DNA of 64,000 nucleotides, taken from assembly GCA_017549425.1 (NCBI GenBank), contig JAFYUV010000017.1, positions 136,750-200,749 on the forward strand, in the 5' to 3' direction. A program made the translations under genes and the position numbers. This DNA comes from Clostridia bacterium (GTDB taxonomy: Bacteria; Bacillota; Clostridia; TANB77; CAG-465). Below, piece after piece: positions 1-64,000 of this stretch. How positions within the stretch are numbered: position 1 is the stretch's first letter; each line of letters begins with the position of its first letter. The notes under the pieces were generated by a model. It worked only from the letters and a program-made list of their open reading frames with translations. It had not been told where the DNA came from and did no database searches.

Positions 1-2
1 GA

Positions 3-569
3 CAAGACCCTAATATAATTCTTGTTGGAGAAATAAGAGACACAGAAACAGCAAAAACGGCTATAGAAGCTGGTCAAACAGGACACTTAGTTTTAACTAC
101 TATACATACAATTGATGCAATAGAAACTATTACAAGAATAAGAAAAATGGGAATAAGTGATTATGACGTTTCTTCTTCAATAGTAACCGTAGTATCTCAA
201 AGATTGGTTAGACAATTATGTCCTGAATGTAAAAAAGCTCATAAAATGACTAAAGACGAAAAAGAATATTTTGAAAAAGTTGAAAAAATTACAGGATATA
301 ACTTTGATTTATCTAAAGCAAATATGTATGAACCTGTTGGATGTAAACATTGTGGAAATACAGGGTTCTACGAAAGAACAGGTATATTTGAAATACTATG
401 CATAGATGAAGAATTAAAAGAAAAAATTGCAGCAGGAGCTTCTGCTATTGACTTAAGAAAATATGCTGTTGAAAATACAGAATATAAACCTTTAATAGTT
501 GATGCTGTACAAAAATGTTTAGACGGTATGACAACTATACCTGAAATTGAAAAGAAAATAGTTATTTAA
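3..569 (+). CDS. pilB: Type IV pilus / T2SS assembly ATPase (GspE/PilB family), C-terminal fragment; 5' end lies outside the window
   Basis: Frame-3 translation from the window edge reads ...ILVGEIRDTETAKTAIEAGQTGHLVLTTIHT..., followed by the C-terminal tetra-Cys motif CPECKK...CKHCGNTG typical of GspE/PilB. Confidence 0.85.
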   Translation, partial: QDPNIILVGEIRDTETAKTAIEAGQTGHLVLTTIHTIDAIETITRIRKMGISDYDVSSSIVTVVSQRLVRQLCPECKKAHKMTKDEKEYFEKVEKITGYNFDLSKANMYEPVGCKHCGNTGFYERTGIFEILCIDEELKEKIAAGASAIDLRKYAVENTEYKPLIVDAVQKCLDGMTTIPEIEKKIVI

Positions 570-593
570 TATAACACAAAAGAAGAGGTATTT

Positions 594-1682
594 ATGGAAA
601 AATTTTTAGCATTAGTTGAAAATGCTTTACAAATTGGAGCAACAGATATTCATCTTGTAAACGGGTTGCATCCACTATATAGGGTAAAAAGAACATTAAC
701 TAGAGATTTTAATATTGACGTTATGAATAAATATGATTTAGAAGGATTATTGGAGTCTCTTGTTGGAGATAGTCTTGAGCTTGTTGAGCAATTTGAACAA
801 GGAAAGAAACTAGACCTGCCTTATAGAGTAAATGAAAATGTTAGACTTAGAATAAATGCAAGTATGGCTGCAGGAGTTCCTACGTTTGCTATTAGAATAA
901 TTAGGAATATGCAAATTGATGTTGAAAGATGTAGGCTAGGTGAGATATTAGATAGGCTAAAAAAATACCATTCTGGTTTAGTTCTTATAACAGGTAGTGT
1001 AAACTCTGGAAAGACAACTACATTAAATGCATATGTGCAAGAACTAAATAAAAAAGAAAATAAAAAAATAGTTATGCTAGAGGAGCCTATAGAATATGTG
1101 CATGAATCTAATAAATGTGTAATTGTTCAAAAAGAAGTAAATTCAGCAACAGACGTTCCATCATATTATGATGGAGTTATAAATCTGTTAAGAGAGGATG
1201 CAGATATTGCTATAGTTGGAGAAATAAGAGATAGACAAACAATGGATGCGGTAGTAGATTTAGCCGAAGCAGGAGGTCTGGTTATAGGGACAATGCATAC
1301 CAGGTCTTGTGGAGAAACAATAGAAAGAATTTTATCTATGTATAATCCTAATGAACAAAAAGCTATAAAATATACTTTATCTAATATATTAAAATTAATT
1401 GTTTCTCAAAAACTGGTGAAATCTAATAAAAATGAAATAATAATGGTTCCAGAAGTGCTTGTATCTAATTCAACGATTTCTGCCTTAATTAGGCAAGATT
1501 CCTTCAGCATTTCAGAGATAAAAGATGCTATTCATTTGGGAAAAGAGCGCGGAATGATTAGTTTTGAAAAATCGTTTACAAAATTATTAAAAAGTAATAT
1601 AATAGACTTAGAATGTGTTAGAAATAACGTTGAAACTGAAAGTTATGACTTGATTTTAAACATGATGGGAGGGGATAGCTAG
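594..1682 (+). CDS. pilT: Type IV pilus retraction ATPase PilT
   Basis: 362 aa; Walker A GSVNSGKTTT; PilT/GspE secretion-ATPase fold; RBS AGAGG upstream. Confidence 0.8.
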   Translation: MEKFLALVENALQIGATDIHLVNGLHPLYRVKRTLTRDFNIDVMNKYDLEGLLESLVGDSLELVEQFEQGKKLDLPYRVNENVRLRINASMAAGVPTFAIRIIRNMQIDVERCRLGEILDRLKKYHSGLVLITGSVNSGKTTTLNAYVQELNKKENKKIVMLEEPIEYVHESNKCVIVQKEVNSATDVPSYYDGVINLLREDADIAIVGEIRDRQTMDAVVDLAEAGGLVIGTMHTRSCGETIERILSMYNPNEQKAIKYTLSNILKLIVSQKLVKSNKNEIIMVPEVLVSNSTISALIRQDSFSISEIKDAIHLGKERGMISFEKSFTKLLKSNIIDLECVRNNVETESYDLILNMMGGDS

Positions 1683-3013
1683 TGCCTGAATTTAGATATA
1701 GGGGAATGCTTAGAAACGGGAAAACAATAAGAGGTGTAATGACGGCAAGAAACAAAAGAGATGTTATAAAAAACCTAAAAACCTCTAGAATTCAACCTAT
1801 AAGAATAAGATCTAGGAAAAATGTTACTATTACTAATACTAAAATAGATTCTAAAAAGCTTATGAACATACAAGCTGATGTTGAGAGGACTAAAGTTTCT
1901 TCTAGAAAACCAGTACAGAAAAAAGGCTTCGGTGCTATTCTTACGTCAGATATTTCTTTTGGAATATCTAATAAAGACATACTAACTTTTACTAATAATT
2001 TATATATATTGAAAAAGGCTAAATTTAACAACATAGATGCTTTTGAATCTTTGTATGGAAGTACTGAGAATTCTAAGTTAAGAGATATTATAGATGATAT
2101 ATTAATAGGTATTGAGGGTGGTTACAAAATTCATGAAATGATGCAAATGTATCCTAAAGTGTTTCCGCCGTTGTACACAAACTTTGTAAGAGTTGGTGAA
2201 GAGTCAGGTTCCTTAGATAAAGCTTTACTATATGCAAGAGATTATGTTGAAAGCGATATGAAACTAAAAAAGCAAATAAGAGGAATTTTAATACCCAAAG
2301 TATTAATGTTTGTTGGTGTTTTAATAATTACTGTTATAGCGCTTTTGTGGGGAACACCTTTAATTCAAAATGTATATGATATGTTTGGGTCAGACAAAAC
2401 CTTGCCAAAAGCCACTTTAGTTGCTATTGATGTATCAAAATGGATTTTAGCAAATTGGTATATAGTGGTTACGGCAATACTCGGAATTATAGCGATTTTT
2501 ATTGCTTATGTTCGAACGCCACTAGGAAGATATCAAATAGATAGGATAAAGATAAGATTTCCTGTTTTTGGAAGATTAACTTTAAACATAATAACAAATA
2601 AATTCTTTAGAGCTATGTTATTAAATATTCGAAATGGTCTAAGAATACAGGAAGCGTTAGATGTTGCTAAGAGCGTAACAGACAATTATTATTTCTTGTC
2701 CTTAGTTGAAATAGGAAAGGGTAATTTGTTAGCCGGAGGTTCTTGGGTTGAACCCTTTGAAGCTGCTAAGGCTCTTCCACCGATAGCGATTCAGATGATA
2801 AACATTGGTATGAAATCTGATTTGGCTGAGATGATGGAAAAAGTTTCAGAGTATATACAACAAGAAATTGATGAAGCTATAGCAAAAACAGTAAAAGCAT
2901 TACCAGAAATTATGTATATTTTTATAGGTATCATATTAATATTCTTTGTAATAACTATAATGGTTCCACTTATGGAAGTATACATGGGTAACTTCTTGTT
3001 TGATATGATGTAA
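1682..3013 (+). CDS. pilC: Type IV pilus platform protein PilC (GspF family)
   Basis: 443 aa with two GspF-like repeats and three TM segments; GTG start overlaps the pilT stop. Confidence 0.8.
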   Translation: MPEFRYRGMLRNGKTIRGVMTARNKRDVIKNLKTSRIQPIRIRSRKNVTITNTKIDSKKLMNIQADVERTKVSSRKPVQKKGFGAILTSDISFGISNKDILTFTNNLYILKKAKFNNIDAFESLYGSTENSKLRDIIDDILIGIEGGYKIHEMMQMYPKVFPPLYTNFVRVGEESGSLDKALLYARDYVESDMKLKKQIRGILIPKVLMFVGVLIITVIALLWGTPLIQNVYDMFGSDKTLPKATLVAIDVSKWILANWYIVVTAILGIIAIFIAYVRTPLGRYQIDRIKIRFPVFGRLTLNIITNKFFRAMLLNIRNGLRIQEALDVAKSVTDNYYFLSLVEIGKGNLLAGGSWVEPFEAAKALPPIAIQMINIGMKSDLAEMMEKVSEYIQQEIDEAIAKTVKALPEIMYIFIGIILIFFVITIMVPLMEVYMGNFLFDMM

Positions 3014-3016
3014 TAA

Positions 3017-3052
3017 AAAATGAAGTGTATTTTAAAATACACTTCATTTTTT
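3017..3052. terminator. Bidirectional rho-independent terminator between pilC and the convergent spoVA-region genes
   Basis: Perfect hairpin AATGAAGTGTATTTT/AAAATACACTTCATT followed by a T-run. Confidence 0.7.
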
Positions 3053-3081
3053 GCATCTAGAAAATAAAAAGATAGATTATT

Positions 3082-3330
3082 TTACTCTGATGTTACAACT
3101 TGTTTTACTGCGTCTATATCAGCTTGACCTGCTGGAGCAGCTGGCACATAATATCCATTTTCTTTTGCAATTAAATAAATTTCCCATTGTAAATCTTCTA
3201 CTTGATTTCTAAAAGTAGTAAAAGTGTCTCTTAAGTTTTTATTGTTGGATTGAACAACAGAATAAGTTAGCATATTGTTAAATGCATTTAAACTAGATAA
3301 AGTATCAGCTATTGCTTGTTTTTCATTCAT
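3082..3330 (-). CDS. Coat F domain (CotF-like) spore coat-type protein
   Basis: 82 aa; ...LTYSVVQSNNKNLRDTFTTF...EIYLIAKENGYYVPA fits the Coat_F consensus (Y..a..E..n..LR ... kGwY); sits downstream of the spoVA operon. Confidence 0.5.
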   Translation of the reverse strand: MNEKQAIADTLSSLNAFNNMLTYSVVQSNNKNLRDTFTTFRNQVEDLQWEIYLIAKENGYYVPAAPAGQADIDAVKQVVTSE

Positions 3331-3341
3331 AATAATACCTC

Positions 3342-3524
3342 CTATAACATATTAGATAGAGCTTGCTTTAATTGGTCGCAAGTGCCACAAATTTTAGTCA
3401 TAATATCAATGGCTTTTTGATTGTTAGTTATTGTTTTGTAGTATTCTATTTTTTTGCATAAATCACTACTAGCTCCACAAGTATGTCTAATATCTTGTAA
3501 TTCCATTTGGTTTAATGTATCCAT
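3342..3524 (-). CDS. Small Cys-containing hypothetical protein, co-oriented with the CotF-like gene
   Basis: Start chosen at MDTLNQ... with RBS AAAGGAGG; four Cys residues; no family recognised. Confidence 0.35.
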   Translation of the reverse strand: MDTLNQMELQDIRHTCGASSDLCKKIEYYKTITNNQKAIDIMTKICGTCDQLKQALSNML

Positions 3525-3608
3525 ATTTTTACCTCCTTTATACAAATACATAAATAGTATGAGTTTAAATAAAATTTTTATGTTAGAAAAATTTTCAAAA
3601 TTTTAAAT

Positions 3609-3983
3609 TTATTTTACGTCTTTTATATCCGGTTTTGATATTAAAGCAAAAAGATATCCGAATATGATTGCTGCACTAATACCACCAGCTGCAGCTTTTA
3701 TACCTCCGGTAAAAATCCCTATGGCACCTTCTTTTTCCACTTCTTCTATAACTCCGGTGGCAAGGCAATATCCAAAACCAGAAATAGGCACAGTAGCTCC
3801 AGTTCCTCCAAAATCTACAATATATTGATAAATTCCAAGGCCTGTAAGAATTACTCCGGCTGTAACAAAGAATACTAAAATTCTTGCTGGTGTTAATTTT
3901 GTCTTATCTATAAGGATTTGACCAATAACACAAATTAAACCGCCTGTTAAAAAAACTTTTAAATATTGTATTAATATATCCAT
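3609..3983 (-). CDS. spoVAE: Stage V sporulation protein AE (SpoVAEb)
   Basis: 124-aa membrane protein with the ...FGGTGATVPISGFGY... SpoVAE signature; last gene of the spoVAC-AD-AE operon. Confidence 0.8.
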   Translation of the reverse strand: MDILIQYLKVFLTGGLICVIGQILIDKTKLTPARILVFFVTAGVILTGLGIYQYIVDFGGTGATVPISGFGYCLATGVIEEVEKEGAIGIFTGGIKAAAGGISAAIIFGYLFALISKPDIKDVK

Positions 3984-3992
3984 TTTAACACC

Positions 3993-5012
3993 TCATATAT
4001 TTTCTATAGCTACTGCGTGTGCAATAGAGGGAATAGATTCTCCTTGGCCTAAAGATACCGGGCTCATTAAAGCACCTGTAGAAATTAAAAGGACTTTATT
4101 TAAACTTTTGTCTAATAATTTTTTATATATAAATCCACTAAAAACAGAGGCACTACAACCGCATCCACTTCCACCGGCTTTTGTGTCTTGGGCAGAGCAG
4201 TCAAATATCATTAAACCGCAGTCGTTGTGAACATGAGAAATGTCTATTCCATATTTTTGTAATTGCTCTATTAGAATTTCTGAACCAAGTTTTCCTAAAT
4301 CGCCAGTTACAATTAAATCATAGTAATTTGCGTCACGCCCTGTATCTTCTAAATGAGTTATTATAGTATCAAAAGCAGCGGGCGCCATAGCTGCTCCCAT
4401 GTTTGCAATATCTGTTATTCCCATATCAATAACTTTGCCGGGAGTAGCATATGTAATTTTAGGATAATGATTTAATTTATCTTCTTTTGAATTTGAAATT
4501 AAAGTGGCTCCAGAACCTGTAACTGTCCATTGACCGGTAGGAGGAGTTTGAGTTCCTTGTTCTAGAGGAAGTCTAAATTGTCTTTCAGCTGAACAGAAAT
4601 GAGACGAGGCTGCTGCTATACAGTTTGTAGCATAACCAGCATTAACAAAAGAAGCAGCAAGTATATTGGCTTCAGAAAATGTAGAACAAGCGCCATATAA
4701 TCCAAAGAATGGAATTTGTAATTCTCTTAGTGCATAACCAGAGCTAATACATTGATTTAACAAGTCCCCAGAGAACATATACTCTATATCTTTGATATCA
4801 GTTTTAGACTTATTTAGAGCCATATTTACAGCATGCTGTATAAGTTTAGATTCTGCTTTTTCAAAGGAATCTTCACCAAAATACACATCATCAAGAACGG
4901 TATCAAAGAAGCCACTTAATGGACCAGATTTTTCTTTTGGACCAACAACACTTCCACATTCTCGAATTATAGGGGTGTTTTCAAATTTTATTGTTTGTTT
5001 ACCAATTTTCAT
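3993..5012 (-). CDS. spoVAD: Stage V sporulation protein AD (SpoVAD, thiolase-like DPA-binding protein)
   Basis: 339 aa; thiolase / beta-ketoacyl-synthase-like sequence typical of SpoVAD. Confidence 0.9.
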   Translation of the reverse strand: MKIGKQTIKFENTPIIRECGSVVGPKEKSGPLSGFFDTVLDDVYFGEDSFEKAESKLIQHAVNMALNKSKTDIKDIEYMFSGDLLNQCISSGYALRELQIPFFGLYGACSTFSEANILAASFVNAGYATNCIAAASSHFCSAERQFRLPLEQGTQTPPTGQWTVTGSGATLISNSKEDKLNHYPKITYATPGKVIDMGITDIANMGAAMAPAAFDTIITHLEDTGRDANYYDLIVTGDLGKLGSEILIEQLQKYGIDISHVHNDCGLMIFDCSAQDTKAGGSGCGCSASVFSGFIYKKLLDKSLNKVLLISTGALMSPVSLGQGESIPSIAHAVAIENI

Positions 5013-5021
5013 ATTTTCCTC

Positions 5022-5483
5022 CTAACTGCAAAGATTAATTAGCCAATAGACAAGACCTACTAAAATAGAACTACCTATTCCATAAACCAGGACAGGTCCT
5101 GCAACTTTAAACATATTAGCACCAATTCCAAGGATAATCCCTTCTGTTTTATATTCAATAGCGGGAGAAACGATTGAATTTGAGAAACCGGTTATTGGTA
5201 CTATAGAGCCGGCACCAGCAACTTTCCCTATTTTTGCATATAATTTTAAGGAGGTAAGAAGAGCAGCTATAAAGATTAACGAAATAGAAGTTAATGTAGA
5301 AGCAGACTTTTTATCTAAACCATTATTCATTCCAAAATCCATAATTATTTGCCCAATAACACAAATGAATCCTCCTATAATGAAAGCTATAATACAGTCT
5401 TTTATAATATTACTTTTAGGAGATTTGTTTTCAACGTACTCTTTGTATTGTTTGTCATTCATTCCCATTTTTGTATAATTCAT
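5022..5483 (-). CDS. spoVAC: Stage V sporulation protein AC
   Basis: 153-aa four-TM protein; RBS GTGGTGA upstream; first gene of the spoVA operon on the minus strand. Confidence 0.85.
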   Translation of the reverse strand: MNYTKMGMNDKQYKEYVENKSPKSNIIKDCIIAFIIGGFICVIGQIIMDFGMNNGLDKKSASTLTSISLIFIAALLTSLKLYAKIGKVAGAGSIVPITGFSNSIVSPAIEYKTEGIILGIGANMFKVAGPVLVYGIGSSILVGLVYWLINLCS

Positions 5484-5598
5484 AAAATCACCACAAATAT
5501 TATTTGTGAAAAAATAGTAAAATATGCAAAATTGTTTTAATTAAAGAAAATAATTGACTTTATCTATTTCATATATTAGTATATTGGTAGGTGTTAAT

Positions 5599-6447
5599 AT
5601 GAATAAATATACAAATAATGAAATAGAACATATAATATTGGAAAATGGAATTGAATACTTACAATTTAAAAAATTAAAAAAATATAACGATAAATTAATT
5701 CATGCCACATTTTTACGTCATGGTGGAGAAAGCGCGGGAATTTATAACAGCTTAAACTTAAGGTTAGCTAGTAAGGATGAAAATGTTTTAAAAAATTTTA
5801 AAAAAATAGCAGAAGTATTAGATGTAGACGAAAAAAATATTTGTAAAGCAAGGCAAACACATACTGCTAACGTGCTAACAATAGATTCAACTAACAAAGA
5901 AGAATTTTCTATCTTTTCAAATAATAGTTTGGAAGCTGATGCATATCTTATGAGAGATAAAGATATTTATTCTATAATTACAACAGCTGATTGTATTCCA
6001 ATTATTATGTACGATAAAGAGCAAAATATAGCTGTAAATATTCATAGTGGTTGGAAGGGAACAATACAAAAAATATATATGAAGGCTTTAGAAAAATTAA
6101 TTATAAATTATAATTCAAAGCCAGACAATATAATAGTGTGTCTTGGACCAAGCATTGGTAAATGCTGTTTTACAAGTAAAGAAGATACTTTTAAACAAAA
6201 GTTTATTGACATTTGGCCTTATGAAGAAGATTATATTTACTATGAAGAAGATTGTGAGACATTTCATATAGATATGAAGAAGAAAATAATTGAAGATTTA
6301 ATAATAGGTGGAATAAAAGAAGAGAACATATCTAACGCAGAAATTTGTACTAAATGTAATAACACAGACTTTTATTCATATAGAGTTACAACTCAAAATA
6401 AAGAGGAAGATTATGCAACTTTTGGAACTGTAGTAGGTTTAAAATAA
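5599..6447 (+). CDS. pgeF: Peptidoglycan editing factor PgeF / YfiH (DUF152, Cu-oxidase_4) purine-nucleoside-phosphorylase-like enzyme
   Basis: Start at MNKYTNN; conserved ...IHATFLRHGG...HTANV...ADCIPII...HSGWKG... pattern of YfiH-family proteins. Confidence 0.75.
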   Translation: MNKYTNNEIEHIILENGIEYLQFKKLKKYNDKLIHATFLRHGGESAGIYNSLNLRLASKDENVLKNFKKIAEVLDVDEKNICKARQTHTANVLTIDSTNKEEFSIFSNNSLEADAYLMRDKDIYSIITTADCIPIIMYDKEQNIAVNIHSGWKGTIQKIYMKALEKLIINYNSKPDNIIVCLGPSIGKCCFTSKEDTFKQKFIDIWPYEEDYIYYEEDCETFHIDMKKKIIEDLIIGGIKEENISNAEICTKCNNTDFYSYRVTTQNKEEDYATFGTVVGLK

Positions 6448-6466
6448 ATAATGGGAGATGTTTATT

Positions 6467-6799
6467 ATGGAAAAAGAGATTAATAAATATAGCGCTGTTT
6501 TTTCAGGACAAGAACTAAAGTTAGAAGATGAAGAATTTAATGGGGGAGTTATAACTGCAGTTTTTGGGGGCGTTGATTTGGATTTATGTAGAACAGTTAT
6601 AACAAAAGATGTAGAAATAAAAGCCAGGTGCTTTTTTGGCGGAATAGATATAATATTGCCAGAAGATATAAACGTAGAGGTAACGTCTTTCGCACTATTT
6701 GGAGGAGTAACAAACAAAAAAAGTAAAAAAAATAAAAGTGACAAAAACACGGTTACAGTAAGGATTGTAACTATGTTTGGAGGAGTAGATATAAAATAA
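6467..6799 (+). CDS. Small soluble protein with a LiaF-like C-terminal domain (DUF2154)
   Basis: Four spaced repeats of (A/C/L/M)FGG(V/I)D (AVFGGVDL, CFFGGIDI, ALFGGVT, TMFGGVDI) as in the LiaF/YvqF C-terminal domain; start chosen at the second ATG, which has RBS spacing. Confidence 0.45.
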   Translation: MEKEINKYSAVFSGQELKLEDEEFNGGVITAVFGGVDLDLCRTVITKDVEIKARCFFGGIDIILPEDINVEVTSFALFGGVTNKKSKKNKSDKNTVTVRIVTMFGGVDIK

Positions 6800-6824
6800 T
6801 TTTTGAAAAAATTACATAAAACAC

Positions 6825-6853
6825 TTGACATAAAGTTTTTGAGGAGTTACAAT
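6825..6853 (+). promoter_or_regulatory. Consensus sigma-A promoter upstream of the leader uORF and ABC transporter
   Basis: TTGACA, 17 nt, TACAAT. Confidence 0.6.
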
Positions 6854-6950
6854 GAAGTTATGATGGTAATTAAATCCAGGTAGATTTACTTATTGTCTAA
6901 AGATAAACTAAAAATTGACATATGAATTGAAAAAGAAGGAGGAAATTGGT

Positions 6951-7046
6951 ATGACAATGTGGTTTGAACTTAATAAATCTTATATATTACCTGTTGAAGT
7001 GAGATTCGCTTCAGCTGAATTTGTCGTACCTAGATTATCCTTATGA
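6951..7046 (+). CDS. Candidate regulatory leader peptide (31 aa: MTMWFELNKSYILPVEVRFASAEFVVPRLSL)
   Basis: Strong RBS AAGGAGGAAATTGGTATG; lies between the promoter and a terminator hairpin upstream of the ABC ATPase; absent from the ORF track because it is under 60 aa. Confidence 0.3.
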   Translation: MTMWFELNKSYILPVEVRFASAEFVVPRLSL

Positions 7047-7094
7047 TATAGGTGTAATTTTGGCATAAATAAATTACACAAAAACAAGAAAATT

Positions 7095-7140
7095 AAGGTG
7101 TATAGGTAGACGAAAGTTTTACTTATGCACCTTTTTTATA
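7095..7140 (+). terminator. Intrinsic terminator / attenuator hairpin in the ABC transporter leader
   Basis: 15-bp stem AAGGTGTATAGGTAG / TTACTTATGCACCTT (three G-U pairs), 9-nt loop, then TTTTTTAT; ends 30 nt before the ATPase start; a second hairpin GGTGTAATTT/AAATTACACA lies just upstream at 7049-7080. Confidence 0.5.
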
Positions 7141-7169
7141 ATTATTTTTATTTTAAGGAGGGCTTTATT

Positions 7170-8156
7170 ATGAAAAAAGCTATAGTTGTTTCTAATTTGA
7201 CCAAGGTGTTCGAGACGAGGAAAAAGAATAAGGAAGGTAAAAAAGAAAAAGTAAAGTTTACAGCAGTAGACAACATTAATTTTAAAGTTGAACAGGGAGA
7301 AATTGTAGGGTTTATAGGTCCCAACGGTGCAGGCAAATCTACAACAATAAAGATGATGACAGGTATACTTTATCCAACAAGCGGAGATGCGTGTGTTGCA
7401 GGCTTTAATCCTTGGAGAGAAAGGAAGATTATGACATACAAAATAGCTACTATGTTTGGTCAGAAATCTTCTCTTATTGCTCATCTTCCAGTTATAGAAA
7501 GTTATAGATTGCTTGGAGCGATTTATGACATTGAAAAAAATGTTTTGGAGGAAAGAATACAGGAAATTGTCGAATTTTTTGGCATATCTCACCTCATAGA
7601 ACAAAAAGTTAGTAGTTTATCTTTAGGACAGAGGATGATTTGCGAAGTGGCAGCTGTTACTTTGCATAGACCAGAAATTATATTTTTTGATGAACCTACA
7701 ATAGGTTTGGATCTTGTAGCCAAAAAAAAGGTTCGAGACATGATTGAAATGCTCAACAAAAAATATAACACAACAATATTTATAACAAGTCACGATATTT
7801 CAGATATTGAAAAGCTTTGCTCTAGAATAATAATTATAAATCATGGCAAGGTTATGCTTGACAATAGTATTTTGGAGATAAAGAAGAAATATTTGACTTT
7901 AAAAAAGCTTGATGTAACTTTTGATTGTGACGTAGATGTTAAAACAGCTGAAGATAAACTTAAGACCTTTAATTATGCATTTGAAGGACAAGATAAAGTA
8001 TCTATTGAGTTTGATGAGTCTTTGATAAAGCCAGGTAAGATAATTGCAAAACTTTTGGAAGTAGGAGATATAGCAGATATGACTATTTCTACAACTTCAC
8101 TTGAAAACATTATATACGATATTTACACGGATAAATCAAAGGAGGAAGAAACATGA
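7170..8156 (+). CDS. ABC transporter ATP-binding protein with a roughly 100-aa C-terminal extension (module 1)
   Basis: Walker A GPNGAGKST, signature LSLGQRM, Walker B IIFFDEPT; start at MKKAIVV with RBS AAGGAGGG. Confidence 0.85.
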   Translation: MKKAIVVSNLTKVFETRKKNKEGKKEKVKFTAVDNINFKVEQGEIVGFIGPNGAGKSTTIKMMTGILYPTSGDACVAGFNPWRERKIMTYKIATMFGQKSSLIAHLPVIESYRLLGAIYDIEKNVLEERIQEIVEFFGISHLIEQKVSSLSLGQRMICEVAAVTLHRPEIIFFDEPTIGLDLVAKKKVRDMIEMLNKKYNTTIFITSHDISDIEKLCSRIIIINHGKVMLDNSILEIKKKYLTLKKLDVTFDCDVDVKTAEDKLKTFNYAFEGQDKVSIEFDESLIKPGKIIAKLLEVGDIADMTISTTSLENIIYDIYTDKSKEEET

Positions 8157-8926
8157 AAAAGTATTTAGCCTTTATGACCACAACTATTAAAGAGGAAATG
8201 AATAGTATTACTAATATGTTTTCAACATATTTTGCTTTTATTATTCACATTCTTATGTTTTCGTGTTTGTGGGATTTTGTACTTGAAGGAAAGACCATGG
8301 CGGGGTTTACTAAAACAGATCTGATTTGGTATGCAATTATGGCTGAAATAATAACGTACTCGTTTAATTATTATTATAAAAAAGTTGCATACAAAATTGA
8401 AAGTGGAGATTTCGCATATGGCATGAGTAAGCCTTATAATTTTTTGGCAAGAATTATTGCCGAAGGTATTGCTGAACTTCCTATGACAATTATGTTTATT
8501 GCTATTGGAAGCGTGTTGGGCCTTATTTTAGTTGGACCGTTAAAAGTTAGCGCAGTGGGGTTAACATGTACATTGTGTATTATACTTATTGCCGTTATGA
8601 TTTTGCTTTGTTTGAATATTTTAGTTGGAATGATTTCAATTTGGATAGGAAGAGATGTTTCATCTATTTGGCTTTTGATAGGCAAGATGATGTTAATATT
8701 TGCATTTACTCCATTGGAACTTTTCCCTAAAGTTATTCAAATACCGCTTCTTTGTTTACCAACAACACATGTTATATATACACCGGCAAAGTTATTTGTA
8801 CATTTTTCGCCGTGGCTGTTTGTTAAGTCTTTAGGCTTTGAACTTATATCTTTGGGTATAATAGTGTCAATTTTAACAATCGTATATATGAAAGGAGTAA
8901 AGAAACAAAATGTTGAGGGTGTTTAA
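8153..8926 (+). CDS. ABC-2 family transporter permease (module 1, permease A)
   Basis: 257-aa polytopic membrane protein translationally coupled to the ATPase. Confidence 0.7.
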   Translation: MKKYLAFMTTTIKEEMNSITNMFSTYFAFIIHILMFSCLWDFVLEGKTMAGFTKTDLIWYAIMAEIITYSFNYYYKKVAYKIESGDFAYGMSKPYNFLARIIAEGIAELPMTIMFIAIGSVLGLILVGPLKVSAVGLTCTLCIILIAVMILLCLNILVGMISIWIGRDVSSIWLLIGKMMLIFAFTPLELFPKVIQIPLLCLPTTHVIYTPAKLFVHFSPWLFVKSLGFELISLGIIVSILTIVYMKGVKKQNVEGV

Positions 8927-9719
8927 ATCTATAGGTACTTATCTTAAATATATAGTTCTTTGTGTTAGTCTTAATGTTAGAAGTAGCATATCTAATAAAA
9001 AGAGCTTTATAATTCAAACGGTTTCAATGTTTATAAACAACTATGTATTTTTGCTGTTTTGGCAGATACTGTTTAACAACAAGGGCGGAAGTATAAATAA
9101 TACCACTATGGATGACATCATATATTTGTGGTCGATACCTACGATTGCATTTGGTATATGCTTCTTCTGCTTTGGTGGTGTTGAAAATCTTTGTAGAGAC
9201 ATTGTTGATGGCAATCTTGATGTATATTTAACTAAACCTAAGCATAGCTTAATTTCTCAGCTTACGTCATACTCTGTTTTGTCTGCTATGGGAGATTTGC
9301 TTTTTGGTTTGGTTTGCGGGGTAATAGTTTCAAGATTCAATATATTGAAGTTTTTGTTGATAATTTTGTTGTCGGTAATTGCAGGTATAGCATTTGTATG
9401 TATAAATGTTATAGTAAGACTGTTGTCTTTTTGGTTTGGAGATTTAACGAATTCAACAAAAAGATATACAAGTACAGTATTAGTTACATTAACTATTTAT
9501 CCTGAGCAGATGTTTCCAAAATTTTTGAAAATTATGATGTATACAGTTATTCCGGCTATATATGTAGCTCATATTCCAGTAAGAATAGCAAAAGGAGAAA
9601 CATTTTTGTGGTTTTTGATTCTTTTAGCTGTAACTGTATTACTTGTTATAATTACGTTTTGGATGTATAGCAAGGGAATTAAAAAATATGAAGGGAATAG
9701 TGGTGTAACTAGAAGGTAA
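8910..9719 (+). CDS. ABC-2 family transporter permease (module 1, permease B)
   Basis: 269-aa polytopic membrane protein overlapping the previous gene. Confidence 0.7.
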   Translation: MLRVFKSIGTYLKYIVLCVSLNVRSSISNKKSFIIQTVSMFINNYVFLLFWQILFNNKGGSINNTTMDDIIYLWSIPTIAFGICFFCFGGVENLCRDIVDGNLDVYLTKPKHSLISQLTSYSVLSAMGDLLFGLVCGVIVSRFNILKFLLIILLSVIAGIAFVCINVIVRLLSFWFGDLTNSTKRYTSTVLVTLTIYPEQMFPKFLKIMMYTVIPAIYVAHIPVRIAKGETFLWFLILLAVTVLLVIITFWMYSKGIKKYEGNSGVTRR

Positions 9720-9720
9720 T

Positions 9721-9756
9721 ATATAACGGGGTAAATTTACCCCGTTATATTTATAT
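9721..9756. terminator. Palindromic terminator after ABC module 1
   Basis: Perfect palindrome ATAACGGGGTAAA/TTTACCCCGTTAT followed by TTATAT; then a 3x AAAAATACA tandem repeat. Confidence 0.55.
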
Positions 9757-9877
9757 AAAAAATACAAAAAATACAAAAAATACATATATAACTATTTACT
9801 TAATTCTTAAAATATGTTAAATTTTATTTATTAATACAATTTAGTATTAATAAATAGATATAAGGGGGATAAATAAT

Positions 9878-10228
9878 ATGTCTGAAAAAGCAAAACAAAT
9901 ATTATCTTATATATTTGGATGGATTGGAGGATTAATAGTTTTATTTGCTATAAAAGAAAACGAAAGAAATACTAAGTTCCATGCAGCGCAAGCAATAGTT
10001 TTAAGTGCGGGTTATATGGTAATTTCTTGGATTTATGGTTTATTGCCACTATATATACCATTCTTATCTACAGCATTATGGATAGTTTACGTAGGTGGTA
10101 TTATATGGGGAATTGTAAAAGCTGCTCAAGAAGACAAAAATGTTGAATTACCTTTAATTGGTAAAGCAACAATGGCTATTTTTGGAAAGAAAATAGATGA
10201 AGTAGCAAAAACTGAAGAAAATAAATAA
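9878..10228 (+). CDS. DUF4870-family small membrane protein
   Basis: 116 aa; characteristic ...NTKFHAAQAIVLS... motif and three TM segments. Confidence 0.6.
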   Translation: MSEKAKQILSYIFGWIGGLIVLFAIKENERNTKFHAAQAIVLSAGYMVISWIYGLLPLYIPFLSTALWIVYVGGIIWGIVKAAQEDKNVELPLIGKATMAIFGKKIDEVAKTEENK

Positions 10229-10235
10229 AAATAGA

Positions 10236-10267
10236 AAAGTGCTCTAAATGTTAGAGCACTTTTTTTA
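10236..10267 (+). terminator. Rho-independent terminator
   Basis: AAAGTGCTCTAA-ATG-TTAGAGCACTTT followed by TTTTAT. Confidence 0.7.
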
Positions 10268-10426
10268 TAAAAAGCACAAAAAATTGTTTACATTATAATT
10301 TTTTTGTGATAGACTTTTAACATTCGTGAAAACACATTATATGGAAACTTAAATTAAGATATAAACATCTGAAAAATAGTTACCCAAGGTAATGTGTTTT
10401 TTTGTATTTTAGAAAGGGGGAAAATA

Positions 10427-11407
10427 ATGTATATTTCGGTTAAGAATCTTAACAAAACGTTTAAGATTCAAACTAAGAAAAAAGGGTTGCTAAATGCAAT
10501 AAAAGCTTTTATAAAGCCTAAATATAGGGAAGTAAAAGCCGTAGACGATATTTCATTTAGCATAAACAAAGGAGAAATTGTGGGGCTCATAGGACCTAAC
10601 GGGGCAGGTAAATCTACAACTATAAAAATGCTTTGTGGAATACTTTATCCAGATAGTGGAGAATGTATGGTGGCAGGCTTAAATCCTTTTGAAGATAGAA
10701 AAAAATACACTTCAAAATTAGGTGTAGTATTTGGCCAAAAATCTCAACTTTGGTGGGATATACCCGTAATCGAATCATTTGAATTACTTAAAAATATTTA
10801 TAAAATACCAGAAGATGAATATAAGAAAACGAAGAATGATTTGGTAGAGAAGTTGGATATAAAGAAAATACTAGATGTTCCAGTTAGGCAATTAAGTCTT
10901 GGACAAAGAATGAGATGTGAAATAGTAGCGTCGCTATTGCACAATCCAGAAATTTTATTCTTAGATGAACCAACAATTGGTTTAGATGCAATATCTAAAG
11001 TACAACTTAGGCAGTTTATAAAGGAAATAAACAAAGACCGAAAGATAACAATTATTTTAACAACGCATGATATGACAGACATAGAACAATTAGCTAAAAG
11101 AGTAATGGTAATAGGCAAAGGAAAACTGTTATACGATGGAAGTTTAAAAGCAATCAAAACAAAGTTTCAATCGTCAAAAAAACTAGAAATAATATACAAT
11201 AGTTTAAAAGAAATCCCTAATGTAAAATCAAAAATAATAGAGCAAGATAGTAAAAGAATTCTGTTTGAAGTAGAAAATAATTCTAAAGAAACCATTTCTA
11301 ATATTATAGAAAAATTTAGTAAAGTGTGTCAAATAGAAGATATCAATATATACGAGAACAACATAGACAATATTATATTAGAACTGTATAAGGAGTATGA
11401 AATATGA
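10427..11407 (+). CDS. ABC transporter ATP-binding protein, paralogue of 7170-8156 (module 2)
   Basis: Start at MYISVKNL with RBS AAAGGGGGAAAATAATG; Walker A GPNGAGKST, LSLGQRM, ILFLDEPT; the two ATPases are clear paralogues, with conserved blocks across much of the ATPase domain. Confidence 0.85.
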   Translation: MYISVKNLNKTFKIQTKKKGLLNAIKAFIKPKYREVKAVDDISFSINKGEIVGLIGPNGAGKSTTIKMLCGILYPDSGECMVAGLNPFEDRKKYTSKLGVVFGQKSQLWWDIPVIESFELLKNIYKIPEDEYKKTKNDLVEKLDIKKILDVPVRQLSLGQRMRCEIVASLLHNPEILFLDEPTIGLDAISKVQLRQFIKEINKDRKITIILTTHDMTDIEQLAKRVMVIGKGKLLYDGSLKAIKTKFQSSKKLEIIYNSLKEIPNVKSKIIEQDSKRILFEVENNSKETISNIIEKFSKVCQIEDINIYENNIDNIILELYKEYEI

Positions 11408-12207
11408 GGGGATATATATCATATTTTAAAACTGTGTTGTTAACTAATTTGCAGTATAAAATAGCTGCGTTAGCAGGACTTTGTACACAGTTTTTTTGGG
11501 GATTTTTACAAATATTCATATACGAAGCGTTTTATGAGGGAGTAGGAGATAATGCTCCAATAGTATACGGCGATTTGGTAGATTATGTGTGGCTTCAGCA
11601 AGCGTTTTTTGCCTTAATATATATTAGACATAGAGATGATGAACTTGCTAATAGCATAAAAAATGGACAGATAGCTTATGAACTAGTAAGGCCATATAAT
11701 TTATATTTTTGGTGGTATATAAAGTGTATTGCTAAAAAATATGCTAGTGTTGCTCTAAGATTCTTTCCAATTATTTTTACAGCACTACTTCTACCTGAAC
11801 CATATAATTTGTCTAGTCCTGATTCTTTAGTAGCTTTCTTGTTGTTTTTATTAGCTTTGGTGCTTGGTTCATTGGTTTTGACAGGAATAATTGTTATACT
11901 TCAAAATATAATGTTCTTTACTTTGGAAGATAAAGGAATAAATTCAGTTATAAATACAATTGCAGAGTTATTAGCGGGCTTAATTTTACCAATACCACTA
12001 TTACCAGATGTTTTAAAAGCAATTGCAAGTGCACTTCCGTTTAGGCTTATAGGAGATTTGTCTTTTAGAATTTATTCTGGAAATATTCCGATTAAAGAAG
12101 CGACAATTAATATATTGTTTCAATTATTATGGATTTGTATACTAGTGATTGTAGGATATTTATTAACTAAAAAATCTACGAAAAAATTACAAATACAAGG
12201 AGGTTAA
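11404..12207 (+). CDS. ABC-2 family transporter permease (module 2, permease A)
   Basis: 267-aa membrane protein with an overlapping start. Confidence 0.7.
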   Translation: MRGYISYFKTVLLTNLQYKIAALAGLCTQFFWGFLQIFIYEAFYEGVGDNAPIVYGDLVDYVWLQQAFFALIYIRHRDDELANSIKNGQIAYELVRPYNLYFWWYIKCIAKKYASVALRFFPIIFTALLLPEPYNLSSPDSLVAFLLFLLALVLGSLVLTGIIVILQNIMFFTLEDKGINSVINTIAELLAGLILPIPLLPDVLKAIASALPFRLIGDLSFRIYSGNIPIKEATINILFQLLWICILVIVGYLLTKKSTKKLQIQGG

Positions 12208-12208
12208 A

Positions 12209-12976
12209 ATGTTTAAGTACATATCGATGCATTTGAAATCTCAATTAGAATATAAGTCTTCGTTTATATTACTTAGTGTATCACAAATATTAACTTTTCT
12301 AACATATTGTTTAACTTTTTATTCTTTGTATGAGAGATTTGGAGCAGTGAAGAAATTTAGTATATACCAAGTAATGATTTGTTTTAGTATTGTGCAGTTT
12401 GGAGAAAGCTTTTCAGAAGCGTTACTTAGAGGGTTTGATAAATTTTCTGAATTGATAAAAAGTGGTAAATTTGATTTGTTACTCATAAGACCACAAAATA
12501 TTTATTTACAAGTAATTGGTTCTAAAATGGAACTAAGTAAAATAACAAAGTCGTTTTTTTCAATACTGTTATTAATATATGCTATTATAAAGCTTAAGAT
12601 TTATTTAAATCCGATAAATCTGTTAATAGTATTGTTAATGTTAGCTGGTAGTTGTATTATTTTTGCTTCAATATTTGTACTTGGAGCTGCGCTGTGTTTT
12701 AAAACGGTAGAAGGGTTAGAAATTGTAAATATCTTTGTTTATGGAACAAGAGATTTCGCACAATATCCGATAGGAATGTATAATAGGGTGATACAAATAT
12801 TTTTTACGTATTTAATACCAATGGCTATTGCAACATATTTTCCAATGCTATATATAACAGGACAAGTTACTAGCATTTGGTATGCTGTTATGCCACTTTT
12901 AACTTTACTTACTCTTATTCCATCATGTATTATATTTAATTGTGGAGTCAAGAGTTATAAAAGCTGTGGAGGATAA
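12209..12976 (+). CDS. ABC-2 family transporter permease (module 2, permease B)
   Basis: 255-aa membrane protein. Confidence 0.7.
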   Translation: MFKYISMHLKSQLEYKSSFILLSVSQILTFLTYCLTFYSLYERFGAVKKFSIYQVMICFSIVQFGESFSEALLRGFDKFSELIKSGKFDLLLIRPQNIYLQVIGSKMELSKITKSFFSILLLIYAIIKLKIYLNPINLLIVLLMLAGSCIIFASIFVLGAALCFKTVEGLEIVNIFVYGTRDFAQYPIGMYNRVIQIFFTYLIPMAIATYFPMLYITGQVTSIWYAVMPLLTLLTLIPSCIIFNCGVKSYKSCGG

Positions 12977-13259
12977 ACTTATTTTTAAAAGTGCAAAAAT
13001 CAATGTTAAGGAGTAGAATTTGCGCTTTGAAATTGGTTTGAAAACACAAAACGAAACGGGGAAAGAAAAAATTAATCTTTCCCCGTTTCTAAAAAGGGTA
13101 AATAATATAATATATATATAAAAGGGTTTATGAAAAAGGATAATAATGTATTGTAAATACAACGATAGTATAATATAATTACGGTGAAAATCTTGTCAAA
13201 ATATAGCACAAAAATTTAAAAGAAATGTAATATTTTGTCTAAATGAGGTAGAAGCAAAA

Positions 13260-14609
13260 ATGGAAATAAATAAAGTTGTAAATGTAATAGGAGCAGGGTT
13301 AGCAGGTTGTGAGTGTGCACATATTTTAGCTAGTCATGGCGTAAAAGTTAATTTGTATGAAATGAAACCAAATAAAAAAAGTCCAGCACACCATACAGAT
13401 TTGTTTGCAGAGCTTGTATGTAGTAATTCTTTAAAATCTGAAGAAATAACCAATGCATGTGGCTTGTTAAAATATGAAATGGGAATGCTAGGGTCTTTAA
13501 TGATGGAAGCAGCATTAGCTACAAGGGTAAAAGCAGGAGCGGCTCTTGCGGTAGATAGAGATAAATTTAGTGAATATATAACTAAAAAAATATTAGAAAA
13601 TAAAAATATAACAGTAATATATGATGAAGTATGTGATATAGAAAAGTTACTTGGAACTGTAGTTATAGCTACGGGCCCACTTACAAGTGATACCTTATCT
13701 AATAACATTAGTAAAATAATAGGGCAAGAAAAGCTATATTTTTATGATGCTGCAGCACCAATAATTTTAAGAGAAAGTATAGATATGAGTGTGGCGTATG
13801 AAAAAGATAGGTGGCATGATGATGAAAAAGGAGATTATCTAAATCTTCCAATGAGTAAAGAAGAATATGATGTCTTTTATAATGAATTAATAAATGCAAG
13901 AAGCGCAGATAGACATTCTTTTGATACAATTGAAAACATAGTTCATTTTGAAGGTTGTATGCCAATTGAATCCATGGCTAAAAGAGGTGAAAAGACGATG
14001 CTTTTTGGGCCATTAAAGCCGGTTGGTTTAAGGAAAGATGAAAATCATAAGCCTTATGCTGTTGTTCAATTAAGAGCTGAAAATAAAGAAAAAACTATGT
14101 ATAACATGGTTGGTTTTCAAACAAGTTTAGCCTTTCCAGAACAAAAAAGAGTATTTTCATTAATACCTGGATTGGAGAATGCTGAGTTTGTAAGATATGG
14201 GGTTATGCATAAAAATACATATATAAACGCGCCTCATATACTAGATTACAATTTTAAGTTGAAGAATAAGGTAGACGATATATATTTTGCAGGACAAATA
14301 AGTGGAGTAGAAGGATATGTAGAATCTGCGGCTAGTGGACTTATGGTAGCATATAACATACTGTTTGGTAAATATTTTGAAGGTTCTATGTTCAAAGAGG
14401 AGACAATGCTTGGAGCGTTAGCTAAATATATAGCTACAGAAAACAAAAATTTCCAACCGATGAATGCAAATTTTGGTATAATAAAACAGAGTGATACAAA
14501 AATAAAAGATAAAAAGAAAAGATATGAAATTTATGCAAATAATTCATTAAATTGTATAAAGGAGTTAAAAAATGAGCTTGAAAATATTAGAAGACGACTT
14601 GAAAAATAA
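13260..14609 (+). CDS. trmFO: Methylenetetrahydrofolate--tRNA-(uracil54-C5)-methyltransferase TrmFO (Gid)
   Basis: 449 aa; N-terminal FAD motif VIGAGLAGCE and the FAGQISGVEGYVESAASGL block. Confidence 0.85.
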   Translation: MEINKVVNVIGAGLAGCECAHILASHGVKVNLYEMKPNKKSPAHHTDLFAELVCSNSLKSEEITNACGLLKYEMGMLGSLMMEAALATRVKAGAALAVDRDKFSEYITKKILENKNITVIYDEVCDIEKLLGTVVIATGPLTSDTLSNNISKIIGQEKLYFYDAAAPIILRESIDMSVAYEKDRWHDDEKGDYLNLPMSKEEYDVFYNELINARSADRHSFDTIENIVHFEGCMPIESMAKRGEKTMLFGPLKPVGLRKDENHKPYAVVQLRAENKEKTMYNMVGFQTSLAFPEQKRVFSLIPGLENAEFVRYGVMHKNTYINAPHILDYNFKLKNKVDDIYFAGQISGVEGYVESAASGLMVAYNILFGKYFEGSMFKEETMLGALAKYIATENKNFQPMNANFGIIKQSDTKIKDKKKRYEIYANNSLNCIKELKNELENIRRRLEK

Positions 14610-15534
14610 AAAACTACACAATATATATTTGTTTTTCGGAGAAGATGTATATGAAATAGAGAGGCATCTAGAAAAAATAAAAAAGAGTTTTTCTAATTTA
14701 CAATTAGGGGTTAATTTTTTTCAATTAGATAAAAGTAATTTACAAGAGTTGCCAGACATTGTAACAAGCTTCACTTTTTTTGGAGAGGATAAGCTTGTTG
14801 TAATAAAGGATACTAAATTAAAAATAAATTTAGATGTACTGGAAAGCGTTGAAAATACCAAGACCATTTGCGTAATAATTGAACCTAGTGTGGACAAAAG
14901 AACGTTAGAATTTAAAAAATTACAAAAATTAGCCATATGTGTGGAGTTTTCTAATTTAAATGAAAAAGACTGTGTTAAATATGTTATAAAAACGTTAGGA
15001 CAATACAAGATAATAGTAGATGAAAAAACAGCTAATTACATGGTAGAAGTTTGTACGTCAAGCAAGCAACTATTGATAAATGAATTCAAAAAAATAGTTT
15101 CATATTTAAATGAAGGTGATGTGTTAGACTGTGAAACAATAGATAAGATTTGTGTAAGGACTTTAGATGCAAAAATTTTTGATGTTATAGATTTAATAGT
15201 TGCAAAAAAGAAAGATATAGCACTCAAGCTTATAGATGACTTAATTGCTCAAAAGACGTATATAGGAGTTATATCATCACTATTATTTAAGCAAATAAAA
15301 CAATTGTATTTAATAAAATTGGCAGAAGAAAAACAGACTAAAGAGAGAACCAATGCAGTACAAGAATTAGGAATTAATCCATTTGTTTTGAGTAAGTTAA
15401 ACAGAGCAAAAAGTATGTATAGCAAAGAAAAATTAGAAGAACTAGTGTTAGAATTTGCGGATTATGATGTAAAGTCTAAAACCGGATTAGAAGACCCTGT
15501 TTTGGGGTTAAAAAGAATTGTGTGTATAATGTAA
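14572..15534 (+). CDS. holA: DNA polymerase III delta subunit HolA
   Basis: 320 aa; ...YLFFGEDVYEIE..., LVVIKD; followed by gpr as in the Bacillus holA-gpr-spoIIP neighbourhood. Confidence 0.65.
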   Translation: MSLKILEDDLKNKKLHNIYLFFGEDVYEIERHLEKIKKSFSNLQLGVNFFQLDKSNLQELPDIVTSFTFFGEDKLVVIKDTKLKINLDVLESVENTKTICVIIEPSVDKRTLEFKKLQKLAICVEFSNLNEKDCVKYVIKTLGQYKIIVDEKTANYMVEVCTSSKQLLINEFKKIVSYLNEGDVLDCETIDKICVRTLDAKIFDVIDLIVAKKKDIALKLIDDLIAQKTYIGVISSLLFKQIKQLYLIKLAEEKQTKERTNAVQELGINPFVLSKLNRAKSMYSKEKLEELVLEFADYDVKSKTGLEDPVLGLKRIVCIM

Positions 15535-15588
15535 ATAATTTGAATAGAAAAAATAGCATTTATTCATAATATACCTGAGGTGTATTAA

Positions 15589-16486
15589 ATGAATAAGTGC
15601 TATTTAAATTTTAGAACCGATATGGCAGATGAAAGGGTAGATACATATAAAAGAGTTAATAATTTAAGTGATATAGATGGAATAAAAGTGACCACTGAAA
15701 GTGGGAGCTCATTTACAACTACCGTAGTAGAAGTTTTAAACAAAAATGGAAGTAATGCAGTAAAAAAAGAAATAGGCAAATATATTACTATGGAATTATA
15801 TGAAGTAGAGTACTTAGAAGAAAAAGATAAGCAAAACATTATTTCTGATTTAGCTAATCAAATAAAAGATTTAGTTGGAGAAAAAGTAAATTCTGTAATG
15901 GTAGTGGGAATTGGGAATTCAAAGGTTACACCTGATGCGCTAGGACCCAAAGTTGTATCTTTTGTAAATGTTACAAGACATTTATTAAGATACGCTAAAG
16001 ATTTAGTAACCGAACCTGTAAATGAAATTAGTGCAATATCTCCTGGTGTAATGGGAACTACAGGAATAGAAACAGAAGAAATTATAGAGGCGATAGTAGA
16101 AAGAGTAAAACCAGATGTTGTAATAGCAATAGATAGCTTAGCCTCTATGAGTGTGTCAAGAGTTGGAAAAACAATACAGCTAAGTAATACGGGAATAACT
16201 CCGGGGCAAGGAGTCGGTAATAGCAGAAGAGGGATAAATAAAAATACTTTAAAAGTGCCTGTAATTGCCATACGGCGTACCGACAGTAGTAGATATGGCA
16301 ACAATTACAAATGAGGCAATAGATAAGTTATTAGATAGTGAAAAGACTGAAGAAAGTCAAAGTAGATATAATAAAATTGCTAGTATACTTAACACAGAAA
16401 ATTATATTGTAACTCCAAAAGAAATAGACGCTATAATAGATAAGATTTCAGAAATAATTGCAAGCGGGATAAACGAAGCGGTGTAG
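15589..16486 (+). pseudogene. gpr: Germination protease Gpr (spore endopeptidase), interrupted by a +1 frameshift at 16272-16275
   Basis: Frame 1 (15589-16314) carries GIGNSKVTPDALGP...PVIAI; frame 2 (16265-16486) continues with GVPTVVDMATITNEAID; removing one base of ATA-C-GGC restores the conserved AIGVPTVVD. Confidence 0.8.
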
Positions 16487-16503
16487 AACTAAACAAAAAG
16501 AAG

Positions 16504-16535
16504 TAAGACAAGGAAATTTACCTTGTCTTATTTTG
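16504..16535 (+). terminator. Rho-independent terminator after gpr
   Basis: TAAGACAAGG-aaattta-CCTTGTCTTA followed by TTTTG. Confidence 0.65.
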
Positions 16536-16594
16536 CATATTGAAATTTTGGCTTTCATAGTATAAAATATATGTGTTAGAAAAAGAGGGATTCT

Positions 16595-17449
16595 ATGAAA
16601 GTAGTTCTAGATATATTAAAAGGAGTTATTATAGGGATTGCAAATGTTGTGCCTGGAGTAAGTGGTGGAACTATAGCAGTATCTATGGGAATATATGAAG
16701 ATATTATATATGCTTTAAATAGTTTTATTAAAACTCCTATAAAAGCAATAAAATTAATTTGGAAATATGCTTTGGGGATGGTTTTGGGAATAGCTTGTTC
16801 CATTTTTGGAATTGTTTATTTATTTGAAGTCGCTCCGATACCAACATCAACTTTATTTGTTGGAATGATAATTGGAGCTTTACCTTCACTTGTTCCAAAG
16901 GTAGAAGGAGAAGAGCTAACAGTAAGAGATGCTGTTGTATTTGGTATACTTGCTGCTATAGTTATGCTATTACCAGTTTTGGACAATGAGGTTGTTACAA
17001 ATATAGAAATGAATGTTTCTAATATAATAATAACATTTTTCTTAGGTATTATTGCAGCGGTTACAGCGGTTGTTCCCGGAGTAAGTGGCTCTGCAATTTT
17101 AATGGTACTAGGATATTATACTTTTATAATGACAACAATAGAAAACACAATTGTTGAAGTGTTAGCTTTTAATATAGCTGGAGCAATAAGTACAGGAGCT
17201 ATATTAATCCCTATGGCAATAGGTGTTGTAATTGGTATATTTCTTACTGCTAAGCTTATTGAAAAATGGCTTAAATTATATCCAAATACAGTTTATTGGG
17301 GTGTTATAGCATTAGTTGTTACTTCACCGTTTCCAATTATATTAAAAATGAATTTAAGCAATATAACTGTAGAAATTGCAATTATATCTACAATATTATT
17401 AATCGCAGGAATGATATTTGCTGCAAAATTATCTAAAAAGGAGGAGTAA
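16595..17449 (+). CDS. DUF368-family membrane protein (PopT-like candidate undecaprenyl-phosphate transporter)
   Basis: 284 aa; two VPGVSG(G/S) motifs (VPGVSGGT, VPGVSGSA) in a two-fold repeated polytopic membrane protein, as in DUF368. Confidence 0.5.
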   Translation: MKVVLDILKGVIIGIANVVPGVSGGTIAVSMGIYEDIIYALNSFIKTPIKAIKLIWKYALGMVLGIACSIFGIVYLFEVAPIPTSTLFVGMIIGALPSLVPKVEGEELTVRDAVVFGILAAIVMLLPVLDNEVVTNIEMNVSNIIITFFLGIIAAVTAVVPGVSGSAILMVLGYYTFIMTTIENTIVEVLAFNIAGAISTGAILIPMAIGVVIGIFLTAKLIEKWLKLYPNTVYWGVIALVVTSPFPIILKMNLSNITVEIAIISTILLIAGMIFAAKLSKKEE

Positions 17450-17450
17450 C

Positions 17451-18611
17451 ATGAGAAAAAAATTATTAATTGTTTGTTTGTCTTTTGTAATGCTATTTGG
17501 CTTCTGTACAAACGTTAATGCAGAAGATTTATTAGAAGTAAATATATATGAGGAAGATTATATATTGAGTGAACAAAAGACTCCAGAAATGTTATTTATT
17601 AATCAATTTACTGGAAAAACGATATTAGATGAAGATGTAAATAAATCGGGTATGTATTATTCAATAGGAGAATTACAAATTTTAAAAAGCTTAAAAGGAG
17701 TACATATTCTTATATCTAATGACACTGTAACAATAAAGGGCAATGTGGATAACGCTGTAATTATAGCTCCAAATGTTGTAATTGAAGGTAAAATAAATGG
17801 AGATGCCATTATTTATTCTCCTAGTTTATTTATAAAAGAAAATGCAGAAATAGCAGGAGATATAATGGTTTCATCTAATCAAATGGAGATGGACGGTAAA
17901 ATTAACGGAAGTTTAATTGCAAGTATTACAGAAAGCTTAAAAATTACAGGAACAATTACTAAAAACTTGAGAGTACAAGCAAGTTCTATAGATGCTAACG
18001 ATGCTAATATTTTAGGAAAAATATACGTAAAGACATATGAAGAAATGCCTAGCTTATTAGAAAAATATCCAGAAGCAAAAATAGATATTCTACAAGTTAA
18101 AACAAATAATATTGAAAGTGTTATTATACAAGGGGTTCTAACAGTAGCAATATTTGTTGTATTAGGTCTTTTAGTAACAAGAAAAGATAATAACTTAGTT
18201 ACAAAAGTGCTTAATAAAGTCAAGGATAACACAGCGTCTCTCGTTTTACCTGGAGTAGCCATATTATTACCAGCAGTATTAGTGGTATCTTTATTATTAC
18301 TTTTATGTGTATTTGGATTATGGATAATAGCAGTGCCAGTTCTAGTTATTTATTTAGCTATAATACTTACAGCATGTATGTTGTCGGTGTTAATTGTTGG
18401 AACAGTATTGTTTGAAACTGTAAAATATAAAGTGATAAAAAACTATGAAACAAATACAACAATAAAGAAAATAGGATTATTAGCATTAATATATACAGTT
18501 TTATATGTACTTACAGTAATACCTTTTATTGCGACTTATGTTTCAATAATTTTAAGTGTTATATCTGCTGGAATTTTAATGAGTTCATTAGTTAAGAAAA
18601 AACAAAAATAG
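17451..18611 (+). CDS. Secreted and membrane-anchored protein with a bactofilin-like beta-helical repeat region
   Basis: Start at MRKKLLIV with RBS AAAGGAGG; signal peptide ending NVNA; repeat region VTIKGNVDNAVIIAPNVVIEGKINGDAIIY...; C-terminal TM helices. Confidence 0.4.
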   Translation: MRKKLLIVCLSFVMLFGFCTNVNAEDLLEVNIYEEDYILSEQKTPEMLFINQFTGKTILDEDVNKSGMYYSIGELQILKSLKGVHILISNDTVTIKGNVDNAVIIAPNVVIEGKINGDAIIYSPSLFIKENAEIAGDIMVSSNQMEMDGKINGSLIASITESLKITGTITKNLRVQASSIDANDANILGKIYVKTYEEMPSLLEKYPEAKIDILQVKTNNIESVIIQGVLTVAIFVVLGLLVTRKDNNLVTKVLNKVKDNTASLVLPGVAILLPAVLVVSLLLLLCVFGLWIIAVPVLVIYLAIILTACMLSVLIVGTVLFETVKYKVIKNYETNTTIKKIGLLALIYTVLYVLTVIPFIATYVSIILSVISAGILMSSLVKKKQK

Positions 18612-18616
18612 CAACA

Positions 18617-18647
18617 AAAAAGCAACACGATTAAGTGTTGCTTTTTT
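18617..18647. terminator. Bidirectional terminator
   Basis: AAAAGCAACAC-gattaa-GTGTTGCTTTT followed by a T-run. Confidence 0.7.
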
Positions 18648-18651
18648 ATAG

Positions 18652-18969
18652 TTATACTATGTAACTTAAATTATAAAATCCTCGAGAATCTTTGGTAAGC
18701 CTTAAAGAACAATTAGTTCCGTTAGTATAAGCTATTTTAATTACATCGTTTTCTTCTAATTTAACGTAGTCTCTATTATCTGAAACAACAATATTGAATT
18801 TATTATAAACTGTTATTTCAGAGACTTCTTCTGAAAATTCTAAAAGATAAATTGACGGTTCGCATCTTGTCATGTAGAAACCATATTTCCTTATAGGATA
18901 GAATTTAGTGCCTGCCAGAAGAAAATTGAATTTTGATTGTGTTTGATGGTATCTTATATACCTCTTCAT
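18652..18969 (-). CDS. Hypothetical protein (105 aa)
   Basis: Complete ORF; no family recognised. Confidence 0.35.
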   Translation of the reverse strand: MKRYIRYHQTQSKFNFLLAGTKFYPIRKYGFYMTRCEPSIYLLEFSEEVSEITVYNKFNIVVSDNRDYVKLEENDVIKIAYTNGTNCSLRLTKDSRGFYNLSYIV

Positions 18970-19054
18970 ACAGCTCCTCCTCTAATATTAATTTTAAGAT
19001 TATTATATTTTATTTCTTTATTATTCTATCATAAAAAGGTCAAAAATAAAAGAG

Positions 19055-20038
19055 CTAAGAATGACTCAATAAATATTCTAAAATTTGCGCTGCATTTGAC
19101 GCCGCGCCTTTTCTAATATTATCTGCGACAACCCACATATTAATTCCATTTTTTACACTAAAATCTCTTCTTATTCTGCCTACTAAAATGTCATCAATTC
19201 CATCTGCCTTTTCATTTAAAGGATAAATGTTAAAACGTGTATCGTCCATAACAATAATCCCTTCAGTTTTATTTAGTAATTGTTTAAGTTCATCTATATC
19301 AAATTCATTTTCTAGTTCAATGTTTATACTTTCTGAGTGACAGTTAAGTACAGGAACTCTTACGCACGTTGCTGTTATATTAATAGTATAATCATCTAAT
19401 ATTTTATGAGTTTCATTAATCATTTTTAATTCTTCTTTTGTATATCCTGTCTCCACAAAATCGTCTATCTGCGGAATACAGTTGTTATATATTTTGTGAG
19501 GAAATTTTTGATGTTCTAGGCCTACAGAGGTTAATTTGAAATCCTCAATCCCTTTTTGCCCAGCTCCAGAAACGGCTTGATAAGTAGAATAAACTATTCG
19601 TTTGATCTTATATTTATCATGTATAACTTTAAGAGGAACTACCGCTTGAATAGTTGAACAGTTTGGATTAGCTATTATTTTTGCGTCTATAGCTTTTGTT
19701 ATATTTACTTCTGGGACAACTAACGGAATGTTTTCATCCATTCTAAATGCGCTACTATTGTCTATAACTATAGTGCCGTTTTCGGCAAATTTGGGAGCAA
19801 AGTCTTTAGATATTTTCCCACCAGCAAAAAACATTGCATAAGTAAATTTTTCTTTTGGAGTATCTTCTGTTAATTCTTGTATTGAGTATTGTTTCCCTAA
19901 TAGTTTTACTTTTTTGCCTGCAGACCTTTTAGAAGCAAAAAGAAAAAACTCGTCTATTGGGAGTTTTTTCTCTTCTAATACTTTTAAAAATGTTGAGCCA
20001 ACAAGGCCAGAGGCTCCAATAATTGCACATGTAATCAT
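19055..20038 (-). CDS. asd: Aspartate-semialdehyde dehydrogenase
   Basis: NAD(P)-binding motif IIGASGLVGS and the Asd catalytic region; start chosen at MITCAI with RBS AAGGTGA (the ORF could extend to 20056). Confidence 0.85.
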   Translation of the reverse strand: MITCAIIGASGLVGSTFLKVLEEKKLPIDEFFLFASKRSAGKKVKLLGKQYSIQELTEDTPKEKFTYAMFFAGGKISKDFAPKFAENGTIVIDNSSAFRMDENIPLVVPEVNITKAIDAKIIANPNCSTIQAVVPLKVIHDKYKIKRIVYSTYQAVSGAGQKGIEDFKLTSVGLEHQKFPHKIYNNCIPQIDDFVETGYTKEELKMINETHKILDDYTINITATCVRVPVLNCHSESINIELENEFDIDELKQLLNKTEGIIVMDDTRFNIYPLNEKADGIDDILVGRIRRDFSVKNGINMWVVADNIRKGAASNAAQILEYLLSHS

Positions 20039-20095
20039 AAACATCACCTTATACAATTATATTAAAATTTTTTAAATAAATTACTTAAATTAGGC

Positions 20096-21022
20096 TTATT
20101 GTATTTTATTTAATAGTTCTATATCTTCCGGTTTTATTGAAATTTCTATATCGTTTAAATAGCTAAGATATGAAATTTTATCTAAATTAAATTTATATTT
20201 ATATGCTATTAAAACTTGAGAATTCACTTTAAATAGTTTGTTTATTTCATTTGTTGAGTATTTAGGGTCCCCTATGACAGGACATCCGATGTGTTTCATA
20301 TGAGCTCTAATTTGATGAGTTTTACCAGTATGAAGAGTTATTTCTAAAAGTGAAGTATTGTTTTTTTTGTTATATTTAATAATGTTATATTCAGTAATTA
20401 TTTTTTCACCGTTAGGCACTTCTTTATCTTTAACTGTAACAAAATTGTCTTTTGAATTTTTTACAAGATATCCAATAAGAATGTCTTGCGGTTTAGGGGG
20501 TTTAGAAAACACACAAGTTAAATACTTTTTACATATTTTATGATTTTTAAAAGCGCTTAATAGTTCAGAATAAGCGGTATCATTTTTGGCAAAAAGTACA
20601 ATTCCTTCTGTGTTAGTATCCAATCTGTGGCAAATATTTAAGTTATTACCGCTTTCGTTTCTTACTAATTGTTCTAGATACACTTTATTTGAATTCTGTG
20701 TATTAGTATATTTGTGTGTTTCATTACAAGAAAACATTTTAGCAGGCTTATATACAGCTAAAATATTTTCATCTTCATACACACGTTTTAAATTAGTTCT
20801 TGTGCCAAAAAGCAAATCGTCATTTAAATATATTTCTATCACATCTCCATAAGACACTACATATTCTTTTGTAACTCTAATTTTATTTATTTTAACATCT
20901 TTTACTCTAAACAATTTATTAAGATTTCCAACTGTCAAATTTGGGAAATAATTGCTTATAACTTTATATATGTTTTGGCCAACATACTTTTTATTTTCTT
21001 TTTCAATAATTAAACTTCTCAT
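20096..21022 (-). CDS. RluA-family 23S rRNA / tRNA pseudouridine synthase
   Basis: 308 aa with catalytic HRLDTNTEGIVLFAKN and a C-terminal ...THQIRAH... block. Confidence 0.75.
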   Translation of the reverse strand: MRSLIIEKENKKYVGQNIYKVISNYFPNLTVGNLNKLFRVKDVKINKIRVTKEYVVSYGDVIEIYLNDDLLFGTRTNLKRVYEDENILAVYKPAKMFSCNETHKYTNTQNSNKVYLEQLVRNESGNNLNICHRLDTNTEGIVLFAKNDTAYSELLSAFKNHKICKKYLTCVFSKPPKPQDILIGYLVKNSKDNFVTVKDKEVPNGEKIITEYNIIKYNKKNNTSLLEITLHTGKTHQIRAHMKHIGCPVIGDPKYSTNEINKLFKVNSQVLIAYKYKFNLDKISYLSYLNDIEISIKPEDIELLNKIQ

Positions 21023-21102
21023 AAAGTAATTATATTAAAATTTATTTACTAATTCAACAAATGGTGTTGTAAAATGTAGTAAATATTGAAAAAAAACGGA
21101 GC

Positions 21103-23622
21103 TTGATATATAATTTAGGGGTGTTTAAGGAGAAAATTAAAGTGAAAATTAAAGGCATAATAACTAAACTGGAAAATGTTTTTGATATACTTGTTTGTTT
21201 GCTATTGTGTATTATTACTATATCTAAAGGCGGCTTTTATAAAGAGGATATTTTGTTCCCTACAGTAGCAATTACTTTTTTAGGATTAGGTTTAGTTATA
21301 ATAAAATTGATTAGAAATATAAAAAACAATGGGATAATAAACAAGAGCAAACTTGTCACTGTATTAGATTTGGGTATGCTATTATTGCCACTATGTTATA
21401 TATTACCAATAATTTTTAGAAAAAGTGTCAGTTTAGAAAATTCGATATTTGAGGCGATTAGGTATATTAATTTTAGCGTTATTTATTTTATAGTTAGAAG
21501 CAGTAAAAATAAAGAGATGTATTTAAAAACTTTATTAATTCTTGCATGTATGGTAGCTTTATTTGGTATAGATGAAATGTCGTACAGACTATTAGAAAAT
21601 GTGTTTCCTAACAATACTATTGGTTATCTTAGTGATAATATGGGGAATATATCATCTGTAGTTCAATATGCTAATATTGCAGCTATTATAATGTTAGTGG
21701 GCTATACAATAGCTTTATATATGTATGAAAAGACTAAAAGTAATGTATATGTATTTTTGAATATATTATTGCAGGCTTGTATATTACTAACATCTTCAAG
21801 AATGGGACTTGCTCTGCTTCTAGGAATAGTTGTTTTATTTGAAATATATTATTTAAAAAATAAGCTACAAAAGAAAAGTTTATTAGTGGTTTTAAATAGT
21901 GTTGTAGCAATAATGCTTTCAGGAATTATTTCCTATTGTTCAGAGTTAAAACTATATATTTTAGCTATTTTAGCGCCTGCTATTGTATATGTTTTTGTTA
22001 TTATTATTGGGGCCTGGTTCTCAAAAATTAGCCAGAAAAAACAAAAAAAGAAAGTAAATATTAAAAGGAATTTGGTGGCTGTAACTCTTCTTGTTGTATT
22101 AATTTTTGTAATAAGTATAATACCAACAAATTTGGTCATTAACAGTCAGGAAACTCAAAACAGAAAAACTACTAACTTTATATTAGGCGAAAATGAAATT
22201 AGCATAAAACTAGATACAGAGAAAAATTCAAAATATTCAGTAGTAATTTACCAAATTTATGAAGATTTTAAACCGGAAAAAATATATGAAATAACAAGTG
22301 AAAATGTAGTTAATAACGAGATAACTGCAAAAGTTAGAACTTCTCCAGGCGCTAAATTTATGCAATTTGACTATATTGTTGAAGAGGGGAAAATAGAGGT
22401 AGTAGATTTACGAGTAAATGATACAAAAATTATAACATCATATCTTTTTTTGCCAGATAGATTGGCGTTTAGAATAAAAGATAGTATTACTTTAGATTTA
22501 AATAATACATTAAGATTTGAATATTATAAAGATGCCATAGATATATGGAAAATTTCCCCTATTTTTGGAGTAGGTGGAGAGGGGTTTAAATTAATGTACC
22601 AAATGGTACAAGATAGCACATATATTTCTTCTGAAGTGCATAGCTCTCCATTACAAATAATGGTTGAATCAGGCGTGTTAGGCGGCTTTAGTTACCTTTT
22701 AATAAATATACTAGCTTTTATCATATTAATTAAACTAATTAAAAATAGTAACGAAAAGACGGAATGTTTTACGTTGTTGCTAGCATTGTTTGCTATTAAT
22801 ATAATGGCGTTGTTTGATTTAACTATGTCTTTTGCCATAATGACATATATATTAGCTGTTATTATAGGTGTTGCAGCAAATGTTTGTAATAAAAGTGATT
22901 CTAATGTTAAAGATAGATACGACGTAGATAATAAATCTGGAATTTCTATGATAAACTTATGCGTTTTAACAATATCTTCTGTTATATTAGCGCTAGCTCT
23001 TTCATATTCAATAAACATATATAGGGCTAGTATGATTGCACTTCCTAAAGTTCCAGAAAAAGGAAGTGAATACTACAGTGACAAACTATATGAAAAAATA
23101 GTTTATCTTGAGAAGAAATTGTCATTAGATAAATATAATGCAAACTATATGTTTGAATTACATTCTGCATATAAAGACTATATAACAAATTTAAAAAGTA
23201 CTACACTTTCTTTGACAACAGAGGAAGATACAGACTATATAAATAAACAAATAATAGAATATACAGTACGTCAAAAAATGAATGTAGACAACATGATTGA
23301 GTGCGAATACTATAGCAAATATGCACTAGACAAAGTTGCTAGTTGTTATTTAGATAATTTTATTTATTATTCACAGATATTTGAAGATAATTTTGAAAGT
23401 GAAGAGGTAGCTTATACTTTTTACCTTAATTATGCTATAAAATTGATAAGGAGAATTGAAGCTATAGGACCATATAATAAAGTGGCAAATAGTATGTGTG
23501 AGAACTTATGCTATAACTATGTTCAAGAATTAAAAGCAAATAATAAATATTTACAAAGTTTAGCTATAAATAATGCAATACTTGAATTACAATCTATGCT
23601 TGATAAAATTCGAAGTATATGA
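21103..23622 (+). CDS. O-antigen-ligase-family (Wzy_C) polytopic membrane protein with a large C-terminal extracytoplasmic domain
   Basis: 839 aa with more than 10 TM helices; ...LLTSSRMGLALLLG... and HSSPLQIMVESGVLGG resemble the WaaL/Wzy_C ligase motifs; true start may be the GTG 39 nt downstream. Confidence 0.55.
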   Translation: MIYNLGVFKEKIKVKIKGIITKLENVFDILVCLLLCIITISKGGFYKEDILFPTVAITFLGLGLVIIKLIRNIKNNGIINKSKLVTVLDLGMLLLPLCYILPIIFRKSVSLENSIFEAIRYINFSVIYFIVRSSKNKEMYLKTLLILACMVALFGIDEMSYRLLENVFPNNTIGYLSDNMGNISSVVQYANIAAIIMLVGYTIALYMYEKTKSNVYVFLNILLQACILLTSSRMGLALLLGIVVLFEIYYLKNKLQKKSLLVVLNSVVAIMLSGIISYCSELKLYILAILAPAIVYVFVIIIGAWFSKISQKKQKKKVNIKRNLVAVTLLVVLIFVISIIPTNLVINSQETQNRKTTNFILGENEISIKLDTEKNSKYSVVIYQIYEDFKPEKIYEITSENVVNNEITAKVRTSPGAKFMQFDYIVEEGKIEVVDLRVNDTKIITSYLFLPDRLAFRIKDSITLDLNNTLRFEYYKDAIDIWKISPIFGVGGEGFKLMYQMVQDSTYISSEVHSSPLQIMVESGVLGGFSYLLINILAFIILIKLIKNSNEKTECFTLLLALFAINIMALFDLTMSFAIMTYILAVIIGVAANVCNKSDSNVKDRYDVDNKSGISMINLCVLTISSVILALALSYSINIYRASMIALPKVPEKGSEYYSDKLYEKIVYLEKKLSLDKYNANYMFELHSAYKDYITNLKSTTLSLTTEEDTDYINKQIIEYTVRQKMNVDNMIECEYYSKYALDKVASCYLDNFIYYSQIFEDNFESEEVAYTFYLNYAIKLIRRIEAIGPYNKVANSMCENLCYNYVQELKANNKYLQSLAINNAILELQSMLDKIRSI

Positions 23623-23653
23623 TATAAAGAATATAGATTAGAGAGGGAGAAGA

Positions 23654-24439
23654 ATGAAATTTTTACTAGTAGGTGACGTTGTTGGAAACAGCGGAATGAG
23701 CATTTTAAAGAATAACTTGAAGGAAATAATAAAAAAAGAAAGTATAGATTTTTGTATTATTAATGGTGAAAATTCAGCATCTGGAAGAGGTATAAAGGAA
23801 AAACAATATAAAGAGTTGTTAGAATTGGGCGCAGATGTAGTTACTATGGGTAACCATTTGTATTATAGAAAAGAAGCAGCTAAATTATATGAGGAAGAGG
23901 AAAGGCTGCTTATACCAGCTAACGTTACTAATTTAAAAGGTAAAGGATCTATAGTAGTTGAAAAGAATGGAGTAAAAGTAGCTGTTATAAACTTGCTTGG
24001 AAAAGTATATATGGGTGAAGTTAATAACGATTTTGTAACATGTCCATTTAAAGAGGTAAAAAAACAATTAGAAATTTTAAAGAAAGATTCACCAGATTAT
24101 ATTTTCTTAGATTTTCATGCAGAAGCTACAGCAGAGAAAAAGGCTATGGGACAATATTTAAAAGAAGATATTACTTGTCTTTTTGGAACGCATACTCATG
24201 TGCAAACTTCCGATGAAGAAATCATAGAAGGCAGCATGGCATATATTACAGATGTTGGAATGACCGGACCTAAAGATAGTGTAATAGGGTTAAAAACAGA
24301 GATAGCTTTGGCTAGATTTGTGACTGGCGAAAAAATAAAATATGAATGCAGTGAATCAGAACCAATATTTAATTCTGTTATTGTTACAACAGAAGATAAT
24401 ACTAAAAAGCCAGTAAGTATAAAGAGATATAATATATAA
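23654..24439 (+). CDS. ymdB: YmdB-family 2',3'-cyclic-nucleotide phosphodiesterase (calcineurin-like metallophosphoesterase)
   Basis: 261 aa; MKFLLVGDVVG...GENSASGRG...GNH...DFHAEATAEK...GTHTHV. Confidence 0.8.
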   Translation: MKFLLVGDVVGNSGMSILKNNLKEIIKKESIDFCIINGENSASGRGIKEKQYKELLELGADVVTMGNHLYYRKEAAKLYEEEERLLIPANVTNLKGKGSIVVEKNGVKVAVINLLGKVYMGEVNNDFVTCPFKEVKKQLEILKKDSPDYIFLDFHAEATAEKKAMGQYLKEDITCLFGTHTHVQTSDEEIIEGSMAYITDVGMTGPKDSVIGLKTEIALARFVTGEKIKYECSESEPIFNSVIVTTEDNTKKPVSIKRYNI

Positions 24440-24461
24440 ATTTGTAAGATTTAACACGTAT

Positions 24462-24490
24462 TTGACATATTATATAATATATGTTAAAAT
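24462..24490 (+). promoter_or_regulatory. Sigma-A-type promoter flanked by ACACGT-containing palindromes
   Basis: TTGACA, 17 nt, TAAAAT; ACACGTAT just upstream; the perfect 10-bp palindrome TACACGTGTA (24490-24499) overlaps the last base of the -10 element and extends downstream. Confidence 0.45.
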
Positions 24491-24584
24491 ACACGTGTAC
24501 GTATGAGAAATGCATAAATTTGCAAAATAATTTAAAATATGGTATAATATACATATATTGTGCCGAAAGGAAAGGTGTATTAAA

Positions 24585-25634
24585 GTGAAAAAGGGGAGTG
24601 CCCTCCGAACACTAAGATTTATATTTACAACATTAGTGCTATTTGTTTTATCATTTAGTGCGGTTGTGGTTACAATTTTAAATGTATATGTTCCTCAGTA
24701 TATTGCAAGAATAGACGGAGAGGAAGTTGCATATTTCGCAAATCCTGCGGAATTTGATGAGGTTTATGAAAAATTAGTTGAAGAAAAGAAAGCTGATGGT
24801 TTAGAAGTTGAAGTTAGTCTTAAAGGAGCTCCAACTTATGAATTAACATATGTAAGAGATGGAGTTATTGAAGAACAAAACCAATATACTAACCTAAGAG
24901 CTTTTATAGAAACTGAATATACAGTATATAATGTTGCTGTTAAAGGTAAAAATGAAATGACATTTGCATCTAAAGATGAAGCTGATTCATATGCTAAAAA
25001 ATTAAAAGACGCAATAAAATCTTCAGTTAAAGTTGAAGTTGTAGAAGAAAAATTAGACGATATTGTAACTGTTACAGATACAGAAACAGCTAAGAAAACT
25101 TATTCTACATTAGTAAGTAGATACAAACCAGTAGTTAGAACATATAGTTATTCTTATTCAGGAATGGCATATGCTGGATCTAAAGCAACTGGAGAATTAG
25201 GAACGTTATTGACGGGTTCTTGTTATCCTACAGAACGTTCTAAAACAGTATTAACACAAGGATTTGGTAATACTTCTTATTCTACAGGCCATAGGGGGCT
25301 AGATATAGCGTCATACGGTCAAGCAAACGTTAACATATATGCGTTTAAACCAGGAACAGTATCAGCTGTTCAAACAGATCCATATGCATCAACATTTGGA
25401 TGTTATGTAAAAATATATCACGGAACAACTTCTGATGGTGTTGCAGTATATACATTATATGCGCATTTACAATATGGTTCTATTAGTGTAAGTCCAGGGC
25501 AAGCGGTAGGAGCTGGTTCTGTTATAGCTAGAATGGGTACAACAGGTAACTCTTCAGGTGTACACTTACACTTTGAATTACAATCATATAAAAACAATGT
25601 AATGACATTAAATAACCCAGCGTTATATATGTAG
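24585..25634 (+). CDS. Membrane-anchored M23 (LytM-domain) peptidase
   Basis: GTG start with RBS GAAAGGAAAGG; N-terminal TM helix; HRGLDIA...YAHLQYGS...GNSSGVHLHFE zinc-peptidase motifs. Confidence 0.75.
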   Translation: MKKGSALRTLRFIFTTLVLFVLSFSAVVVTILNVYVPQYIARIDGEEVAYFANPAEFDEVYEKLVEEKKADGLEVEVSLKGAPTYELTYVRDGVIEEQNQYTNLRAFIETEYTVYNVAVKGKNEMTFASKDEADSYAKKLKDAIKSSVKVEVVEEKLDDIVTVTDTETAKKTYSTLVSRYKPVVRTYSYSYSGMAYAGSKATGELGTLLTGSCYPTERSKTVLTQGFGNTSYSTGHRGLDIASYGQANVNIYAFKPGTVSAVQTDPYASTFGCYVKIYHGTTSDGVAVYTLYAHLQYGSISVSPGQAVGAGSVIARMGTTGNSSGVHLHFELQSYKNNVMTLNNPALYM

Positions 25635-25788
25635 ATTATTGAATTAAAGATATAAAGTCTCCTCAAGTTTTAAACTTGGGGAGATTTGCTGTTATATTTT
25701 AACTAAATAATAGGTTGATTATATAAATTTTAGAAAACTATAATGAAATAGCATATACGATGTTTAACAAAAAAATATTAAGCCTATC

Positions 25789-25817
25789 TTGAAAACTTGC
25801 AAATACTTTGGTATAAT
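25789..25817 (+). promoter_or_regulatory. Sigma-A-type promoter with an extended -10 element
   Basis: TTGAAA, 17 nt, TGgTATAAT. Confidence 0.5.
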
Positions 25818-25847
25818 ATCGTTGTTGTAGTATGGAGGTAGTTTTAA

Positions 25848-26267
25848 ATGGAGAATGAAAAGAAGTTTGATACAGAAATGTTTGGCTACGATAAAAAAGA
25901 AGTAGAAGAATATATAAAAGATATGAAAGCGGATTATGAAGGTAGAATTCAACTTGAAAAAGCTGAAGTTAATAGATTATCTAACGAAATAACTATAATT
26001 CGTAAAAAACTAGAAAGATATGATAGTGAGTATCTTGAAAAACAAGAAAAAGTAGCTAATGCATTAATAACTGCTGAAGACCAATCTAAAGCTATCATTG
26101 AAAATGCTAGACAACAAGCAATGAGCGAAAAGAATAGAATTGAAGATTTAATAGAAGCTGAAAAAGAAAAATTGTTAGATATAAAAAAAGAAGTAGTAGA
26201 ATTAAAAGAAAGAACTATAAGAGTTTTAGAAAAATATAATGAGACTATGTCAGATTTGTTAGAGTAA
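25848..26267 (+). CDS. DivIVA-domain coiled-coil protein
   Basis: 139 aa; N-terminal FDTEMFGYDKKEVEEYI DivIVA motif followed by a coiled coil. Confidence 0.6.
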   Translation: MENEKKFDTEMFGYDKKEVEEYIKDMKADYEGRIQLEKAEVNRLSNEITIIRKKLERYDSEYLEKQEKVANALITAEDQSKAIIENARQQAMSEKNRIEDLIEAEKEKLLDIKKEVVELKERTIRVLEKYNETMSDLLE

Positions 26268-26320
26268 TAAATCATAAATTGAAGTCAACTGTAATACCAT
26301 GGAATTAAGGTGATAATTTT

Positions 26321-27457
26321 ATGGATAAAACAGTTGACTTTTTTAACTGCAAAAAGAAACGTAGAATTCGAGAAAGTTTTAACCTAAAAGCAAAAAGGAT
26401 AATAATGAGTGTTGTCGTTGGACTTAATATGTTGTCTTTGAGTGTACTTGCTCTTAATAATTCAATTGTTCAAGAATTAATTTTAGCGTTAGCAACAAAT
26501 GTAAGAGAAACTAAAAATATTGAATTTGCTGTAACTGATGTAACGAAACTATATCCAGTTTTAAATTCAACTAGTTATATTGTGGCAAAAGAGGACACTA
26601 ATGTTGAAATAAAGCAAGAAAATGTGAATAAAGAAGAAACTAATAATGTAGAATTTGATGGTAGTGCGGTCGATGTATTTTCTTTTAATAAAAACGAAAC
26701 ATCTAATCTAAAGATATCATATACTTCAAATTACCAAAAGGCTATGCTTTACGGAATAACTATAACAAATTATGCGGATAAAACAGATATAGATTATGAA
26801 AAAATTATGAATAAAGAATTAAATCTTTCAAGAAAAGTAGATAAAATTTTGTTATATAGTACACATACTTCTGAAACATTTGTAAATAGCGAAGGATACA
26901 AATTTGGATATACAGGAACAATGAGATGTAAAGATCCAAAATATAACATGTTATCTGTGGCTAATGTTTTATCTCAAACACTTACTAGTAAAAATTTCAA
27001 TGTTATTTTTGATACAACGCCTCATGATTATACTTCTTATGATAATGCATATACAAATTCAGCTCAAACAATTAAGAATCAACTTAACAAAAATGGAAAA
27101 TTTGGACTAACAATAGATTTGCATAGAGATGCTTATGGAGATTTGTATGACGGACCAACTGTTAATATAAACGGGAAAGAAGTTGCTCAAATAATGATAG
27201 TAGTAGGTATTGGTACTGAGGGATACGAAAATCTTTATTGGGAGACAAATTTAGCAATTGCTATGAAAATAATGAAGATAGGAGAAGAAATGTATCCAGG
27301 ATTATTTAGACCTATTTTAATAAGAGAATCTAGGTATAACCAGCATTATAATGAGGGCTCAATACTTACAGAAATAGGTAATACAGGTAACACTCATGAG
27401 GAGGTTTTTTATGCTGTTTCTTGCCTTGGAAATATATTAGATAAAGTTTTTAAATAA
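26321..27457 (+). CDS. spoIIP: Stage II sporulation protein P (SpoIIP)
   Basis: 378 aa; ILLYSTHTSETF and DLHRDA motifs typical of SpoIIP. Confidence 0.8.
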   Translation: MDKTVDFFNCKKKRRIRESFNLKAKRIIMSVVVGLNMLSLSVLALNNSIVQELILALATNVRETKNIEFAVTDVTKLYPVLNSTSYIVAKEDTNVEIKQENVNKEETNNVEFDGSAVDVFSFNKNETSNLKISYTSNYQKAMLYGITITNYADKTDIDYEKIMNKELNLSRKVDKILLYSTHTSETFVNSEGYKFGYTGTMRCKDPKYNMLSVANVLSQTLTSKNFNVIFDTTPHDYTSYDNAYTNSAQTIKNQLNKNGKFGLTIDLHRDAYGDLYDGPTVNINGKEVAQIMIVVGIGTEGYENLYWETNLAIAMKIMKIGEEMYPGLFRPILIRESRYNQHYNEGSILTEIGNTGNTHEEVFYAVSCLGNILDKVFK

Positions 27458-27643
27458 AAGGTAGATTATCTCTACTTTTTATTTTTTATACTTGCATTTT
27501 GTTGTATTAAATTATATAATAATTAAGGGATGTTATAAAACATTCTGTGAGTAAAAACAATGTCAAATATATTTAAATTTTTAAGATAGATATAATAATA
27601 AAAGATGTTGTACTTTGAAAAATGAATATGGAGGGATAAAATA

Positions 27644-29191
27644 ATGGAGACAATAATTATAACTATTATTGCTTCGATTGTTGTAGTATTTCCTTCAGCT
27701 TTCTTTATTGGCGACTCTCGTAGACGCCGCATAGCAAAACAAGATTTAGATAGTGCAGAAAATAAGGCCAAGGCAATTTTAGAAGAAGCAAAGCGCGATG
27801 CAGAGAGAATAATAAAAGACGCAAATATTGAGGCTAAAGATGAAGTATTAAAACAAAAAGAAGAGGCAGATAAAGAAATAAAGCAAAAAAGGCTTGAGAT
27901 AAATCAAGCAGAACAAAGAGTTAATCAAAGACAAGATATGATAGACAAACGATTCAATTTGATTGAAGAAAAAGAGATTAGTTTTGAAAGAAAACAAAGA
28001 GAATTAGATAAGAGAGAAAAAGAAATATCTAATATTCAAGAAAAACAACAAGAAGAACTTGTAAGGATTTCTAGGATGACAGTTGAAGATGCTAAAAAAG
28101 AACTTATGAGAAACTTAGAACATGAAATGCAAACAGACATGGCAAGTTATATTGTTGATGCTACTGCAAAAGCTAAATTTGAAGTAGATAAAAAAGCAAA
28201 AGCAATGCTTACATCAGCGATTCAAAGATGTGCAGCTGACCATACTTCAGAAGCAACAATTTCTGTTGTAAATTTACCAAGTGATGATATGAAAGGTAGA
28301 ATAATAGGTCGTGAAGGTAGAAATATAAAATCTATAGAAACATTGACTGGCATAGACATTATAATAGATGATACACCAGATGTAATAGTATTATCTAGCT
28401 TTGACCCAATAAGACGTGAAGTTGCAAGAATAGCAATAGAAAGACTTATGGCTGATGGAAGAATTCATCCAGGTAAAATAGAAGAAATGGTTGAAAAGGC
28501 TAAAGAAGAAGTAGCAAATACTGTAAAAGAAGAAGGAGAAAGAGCTCTATATGAAACGGGTGTAATAAATTTACATCCAGATTTAATACAACTATTAGGT
28601 AAATTAAGATATAGAACAAGTTATGGACAAAATGTATTAAATCACTCAATAGAAGTTTCTCAAATAGCAGGATTACTTGCTGCAGAACTTGGACTTGATG
28701 TAACTTTAGCTAAACGTGCAGGTCTTTTACATGATATAGGAAAATCTATTGACCAAGAATCTGAAGGAACTCATGTAGAACTTGGGGTGGAAATATTAAG
28801 AAAATACAAAGAGTCTGATGCAGTAATTAATGCGGTACATGCTCACCATGGTGACGTTGAACCTAATACTATGGAAGCGGTGTTAATTCAAGCAGCGGAT
28901 GCAGTATCAGCTTCAAGACCAGGAGCTAGACGTGAGACTGTAGATACATATATTAAGAGATTACAAAAATTAGAAGAAATTTGTAATGGATTTAAAGGCG
29001 TAGATAAATCTTATGCAATCCAAGCTGGTAGGGAAGTTAGAATTATAGTTAAGCCAGAACAAATAACAGATTCTGAAGCTATAATAATGGCAAGAAACGT
29101 TGCTAAGCAAATAGAGGCAGAAATGAATTATCCAGGACAAATTAAAGTAAATGTTATAAGAGAAACAAGAGCAGTTGAACTTGCAAAATAA
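27644..29191 (+). CDS. rny: Ribonuclease Y
   Basis: 515 aa; N-terminal TM helix, coiled coil, KH domain (GREGRNIK) and HD domain (LLHDIGK). Confidence 0.9.
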
Positions 29192-29248
29192 CGAAAAAAT
29201 GAATAAATAAAAAATTACTTCACAATATAATTGTGGAGTGATTTTTTT

Positions 29249-29713
29249 ATGAGAATAAGGTTAATGAAAAGAGCAGATATACCTGGGGTAGCAAATCTTT
29301 TAGTTGAGTCGTATAAAAAAGAAGATAAAAGCATGAGATGGAATCATGAATATGCCGAAAAATATGTAACAATGTTATATAGACTATGTAAAGATTTATG
29401 CTTTGTTGTTATTTCAAAAGATAAAGTTATAGCTTGTGCTGCATCTGTTGTAATGCCTGAATATGATAAAAATGTTGTGGATTCTAAAATATTATTGGTG
29501 CATCCTGAATATAGGAAACAGGGGTTAGGGAAAAAGCTAATTAGAAAAACTTGCCTTAAAGCTGATGCAAAATATAACATACAAGAAATTGAAACTAATA
29601 TATATACGTTAACTAATTTTCCTATTACTTGGTATGAGAGCATTGGTTTTAGAACTAAAAAACATTATGAAGTAACAAGAGCAAAAATTCAAAATGTTAT
29701 AAATAAAATATGA
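29249..29713 (+). CDS. GNAT-family N-acetyltransferase
   Basis: Start at MRIRLMKRADIPG; acetyl-CoA-binding motif HPEYRKQGLGKKLI. Confidence 0.65.
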   Translation: MRIRLMKRADIPGVANLLVESYKKEDKSMRWNHEYAEKYVTMLYRLCKDLCFVVISKDKVIACAASVVMPEYDKNVVDSKILLVHPEYRKQGLGKKLIRKTCLKADAKYNIQEIETNIYTLTNFPITWYESIGFRTKKHYEVTRAKIQNVINKI

Positions 29714-29809
29714 TAGCAATAAAAATTTATATCGATTTATTTCCAACGCTATCTAAAATATGGAAGTGTATAAGTGTAAATTATAAAAAACAAGAAACTA
29801 CTCGTAAAA

Positions 29810-31007
29810 TTATTTTTTACGAGTAGTTTTTATGCAACTTGCACGCGTAATTAAAGTATCGTTATTAAATTTAGCTAATAATTCATCTACAACCTTATCA
29901 ACTTTAAACTCTTTTGTTTTTTCTGTATCAAATATACTTAACTGGGTTGTACAGTCTGCTGTAAGATTAGAAAGACCAACACCAATTAATCGTACAGGTA
30001 TATTATTATACATTGTTTCAAATATATTTTTAGCACAGCTGTATATATCTTTTGTGACGTTTGTATAAGTAGATAAAGTGTATGATCTAGAGTAAGTTTT
30101 GAATAAATTGGTTTTTAAAGTTACAGTAATTGTTTTACATTTCATTTTTTCGGCTCTGAGTCTGGTAGCCGTTTTATTACATAATGCCAATATTAATTCT
30201 AAGATTTCACATCTATTACTCAAATCATATTCTGTTGTATGACTATTGCTTATAGATTTTGGTGCTTCTTGTTCTGTATTTATTATAGAATTATCAATTC
30301 CATTAGCATAATTGTACAAAGTTTCACCATGAGATTTTAGCAAATTTTTTAATGTATTTGGATTAGCGTGAGCTATATCAAATATAGTTTTTATACCAAT
30401 TTCTCTTAATTTTTTTGCGGAGGATTTACCTAAGAAAAATAAATTTTCAATAGGTAATGGCCACATTTTAGTCTCAATTTCTTCTTTAAACAAGGTATGT
30501 ATTTTATTTGGCTTTTCAAAATCACTTGCCATTTTTGCGAGTAACTTGTTTGTTGAAATTCCGTATATTTACAGTAAATCCCAAAGTGTTTTGCACTTCT
30601 TTTTGAATTCTTTTAGCAACTTCCATAAAACTGCCGAAAAGAGGAACATATTCCATAAAAACTTCATCTATAGAAAAAGGTTCAATTTTATCTGAGTATT
30701 TACTAAGTAATTCTTTTAATTTATTGCTATTTTCACAATATAATTTAAAATTTGGAGGATAGCATATTAAGTTTTTACATTTCTTTTTAGCTTGAAATAT
30801 AGGTTCTCCGGTAATTACTCCAAAAGATTTTGCTACTGGAGATTTAGCAAGAATTACTCCTGTTCTAGTTTTTGGGTCACCAGCAATAGCTGAAGGTATA
30901 GTTCTAATATCTATATTTTCTCCTTTTTTTAACATATCTACAGCAGTCCAAGATAAAAAAGCGTTATTTACATCTATATGAAATATAATTTTTTCCATCA
31001 GTAACAC
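29810..31007 (-). pseudogene. Y-family DNA polymerase (DinB/Pol IV-like), interrupted by a +1 frameshift at 30561-30564 (plus strand CCGT)
   Basis: Upstream frame (31007-30522): HIDVNNAFLSW...SIDEVFMEY...LGFTVNI; downstream frame (30532-29810): (NKLLAK)MASDFEKPNKIHTLF...; removing one base of ATA-C-GGA restores LGFTVNIGISTNKLLAKMASDF. Confidence 0.8.
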
Positions 31008-31126
31008 CTCTAAAGTTATTATACAAACGAAAGTTCGTTAAGTCAAGTCACAATTTGTCGAAAACTCTAATTTTTATTTGATTTGCAAATATATATTTTG
31101 GCATATATGCTATTTATGGTGAATGT

Positions 31127-31387
31127 ATGAAAATATATATAGTTGAAAGAGAAATAAACAAAGAGGTGGAAGAAATTTTCGACAAGCATTTTATAATTGA
31201 TAGGATAAGTGACTTGAAAAATTGTAAGGTTGTTATTATATCTAAAGTAAAAGATATAAAAAAAGCGTTAGATATAGTAGAAACAGCATTGCAAAATGGT
31301 ATTGAAATTATTTGTATTAAACCTGTCTTTTGTAAAGAGGGATTCCTGTGTAATTTATTAATAAAAGAAGGGGCTATTTGGGTATAA
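31127..31387 (+). CDS. Hypothetical protein (86 aa), divergent from the polymerase gene
   Basis: Complete ORF; no family recognised. Confidence 0.3.
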   Translation: MKIYIVEREINKEVEEIFDKHFIIDRISDLKNCKVVIISKVKDIKKALDIVETALQNGIEIICIKPVFCKEGFLCNLLIKEGAIWV

Positions 31388-31480
31388 ATTATTAAATTTT
31401 AAGCGCTATTTTATGCTCAGTTTTCCTTGCTATTTTAATATATATATTATATAATTTGAGGCAAAGAAAGAGGTATTTTT

Positions 31481-32788
31481 ATGAGAGGAATTTCAGTAGA
31501 TTTTGAAGGATTAAAAAAATTTGTAGATGATTATGAATTCGAACTTATACAAGAGCAAGTTGCAAATGCTCATAGTAAGTTAGAAAATAAATCTGGTTTA
31601 GGAAATGATTACCTAGGCTGGCTAGATTTACCTGAATCTATTTCAGAAGAAGAGGTAAATAATATAAAAAAAGCGGCAGATAAAATAAGAAAACAAGCAG
31701 AGGTTTTGGTAGTTATAGGAATTGGTGGGTCATATTTGGGAGCCAAGGCTGTTATAGATATGTTGTCTGATCCATTATATAATTTACAACCATTATCTAA
31801 GAGACGTGGTCCGCAGGTTTTATTTGTAGGAAATAGCTTAAGCGGTAAATATTTAAGAAGTTTAATAGAATATTTAAGAGATAAAGATGTAGCTGTAAAT
31901 GTTATATCTAAGTCTGGAAAAACTATAGAGCCAGCAGTTGCTTTTAGAATTTTTAAGTTATTCATGGAAGAAAAATATGGAATTAGTGGTGCTCGTGAAA
32001 GAATATATGTAACTACAGATGAAAATGATGGAATACTTAGACAAATTTGTAATGCTGAAGAATATACTAGTTTCGTGATTCCTAAAAATGTAGGAGGAAG
32101 ATATTCTGTGTTGTCTCCTGTAGGGTTATTACCAATGGCAGTAGCTGGAATTAATTTTGAAGATGTGTTAGATGGAGCTCTTTTTGCAAGACATATGTAT
32201 AACGTTAGTAAAGTAGAAGACAATGATTGTTATAAATATGCTGCAGCAAGAAATATTTTATATAGTAAAGGTAAAGACATAGAATTACTTACAACTTATG
32301 AACCAACTATGCAATATTTTGGAGAATGGTTTAAACAATTATTTGGCGAAAGTGAAGGTAAAGATAGAAAAGGAATTTTTCCAGCTTCATGTATATTTAC
32401 AACAGATTTACATTCTATGGGACAATTAATACAAGAAGGCAAAAGAAATATATTTGAAACGGTTTTAAATGTTGAAAATGTTAATTCTATGATAAAAGTA
32501 CCTGAAGTAGAAAATTCAATTGATGAATTAGATTATTTAGAAAATAAAGAACTGGATTACATTAATAAAATGGCTATGAAGGGAACTTATTTAGCACACG
32601 TGGATGGAATGGTTCCAACAATCCAAATAAATGTTAAAGAGATGAATGAATATAATGTTGGACAATTAATATTTTTCTTTGAAAAAGCTTGTGGAATAAG
32701 TGGATATCTATTAGGTGTAAATCCATTTAATCAACCAGGAGTGGAAGCCTATAAGAAAAATATGATGAAATTACTCAAAGAGGACTAA
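31481..32788 (+). CDS. pgi: Glucose-6-phosphate isomerase
   Basis: 435 aa; SIS-domain motifs (VVIGIGGSYLG, ...ISKSGKT...) and a C-terminal Pgi block. Confidence 0.85.
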   Translation: MRGISVDFEGLKKFVDDYEFELIQEQVANAHSKLENKSGLGNDYLGWLDLPESISEEEVNNIKKAADKIRKQAEVLVVIGIGGSYLGAKAVIDMLSDPLYNLQPLSKRRGPQVLFVGNSLSGKYLRSLIEYLRDKDVAVNVISKSGKTIEPAVAFRIFKLFMEEKYGISGARERIYVTTDENDGILRQICNAEEYTSFVIPKNVGGRYSVLSPVGLLPMAVAGINFEDVLDGALFARHMYNVSKVEDNDCYKYAAARNILYSKGKDIELLTTYEPTMQYFGEWFKQLFGESEGKDRKGIFPASCIFTTDLHSMGQLIQEGKRNIFETVLNVENVNSMIKVPEVENSIDELDYLENKELDYINKMAMKGTYLAHVDGMVPTIQINVKEMNEYNVGQLIFFFEKACGISGYLLGVNPFNQPGVEAYKKNMMKLLKED

Positions 32789-32791
32789 AAT

Positions 32792-34477
32792 ATGGGAAAA
32801 GTTTGGAATTTAAAAGAAATTAATGAAAAAGAAATTTTAGAATATAAAGAAAAGTTTAAAATATCTGAAACATTAGCTAGTATGCTGGTTTCAAAAGGAA
32901 TTAAAGTGGATGAGGTAAAAAGCTATCTAAATCCAGATATTTCATATTTAAACGACCCGTTTGTTTTACCAGATATGAAGCGTTTAGTAGATAGAATTTT
33001 ACAGGCCCAAAATAATCAAGAAAATATAGTTATATATGGAGATTATGACGTTGATGGAATTACTAGTATAACTGTTTTATATTCTTTTTTAAAGGATATT
33101 GGAATTGAAGCTAAGTATTATTTGCCAGATAGATTAGAAGAAGGGTATGGCTTAAATAAAAATGCGTTGAAATTACTAAAAGGAGAAGGTGCGGATTTAA
33201 TAATTACAGTGGATTGTGGCATCTCTGCTTTTGAAGAAGCTGACTATTCAAAAGAAATAGGCCTAGATCTTTTAATAACGGACCATCATGAATGTTCAGA
33301 TGTTTTACCAGAAGCGATAGCTGTTGTGAATCCCAAAAGAAAAGATTCTAGTTATCCTTGTACAACACTTGCTGGAGTTGGAGTGACTTTTAAAGTTATT
33401 ACGGCTCTTGCTATGGCACTAGATTTGCCAAAGGAAAGTTATTTGAAATATATAGATATAGTAGCTGTTGGTACTATAGCAGATATAGTCCCTTTACTTG
33501 GAGAAAATAGAGTAATTACTTTTAATGGTTTGAAGGCTTTAAAAAGTACAAAAAATGAAGGGTTAAAAGCATTAATTAAGGTTTCAAAAATAGAGAAGAT
33601 AGATTCAGATAGTGTGTCTTTTGGGTTGGCTCCTAGAATTAATGCTAGTGGAAGGATGAATGATGCAACTATTGCAGTAAAACTATTACTTAGCAACAGC
33701 CCTATAGAAGCATATAATTTGGCTTGTACTTTAGATAAACAAAATAAAGAAAGACAAGAAGTAGAAAGAAAAATATTTGAAGAAGCCGTAACTTTAATTA
33801 ACGAAAAAGGTTTAGATAAAAAAAGAAGTATTGTACTTGCCAAAAGTAATTGGCATCAAGGAGTTATAGGTATAGTTGCGTCTAAGCTTACTGAAATGTA
33901 TTTAAAACCAGTTGTTTTGCTTGCAATTGATGGAGAAAATGCTAAAGGAAGCGCAAGAATTCCACAAGGCTTATCGCTATATGAAGCTATATCTAATTGC
34001 ACAGAGTTCTTAATATCTTTTGGTGGTCATGAATTAGCTGCAGGACTTAGTTTAGAAACAAAAAACATAGAACAATTTGCGGATAAATTCGAGAGTGTAA
34101 TTTATGAAATGAAACCTGACGAATTTGTTAAAGTGGTAGATATAGATATTTTATTAGACACTAAAAAAATAGATTTTGATTTAATAAAGGATGTAGCAAA
34201 ACTAGCTCCTTTTGGTCAAAAGAATAAAATGCCAGTATTTTTATGTAAAGATTTGAAGGTTACTAGCATTTGTACGTTAAAAGATAATAAGCACTTAAAA
34301 CTTTGTCTTCAAGATAAAAATATTTGCCAAGAAGCGATATTTTTTGGAGCAGGTTCAAGAAGAGATGAGCTAGTTATTGGAGATAAAATAGATATAGCCT
34401 GTACTTTAAGTGTAAATGCATTTATGGGAAATATAAAAATACAATTTATGTTATTAGACTTTAAAAAGAGTATATAA
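32792..34477 (+). CDS. recJ: Single-stranded-DNA-specific exonuclease RecJ
   Basis: 561 aa; DHH motif VIYGDYDVDGITS and a DHHA1 domain; recJ-relA synteny. Confidence 0.85.
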   Translation: MGKVWNLKEINEKEILEYKEKFKISETLASMLVSKGIKVDEVKSYLNPDISYLNDPFVLPDMKRLVDRILQAQNNQENIVIYGDYDVDGITSITVLYSFLKDIGIEAKYYLPDRLEEGYGLNKNALKLLKGEGADLIITVDCGISAFEEADYSKEIGLDLLITDHHECSDVLPEAIAVVNPKRKDSSYPCTTLAGVGVTFKVITALAMALDLPKESYLKYIDIVAVGTIADIVPLLGENRVITFNGLKALKSTKNEGLKALIKVSKIEKIDSDSVSFGLAPRINASGRMNDATIAVKLLLSNSPIEAYNLACTLDKQNKERQEVERKIFEEAVTLINEKGLDKKRSIVLAKSNWHQGVIGIVASKLTEMYLKPVVLLAIDGENAKGSARIPQGLSLYEAISNCTEFLISFGGHELAAGLSLETKNIEQFADKFESVIYEMKPDEFVKVVDIDILLDTKKIDFDLIKDVAKLAPFGQKNKMPVFLCKDLKVTSICTLKDNKHLKLCLQDKNICQEAIFFGAGSRRDELVIGDKIDIACTLSVNAFMGNIKIQFMLLDFKKSI

Positions 34478-34493
34478 AAGGAGTTGTGTTTAA

Positions 34494-36665
34494 TTGGAAC
34501 AACAATTGAATGAAAATGAAAAATTATTTGGAGAATTGATAGATGTGCTAAATGAGCAAGGAATGAAGTTCGAGCCAATTCTTATGAAAAATATATTTGA
34601 TTATACAAGTAAAATATATAAAGATTCAAAAAGATATAAGGGAGAGAGCACACTATCACATTCAGTTCATGTAGCTATAATTGTAGCTAAGTTAAAAATT
34701 GGAATAGAACCAGTTTATGCCGCAATACTTCATGAAGTTCCAAAATTTGAAGATTATTCATACAAAGATGTTGAAATTAAGTTTGGCAAAGAAATTGCTA
34801 CGTTAGTAAAAGATGCTAGTAAATTGTATCTTTTAAATTATGATGGCCAGGCAGATGTTGAAGCAGATAAATTAAGAAAAATGTTTATGGCTATTGCTAA
34901 AGATATTAGAGTTGTAATATTAAAGTTAGCAGATAGGCTATATAACATGAGAAATATTTATGAAGAAGACGAGGAATACCAAAGACTTAAAGCAACAGAA
35001 ACTATGAATGTGTACGCACCTATAGCGCACAGATTAGGTATGTCTGAAGTTAAATCCGAATTAGAGGATATTTCTTTTAATATATTAAATCCAGAAGAGT
35101 TTGAAAAAGTAAGAAATTCAGTTGAACTAGGAAAAGAAGAAAGAAAAGAGTACATAAATTATAGGATAGAGCAAATAAAGAGCTTGTTGGAAAAAGAAAA
35201 CATAAAAGCAACAATATATGGAAGGCCTAAATATTATTACAGTATATATAAAAAGACTAAAAAAAATAACTGTAGGGTAGAAGATCTTTTTGATTTATAT
35301 GCGGTTAGAGTAATAGTGGATAGCGTTAAGGATTGTTATAGTGTTCTTGGTATAATTCACCAAAACTTTAAGCCAATGCCAGGAAGATTTAAAGATTATA
35401 TTGCAGTACCCAAAACGAATATGTATCAATCTTTACATACAACGTTATTTGGTGAAGATAAAGCACCGTTTGAAGTGCAAATTAGAACTTGGGATATGCA
35501 TAATATTGCTGAATATGGTGTCGCGGCGCATTTCTTGTATAAAGAAGGTTCAACTCAAATGACAGACAGCGACGAAATGCTAAATTGGATAAGAAAGACA
35601 TTAGAGTTTGAACAAGAGATGGGCGAAGTATCATATAGCGATATAAAAGTTGAATTATTTGGTGATGAAGTATTTGTGTTTACTCCTAAAGGCGAAATTA
35701 AATCTTTACCTAAAGGTGCAACTCCTATAGATTATGCCTATAACATTCATCAGCACATAGGTGAAATGATGGTTGGCGCAAAGATAAATGGGAAAATGGT
35801 GCCGATAACCACAAAACTAAAAAACACAGATGTTGTAGAAATTATAACTTCTAAGACTTCTAGTGGACCAAAAGCAGATTGGTTAAAACACGTAAAAACA
35901 AATAGTGCAAAAAATAAAATTGTATCTTTCTTGAAGAAACAATCTAAAGAAATTAATATTGAAAAAGGTATAGAATTATTAGATAAAGAAATTGCTAAAA
36001 CAGGAATTACAAAGGACGAATTGCTTTCTGAAAAATATATTAAGCCAATGATTGAAAATAGCAGATACAAGAATGTAGAAGAATTTTATGAAAATATAGG
36101 GTTTGGAGTATTGACACCCAAAAAAGCGCTTAATAAAATTTTGGATGAATACAAGAAAATAAATAAAGTAGAAGAACCTGAAAAGATAGAAAAGTTTGCA
36201 GTAATAAATGCGGATAAATCAAATTATGAAGGTGTTGTTGTAGAAGGAATAGATAATTGTTTGGTAAAATTTGCTAAATGTTGTAATCCTATTCCAGGTG
36301 ACGATATTATAGGATATATAACATATGGAAAAGGTGTATCAGTACATAGAATAGATTGTCCTAACATTTCTAGTTTAGAGCTTACTCATAAAAGTATAAA
36401 TGTTTCTTGGAAGAAAAAGGATAATATATCTTATGGAACCAAAATTATAGTTATAGCTAATGATAGAAACAATTTAAGTGTAGATATATTGAAAATGTTG
36501 CAAGACACTAAAGTAAAAATTACAGGATTTACAGCTAAAGCAACAAAAGAAAGAGAGTGCATTATAGATATTACTCTTGAAGTTGCTTCTGTAGAAGAGT
36601 TACAAAGAACTATTAAGAATATTAAAAAAATAGATAGCGTATACGAAGTGAAAAGGGCTAAGTAA
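34494..36665 (+). CDS. relA: Bifunctional (p)ppGpp synthetase/hydrolase Rel (RelA/SpoT)
   Basis: 723 aa with HD hydrolase, synthetase, TGS and ACT regions; TTG start with RBS AAAGGAG. Confidence 0.9.
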   Translation: MEQQLNENEKLFGELIDVLNEQGMKFEPILMKNIFDYTSKIYKDSKRYKGESTLSHSVHVAIIVAKLKIGIEPVYAAILHEVPKFEDYSYKDVEIKFGKEIATLVKDASKLYLLNYDGQADVEADKLRKMFMAIAKDIRVVILKLADRLYNMRNIYEEDEEYQRLKATETMNVYAPIAHRLGMSEVKSELEDISFNILNPEEFEKVRNSVELGKEERKEYINYRIEQIKSLLEKENIKATIYGRPKYYYSIYKKTKKNNCRVEDLFDLYAVRVIVDSVKDCYSVLGIIHQNFKPMPGRFKDYIAVPKTNMYQSLHTTLFGEDKAPFEVQIRTWDMHNIAEYGVAAHFLYKEGSTQMTDSDEMLNWIRKTLEFEQEMGEVSYSDIKVELFGDEVFVFTPKGEIKSLPKGATPIDYAYNIHQHIGEMMVGAKINGKMVPITTKLKNTDVVEIITSKTSSGPKADWLKHVKTNSAKNKIVSFLKKQSKEINIEKGIELLDKEIAKTGITKDELLSEKYIKPMIENSRYKNVEEFYENIGFGVLTPKKALNKILDEYKKINKVEEPEKIEKFAVINADKSNYEGVVVEGIDNCLVKFAKCCNPIPGDDIIGYITYGKGVSVHRIDCPNISSLELTHKSINVSWKKKDNISYGTKIIVIANDRNNLSVDILKMLQDTKVKITGFTAKATKERECIIDITLEVASVEELQRTIKNIKKIDSVYEVKRAK

Positions 36666-36675
36666 GGTGGATTAG

Positions 36676-37350
36676 ATGGATAACTATAATGAGATAGGGG
36701 TTATAACAGAAAAACTTAATATAGCCTCTACAGGGCATATAACAAATGTATATATATTGTACAGAAAAGATAGTAAAGAGGCTATTTTAATTGATCCAGC
36801 ATACGATGCGAATGAGTTAATGAGAATTTTAGATTCAAATAATTTAACTTTAAAATATATTATTATAACCCACTGTCACGCTGACCATATTGCAGCTCTA
36901 GCTGATTTATTAGAAATTGTTCCGGAGTGTGAAGTAGTTATACATAAAGAGGATTTTACTAATATAAACGAAGAACAAGTAAATTGTAAAGATATAGTAA
37001 AAGTTGATTTAAAAAAAGTGTCTATTAATAATGTTATATTAATAGATAAAAATGTATCGATGAATTTATGTGGAATAAATTTAGATTTAATATGTACTCC
37101 AGGACATACTAAAGGTTCAATTGTAGTTTATGAGAAAGATTTAAATGTATTATTTACAGGAGATACAATTTTTTCTGATACTTATGGAAGAACTGATTTA
37201 AAAACTGGAAGTCATCAAGACATGAAAAATACTTTGGATTATTTGTTTGAAAAATTTGATGATGTGAAATGTTTGCCGGGACATGGAGAACAATTTAATT
37301 TAAAAGACGTAAAAAGAAAAATAAGGCTATTATTTGCGTATAAGGGGTGA
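36676..37350 (+). CDS. MBL-fold metallo-hydrolase
   Basis: 224 aa; THCHADH metal-binding motif. Confidence 0.7.
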   Translation: MDNYNEIGVITEKLNIASTGHITNVYILYRKDSKEAILIDPAYDANELMRILDSNNLTLKYIIITHCHADHIAALADLLEIVPECEVVIHKEDFTNINEEQVNCKDIVKVDLKKVSINNVILIDKNVSMNLCGINLDLICTPGHTKGSIVVYEKDLNVLFTGDTIFSDTYGRTDLKTGSHQDMKNTLDYLFEKFDDVKCLPGHGEQFNLKDVKRKIRLLFAYKG

Positions 37351-37354
37351 GAAT

Positions 37355-37630
37355 ATGAACTCTAAATTTTATAAAAATATAAAGCTAATCGTAAATTTAT
37401 TATTTATGGTAGCTGTAGCTATGAATATAATAATGTACTTTTTTATACAAGATAGTGTAGTTATTTATAATAGAGAAATAAATACAATGTATATTATTAT
37501 AGGGTTTGTGTTATTAGAAGTTATTATATTGTCTACAGTATATGGAAAAAAGCAAGGCTTAATGTCCTGTCTAATATTTACATTAGTTGTATTTTTTAAT
37601 TTTTTCTTTTTAATTAATACATTAATATAG
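37355..37630 (+). CDS. Small hydrophobic membrane protein
   Basis: RBS AAGGGGTGA; three predicted TM helices. Confidence 0.4.
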   Translation: MNSKFYKNIKLIVNLLFMVAVAMNIIMYFFIQDSVVIYNREINTMYIIIGFVLLEVIILSTVYGKKQGLMSCLIFTLVVFFNFFFLINTLI

Positions 37631-37637
37631 GGGATAG

Positions 37638-38489
37638 ATGATGAAAGAAAAAATAAGAAAAATAATAACACTAGGTATTGATTCGGATACCCTTAAAATA
37701 ATAGCTGTAACATCAATGTTGTTAGATCACATCGCTTACTATTTTTATGATTTGATTCCAAATATATTATATGTATCTTTAAGAATATTAGGAAGATTAG
37801 CAATGCCAATTTTTACGTACCAATTAGTGCAAGGCTTTTTCAATACCAAAAATTATAATAAATATTTAAAAAGAATTGGAATATATGCTTTGGTTACGCA
37901 GATATTAATAACGCTAGTTATGGTTGTAAATATAAAAATATTCTCAGAATATAAAACAAATATATACACTTTTGGAAACATTTTAATTTCCTTTTTTATA
38001 ATTTTAATATTGTTAAAAATAATACATGAACCAATATTGTTTAAAAAATTAGATAAAAGTCAAAATATTATCATGAAAATAATAGCAGTATTGTTGATAT
38101 TAGGAATTTATATATTTGTCCCTTTGGACTATGGAATTTCAGCGCCGATATTAGCAATATTGATATATATGATAGAAAAATTTAGGATAACAGTATTGAT
38201 ATCTAAAAATAATATTAGTCAGAATTTCACAGGACTTTTATATAAAAGTATTAGTGAAAATACTGTGAAAATAGTGTATATTTCTTTAATTCTATTTAGT
38301 TTAATACTATGTGTAATATATTGTAATATTTCTTGGATAATTATTCTTTCTATTATACCAATAATGCTATATAATGGGGAAAGAAAAAACGCTGATAAGA
38401 AGTGTAAAATGTTGTTTTATATGTTTTATCCGGCTCATAATGTTTTGTTATATATTACAGCAATGCTTGTGGCAAATCTAAAAATTTGA
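37638..38489 (+). CDS. TraX-family membrane protein
   Basis: 283 aa; N-terminal LKIIAVTSMLLDHIAYYF motif typical of TraX. Confidence 0.6.
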   Translation: MMKEKIRKIITLGIDSDTLKIIAVTSMLLDHIAYYFYDLIPNILYVSLRILGRLAMPIFTYQLVQGFFNTKNYNKYLKRIGIYALVTQILITLVMVVNIKIFSEYKTNIYTFGNILISFFIILILLKIIHEPILFKKLDKSQNIIMKIIAVLLILGIYIFVPLDYGISAPILAILIYMIEKFRITVLISKNNISQNFTGLLYKSISENTVKIVYISLILFSLILCVIYCNISWIIILSIIPIMLYNGERKNADKKCKMLFYMFYPAHNVLLYITAMLVANLKI

Positions 38490-38571
38490 AAAATTAATAC
38501 TATTGTGATATAATATCATAGTAGTATTTTTTTAGTTTAAATTTAATAATAAAAACATGGAGGAAAAAATA

Positions 38572-39384
38572 ATGGGAAAAACTTATAAACTTGCTCAGTA
38601 TGAAGATTATCTCAAAAGTGATTTGGGAAAATTACTTCTTGTTCGGAAACTGGAAGAAGAAAAATTATATGTTGAAGGGAAACTTATAAATAATTATCTC
38701 TTGAAGCTTTTAGCTAAAGACGATGATTTTGAAGTTAAGAGAAGAATTGCTTCAAGTAAAGTTGCTACCGATGATATCTTATGGAGGTATTCAAAAGATA
38801 AAGATTGGTCAGTACGCGCCTGTGTAGCTAAAAATCTGAATACATCAATCAGCGTTTTGATGAATCTTGCTAAAGATGAAGATTACTCTGTGAGAGAGGC
38901 TGTAGCTAAAAATCCTAATTCAACAAAGGATGTTCTTAAATATTTATATGAAGATGATTTCTGGTATGTTAAAATGGCAGTGGCATTAAATTCAAATGTA
39001 ACAAACAATATGCTAAGGCATTTAGCAAAAGATTTGGACTGGAACGTAAGAGTCGCTGTAATAGATAGCCCTAAAGTTACACTGAGTATTTTAAAATACC
39101 TTATGGTCGATATAGAACCGAAAGTTAAAGCAAAAGTTGCCGAACACCATTTAACTACAAGAGATATGAGAGATATTCTTATGACAGATGAAAATTATAT
39201 AGTTAAATGTGGTGTTGCCAAAAGTAAGAAGGCAACTATAAAACAACTTATAGAACTGTCAAAAGATGATTTTTGGTTGGTTCGTAGATATGTAGTAGAA
39301 AACGAAAAGTGCCCCAATTCAGTTTTGAACAAGTTAATAAAAGACCCAAATATAAAAGTTAGAACAGCAGTAAGAATAAAGTAA
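38572..39384 (+). CDS. Leucine-rich-repeat-variant (LRV / HEAT-like) repeat protein
   Basis: At least six tandem units of about 24 aa, of the form D(D/E)DWxVR.AVAKNpNt...L..LAKD; start at MGKTYK with RBS GGAGG. Confidence 0.5.
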   Translation: MGKTYKLAQYEDYLKSDLGKLLLVRKLEEEKLYVEGKLINNYLLKLLAKDDDFEVKRRIASSKVATDDILWRYSKDKDWSVRACVAKNLNTSISVLMNLAKDEDYSVREAVAKNPNSTKDVLKYLYEDDFWYVKMAVALNSNVTNNMLRHLAKDLDWNVRVAVIDSPKVTLSILKYLMVDIEPKVKAKVAEHHLTTRDMRDILMTDENYIVKCGVAKSKKATIKQLIELSKDDFWLVRRYVVENEKCPNSVLNKLIKDPNIKVRTAVRIK

Positions 39385-39389
39385 TAATA

Positions 39390-39424
39390 AACAACCTCGC
39401 ATAAATAATGCGGGGTTGTTTTAA
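39390..39424 (+). terminator. Rho-independent terminator
   Basis: AACAACCTCGCAT-aaataa-TGCGGGGTTGTT followed by TTAAC. Confidence 0.55.
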
Positions 39425-39467
39425 CGCTATTAAAGTTAAAACATACAATATATTGGAGGGATTATAA

Positions 39468-40188
39468 ATGAAATGTAGAGTATTAAGGAAACGGAGAATG
39501 TGAAATATCAGGTCCATATACTTCTTCTCATCAAGCTGTTGACTTGGTAGGTAAAAATTATACTTTGGATTATGTTATAGCTCATAGTGAAGGAGAGGTT
39601 GTAGAACTTGTTAAAGACTGTAACGAGAATACATCAGGAGAAGCGAAATATGGAAGTAAAAGAGTAGAAAATATATATGGAAACTATGTGAAAATAAAGC
39701 ACCCTAATGGTATGTATACATTATATGCGCATTTACAATATGGTTCTGTAGATGTAAATTTAAAAGATAAAGTAAAAAAAGGACAAGTGATAGGCTTTAT
39801 GGGAAATACAGGGTATTCTTTTGGAGCGCATTTGCACTTTGAGGTAAGAGATGAAAATAATGTAAAAATAGATGCAATTAAGTATATAGATGCGGACTTA
39901 GAAGGTAATACGATTAATTATTCAATAGGAAATTATGTTTGTGATTTTGATATGAAAGTAAGAAATGGTCCTGCGCTAAGTTTTTTTGTAAAAAAGGTTA
40001 GCGAACTAACTGCTGATGGTAAAAAAAATGCAACAAGCCAGAATTTAAATGCATATGCAGTGTATAAAAAAGGAACGGTATTTACTGCTATGGAAATATT
40101 TAAGTCTACAATAGATGTTTGGGCCAAGACTCCAAGCGGGTATATTTGTTTGACTGATAATGAAATGAAGTATTGCTCAAAACTATGA
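39468..40188 (+). pseudogene. Cytoplasmic-type M23 peptidase with a C-terminal SH3-like domain, interrupted by a +1 frameshift at 39491-39494
   Basis: ATG at 39468 with RBS GGAGGG gives MKCRVLRK, then a stop; the next frame continues GECEISGPYTSSHQAVDLVGK...YAHLQYGS...GAHLHFEV (HxxxD, HLH motifs); removing one base of AAA-C-GGA joins the two frames. Confidence 0.65.
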
Positions 40189-40312
40189 GCGCAAAATTTG
40201 ACATAAATACTTTACTTTATTAAAAATCTGTGCTATAATGTGTTATGTTAGGAATTATTTTATGATGCAAAACATATGAATTAAGTAGAGCACATAAGGA
40301 GGAAATAAAAGG

Positions 40313-48880: not shown

Positions 48881-49762
48881 ATGATTTTTTCTAAAATAAA
48901 AGAGGCTTTTAGTGGAAAGATTGCAAGTATTTTCAAATCTAATTCTCAAGATATAGATGAAGCAATAGATCAAATCGAGGAGACGTTAATTTTAGCTGAT
49001 GTTGGAATTACTACATCTACGGAGGTCTGTGATAATTTGCGTAAAAAACTAAAAAAGGAAGATAATATTACAGAAGAAATAGTAAACAATCTTTTAAAGC
49101 AAGAACTAATATCTATATTAAATAAGCAAGAATATTTAGATGATGAAGATGTAGATAAAAAAGTAATATTAGTAGTTGGCGTAAATGGTGTGGGAAAAAC
49201 TACATCAATTGCAAAATTATCTAATATATATAAAAATATGGGCAAAAAAGTTATGCTTGTTGCTGGAGATACATTTAGAGCAGGAGCTAGAGAACAGTTA
49301 CAAATATGGTCTGAAGTTGCTGGAGTCGAGTGTATTTGTGGCGCAGATAATGCAGACCCCGCTTCAGTAATATTTGATGGCTCTAAACAATTTATTGAAA
49401 AGGACTATGATGTTTTAATATGTGATACTGCAGGAAGACTTCATAATAAAAAGAATTTGATGGATGAAATAGAGAAAATAAAAAGAACAATAGATAAAAA
49501 TATTGAAACTTGCTCTAAAGAAGTACTTATGGTTATAGATGCGACTACTGGACAAAACGCTGTAGAACAAGCAAAAGCGTTTTACGATAAGACAAGTGTT
49601 GATGGAATTATATTAACTAAATTAGACTCAACTGCAAAAGGAGGGGTTGTGTTTAGTATTATAAATGAACTGTCTATCCCTATAAAATACATTGGTATTG
49701 GAGAAAAAATTGAGGACATTCGTAAGTTTGAACCCAAAGAATTTGTTGAAGGAATAATATAG
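48881..49762 (+). CDS. ftsY: Signal recognition particle receptor FtsY (NG domain only)
   Basis: 293 aa; GVNGVGKTT, DTAGR, TKLD GTPase motifs; no M domain, so not Ffh. Confidence 0.85.
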   Translation: MIFSKIKEAFSGKIASIFKSNSQDIDEAIDQIEETLILADVGITTSTEVCDNLRKKLKKEDNITEEIVNNLLKQELISILNKQEYLDDEDVDKKVILVVGVNGVGKTTSIAKLSNIYKNMGKKVMLVAGDTFRAGAREQLQIWSEVAGVECICGADNADPASVIFDGSKQFIEKDYDVLICDTAGRLHNKKNLMDEIEKIKRTIDKNIETCSKEVLMVIDATTGQNAVEQAKAFYDKTSVDGIILTKLDSTAKGGVVFSIINELSIPIKYIGIGEKIEDIRKFEPKEFVEGII

Positions 49763-49770
49763 GTGGCCTT

Positions 49771-50499
49771 ATGAAGTTAATTGTAATGAGGCACGGTGAA
49801 TGCGAAGGTTTAGATAAAAACATAATTAATGGTTGGGCAGATTATGAGCTTACTCAAAATGGTATTGAGGAGGCTAAAAAGGCAGCTAAAGAGATAGAAA
49901 GTAAGTATGGCAAGGTAAATATAGATTTGGCATATACTTCTTATCTTTGTAGGACATATGATACGGCTAAGAATTTGTTAAAAGGATTTGGAAAAATTTG
50001 TGTTATTAACCAAGATATTAGGTTAAACGAAAGACATTATGGTTTCTTTCAAGGGATGAAAAGGCAAGACGCGTATAAATACGAGGAATATAATACACTT
50101 TCTAATTCAGCAGATAGATTGGATAATAGATTAATTCCTATTACAGAAGAACTTTTTGAATTACAGTTAGAAGAATATTCTAGAAAACTTAATTTAGATA
50201 AAGAAAGTTTAAGAAGTGCACTTCCAAAGAGTGAAAGTATACATGATGTAGAAAAAAGACTTAATGAGTTTTTAAAAGAAAAAATATTTATTCCTGAAAA
50301 CATAGATAAAACTATATTAATAGTAGGTCATGCTAACACTGTAAAACTTATTGTAAAGTATATAGATAAACTAAGTTTTGAAGAAGTTACAAAATTAAAA
50401 TTTGCAACTTGTGGAATGAGAATATATGATATTAGTTATACTGAAAATGAAATAATTGTAACTGGAATAACAAATATTAATAAAGAATGGAAAATGTAA
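49771..50499 (+). CDS. Histidine phosphatase (phosphoglycerate mutase-like) family protein
   Basis: 242 aa; RHGE catalytic motif near the N-terminus. Confidence 0.7.
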   Translation: MKLIVMRHGECEGLDKNIINGWADYELTQNGIEEAKKAAKEIESKYGKVNIDLAYTSYLCRTYDTAKNLLKGFGKICVINQDIRLNERHYGFFQGMKRQDAYKYEEYNTLSNSADRLDNRLIPITEELFELQLEEYSRKLNLDKESLRSALPKSESIHDVEKRLNEFLKEKIFIPENIDKTILIVGHANTVKLIVKYIDKLSFEEVTKLKFATCGMRIYDISYTENEIIVTGITNINKEWKM

Positions 50500-50517
50500 A
50501 ACAAATACCACTATTCG

Positions 50518-51114
50518 TTATATAGTGGTATTTGTTTTTTCATATATTTTGTTTAAAATAACATCTAAATTCTTTTTGGTTTCAGAAGAAAATACGGTAA
50601 GGTCTTTTGAAGTGAATAAGAATTTTTGAATATCTTTTATAGCATTTTCTTGTTTTGCATTAGAAATCTTATCTGCTTTATTAAGTACTACTGAAAAATC
50701 TTTACCTGAAGCTTCTAACCAATCATACATTTGTCTATCTTCTTTAGACGGTAAGTGACGTATGTCTACTAGTAAAAAAATATGAGAAATACTAGGAGTA
50801 TTTTCTAAAAAATAATTTGTTAAATTATTTATATTTTGTCTTTCTTTATCTGACATAGTAGAATACCCGTATCCTGGAAGGTCTACTATATAAAATGAAT
50901 CGTTTACAAAAAAATAATTAATACTTCTTGTTTTCCCTGGAGTATTTCCAACTTTTGCTACATTTTTATTATTAGCTAGTGAATTTATAAAAGAAGATTT
51001 TCCAACATTAGATTTTCCGGCGATTGCTATGATTGGAAATCCATCTTTTAATAAATCATTTTTGCTAAATGCGGATTTTATAAATTTAACATTTTTTAAA
51101 TATTCCATAATCAT
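50518..51114 (-). CDS. engB: Ribosome biogenesis GTPase EngB / YsxC (YihA)
   Basis: 198 aa; G1 GKSNVGKSS, DLPGYGY. Confidence 0.85.
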   Translation of the reverse strand: MIMEYLKNVKFIKSAFSKNDLLKDGFPIIAIAGKSNVGKSSFINSLANNKNVAKVGNTPGKTRSINYFFVNDSFYIVDLPGYGYSTMSDKERQNINNLTNYFLENTPSISHIFLLVDIRHLPSKEDRQMYDWLEASGKDFSVVLNKADKISNAKQENAIKDIQKFLFTSKDLTVFSSETKKNLDVILNKIYEKTNTTI

Positions 51115-51116
51115 TC

Positions 51117-52409
51117 CTACTTTTTCTTTGGAAGAATTTTTGTGGTTCCGCCCATATAAGGAACTAAAGCTTCAGGAATATTAATGCTTCCGTCTTCATT
51201 GTAGTTGTTTTCAATAAATGCAATAAGGCCTCTTGGTGTAGCAAGTACAGTGTTATTTAAAGTTGTTAAGAAATAATTTCCTTTATTTTCAGTTCTTGCA
51301 CGAATTCCTAAACGTCTAGCTTGTGCATCGCCTAATGTTGAACAACTTCCTACTTCAAAATACTTCTTTTGTCTAGGAGACCAAGCTTCTACGTCACAAG
51401 ATTTTACCTTAAGATCAGCTAAATCACCGCTACAACATTCTAATGTTCTTACAGGTATGTCTAAACTTCTAAAGAACTCTACTGTATAGCTCCACATTTT
51501 GTTATACCAATCCATAGCTTCTTCTGGACGACATAGAACTACCATTTCTTGCTTTTCAAATTGGTGTACTCTGTATATTCCTCTTTCTTCTAGGCCGTGA
51601 GCGCCAACTTCTTTTCTAAAGCAAGGAGAGTAAGAAGTAAGTGCTAAAGGAAGTTCTTTTTCATCAATTGTTTGTCCTTTAAATTTTCCAATCATTGAGT
51701 GTTCGCTTGTACCAATTAAATACAAATCTTCGCCTTCAATTTTATACATCATAGCGCCCATTTCTTCAAAACTCATAACTCCATTTACAACATCACTTCT
51801 AATCATAAATGGTGGAACGCAATAGTTAAATCCTTTTGAAATCATGAAATCTCTTGCATAGCTTAGCATAGAAGAGTGAAGTCTAGCAATATCTCCCATT
51901 AAGTAATAGAAACCATTTCCACTAGTTCTACCAGCGCTTTCTTTATCTAATCCACAAACTGCATCTAATATATCTGCATGATAAGGAATTTCATATTCTG
52001 GAACAACAGGTTCACCAAACTTTTCTATTTCCACATTTTCAGAATCGTCTTTTCCTATAGGGACAGAACTATCTATTATATTTGGTATTGTTAGCATTTT
52101 TTCTCTTAAATCTTGTTCTAATTTTACTTGTTCTTCTTCTATATTAACTAGTTTTTTATTTATATTTACAACTTCTTGCTTTTTCTCATTAGCTAACTCT
52201 ATTTGCTTTTCTTTCATTAAAGCGCCTATAGCACTACTTATGCTATTTCTTGAAGTTCTTAGTTCATCTCCATTTTGTTTTAATTCGCGTATTTTTTTAT
52301 CTAATTCAATAACTTCGTCTACTAAAACTAATTTTTTTTCTTGAAATTTCTTTTTTATATTATCCTTAACTATTTCAGGATTTTCTCTTATAAATTTTAT
52401 GTCTAACAT
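51117..52409 (-). CDS. serS: Seryl-tRNA synthetase
   Basis: 430 aa; N-terminal coiled-coil arm (MLDIKFIRENPE...) plus class II catalytic core. Confidence 0.85.
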   Translation of the reverse strand: MLDIKFIRENPEIVKDNIKKKFQEKKLVLVDEVIELDKKIRELKQNGDELRTSRNSISSAIGALMKEKQIELANEKKQEVVNINKKLVNIEEEQVKLEQDLREKMLTIPNIIDSSVPIGKDDSENVEIEKFGEPVVPEYEIPYHADILDAVCGLDKESAGRTSGNGFYYLMGDIARLHSSMLSYARDFMISKGFNYCVPPFMIRSDVVNGVMSFEEMGAMMYKIEGEDLYLIGTSEHSMIGKFKGQTIDEKELPLALTSYSPCFRKEVGAHGLEERGIYRVHQFEKQEMVVLCRPEEAMDWYNKMWSYTVEFFRSLDIPVRTLECCSGDLADLKVKSCDVEAWSPRQKKYFEVGSCSTLGDAQARRLGIRARTENKGNYFLTTLNNTVLATPRGLIAFIENNYNEDGSINIPEALVPYMGGTTKILPKKK

Positions 52410-52608
52410 AATCTCAACTCCTTAGATGAAATTATTATATTATATAATTCCCATATTTTCAAGCAAAAAACGCTTTAAAATATTTGTATAACAAAACAAT
52501 ATTACATTTTTGTAACAAAATTGTAACAAACGTTAAAATTATTGACGTCTTCTAGCTTTTTATGATAAACTAATGCAAATTAATGTATGATGAGAAAGTG
52601 GGTGTAAC

Positions 52609-53043
52609 ATGGATTATATAACTAGTAAAGTTTTTGTAATAGCAGTTGGAATATTTGTAACATTATCCATTGTTACAATGGCAATACTTAGCTTTACCAA
52701 ATTAGGAGAAATATTTAATTTTGTAGAGAATACGGATATATCCATTAGAAACCAATATGATAATATGTATTCTATGTATAATGGTGCTGAGCTAAATACA
52801 GTAGGATTACTTAATGCTTTAAGAAGATACGAAGAGGATGATGCTGTAAAGATACGAGTTGTAAACAACAGTTATATTGTAAACATTGACGATGATGATG
52901 AAGATACAATTAACAATAAAACTGATATGATAAAAGATATAGAGTCAAAAATAAGAGATGGCATTTTAGATTATCATACGCCATACGTAGTATCAGTTAC
53001 AGAGGATAGCATGACTGTTAATTTAACATTTACTAAAAAATAA
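52609..53043 (+). CDS. Uncharacterized N-terminally membrane-anchored protein P1 (144 aa)
   Basis: RBS GAAAGTGGGTG; single N-terminal hydrophobic helix then an acidic extracytoplasmic domain; no prepilin G-FTLxE motif. Confidence 0.5.
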   Translation: MDYITSKVFVIAVGIFVTLSIVTMAILSFTKLGEIFNFVENTDISIRNQYDNMYSMYNGAELNTVGLLNALRRYEEDDAVKIRVVNNSYIVNIDDDDEDTINNKTDMIKDIESKIRDGILDYHTPYVVSVTEDSMTVNLTFTKK

Positions 53044-53055
53044 AGGAGGGAACTT

Positions 53056-53508
53056 ATGGAATCACCAGCAAGTGAAGCGTTGATTATAGGAATGAATGTT
53101 TTTGTTTTTGTTATAGCATTAACTTGCGGAGTGATGCTAATGACAACAGTATTAAACATGTCAGAAGTTGCAAATGATATAATTAAAGATACCTCTACGT
53201 CTTCACTACTTGAGTTATATGGTGAAGGTGAAGAAAGATTATATACAGGGGATGAGTTACTTGCGTTATATCAAAAATATACAGCTGGAACCGTTATTGC
53301 AGCTACAGGTGGAACAGTGCCTGGAGGATTTAATACTGCAGGATTACAAAATAAGTATACTTTCTATATAAAACGTGAAGGATATGGAGCTGAAAACTTA
53401 GAAAATACAGAAATAACAGAGGAAGATTTAAAAAAGAATTTTAAACTTGAGTATCAAGGAGAAGAAGACTCAAAATTAAAGTATTTATTTAGTGAGGTGA
53501 CAACATAA
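53056..53508 (+). CDS. Uncharacterized N-terminally membrane-anchored protein P2 (150 aa)
   Basis: RBS AAAGGAGGG; N-terminal ASEALIIGMNVFVFVIAL anchor. Confidence 0.5.
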   Translation: MESPASEALIIGMNVFVFVIALTCGVMLMTTVLNMSEVANDIIKDTSTSSLLELYGEGEERLYTGDELLALYQKYTAGTVIAATGGTVPGGFNTAGLQNKYTFYIKREGYGAENLENTEITEEDLKKNFKLEYQGEEDSKLKYLFSEVTT

Positions 53509-56500
53509 TTGAGAGATAATATAAGTTTAATATTTGCGGTATTATTTGCAGTTTTTGTATTAATAATTTTGCCACTTATAAGTGTTACATCAAGGCAAGA
53601 CAGTATTTCTTATAACAAAGTATTAGCTTTAACAACAAATTTTGTAGATGATGTTAGAACAAAAGGGTATTTAACAGAGCAAGATTATACAGAGTATTTA
53701 ACAAAACTAGCATTAACTTCAAATACGTATAAAGTTGAAATGGAATATCACGAAAAGATGCTTATAAAAAACATAGAAAATACTGATGAATATGTAGAAG
53801 ACACTATGATTTATTACAATAAATTTATAGTAGATACAATAAATCCAGATGATGGCGACGATACTGATGAAGACGTTTTAAAATTAGCAGTAGATGATGA
53901 ATTCTATGTTAAGGTATACAATACAAATATTACAACAGCCAGTTTGTTATATAACTTTTTTGCAAGAGTAAGTATTCCAGAGAAAATAATAAATATTGGT
54001 TATGGTGGAAAAGTAAGTCACTCTTCAGGTTCAAATTTTATACAAACGAATTTTGAATCTGCATATACACCGATAGTAAGGTTAGATATTGTAAAGGATG
54101 ATAGGATTAGTGAAGGTATTGACCCAAGGACGGAAACAACCTGGAGTGGTATTGATAACGATTATATATCAACTGAAAGACTTTATTTCAACACAGAAAA
54201 AGCAGGGGCAAAGTTAGTTGTTGAATTTACTTTAAGTAGATTTGCTAAAGTGGGAGCCTTCACTATAACTTCGGATATGTTTACTTCTGGAAGGGTTAAT
54301 AAAGATGATGTCAAGAATCATATTATAAATTATTTAGTCCTTTCTGGAGAATTAAAGGGGTACACAGTGCAGATAGATCCAAACACTATTAAAGTGGAGA
54401 GCGATTCTGAAGAAGGACTACAATTAAAAGGAACTATTACAATAACTGGAATAAAATTAGAAGAAGGAATGTATAGAACTAGTTCATTTATTAATGTAAA
54501 ACCTGGACTTGGTGAGGGAAATACTGGAATAATATCTCCTTCTGTAAGTTCAGAAGAAATAATAATGACAAGACCTCAACCGGGAATATCAATTAGAAGA
54601 ACTAATGCTTATGCACACGAATTAGATGCTAATGAAAAAGTTGAGTTTGAAGTTTCTGTATCAAATATAGAGAATTTCGCGGGAAAAACAAAAAGATATA
54701 AATTAATTTCTGTTAGTACTAATGAGGAAATTATTTCTGTGAACACAAATGATGGAACTATTAATATAATTGATGGTACAGAGGCAATTTTGGGAACTTT
54801 GACAGATAGGCAAATAGTTTCTGAAGTTGAGAAGTATACACTTACTCTTACTATAAATAAATTACCTGGTAAATTTGTAGGGCAAGAGTTGAAGTTAGTA
54901 ATAGAAACAGAACTGTCTGGGAAAACAATAAAAGGTGATTCAGATAAATTTGTATATACAAATGAATTAACACAATACAATATAAAAGGTATAAGTTATG
55001 CAGGATATATACATAAAGGAAATAGTTATACAAGTAATTTACCTACTTACACAATAAACCAAGGAGAAGAGTTAAAAATAAAAGCCAAGATAACACTAGA
55101 TAATGCTATTGAAAATGAAGCAGATAAGCAAAGAGTAAATGATATGGTACTTAATGATTTAATTCTAAAGGACACAACAACATCGTTAGTCGCTAGTACT
55201 ACAATTTCTATTACTAAAAGTGAAGTTGGAAGCAACTATGTGGAAATTACTTTTTCTATTCCAAATGATAAAGCTGGAACAATTAGTTATTATTTATATA
55301 ATAAACAAGATGAAAGCGTAAAAGAGGATAGCTTTTCTGTAGAGGTAAAATCTACTATTAGTTATACAATAACCGGTGTAGGATTTAATGGTGGATGTTT
55401 TACTAGTTATGGCAATAAAATATCAAATAATGAGTATGAGTTTGAAGAGGCAAACGATAGAAATTATTTAAGTCTAGGAGTGAGATTAAAAATAACACCA
55501 GAAGTTATAGATGAATCTGAAGCTCGCGAAGCAATAATTCAGTTAATAAAAGAAGATATAGTTTTGAAAAATATAACAGAAGATAAAACGGTTGAGTTAG
55601 ATTTTAGTTATAATTATGCGTCTGAAGATAAAGTGAATATTAGTGTAAGTTTGCCAGTAAAAGAAGCGGGAGTAAGAGAATACTATTTATATAGTAAAAA
55701 AGACACCAATATAAAAAGTGAAACTGTGAAGGTTACTGTAAAAAATGATGAAACGTCAGTGTATGGAATTACGGGATTCGGTGAAATTACAGATAAGAAA
55801 TTCTTAGCTTACAATGATGAAGATGATTTTACAGTTAGTTTTAAAATTGATTTTACTAGAGTTGAATATTATAATTTTACTTATGAAGAACGAGATAAAT
55901 TAATTTATTATATTAGAGATAATTTGAAATTAATAAATTTAGAAGATAATTCGGAAGTTTTAATATATAAATATTCTGATAAGGATGGTAAATTTAATCC
56001 TTATTTTAAAACAGATTTGGAAGATATGTATTTAGACATGAGTTGGAAGTATAACCTTCTAACCACTGATTTAACTGGCAGATATAAACTTAAATTAGGA
56101 GAGTTTGAAAGCAATGAATTTGATATTAAAGTATTAGAGAATGATTTGCAATACATTGAATTTATTGGTGAAAATTATAAGTATGCGACTATTACTCATT
56201 ATGATAATGACTGGCAAACTCTAGAGAGCAATATTGGATTTTCACAATTAGCTAACATAAAAATAGCTAATCCAGAAGTAAAAAGTTATAGTAATTCTCA
56301 ATTAGCTAACTTGTTGAAAAATTATATTAAATATAAAGAGCGCTATTATAATCGTGAGTTTGAGTATGATTATAATTTAGTCGTAACGAAGATAAAAAAT
56401 ACAGAAGACTTATTAAGTGTTAAATTGACTTTTAAAATTCAAGGAGAGGAGACTTATCCTCGATATCCAGGGGGAATAACTGTAGAGAATTGCCATCAAG

Positions 56501-56949
56501 AAGGAAAGGATATCCATATATTGCTTGAAGATAAAGCAATTACTAATTATTACAGCTGCAGTTTATCAAGTAGCTATATTAATTTGTCTGGAATTACTGA
56601 AGAAAATCAATATGACTATGATTTTGGAGGGGTATCCCCAACTATGACTATAAGTTGGAAAAAAAATCAAAATTATATAACGGATGGTTACTGTAATTCT
56701 GTAAGTGGAGTAGAAGATATATTGAGAGATGGATTGAATATTAGAACATCTGATGGTTTAAAACGCCCTCGTTTATATGTGTGGCCAGAATTTGTTGAAG
56801 ATATTTCTAACGACAATTATTATAGCTATAAATTTAAAGTGTTTTTCTATCCTTGGGAAACTGAAGAAATATATAGCCTTACAGACTCAGAAACGTATTA
56901 TTTGTATTTATATGATAAGAAAATATCAAATATAACTGTAAGATACTAA
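53509..56949 (+). CDS. Uncharacterized giant N-terminally anchored surface protein P3 (1146 aa) with internal Ig-like tandem repeats
   Basis: TTG start with RBS GAGGTGA; N-terminal TM helix; internal repeat (...ITFSIPNDKAGTISYYLYNKQDESVKEDSFSVEVKS... versus ...VNISVSLPVKEAGVREYYLYSKKDTNIKSETVKVTVKN...). Confidence 0.55.
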   Translation: MRDNISLIFAVLFAVFVLIILPLISVTSRQDSISYNKVLALTTNFVDDVRTKGYLTEQDYTEYLTKLALTSNTYKVEMEYHEKMLIKNIENTDEYVEDTMIYYNKFIVDTINPDDGDDTDEDVLKLAVDDEFYVKVYNTNITTASLLYNFFARVSIPEKIINIGYGGKVSHSSGSNFIQTNFESAYTPIVRLDIVKDDRISEGIDPRTETTWSGIDNDYISTERLYFNTEKAGAKLVVEFTLSRFAKVGAFTITSDMFTSGRVNKDDVKNHIINYLVLSGELKGYTVQIDPNTIKVESDSEEGLQLKGTITITGIKLEEGMYRTSSFINVKPGLGEGNTGIISPSVSSEEIIMTRPQPGISIRRTNAYAHELDANEKVEFEVSVSNIENFAGKTKRYKLISVSTNEEIISVNTNDGTINIIDGTEAILGTLTDRQIVSEVEKYTLTLTINKLPGKFVGQELKLVIETELSGKTIKGDSDKFVYTNELTQYNIKGISYAGYIHKGNSYTSNLPTYTINQGEELKIKAKITLDNAIENEADKQRVNDMVLNDLILKDTTTSLVASTTISITKSEVGSNYVEITFSIPNDKAGTISYYLYNKQDESVKEDSFSVEVKSTISYTITGVGFNGGCFTSYGNKISNNEYEFEEANDRNYLSLGVRLKITPEVIDESEAREAIIQLIKEDIVLKNITEDKTVELDFSYNYASEDKVNISVSLPVKEAGVREYYLYSKKDTNIKSETVKVTVKNDETSVYGITGFGEITDKKFLAYNDEDDFTVSFKIDFTRVEYYNFTYEERDKLIYYIRDNLKLINLEDNSEVLIYKYSDKDGKFNPYFKTDLEDMYLDMSWKYNLLTTDLTGRYKLKLGEFESNEFDIKVLENDLQYIEFIGENYKYATITHYDNDWQTLESNIGFSQLANIKIANPEVKSYSNSQLANLLKNYIKYKERYYNREFEYDYNLVVTKIKNTEDLLSVKLTFKIQGEETYPRYPGGITVENCHQEGKDIHILLEDKAITNYYSCSLSSSYINLSGITEENQYDYDFGGVSPTMTISWKKNQNYITDGYCNSVSGVEDILRDGLNIRTSDGLKRPRLYVWPEFVEDISNDNYYSYKFKVFFYPWETEEIYSLTDSETYYLYLYDKKISNITVRY

Positions 56950-56977
56950 ATTTAATTAAAATAAAAGGAGGTAAAAA

Positions 56978-58288
56978 ATGAGATTAACAGATTTAGCAAT
57001 AGTATTTGTTGTAATAATGTTGCCAATAGTTATTATTGTATACGTTAATACATCATTTGTAGTACGTGCTGAAAGAGAGGAAATGTACTATAAAAATATG
57101 ATTAACTCTGCAGTAAGTGATGCAACAATTGCAATGAAAAATGTAGAAAATGATGACTATGAAATAGATTATGGTTATTCTGGAATTGTAGATAACAAAG
57201 TAAGTGTTAATGCAAATGTTGCTGTTGATACATTTTTTACCTCGTTATATAATAATCTTGGAATAAAAGGCAATAAAGGTTCTGAAGACTCTTTTAAATC
57301 ATATATCCCGGCCTTAGCTATAATAGATTATGATGGAATATATATATATTCAGCAGAAGAATATGATGGGGTTCCTGTGTATACAATAAAACCTAAAAAG
57401 TATTTTACCTATACATATTACATAGAAAAAACAACAAGTGGCTATACAACAAATTATGAAATAAAACCATATACTAAAGAAGTTGACTCTAATAAAATAA
57501 ATGCTAATTTGATATATCAAGTAACTTTTACTCAAGATGACTATGTTTTCTTAAAGGTGTATAACATAGACGAAACGTATAATATAGTTAGAGAAATTAG
57601 TACTCCAGATAGTATTACTTATAATAATGAAGTGATAGTGGATTATACTAAAGCTTTTTATTTAGAAGATAGTGATAATAACAACTGGCTTTTGGGTGAT
57701 GTTTATACTTTGAGTAGATTTGGTGGTGCTATGTTATCTACTGATGCAGATAAGTTGCTTTATGGAGAATATGATGAGTCTGGAGAGTTAGTAAAAGATG
57801 GAATAGTTCAACATTTAGCGAAACAAAGGAGAGAGACTATAGCTAAAATTTGCATGGAAGAAGTTTCTTACGCGGTTAATGCTCACAACTTTTTTGCTAA
57901 AAAAGCTGGTATAAGGTATGTGTTTAATTTTAGTGTGAATTCAGATTCAGACTGGTATGAAACGGTAGATGGAATTGGAATATTAGCTATAGCTCAAGGA
58001 ATTTCTCTTGGTAATAGATATTTAAATTACAATGCATATAGTGTATCGGATTTGTCTAACGCTAAAAAATATTATTTATCTGATTCGTATATGGTGGAGG
58101 ATGAGTCTGGAAATATTAATAAACAACCATATAAAATGTATCACGCATCGTCAGAGTGTGGCATTTATCAGATTTATTTAGAAGCTTTAAAGAGCGGAAC
58201 GAAAGGACCTTTGAGTCCAGGCTTTTTGTACAACAAAGAAGAGGCTGCGGCTAATGGTTTTAATGCATGCTATTTGTGTAGACCATAG
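56978..58288 (+). CDS. Uncharacterized N-terminally anchored protein P4 (436 aa)
   Basis: RBS AAGGAGG; N-terminal LAIVFVVIMLPIVIIVYV anchor; C-terminal Cys cluster (SSECG...CYLCRP). Confidence 0.55.
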   Translation: MRLTDLAIVFVVIMLPIVIIVYVNTSFVVRAEREEMYYKNMINSAVSDATIAMKNVENDDYEIDYGYSGIVDNKVSVNANVAVDTFFTSLYNNLGIKGNKGSEDSFKSYIPALAIIDYDGIYIYSAEEYDGVPVYTIKPKKYFTYTYYIEKTTSGYTTNYEIKPYTKEVDSNKINANLIYQVTFTQDDYVFLKVYNIDETYNIVREISTPDSITYNNEVIVDYTKAFYLEDSDNNNWLLGDVYTLSRFGGAMLSTDADKLLYGEYDESGELVKDGIVQHLAKQRRETIAKICMEEVSYAVNAHNFFAKKAGIRYVFNFSVNSDSDWYETVDGIGILAIAQGISLGNRYLNYNAYSVSDLSNAKKYYLSDSYMVEDESGNINKQPYKMYHASSECGIYQIYLEALKSGTKGPLSPGFLYNKEEAAANGFNACYLCRP

Positions 58289-58304
58289 TGAAAATTAATA
58301 AAAA

Positions 58305-58342
58305 AAGTTGCGTACAAATATGAAAAGTATGCAACTTTTTTA
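58305..58342 (+). terminator. Rho-independent terminator after P4
   Basis: AAGTTGCGTAC...GTATGCAACTT followed by TTTTTTATTG. Confidence 0.6.
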
Positions 58343-58399
58343 TTGTATTTTTAGCATTAAAAATAAATGCAAAATGTTGAAAAATAGCTTGTTTTTTCG

Positions 58400-58428
58400 T
58401 TGACACTATAATTTATTTGCTATATAAT
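58400..58428 (+). promoter_or_regulatory. Consensus sigma-A promoter for P5-P6
   Basis: TTGACA, 17 nt, TATAAT. Confidence 0.55.
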
Positions 58429-58462
58429 AAAGCTGAATAATTATGTTATTTGGGGGGATAAT

Positions 58463-64000: not shown

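Follow-up and report, generated by a model that had tools for sequence, protein, structure and literature searches.

The 64,000-nt stretch of Clostridia DNA analyzed here (referred to below as the window) carries a promoter, a short open reading frame and a transcription terminator, in that order, just ahead of the genes of an ABC exporter. What is it that allows RNA polymerase to pass this terminator and to transcribe the exporter genes? The initial annotation suggested that the decision might be taken by a ribosome translating the short frame, as in the bmrB, vmlR and erm leaders, and that the module might respond to stress on the envelope or on translation. Here we weigh this suggestion in the light of orthologous loci, predicted RNA folding and the systems already described in the literature. 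The features of the leader and of its operon described below are located on the + strand.

The operon (7155-9719, including its Shine-Dalgarno (SD) sequence) consists of an ABC ATPase gene (7170-8156) and two permease genes (8153-8926 and 8910-9719). The ATPase was found to match PF00005 and both membrane proteins PF06182 (DUF990), so that the operon shows the layout of the DUF990 or Ethyl Viologen Exporter type, namely one ABC ATPase and two PF06182 proteins per operon. This three-gene type corresponds to TCDB family 3.A.1.141, in which the only named members are EvrABC, a viologen exporter from Synechocystis, and an uncharacterized Thermoanaerobacter system (PMC5417439). A PDB sequence search performed with one of the permeases (8910-9719) yielded no solved relative, and the only matches obtained with the ATPase were to ABC ATPases of the generic ABCA type or without a name, neither search giving a functional lead.

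The leader begins with a sigma-A-type promoter (6825-6853) composed of a TTGACA -35 element (6825-6830), a 17-nt spacer and a TACAAT -10 element (6848-6853), which matches the consensus at 11 positions out of 12. It is the top-scoring site within the region 5500-8500, where promoter-like sites as a class show no enrichment (18 found vs. 17.9 expected). Transcription is predicted to start at around 6860, and the 5' end of the transcript would fold into a hairpin, P0 (6862-6897; GAUGGUAAUUAAAUC paired with GAUUUACUUAUUGUC). Segment U (6905-6929; core UUGACAUAUGAAUU at 6915-6928), which comes next, is a degenerate copy of a segment located further downstream, A, and is able to pair with segment S. 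The latter (6935-6964) comprises the ribosome binding site (RBS), the start codon and the first codons of the leader ORF: in its SD sequence GAAGGAGG (6935-6942), GGAGG is separated by 8 nt from the AUG at 6951, and the ORF (6951-7046) runs for 31 codons up to a stop codon at 7044-7046, encoding the peptide MTMWFELNKSYILPVEVRFASAEFVVPRLSL. The ORF contains a weaker 6-bp hairpin (6961-6979) and, just 5' of A, a 10-bp hairpin predicted by folding, P3 (6993-7015), which would form the apex of the helix between S and A. At the position of P3, a hairpin of a different sequence was seen in other leaders, this being a reading by eye with no pair count on P3. A itself (7012-7044) is a switching segment of about 30 nt corresponding to codons 21-31, the core of which is UUGUCGUACC (7021-7030).

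A spacer hairpin (7052-7079), formed by 9 bp between 7052-7060 and 7071-7079, lies between A and segment D (7093-7115), which comprises the 5' arm and the loop of the terminator and is also the antiterminator partner of A. In the intrinsic terminator (7095-7139), the segment 7095-7111 pairs with 7116-7133 (16-17 pairs) and is followed by a U6 tract (7134-7139). This is the sole terminator-like site within 5500-8500, where 0.5 would be expected. The AUG of the ABC ATPase gene (7170) lies 30 nt 3' of the U tract and has its own SD sequence, AAGGAGG (7155-7161). The near-consensus promoter with its 17-nt spacer, the 31-codon frame with its strong RBS, the 10-bp hairpin and the 15-bp-stem terminator with a U tract about 30 nt before the ATPase gene, which had been pointed out in the initial annotation, are therefore all present, the hairpin being counted here as 9 bp and the terminator stem as 16-17 pairs.

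The 316-nt leader (6860-7175) folds better than shuffled sequences (z = -4.8), as does the subregion 6940-7145 (z = -5.7). No family in Rfam 15 was found to match either the leader region at E values of up to 10 or the whole window at gathering scores; the best match in this region of the window, the trpB motif, scored 20.3 bits vs. a gathering score of 59 (E = 5.1). Nor did any Rfam family match the eight orthologous loci searched.

Judging from the sequences, the strongest evidence that this arrangement amounts to more than chance is its conservation across loci. The homologs of the ATPase showing 58-100% identity all come from metagenome-assembled genomes and metagenomes of uncultured Clostridia. 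Most of the loci were obtained by looking up individual ATPase homologs; a scan of genome contigs yielded two orthologous loci, and a scan of metagenome contigs yielded three loci, one of which has the leader. The set analyzed consists of 16 non-redundant leaders, including that of the window, all from uncultured Clostridia. Each of the 16 non-redundant loci has the same elements, arranged in the same order, ahead of an orthologous ATPase gene (58-72% identical), and the three transporter genes are present downstream of the leader in every locus from which downstream sequence was recovered. The promoter, consisting of a TTGAC(A/T) -35 element and a -10 element mostly of the extended TGn type, occupies the same position in each of the 16 leaders, where GGAGG is consistently located 6-9 nt ahead of the AUG. 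The length of the leader ORF ranges from 28 to 49 codons. A terminator hairpin followed by a U tract (-8.3 to -16.9 kcal/mol) is present in 16/16 leaders, beginning in each case 22-63 nt past the stop codon of the ORF. The leaders split into two groups, both of which carry the motif UUGUCRUAYC inside the ORF; the most divergent leader is L034. Between S and A, there is little sequence conservation.

The gene located 5' of the leader, on the other hand, varies from one locus to another. The LiaF_C-like ORF is found only in the window, the upstream gene being that of RF-1 in L020, L029, and L035, that of Sua5 in L038 and L039, and others elsewhere. No regulator gene was found to be conserved beside the operon among the orthologous loci examined. 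In terms of gene order, the conserved unit is the leader together with the operon, and the link with LiaF can be taken to be incidental because the upstream gene differs among loci. The envelope-stress module previously proposed on the strength of the LiaF-domain neighbor loses its basis, since the upstream neighbors are not conserved.

Two helices involving A can be drawn in every leader. In the window, S:A consists of GGUAUGACAA (6948-6957) paired with the core of A at 7021-7030, and of AAGGA (6936-6940) paired with UCCUU (7038-7042). In A:D, UAGGUA (7103-7108) pairs with UACCUA (7027-7032), GAC (7109-7111) with GUC (7023-7025), and AAGG (7095-7098) with CCUU (7039-7042). The predicted energies of these two duplexes are -21.9 (S:A) and -18.0 kcal/mol (A:D), and their values range from -12.5 to -22.8 and from -10.7 to -20.4 kcal/mol, respectively, across the 16 leaders. 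The mutually exclusive structures anticipated in the initial annotation were found in the form of S:A, A:D, and the terminator, the bases of A paired to S and to D overlapping in 16/16 leaders; A also resembles the 3' arm of the terminator. The antiterminator is not the 10-bp hairpin of the initial annotation: it is a long-range helix in which the distal part of the ORF (7019-7044) pairs with 7093-7115, and the hairpin lies merely at its apex. When a 32-nt A segment was subjected to 1000 dinucleotide-preserving shuffles per leader, none of the shuffles equalled the real A on both partners in 11 leaders (including that of the window); up to 5 did so in four leaders, and 19 in L034. This 32-nt segment replaced the cross-matrices of A vs. 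D and S vs. A computed between lineages with long windows, which proved to be too noisy.

Since S and A pair in different registers in the two groups of leaders, the attempt to fit a single consensus structure to all 16 leaders failed, and the pair counts were restricted to an alignment of the 10 leaders of group 1. In this group, the OFF structure (S:A plus the terminator) has 91% of its cells paired, vs. 32-50% when slid, and nine pairs are changed on both sides, which was reached by 0/500 shuffles. The proportion of paired cells amounts to 87% in the case of S:A alone and to 99% in that of the terminator, where compensatory changes occur at 6 of 11 pairs. An independent prediction by RNAalifold also includes the S:A core and the terminator. 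As regards A:D, 90% of the cells are paired in group 1, vs. 24-53% when slid; the covariation is modest, with two pairs changed on both sides and a score reached by 46/500 shuffles. At the column pair 110/240 of A:D, U-A is present in eight leaders and C-G in two; in L035, the G of this C-G pair falls in the terminator loop, so that only A:D explains the change from U-A to C-G. The UACCUA/UAGGUA pairing of the window is replaced by UAUCAAUA/UAUUGAUA in most group-1 leaders, and the group-2 leaders retain A:D with different sequences, such as AUACCUUA/UAAGGUAU in L036.

A purely thermodynamic switch was rejected, as masking a ribosome footprint never removed the terminator from the full-length folds: at equilibrium, the full-length RNA retains it under every mask. 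The switch would therefore have to be kinetic. In transcripts ending before the 3' arm of the terminator, D folds onto A. The behavior of full-length vs. cut RNAs in these folding calculations is what would be expected of a kinetic, co-transcriptional switch.

The frame of the leader ORF is open over an unusual length. Counted from the AUG up to the point where A ends, the 507 codons of the 16 leaders include no stop codon in this frame, whereas 36 and 61 stops are encountered in the two alternative frames; considering base composition only, a frame of this length would be expected to remain free of stops with a probability of 1-10% in each leader. The ORF runs through A in every leader: the stop codon begins 7-62 nt beyond the A-core motif (28-62 nt in most leaders) and never ahead of A. 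As the open frame is under selection and is preceded by a consensus SD sequence at the proper spacing, these data argue strongly for the translation of the leader ORF.

The peptide encoded, in contrast to the frame, varies freely. The motif UUGUCRUAYC is read in phase 1 in nine leaders (…FVV S/P…), in phase 0 in five (…LSY…), and in phase 2 in L038 (…CRI…). The peptides differ between the two groups of leaders, their C-termini are unrelated, and no conserved nascent-peptide stalling motif of the ErmCL, ErmBL, or MsrDL type was found in the 16 leaders. Between close pairs of leaders, the dS of the ORF is 0.07-0.6, vs. 0.9 to >2 in the adjacent ATPase gene, while dN is greater in the leader ORF than in the ATPase gene; the dN/dS ratio is 0.3-3.8 (about 1) in the former vs. 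0.07-0.12 in the latter. These values indicate that it is the open frame and the RNA sequence that selection retains, and not the peptide. Since the peptide varies freely, the signal must be independent of any specific arrest motif, and the frame is best understood as a track for the ribosome rather than as an arrest peptide. The analogy drawn at the outset with the erm leaders, inasmuch as it implies a specific stalling peptide, is at odds with a dN/dS ratio of about 1, with a motif read in three frames and with products of 28-49 aa. The leader is a clean natural example of a frame kept open by selection in which the peptide is ignored, and might be used as a test case for tools designed to separate coding constraints from RNA constraints.

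Taken as a whole, the leader is probably a ribosome-read transcription attenuator, in which the position of the ribosome selects either S:A or A:D. S:A would act as an anti-antiterminator, upon which the terminator D:E would form and transcription would stop at 7134-7139. A:D would act as the antiterminator, and RNA polymerase would then proceed into the ABC exporter genes. A ribosome held in the start region or on the first ~15 codons would occupy either S or the loop between S and A, so that A would remain available for pairing with D as it emerges, turning the operon ON. A ribosome keeping pace with the polymerase would cover A, or would sit in the A-D loop and hinder the formation of A:D, the terminator would form and the operon would be OFF. 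If no ribosome were present, S:A would, in this main model, form as soon as A was made, and transcription would terminate. Slowed or blocked translation would therefore turn the operon on, regardless of the peptide sequence. We infer that the position of the ribosome is the input, that the response goes in this direction and that the natural signal may consist of ribosome-targeting drugs. It is worth noting that with a stop codon located 28-62 nt past the A core in most leaders, a terminating ribosome does not cover A directly; the OFF state would therefore depend on steric hindrance in the A:D loop, as inferred above. The idea of a ribosome-mediated attenuator ahead of an ABC exporter, as put forward in the initial annotation, is upheld by the exclusive helices present in 16 lineages and by the open frame running through A; the arrest peptide implied by the erm analogy and the link with LiaF are not supported.

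P0 has no role in this ribosome-position model. It is the most highly conserved element in terms of its sequence, including the unpaired bases of its loop: the P0 motif TAAATYCNNRTARATTTA is present as a single copy in the window and in each of the 19 orthologous loci that match it. In the inner stem, C-G and U-A are swapped between the two groups of leaders, and in the outer stem, the sequence differs and the pairing is kept by covariation. P0 might be a 5' stabilizer or a factor-binding site. Its serving as a DNA operator, which is also conceivable, was set aside in view of the lack of any regulator gene conserved nearby and of the outer stem, which covaries without any conservation of its sequence.

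Segment U may act as a decoy or a trap for the start region. The predicted energy of the U:S duplex is -11.6 kcal/mol in the window; this duplex is better than those obtained with dinucleotide shuffles in 12/16 leaders and is absent in the other four. A long-range helix between U and a segment lying immediately 5' of the terminator (U:C') was also tried and was not above shuffles in 15/16 leaders. When U:S is formed, the antiterminator is, in most leaders, the preferred fold of transcripts truncated ahead of the 3' arm of the terminator, even without a ribosome, which makes the default state ambiguous. Possibly, though we consider this rather doubtful, all five complementary segments (U, S, A, D, and E) work together as a sensor of both initiation capacity and elongation speed, with P0 providing a second input via a protein, an RNase or a ligand. 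If this is true, the leader would be a two-input attenuator, independent of the peptide and using its own RBS as a switch strand, that controls an exporter family.

The ambiguity of the default state is central to one alternative, which we regard as unlikely, in which the default is inverted: U would trap S, A would pair with D and read-through would occur without any translation, so that only efficient coupled translation would lead to termination, and both initiation failure and stalling would therefore switch the operon on. U:S exceeds shuffles in 12/16 leaders, and in most leaders, the minimum free energy structure computed without constraints for the truncated transcripts (those ending ahead of the 3' arm of the terminator) combines U:S with A:D, as this alternative would require; but S:A is 8-10 kcal/mol stabler than U:S, it has a free toehold on the SD sequence in the U:S loop by which it could displace U before the polymerase reaches D, and U:S is missing in 4/16 leaders. 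The main model and this variant both predict induction when translation is impaired. The ribosome would be replaced as the input, in another reading, by a trans-acting factor or a small ligand binding P0, the CAAG(U/A)GAUAA stretch and U, and thereby setting the availability of S; the leader ORF would then be only part of an expression platform, either riboswitch-like or protein-controlled. The conservation of P0 down to its loop bases, which the ribosome model does not explain, and the unusual length and structure of the leader (z = -4.8) are in keeping with this reading. We nevertheless hold it to be improbable, given that no Rfam family matches the window or the eight orthologous loci, that no regulator gene is conserved beside the operon, that the region between S and A, the would-be aptamer junction, is poorly conserved, and that the open frame through A has clearly been selected, whereas a pure riboswitch needs none.

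Two further explanations start from the leader ORF itself. A gene encoding a small protein, that is a peptide exported by the transporter or acting with it, would account for the strong SD sequence and the conserved open frame, and the succession of a small gene, a terminator and an ABC exporter is the order encountered in many bacteriocin loci; the terminator would then be a leaky one, setting the ratio of peptide to transporter. A dN/dS ratio of about 1 with constrained synonymous sites is not what a gene of this kind should show, however; the sole motif conserved exists at the nucleotide level and is read in three frames, the products range from 28 to 49 aa and have unrelated C-termini, the 31-aa peptide of the window has no NCBIfam match, and no signal peptide or hydrophobic stretch was found upon reading the peptide sequences, all of which makes this explanation highly improbable. 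We give slightly less credence still to a classical attenuator of the trp/his type sensing the shortage of one charged tRNA: it would have the same anti-antiterminator, antiterminator and terminator layout along with a leader ORF, but the 16 peptides have no common run of codons nor any enrichment at a fixed place, and the genes regulated encode an exporter rather than biosynthetic enzymes.

Among the known systems, the ribosome-read attenuator favored here appears by analogy to be closest to the vmlR and bmrB leaders of Bacillus subtilis, which have been established by experiment and follow the same logic. In vmlR, an anti-antiterminator hairpin holds the start of the upstream ORF, and when a ribosome is held there, the antiterminator forms and the terminator is blocked; induction is due to a stalled initiating ribosome, and changing the peptide sequence only modulates it (Takada et al., 2022, PMC9226507). 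In both vmlR and the present leaders, the start of the leader ORF is therefore part of the anti-antiterminator. The upstream ORF of vmlR has only three codons, however, all of them within SL-1, whereas the ORFs studied here have 28-49 codons and traverse the 3' strand of the anti-antiterminator; the product of vmlR is an ABCF ribosome-protection factor and not a membrane exporter; no hairpin sequestering the SD sequence of the downstream gene was seen here; the NusG-type TTNTTT motif occurs here only in the group-2 leaders, at A; and there is no sequence similarity between the two systems. In the case of bmrB, a leader ORF with tens of codons controls the ABC multidrug exporter genes bmrCD via three alternative structures, and the slowing down of translation by lincomycin, chloramphenicol, or erythromycin leads to read-through (Reilman et al., 2014, PMC4191407). 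The present leaders resemble it in having an ORF of that size and an anti-antiterminator, an antiterminator and a terminator ahead of an ABC exporter. They differ in that all three bmrB structures are located inside the 162-nt ORF (PMC4191407), whereas here the terminator lies 22-63 nt past the stop codon in 16/16 leaders. In addition, the 5' strand of the anti-antiterminator is formed here by the RBS of the ORF itself, and BmrCD is a heterodimeric exporter belonging to a different fold class from the ABC-2/DUF990 system.

Attenuators of the erm and cat types act on translation by unmasking a downstream RBS, and require a specific nascent-peptide motif. A short ORF ahead of a resistance gene and ribosome stalling as the signal are the features they share with the present leaders. 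The latter, however, act by terminating transcription and have no conserved peptide. In the trp-type leaders of Escherichia coli, segments 1:2, 2:3, and 3:4 pair alternately, an early stall leading to the antiterminator, whereas a ribosome at the end of the ORF, or no ribosome at all, leads to termination. The alternately complementary segments are common to both, but the leaders described here have no regulatory codons, their equivalent of segment 1 consists of the RBS and start codon instead of an internal coding stretch, and they have an extra upstream complementary segment, U (the fifth), and a conserved 5' hairpin. This comparison also draws on the discussion by Reilman et al. (PMC4191407).

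Although the kind of mechanism is known, the leader family itself, its association with a DUF990-type exporter and its frame-independent conservation appear to be undescribed: there is no Rfam family for it, and nothing was found about it in our literature searches. It constitutes a well-defined, comparatively supported addition to the small set of ribosome-read attenuators in Firmicutes, and ties this form of attenuation to the DUF990/EVE-type ABC-2 exporters, a family for which almost no functional data are available. Should slowed translation prove to be the input, the exporters of these uncultured Clostridia would be candidates for an intrinsic and inducible tolerance to compounds that target the ribosome. 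The window also carries, 1 kb downstream, a paralogous operon (10427-12976) without any such leader, which has a promoter-like site of its own and the ATPase of which is 42% identical to that of the operon studied here.

The sequence at the apex of the 5' hairpin P0, UAAAUYC-NN-RUARAUUUA, is almost invariant in the window (6862-6897) and at the equivalent position in every orthologous locus. P0 begins 2-3 nt past the predicted transcription start, and a conserved CAAG(U/A)GAUAA stands 3' of it. The conservation of P0 exceeds what a plain 5' stabiliser would need, and this hairpin is possibly a recognition site for a protein or an RNase.

The sequence TTATTT, which fits the NusG-dependent pause motif TTNTTT, was identified at the conserved motif of the switching segment A in the group-2 leaders of four loci recovered from uncultured Clostridia (L023, L026, L027, and L036), where it lies directly 5' of the conserved UUGUCAUACC and right behind hairpin P3. 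The TTNTTT motif was not found at A in the group-1 leaders, including that of the window. TTATTT may be a pause site synchronising the polymerase with the ribosome, restricted to one subgroup of leaders.

Upstream of the leader, a 113-aa ORF (6458-6799) has as its sole match a C-terminal LiaF domain (PF09922, E = 2.6e-10). The 26 nt separating the end of this ORF from the leader promoter include no terminator, and it is possible that in the window genome transcription from the ORF continues into the leader. The association of the two is not kept among the orthologous loci. At the other end of the first ABC operon (7170-9719), the region 9727-9785 carries a GC-rich hairpin, ACGGGGTAAATTTACCCCGT, which is probably the terminator of the operon, and 3' of the hairpin AAAATACA occurs as a direct repeat in three copies.

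Another ABC operon of the DUF990 type, paralogous to the first, lies downstream, consisting of an ATPase (10427-11407) showing 42% identity with that at 7170-8156 and two permeases (11404-12207 and 12209-12976), with a promoter-like site of its own at 10287-10315 (TTTACA, 17 nt, TG-extended TAGACT). Both the upstream ORF and the terminator are absent from its leader of about 110 nt, and the two adjacent operons (7170-9719 and 10427-12976) are evidently regulated differently. In a more remotely related operon at locus L033 (region 1260-1521), the permease of which is 31% identical, the leader of about 130 nt is unlike that of the window: it comprises a consensus promoter and, after it, a strong terminator directly 5' of the ATPase (GCACGGAGTCAC...GTGTCTCCAGTGC then T6). 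No upstream ORF is present in this leader, for which Rfam gave nothing meaningful; it may be a separate, unrelated attenuator or riboswitch serving the same transporter family.

Based on their translations, the genes at 147-3013 were tentatively assigned to type IV pilus assembly (the C-terminal part of PilB, a PilT-like protein, and a PilC-like protein), and those on the minus strand at 3609-5483 to sporulation (spoVAC/AD/AE-like). Together, these genes (147-5483) suggest that the host is a spore-forming member of the Clostridia. The near relatives of the window ATPase all come from uncultured MAGs.

Follow-up and report, generated by a model that had tools for sequence, protein, structure and literature searches.

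The four genes P1–P4 of the window (the whole 64 kb stretch of DNA that was analysed; GC content 28.9 %) probably encode the minor subunits of a very divergent Tad-type pilus together with its tip adhesin. In most related genomes their orthologues come immediately after genes for Tad-type pilus assembly. The initial annotation had likened the genes to minor-pilin or pseudopilin and adhesin sets and proposed a surface appendage, and this gains support from the Tad-type genes upstream in relatives and from the paralogy of P1 with pilA, the putative major pilin gene of those clusters. The further claim of a novel system had to be dropped, because a 2024 paper on uncultured gut Clostridia of the order TANB77 had presented this cluster type as a putative pilus (PMC11680825); as a discovery the finding is modest, since a pilus reading is already in print. 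P1–P4 would belong to a known, poorly characterised kind of system.

Operon structure and transcription signals

The open reading frames of P1–P4 (144, 150, 1146 and 436 aa) were recovered exactly as initially annotated (Table 1) and are tightly packed, with intergenic gaps of 12, 0 and 28 nt. Strong ribosome binding sites had been ascribed to all four genes; this holds for P2 and P4 (AGGAGG), whereas the site of P1 is weaker (AAGTGGGTG). P3 has GAGGTG and starts with TTG. The hydropathy profile gave one N-terminal hydrophobic segment for each of the four proteins and no second one, in agreement with the proposed architecture. Assignment to a four-gene operon is supported by a hairpin 3′ of P4 and by a sigma-70 promoter with 12 of 12 consensus positions before the next gene. 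The hairpin, which is flanked by an A-run and a U-run, was found by RNA folding and was missed by a simple terminator scan. Upstream of P1, a consensus scan gave a weak candidate promoter (9 of 12 matches), which may serve the P1–P4 unit. No RNA family was found in the window by an Rfam search.

Table 1. Features of the P1–P4 operon and of the genes that follow it (coordinates in the window).
Feature	Coordinates	Strand	Characteristics or basis
Candidate P1–P4 promoter	52542..52571	+	TTGACG, 18 nt, TAAACT; TG before −10
P1, 144 aa, small pilin-like subunit	52609..53043	+	ORF, HHalign, AF2 model
P2, 150 aa, small pilin-like subunit (pilB-like)	53056..53508	+	ORF, AGGAGG RBS, HHalign
P3, 1146 aa, large subunit, candidate tip adhesin	53509..56949	+	ORF, TTG start
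P3 tandem repeat pair, ~131 aa	55126..55848	+	Residues ~540–660 vs. ~661–780, self-comparison
P4, 436 aa, conserved anchored subunit, C-terminal Zn-knuckle-like motif	56978..58288	+	
P4 H-C-C-C motif, candidate Ada-type zinc knuckle	58142..58285	+	H389, C394, C431, C434
Intrinsic-terminator-like hairpin closing P1–P4	58296..58345	+	RNA fold −17.1 kcal/mol, z = −5.5
P5–P6 promoter	58400..58428	+	TTGACA, 17 nt, TATAAT; 12/12 consensus
P5, 468 aa, co-conserved accessory gene	58463..59869	+	ORF
P6, giant secreted protein	59869..64000	+	Translation; extends beyond the window

Gene order and assembly machinery in related genomes

The order P1-P2-P3-P4 is kept in 41 of the 45 related gut-MAG loci, and in 39 of these 41 a gene for a shorter P3 paralogue, P3s, lies immediately 5′ of the four. 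Genes for a CpaF-like ATPase and a polytopic platform protein accompany them in 37 of the 45 MAG-clade loci, and among distant loci in 33 of 35. Where the flank was long enough, ParA/TadZ-like and SAF/CpaB-like genes were found before the ATPase and platform genes, and the putative pilA after them; the head of the cluster in relatives carries SAF/CpaB-like and CpaE/MinD-like genes.

The 632-aa ATPase of the relatives appears to be a remote homologue of CpaF. It matched CpaF (PDB 8rkd) over ~270 residues with E = 1.4e-7 and the TadA-family model TIGR03819 with E = 1.8e-10, and scored 17.7–22.8 bits against Pfam T2SSE, below the cutoff of 24.9. Some members are named "pilus assembly protein CpaF" by NCBI, and more than 7500 near-identical clusters of homologues were present among the matches listed. 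The polytopic platform protein (~690 aa) gave no match to Pfam or NCBIfam (TadB/TadC, T2SSF). Remote homologues of pilA, P3s and P4, accompanied by the same machinery, were found in Paenibacillus, Saccharibacillus, Tumebacillus and Clostridiaceae. The gene order in a Paenibacillus species is kinase, CpaB, TadZ, CpaE, ATPase, platform, pilA, a small protein, P3s and P4.

In the complete genome of Clostridiaceae bacterium M8S5 a prepilin peptidase gene (Peptidase_A24, 33.6 bits, cutoff 26.5) abuts the homologous cluster directly upstream. No A24 peptidase gene turned up close to the operon, nor in the 10 kb that precede the machinery of a TANB77-type locus. These results come close to a known pilin family with its peptidase encoded elsewhere, which the initial annotation had named as an outcome that would count against its proposal.

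Small subunits P1 and P2

Comparison by HHalign of the P1 family (91 representative clusters) with the pilA family gave a full-length match (99.3 %, E = 1.4e-20), so that P1 and the putative major pilin are paralogous along their whole length. The corresponding values for P2 were 95.9 % with pilA, 95.1 % with pilB and 92.6 % with P1; the small proteins P1, P2, pilA and pilB belong to one superfamily, and P2 and its superfamily have the N-terminal motif M-E-x4-E-A-L-x-I-G in common. The AF2 model of P1 (pLDDT 88.8) has a helix of residues 2–57 and a small alpha/beta head. The NCBI record of P1 (MBR5227882.1) is labelled "hypothetical protein"; proteins MBR5227882–MBR5227885 of the source MAG carry the locus tags IKV94_04505–04520. 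Separately, the RefSeq annotation of a pilA homologue as "ABC transporter permease" is a misannotation.

Large subunit P3 and zinc-knuckle-like subunit P4

The first ~185 aa or so of P3 make up a conserved domain, which is followed by a variable ectodomain with repeats. The N-terminal domain is common to the shorter P3s paralogues (HHalign 99.9 %, E = 3.4e-34) and gave a faint signal with DUF4320 in 5 of 50 members (best E = 0.17). A homology search with residues 1–200 returned no match, though homologues exist. Of the tandem repeats, proposed earlier to be Ig-like, one pair is clear, scoring 85 without gaps where shuffled sequences reached at most 47, and 114 in a gapped local alignment; the neighbouring copies are weaker. 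The ectodomains of the P3 family are modular and hypervariable in length: family members range from 179 to 1627 aa, and some homologues contain Dockerin_1 or Laminin_G_3 modules.

The (I/M)LP motif noted earlier in the hydrophobic helix of P3 and P4 was confirmed; its proline does not vary among 52 P4 homologues, and in the P3/P3s family it reaches at least 90 % conservation. The cysteine cluster at the end of P4 is likewise real, with one histidine and three cysteines invariant in the 52 sequences. Weak matches to Ada_Zn_binding (PF02805) were obtained for 23 of the 52 members (best E = 0.0012), and none for the copy in the window. P4 forms a separate conserved family that extends to cultured Paenibacillus. 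Its AF2 model (pLDDT 82) resembles that of P1 in having an N-terminal helix (residues 3–55; ~55 residues in both models) followed by a globular head.

Family, motif and fold searches

Searches of P1–P6 against Pfam, NCBIfam and PHROGs gave nothing, SLH and CWB2 included. The earlier statement that the proteins have no recognisable family stands for these curated libraries and does not extend beyond them. No protein of the window matched a curated pilin family (N_methyl, TadE, Flp_Fap, Class_IIIsignal and similar ones) with E ≤ 1, and family-wide scans of 52, 84 and 50 members stayed without such a match even at E ≤ 10. Regular-expression searches of P1–P5 confirmed the absence of G-F(T/S)LxE and LPXTG and gave no Flp G-x4-EY motif; a prepilin cleavage site with Gly at −1 and Glu at +5 is absent. 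The consensus of the small-subunit family is [K/R/E]-A-[ILVF]-x-I-[G/A]-V, and that of the P3 and P4 N termini is M-K/R-D-N or M-K/R-L-T-D.

PDB sequence searches with P3, P4, a P1-family profile and a P3 N-terminal profile gave nothing meaningful. The pilin fold, in which an N-terminal alpha-helix of ~53 residues packs against a beta-sheet head, was not recovered in fold searches, the search with P4 giving no match and the one with P1 being swamped by coiled coils. A sortase-assembled pilus was rejected because of the lack of LPXTG; LPxT[GAN] was found neither in P1–P5 nor in P6. A prophage or tail-fibre origin was also rejected: the sole PHROG hint was to a minor-tail family (E = 0.11), and the context is chromosomal.

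P5, P6 and the genomic neighbourhood

Two further co-conserved genes, P5 and P6, follow 3′ of P1–P4. P5 has a Lys-rich N terminus, one TM helix (residues 41–70) and an ectodomain, and follows P4 in 39 of the 45 MAG-clade loci. P6 is 1862 aa long in the full contig, its full length being visible in locus L007; it has a Sec signal peptide and lacks both LPXTG and a C-terminal anchor. It was found in 37 of the 45 MAG-clade loci and in five distant ones.

The operon begins after a divergent serS gene, and the flanking genes examined are housekeeping genes (serS, engB, ftsY, histidine phosphatase, relA and recJ; positions 1–31000 of the window were annotated in part). The serS, engB and ftsY neighbourhood is specific to the clade of the window. 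The source is listed by NCBI as Clostridia bacterium. Relatives include Clostridium sp. CAG:465 and CAG:921, which we take to be TANB77 lineages; a literature search gave no confirmation of this. A tblastn search of the whole 64 kb revealed no ATPase, platform or ParA-like gene and no pilA, and within the clade (loci L007–L011, L013 and L014) no machinery gene was found in the 10-kb flanks of the operon. Extra genes by the operon in L010 and L011 were considered as machinery and rejected, being P5/P6 paralogues or unrelated insertions. The locus is split in the clade of the window, and the window itself contains no assembly machinery.

Proposed function and alternatives

In the preferred reading, a highly divergent Tad-type pilus, which is a type IV filament, would have P1–P4 as its distal "minor pilin" module. 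The N-terminal hydrophobic helix would insert each protein into the membrane, from which the subunits would be extracted and built into the filament by the CpaF-like ATPase acting with the fused TadC/TadB platform; in the genome of the window the genes for both would have to sit elsewhere. P1 and P2 are paralogues of the major-pilin-like pilA and pilB; P3 would provide a conserved pilin-like base whose long variable repeat ectodomain is displayed as an adhesin, and P4, with its putative zinc knuckle, would be their conserved partner. The four may prime assembly and occupy the pilus tip, in analogy to TadE/TadF, PilVWX-PilY1 and GspHIJK. Processing would possibly be carried out by an A24 peptidase after the [K/R/E]-A dipeptide.

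A broader version of this proposal, which we regard as tentative and rather doubtful, is that the system is not merely a divergent Tad pilus but a distinct, unclassified branch of the type IV filament superfamily, with members across Firmicutes that range from TANB77-like Clostridia of the gut to Paenibacillus of the soil. Such a branch would be marked by a CpaF-like ATPase anchored in the membrane, by a platform fused into one protein, and by pilins that either have a non-canonical archaeal-like [K/R]-A leader or are unprocessed. P1–P4 would serve it solely as a tip module, in which the modular P3 ectodomain would set host or substrate binding; this could then include the immune-stimulating activity reported for "pilin 938" of TANB77.

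It is unlikely that P1–P4 form a self-sufficient membrane-anchored surface complex in which P3 is an adhesin held by the N-terminal anchors and no filament is made, the linkage to Tad-like genes then reflecting shared regulation or an accessory role (alignment, stator-like subunits). The retention of intact P1–P6 without adjacent machinery in the clade of the window would fit such a complex, as would the lack of a prepilin motif and of a pilin fold match. Against it, P1 is related over its full length to a gene in the major-pilin position, a 55-residue N-terminal helix is a hallmark of pilins rather than of a simple anchor, and 70 of 80 loci strictly keep the position of these genes with respect to the machinery.

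Absence of the machinery from the window and from the flanks of its close relatives could also mean that the operon is an orphan remnant, the machinery having been lost in this clade and P1–P6 decaying or having been co-opted. We consider this quite improbable: the split arrangement and intact ORFs are shared by several species despite a mutual identity of only ~60 % between their P4 proteins, good ribosome binding sites, a promoter and a terminator are retained, and the copy in the window preserves the invariant motifs. A sporulation-associated surface structure, for which only the impression of the neighbourhood in the initial annotation spoke, is highly improbable, as the flanking genes examined are housekeeping genes, this neighbourhood is not conserved outside the clade of the window, and pilus machinery flanks the same genes in other clades.

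Three features should be useful in characterising the TANB77-type appendage: the pilin module is separable from the machinery, it comprises a duplicated triplet and a conserved zinc-knuckle-like subunit, and recognisable homologues of the whole system are present in the cultivable and genetically accessible Paenibacillus.

Comparison with known systems

Archaeal class III signal-peptide pilins (Epd, Aap pili, archaellins) are cut by A24 peptidases of the FlaK/PibD/EppA type. The subunits described here resemble them in a very short charged leader, a small residue and an I/G/V-rich hydrophobic stretch (K-A-I-M-I-G-V in pilA) without Glu+5; this resemblance was judged by eye, with no Pfam or PDB profile match, and cleavage is only presumed.

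In the tip complexes of type IVa pili and T2SS (PilV/W/X-FimU with PilY1; GspH/I/J/K), as in P1–P4, several small subunits and one very large, variable, adhesin-like partner are encoded in a single operon. No sequence relationship to these complexes was detected, and P3 is N-terminally anchored and pilin-like, whereas the PilY1-type partner is soluble.

TadE and TadF are the minor pseudopilins of the Tad/Flp (type IVc) pilus, known from the Aggregatibacter tad and Caulobacter cpa loci. The likeness lies in the position of genes for small bitopic proteins 3′ of those for TadA/CpaF and TadB/C and in the presumed priming or tip role; the hydrophobic N-terminal helix of P3, P3s and P4 contains a conserved Pro ("LP"), as does the N-terminal domain of TadE. 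The differences are the lack of a Pfam TadE or Flp match and of a G/xxxxE(Y/F) processing site, leaders of only 4–7 residues, a membrane-anchored ATPase and a platform encoded by one fused gene in the Tad-like loci, and duplication of the set (pilA/pilB/P3s, then P1/P2/P3).

The closest likeness is to a cluster type conserved in TANB77, which Kim et al. (Nat Commun 2024, PMC11680825) interpreted as encoding a putative Tad-like pilus. It is represented by the 12 genes 927–938 of CAG-245 sp000435175, genome HRGM_Genome_2725, of which 938 encodes the last protein. No carrier has yielded experimental sight of a pilus (PMC11680825). The hosts are alike in being uncultured low-GC gut Clostridia. The TANB77 cluster and the loci orthologous to P1–P4 both contain CpaB-like, TadZ-like and CpaE-like genes, a CpaF/TadA-like ATPase (~630–640 aa, one TM helix), and a fused TadC/TadB platform (~690 aa), the two halves of which are reported to be structurally similar to TadC and TadB (PMC11680825). 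Small single-TM pilin-like proteins follow, and then a large one with a TadE/PilV-like N terminus; for protein 938, similarity of the N-terminal quarter to TadE and PilV was obtained with Foldseek (PMC11680825). Like the TANB77 pilin-like products, the proteins of the window have a single TM helix that separates a short N-terminal stretch from a larger non-cytoplasmic domain. Machinery, gene order and protein sizes suggest that P1–P4 correspond to members of the TANB77 set 932–938. The paper mentions no P4-type zinc-knuckle protein, P5, P6 or prepilin peptidase (PMC11680825). The window differs from the TANB77 cluster in that its locus is split and holds the distal pilin genes only. The pilin-like proteins have been called exclusive to TANB77 among gut species (PMC11680825), whereas the remote homologues found here extend to Paenibacillus, Saccharibacillus, Tumebacillus and Clostridiaceae.

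Operon structure and encoded proteins

ORF calling returned P1–P4 exactly at the positions claimed in the initial annotation (see table), and the tight spacing reported there was confirmed, with intergenic gaps of 12, 0 and 28 nt. Ribosome-binding sites read AGGAGG for P2 and P4 and GAGGTG for P3, with a weaker one for P1. P4 is followed by a stable hairpin flanked by A- and U-runs (58296–58345; −17.1 kcal/mol, z = −5.5) and by a perfect promoter (TTGACA-17-TATAAT, 58400–58428). Given the ORF spacing, hairpin and promoter, P1–P4 are predicted to form a discrete four-gene transcription unit.

Positions of the P1–P4 operon and the two downstream genes in the window
Gene	Position	Strand	Features
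P1	52609–53043	+	ORF
P2	53056–53508	+	ORF
P3	53509–56949	+	ORF, TTG start
P4	56978–58288	+	ORF
P5	58463–59869	+	Lys-rich N-terminus, one TM helix
P6	from 59869, past window end	+	Sec signal peptide; 1862 aa in full contig

As described initially, a single hydrophobic segment lies right at the N-terminus of each of P1–P4, and no further segment resembling a membrane span was seen. Motif searching likewise found neither G-F(T/S)LxE nor LPXTG, nor a Flp-type motif, and none of P1–P6 gave a significant match in Pfam, NCBIfam or PHROGs. The Cys cluster noted in P4 was confirmed: all 52 homologues compared keep H389, C394, C431 and C434, and 23 of them weakly match the Ada zinc-binding domain. The tandem repeats ascribed to P3 were recovered in part, as one clear pair of ∼131 aa plus weaker copies. 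A protein homologue search with the first 200 residues of P3 (window 53509–54108) gave no match despite clear homologues in the fetched loci (alignment of P3 with its shorter paralogue, P3s), probably owing to a word-index limit.

Genomic neighbourhood

The window is chromosomal DNA (29% GC) of an uncultured 'Clostridia bacterium' MAG, and P1–P4 are entered at NCBI as hypothetical proteins IKV94_04505 to IKV94_04520. A sporulation association had been considered possible and found no support: the flanking genes examined are housekeeping genes (pgi, recJ, relA/spoT, ftsY, engB and serS, the last divergent from P1). Nothing in the whole 64-kb window, including the serS leader, reached an Rfam gathering score; the 199-nt region upstream of serS (52410–52608, − strand) thus lacks a T-box riboswitch match, though one would be plausible in a Firmicute. 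At 45516–46909 (+), a serine recombinase (Resolvase, Recombinase and Zn_ribbon_recom domains) spans three consecutive ORFs; it is probably a mobile-element relic, turned into a pseudogene by frameshifting.

Gene order in relatives

Full-length homologues of P4 number at least 137 (37–62% identity); every one is from uncultured Clostridia and none has a Pfam domain. Their loci were compared together with 80 species-representative loci, and every ORF was classified. The order P1-P2-P3-P4, proposed initially as a check, was kept in 41 of 45 gut-MAG loci, with P3s directly upstream in 39 of the 41; P5 and P6 were co-conserved in 39/45 and 37/45. Upstream of P3s lie one to four copies of pilA, a small putative major pilin gene with an almost invariant N-terminus (MDNAQKAIMIGVGLFITIIII), preceded by the similar small gene pilB, a polytopic ∼690-aa protein, a ∼630-aa ATPase and two ParA-like genes, and headed by a SAF-domain gene where the flank reaches far enough.

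A simpler version was found in cultured Paenibacillus, Saccharibacillus and Tumebacillus and in one complete Clostridiaceae genome, in the order kinase, SAF/CpaB-like, two ParA-like, ATPase, platform, pilA, small gene, P3s (∼184 aa), P4 (∼330 aa). In Paenibacillus and several MAGs (L083:421–1884, L058:726–2114, L085:10–2028, L087:241–2004; L-numbers denote loci fetched from relatives), the cluster opens with a Ser/Thr protein kinase gene and the SAF/CpaB-like gene comes next; this position of the kinase suggests regulation by phosphorylation. Some loci (L003:18460–20235 and 20265–21230 region; L055, L056) encode an extra 591-aa protein downstream, labelled TadZ-like; by eye, its N-terminus is receiver-like and a P-loop region of ParA type is present, with no Pfam match. 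In L003/L004 the next gene along encodes a GGDEF protein. A second, canonical T2SSE ATPase lies upstream in one MAG (L087:2027–3274, E = 1.8e-16).

ATPase and subunit paralogy

By profile searches, the ATPase of the relatives' loci appears to be related, remotely but specifically, to the Tad pilus motor: CpaF was the best solved match (E = 1.4e-7 over ∼270 residues), TIGR03819 (TadA family) matched with E = 1.8e-10, Pfam T2SSE scored just under its cutoff, and some members carry the NCBI name 'pilus assembly protein CpaF'. It carries an N-terminal TM helix (L003:1590–3488 and homologues). Identity was 83–94% across >7500 clusters (90% identity clusters) and 35–60% for the adjacent pilin-like genes, a striking contrast in evolutionary rate.

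Profile–profile comparison identified P1 as a full-length pilA paralogue (99.3%, E = 1.4e-20), placed pilA, pilB, P1 and P2 in one superfamily (92.6–99.3%) and found an N-terminal domain common to P3 and P3s (99.9%); P4 stood alone. By this paralogy, the operon comprises P4 and copy two of a subunit triplet that has been duplicated. Several Paenibacillus species have their pilA homologue named 'ABC transporter permease' in RefSeq (L083:8573–9031, Paenibacillus sp. EC2-1, and cluster members), likely a misannotation; in other Paenibacillus it is named 'hypothetical protein', as are the P3s and P4 homologues.

Pilin-like character and proposed assembly

The initial proposal of a surface appendage is supported in substance, by cluster position and by P1 being a paralogue of the gene that occupies the major-pilin position. 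Both also favour a pilin reading, together with AF2 models of ∼55-residue N-terminal helices followed by compact heads (pLDDT 88.8 for P1, 82 for P4), a conserved Pro within the helix of P3 and P4, and the A24 prepilin peptidase that lies immediately upstream of the homologous cluster in Clostridiaceae bacterium M8S5 (Pfam 33.6 bits, cutoff 26.5). Against it, the canonical cleavage motif is absent, family-wide Pfam scans returned no pilin family and the P4 model had no solved-fold relative, so P1–P4 fall in no curated pilin family. The motif common to the small subunits is [K/R/E]-A-[ILVF]-x-I-[G/A]-V, behind a leader of just 5–7 residues; by eye it is similar to archaeal class III signals, a likeness that the searches run did not support. 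The best-supported reading is that P1–P4 work like a minor-pilin set.

In such a system, the N-terminal helices would insert P1–P4, with trimming possibly by an A24 peptidase; on the TadCB-like platform they would assemble as a priming or tip complex, beneath which pilA would then be polymerised by the CpaF-like ATPase. P3 would be the displayed adhesin, P4 a conserved adaptor, and P5 and the secreted giant P6 accessories. Among species, the P3 ectodomain measures anywhere between 179 and 1627 aa; since P3 homologues with Dockerin_1 (L003:8534–9985, L004:8534–9985) and a P3s homologue with Laminin_G_3 (L093:15197–16660) occur, the variable ectodomain of this family appears to recruit binding modules.

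Split locus and comparison with the TANB77 cluster

The locus is split in the window's clade (P4 ∼60% identical): serS, engB and ftsY occupy the place of the machinery (ATPase, platform and ParA-like genes) in the window, L007–L011, L013 and L014. Downstream, the flanking genes (AI-2E transporter, AMP-binding enzyme) are those also seen in contiguous-locus clades. No machinery gene was detectable in the 64-kb window. Across species, the split arrangement persists and its genes remain intact, which argues for a functional operon whose putative machinery is encoded elsewhere. In the window's closest relatives (L010:13284–14618(−), L011:11263–13236(−), L013, L014), P5/P6 paralogues are duplicated, inverted or split, and some P5 copies have a Sec signal peptide, not the Lys-rich anchor.

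The claim of novelty did not stand, as the same cluster type has been published as a proposed Tad-like pilus. Kim et al. (Nat Commun 2024, PMC11680825) described a 10–14-gene stretch kept in 122/129 species of the uncultured gut order TANB77, with CpaB, TadZ, CpaE, a 640-aa TadA/CpaF with one TM helix and a 693-aa TadC/TadB fusion, then seven single-TM 'pilin-like' proteins. The last, protein 938 (621 aa), is TadE- and PilV-like in its N-terminal quarter by Foldseek; purified, it activated dendritic cells through TLR4 and improved anti-PD-1 efficacy in mice (PMC11680825). As published, the cluster has no named peptidase and no filament was shown, and the P4, P5 and P6 families apparently lie outside it (PMC11680825). 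Its machinery sizes and order match the genes beside P1–P4 orthologues, so that the window most likely holds the pilin-like genes of this published cluster type, as a split-locus form of a known, experimentally uncharacterised kind of putative pilus cluster.
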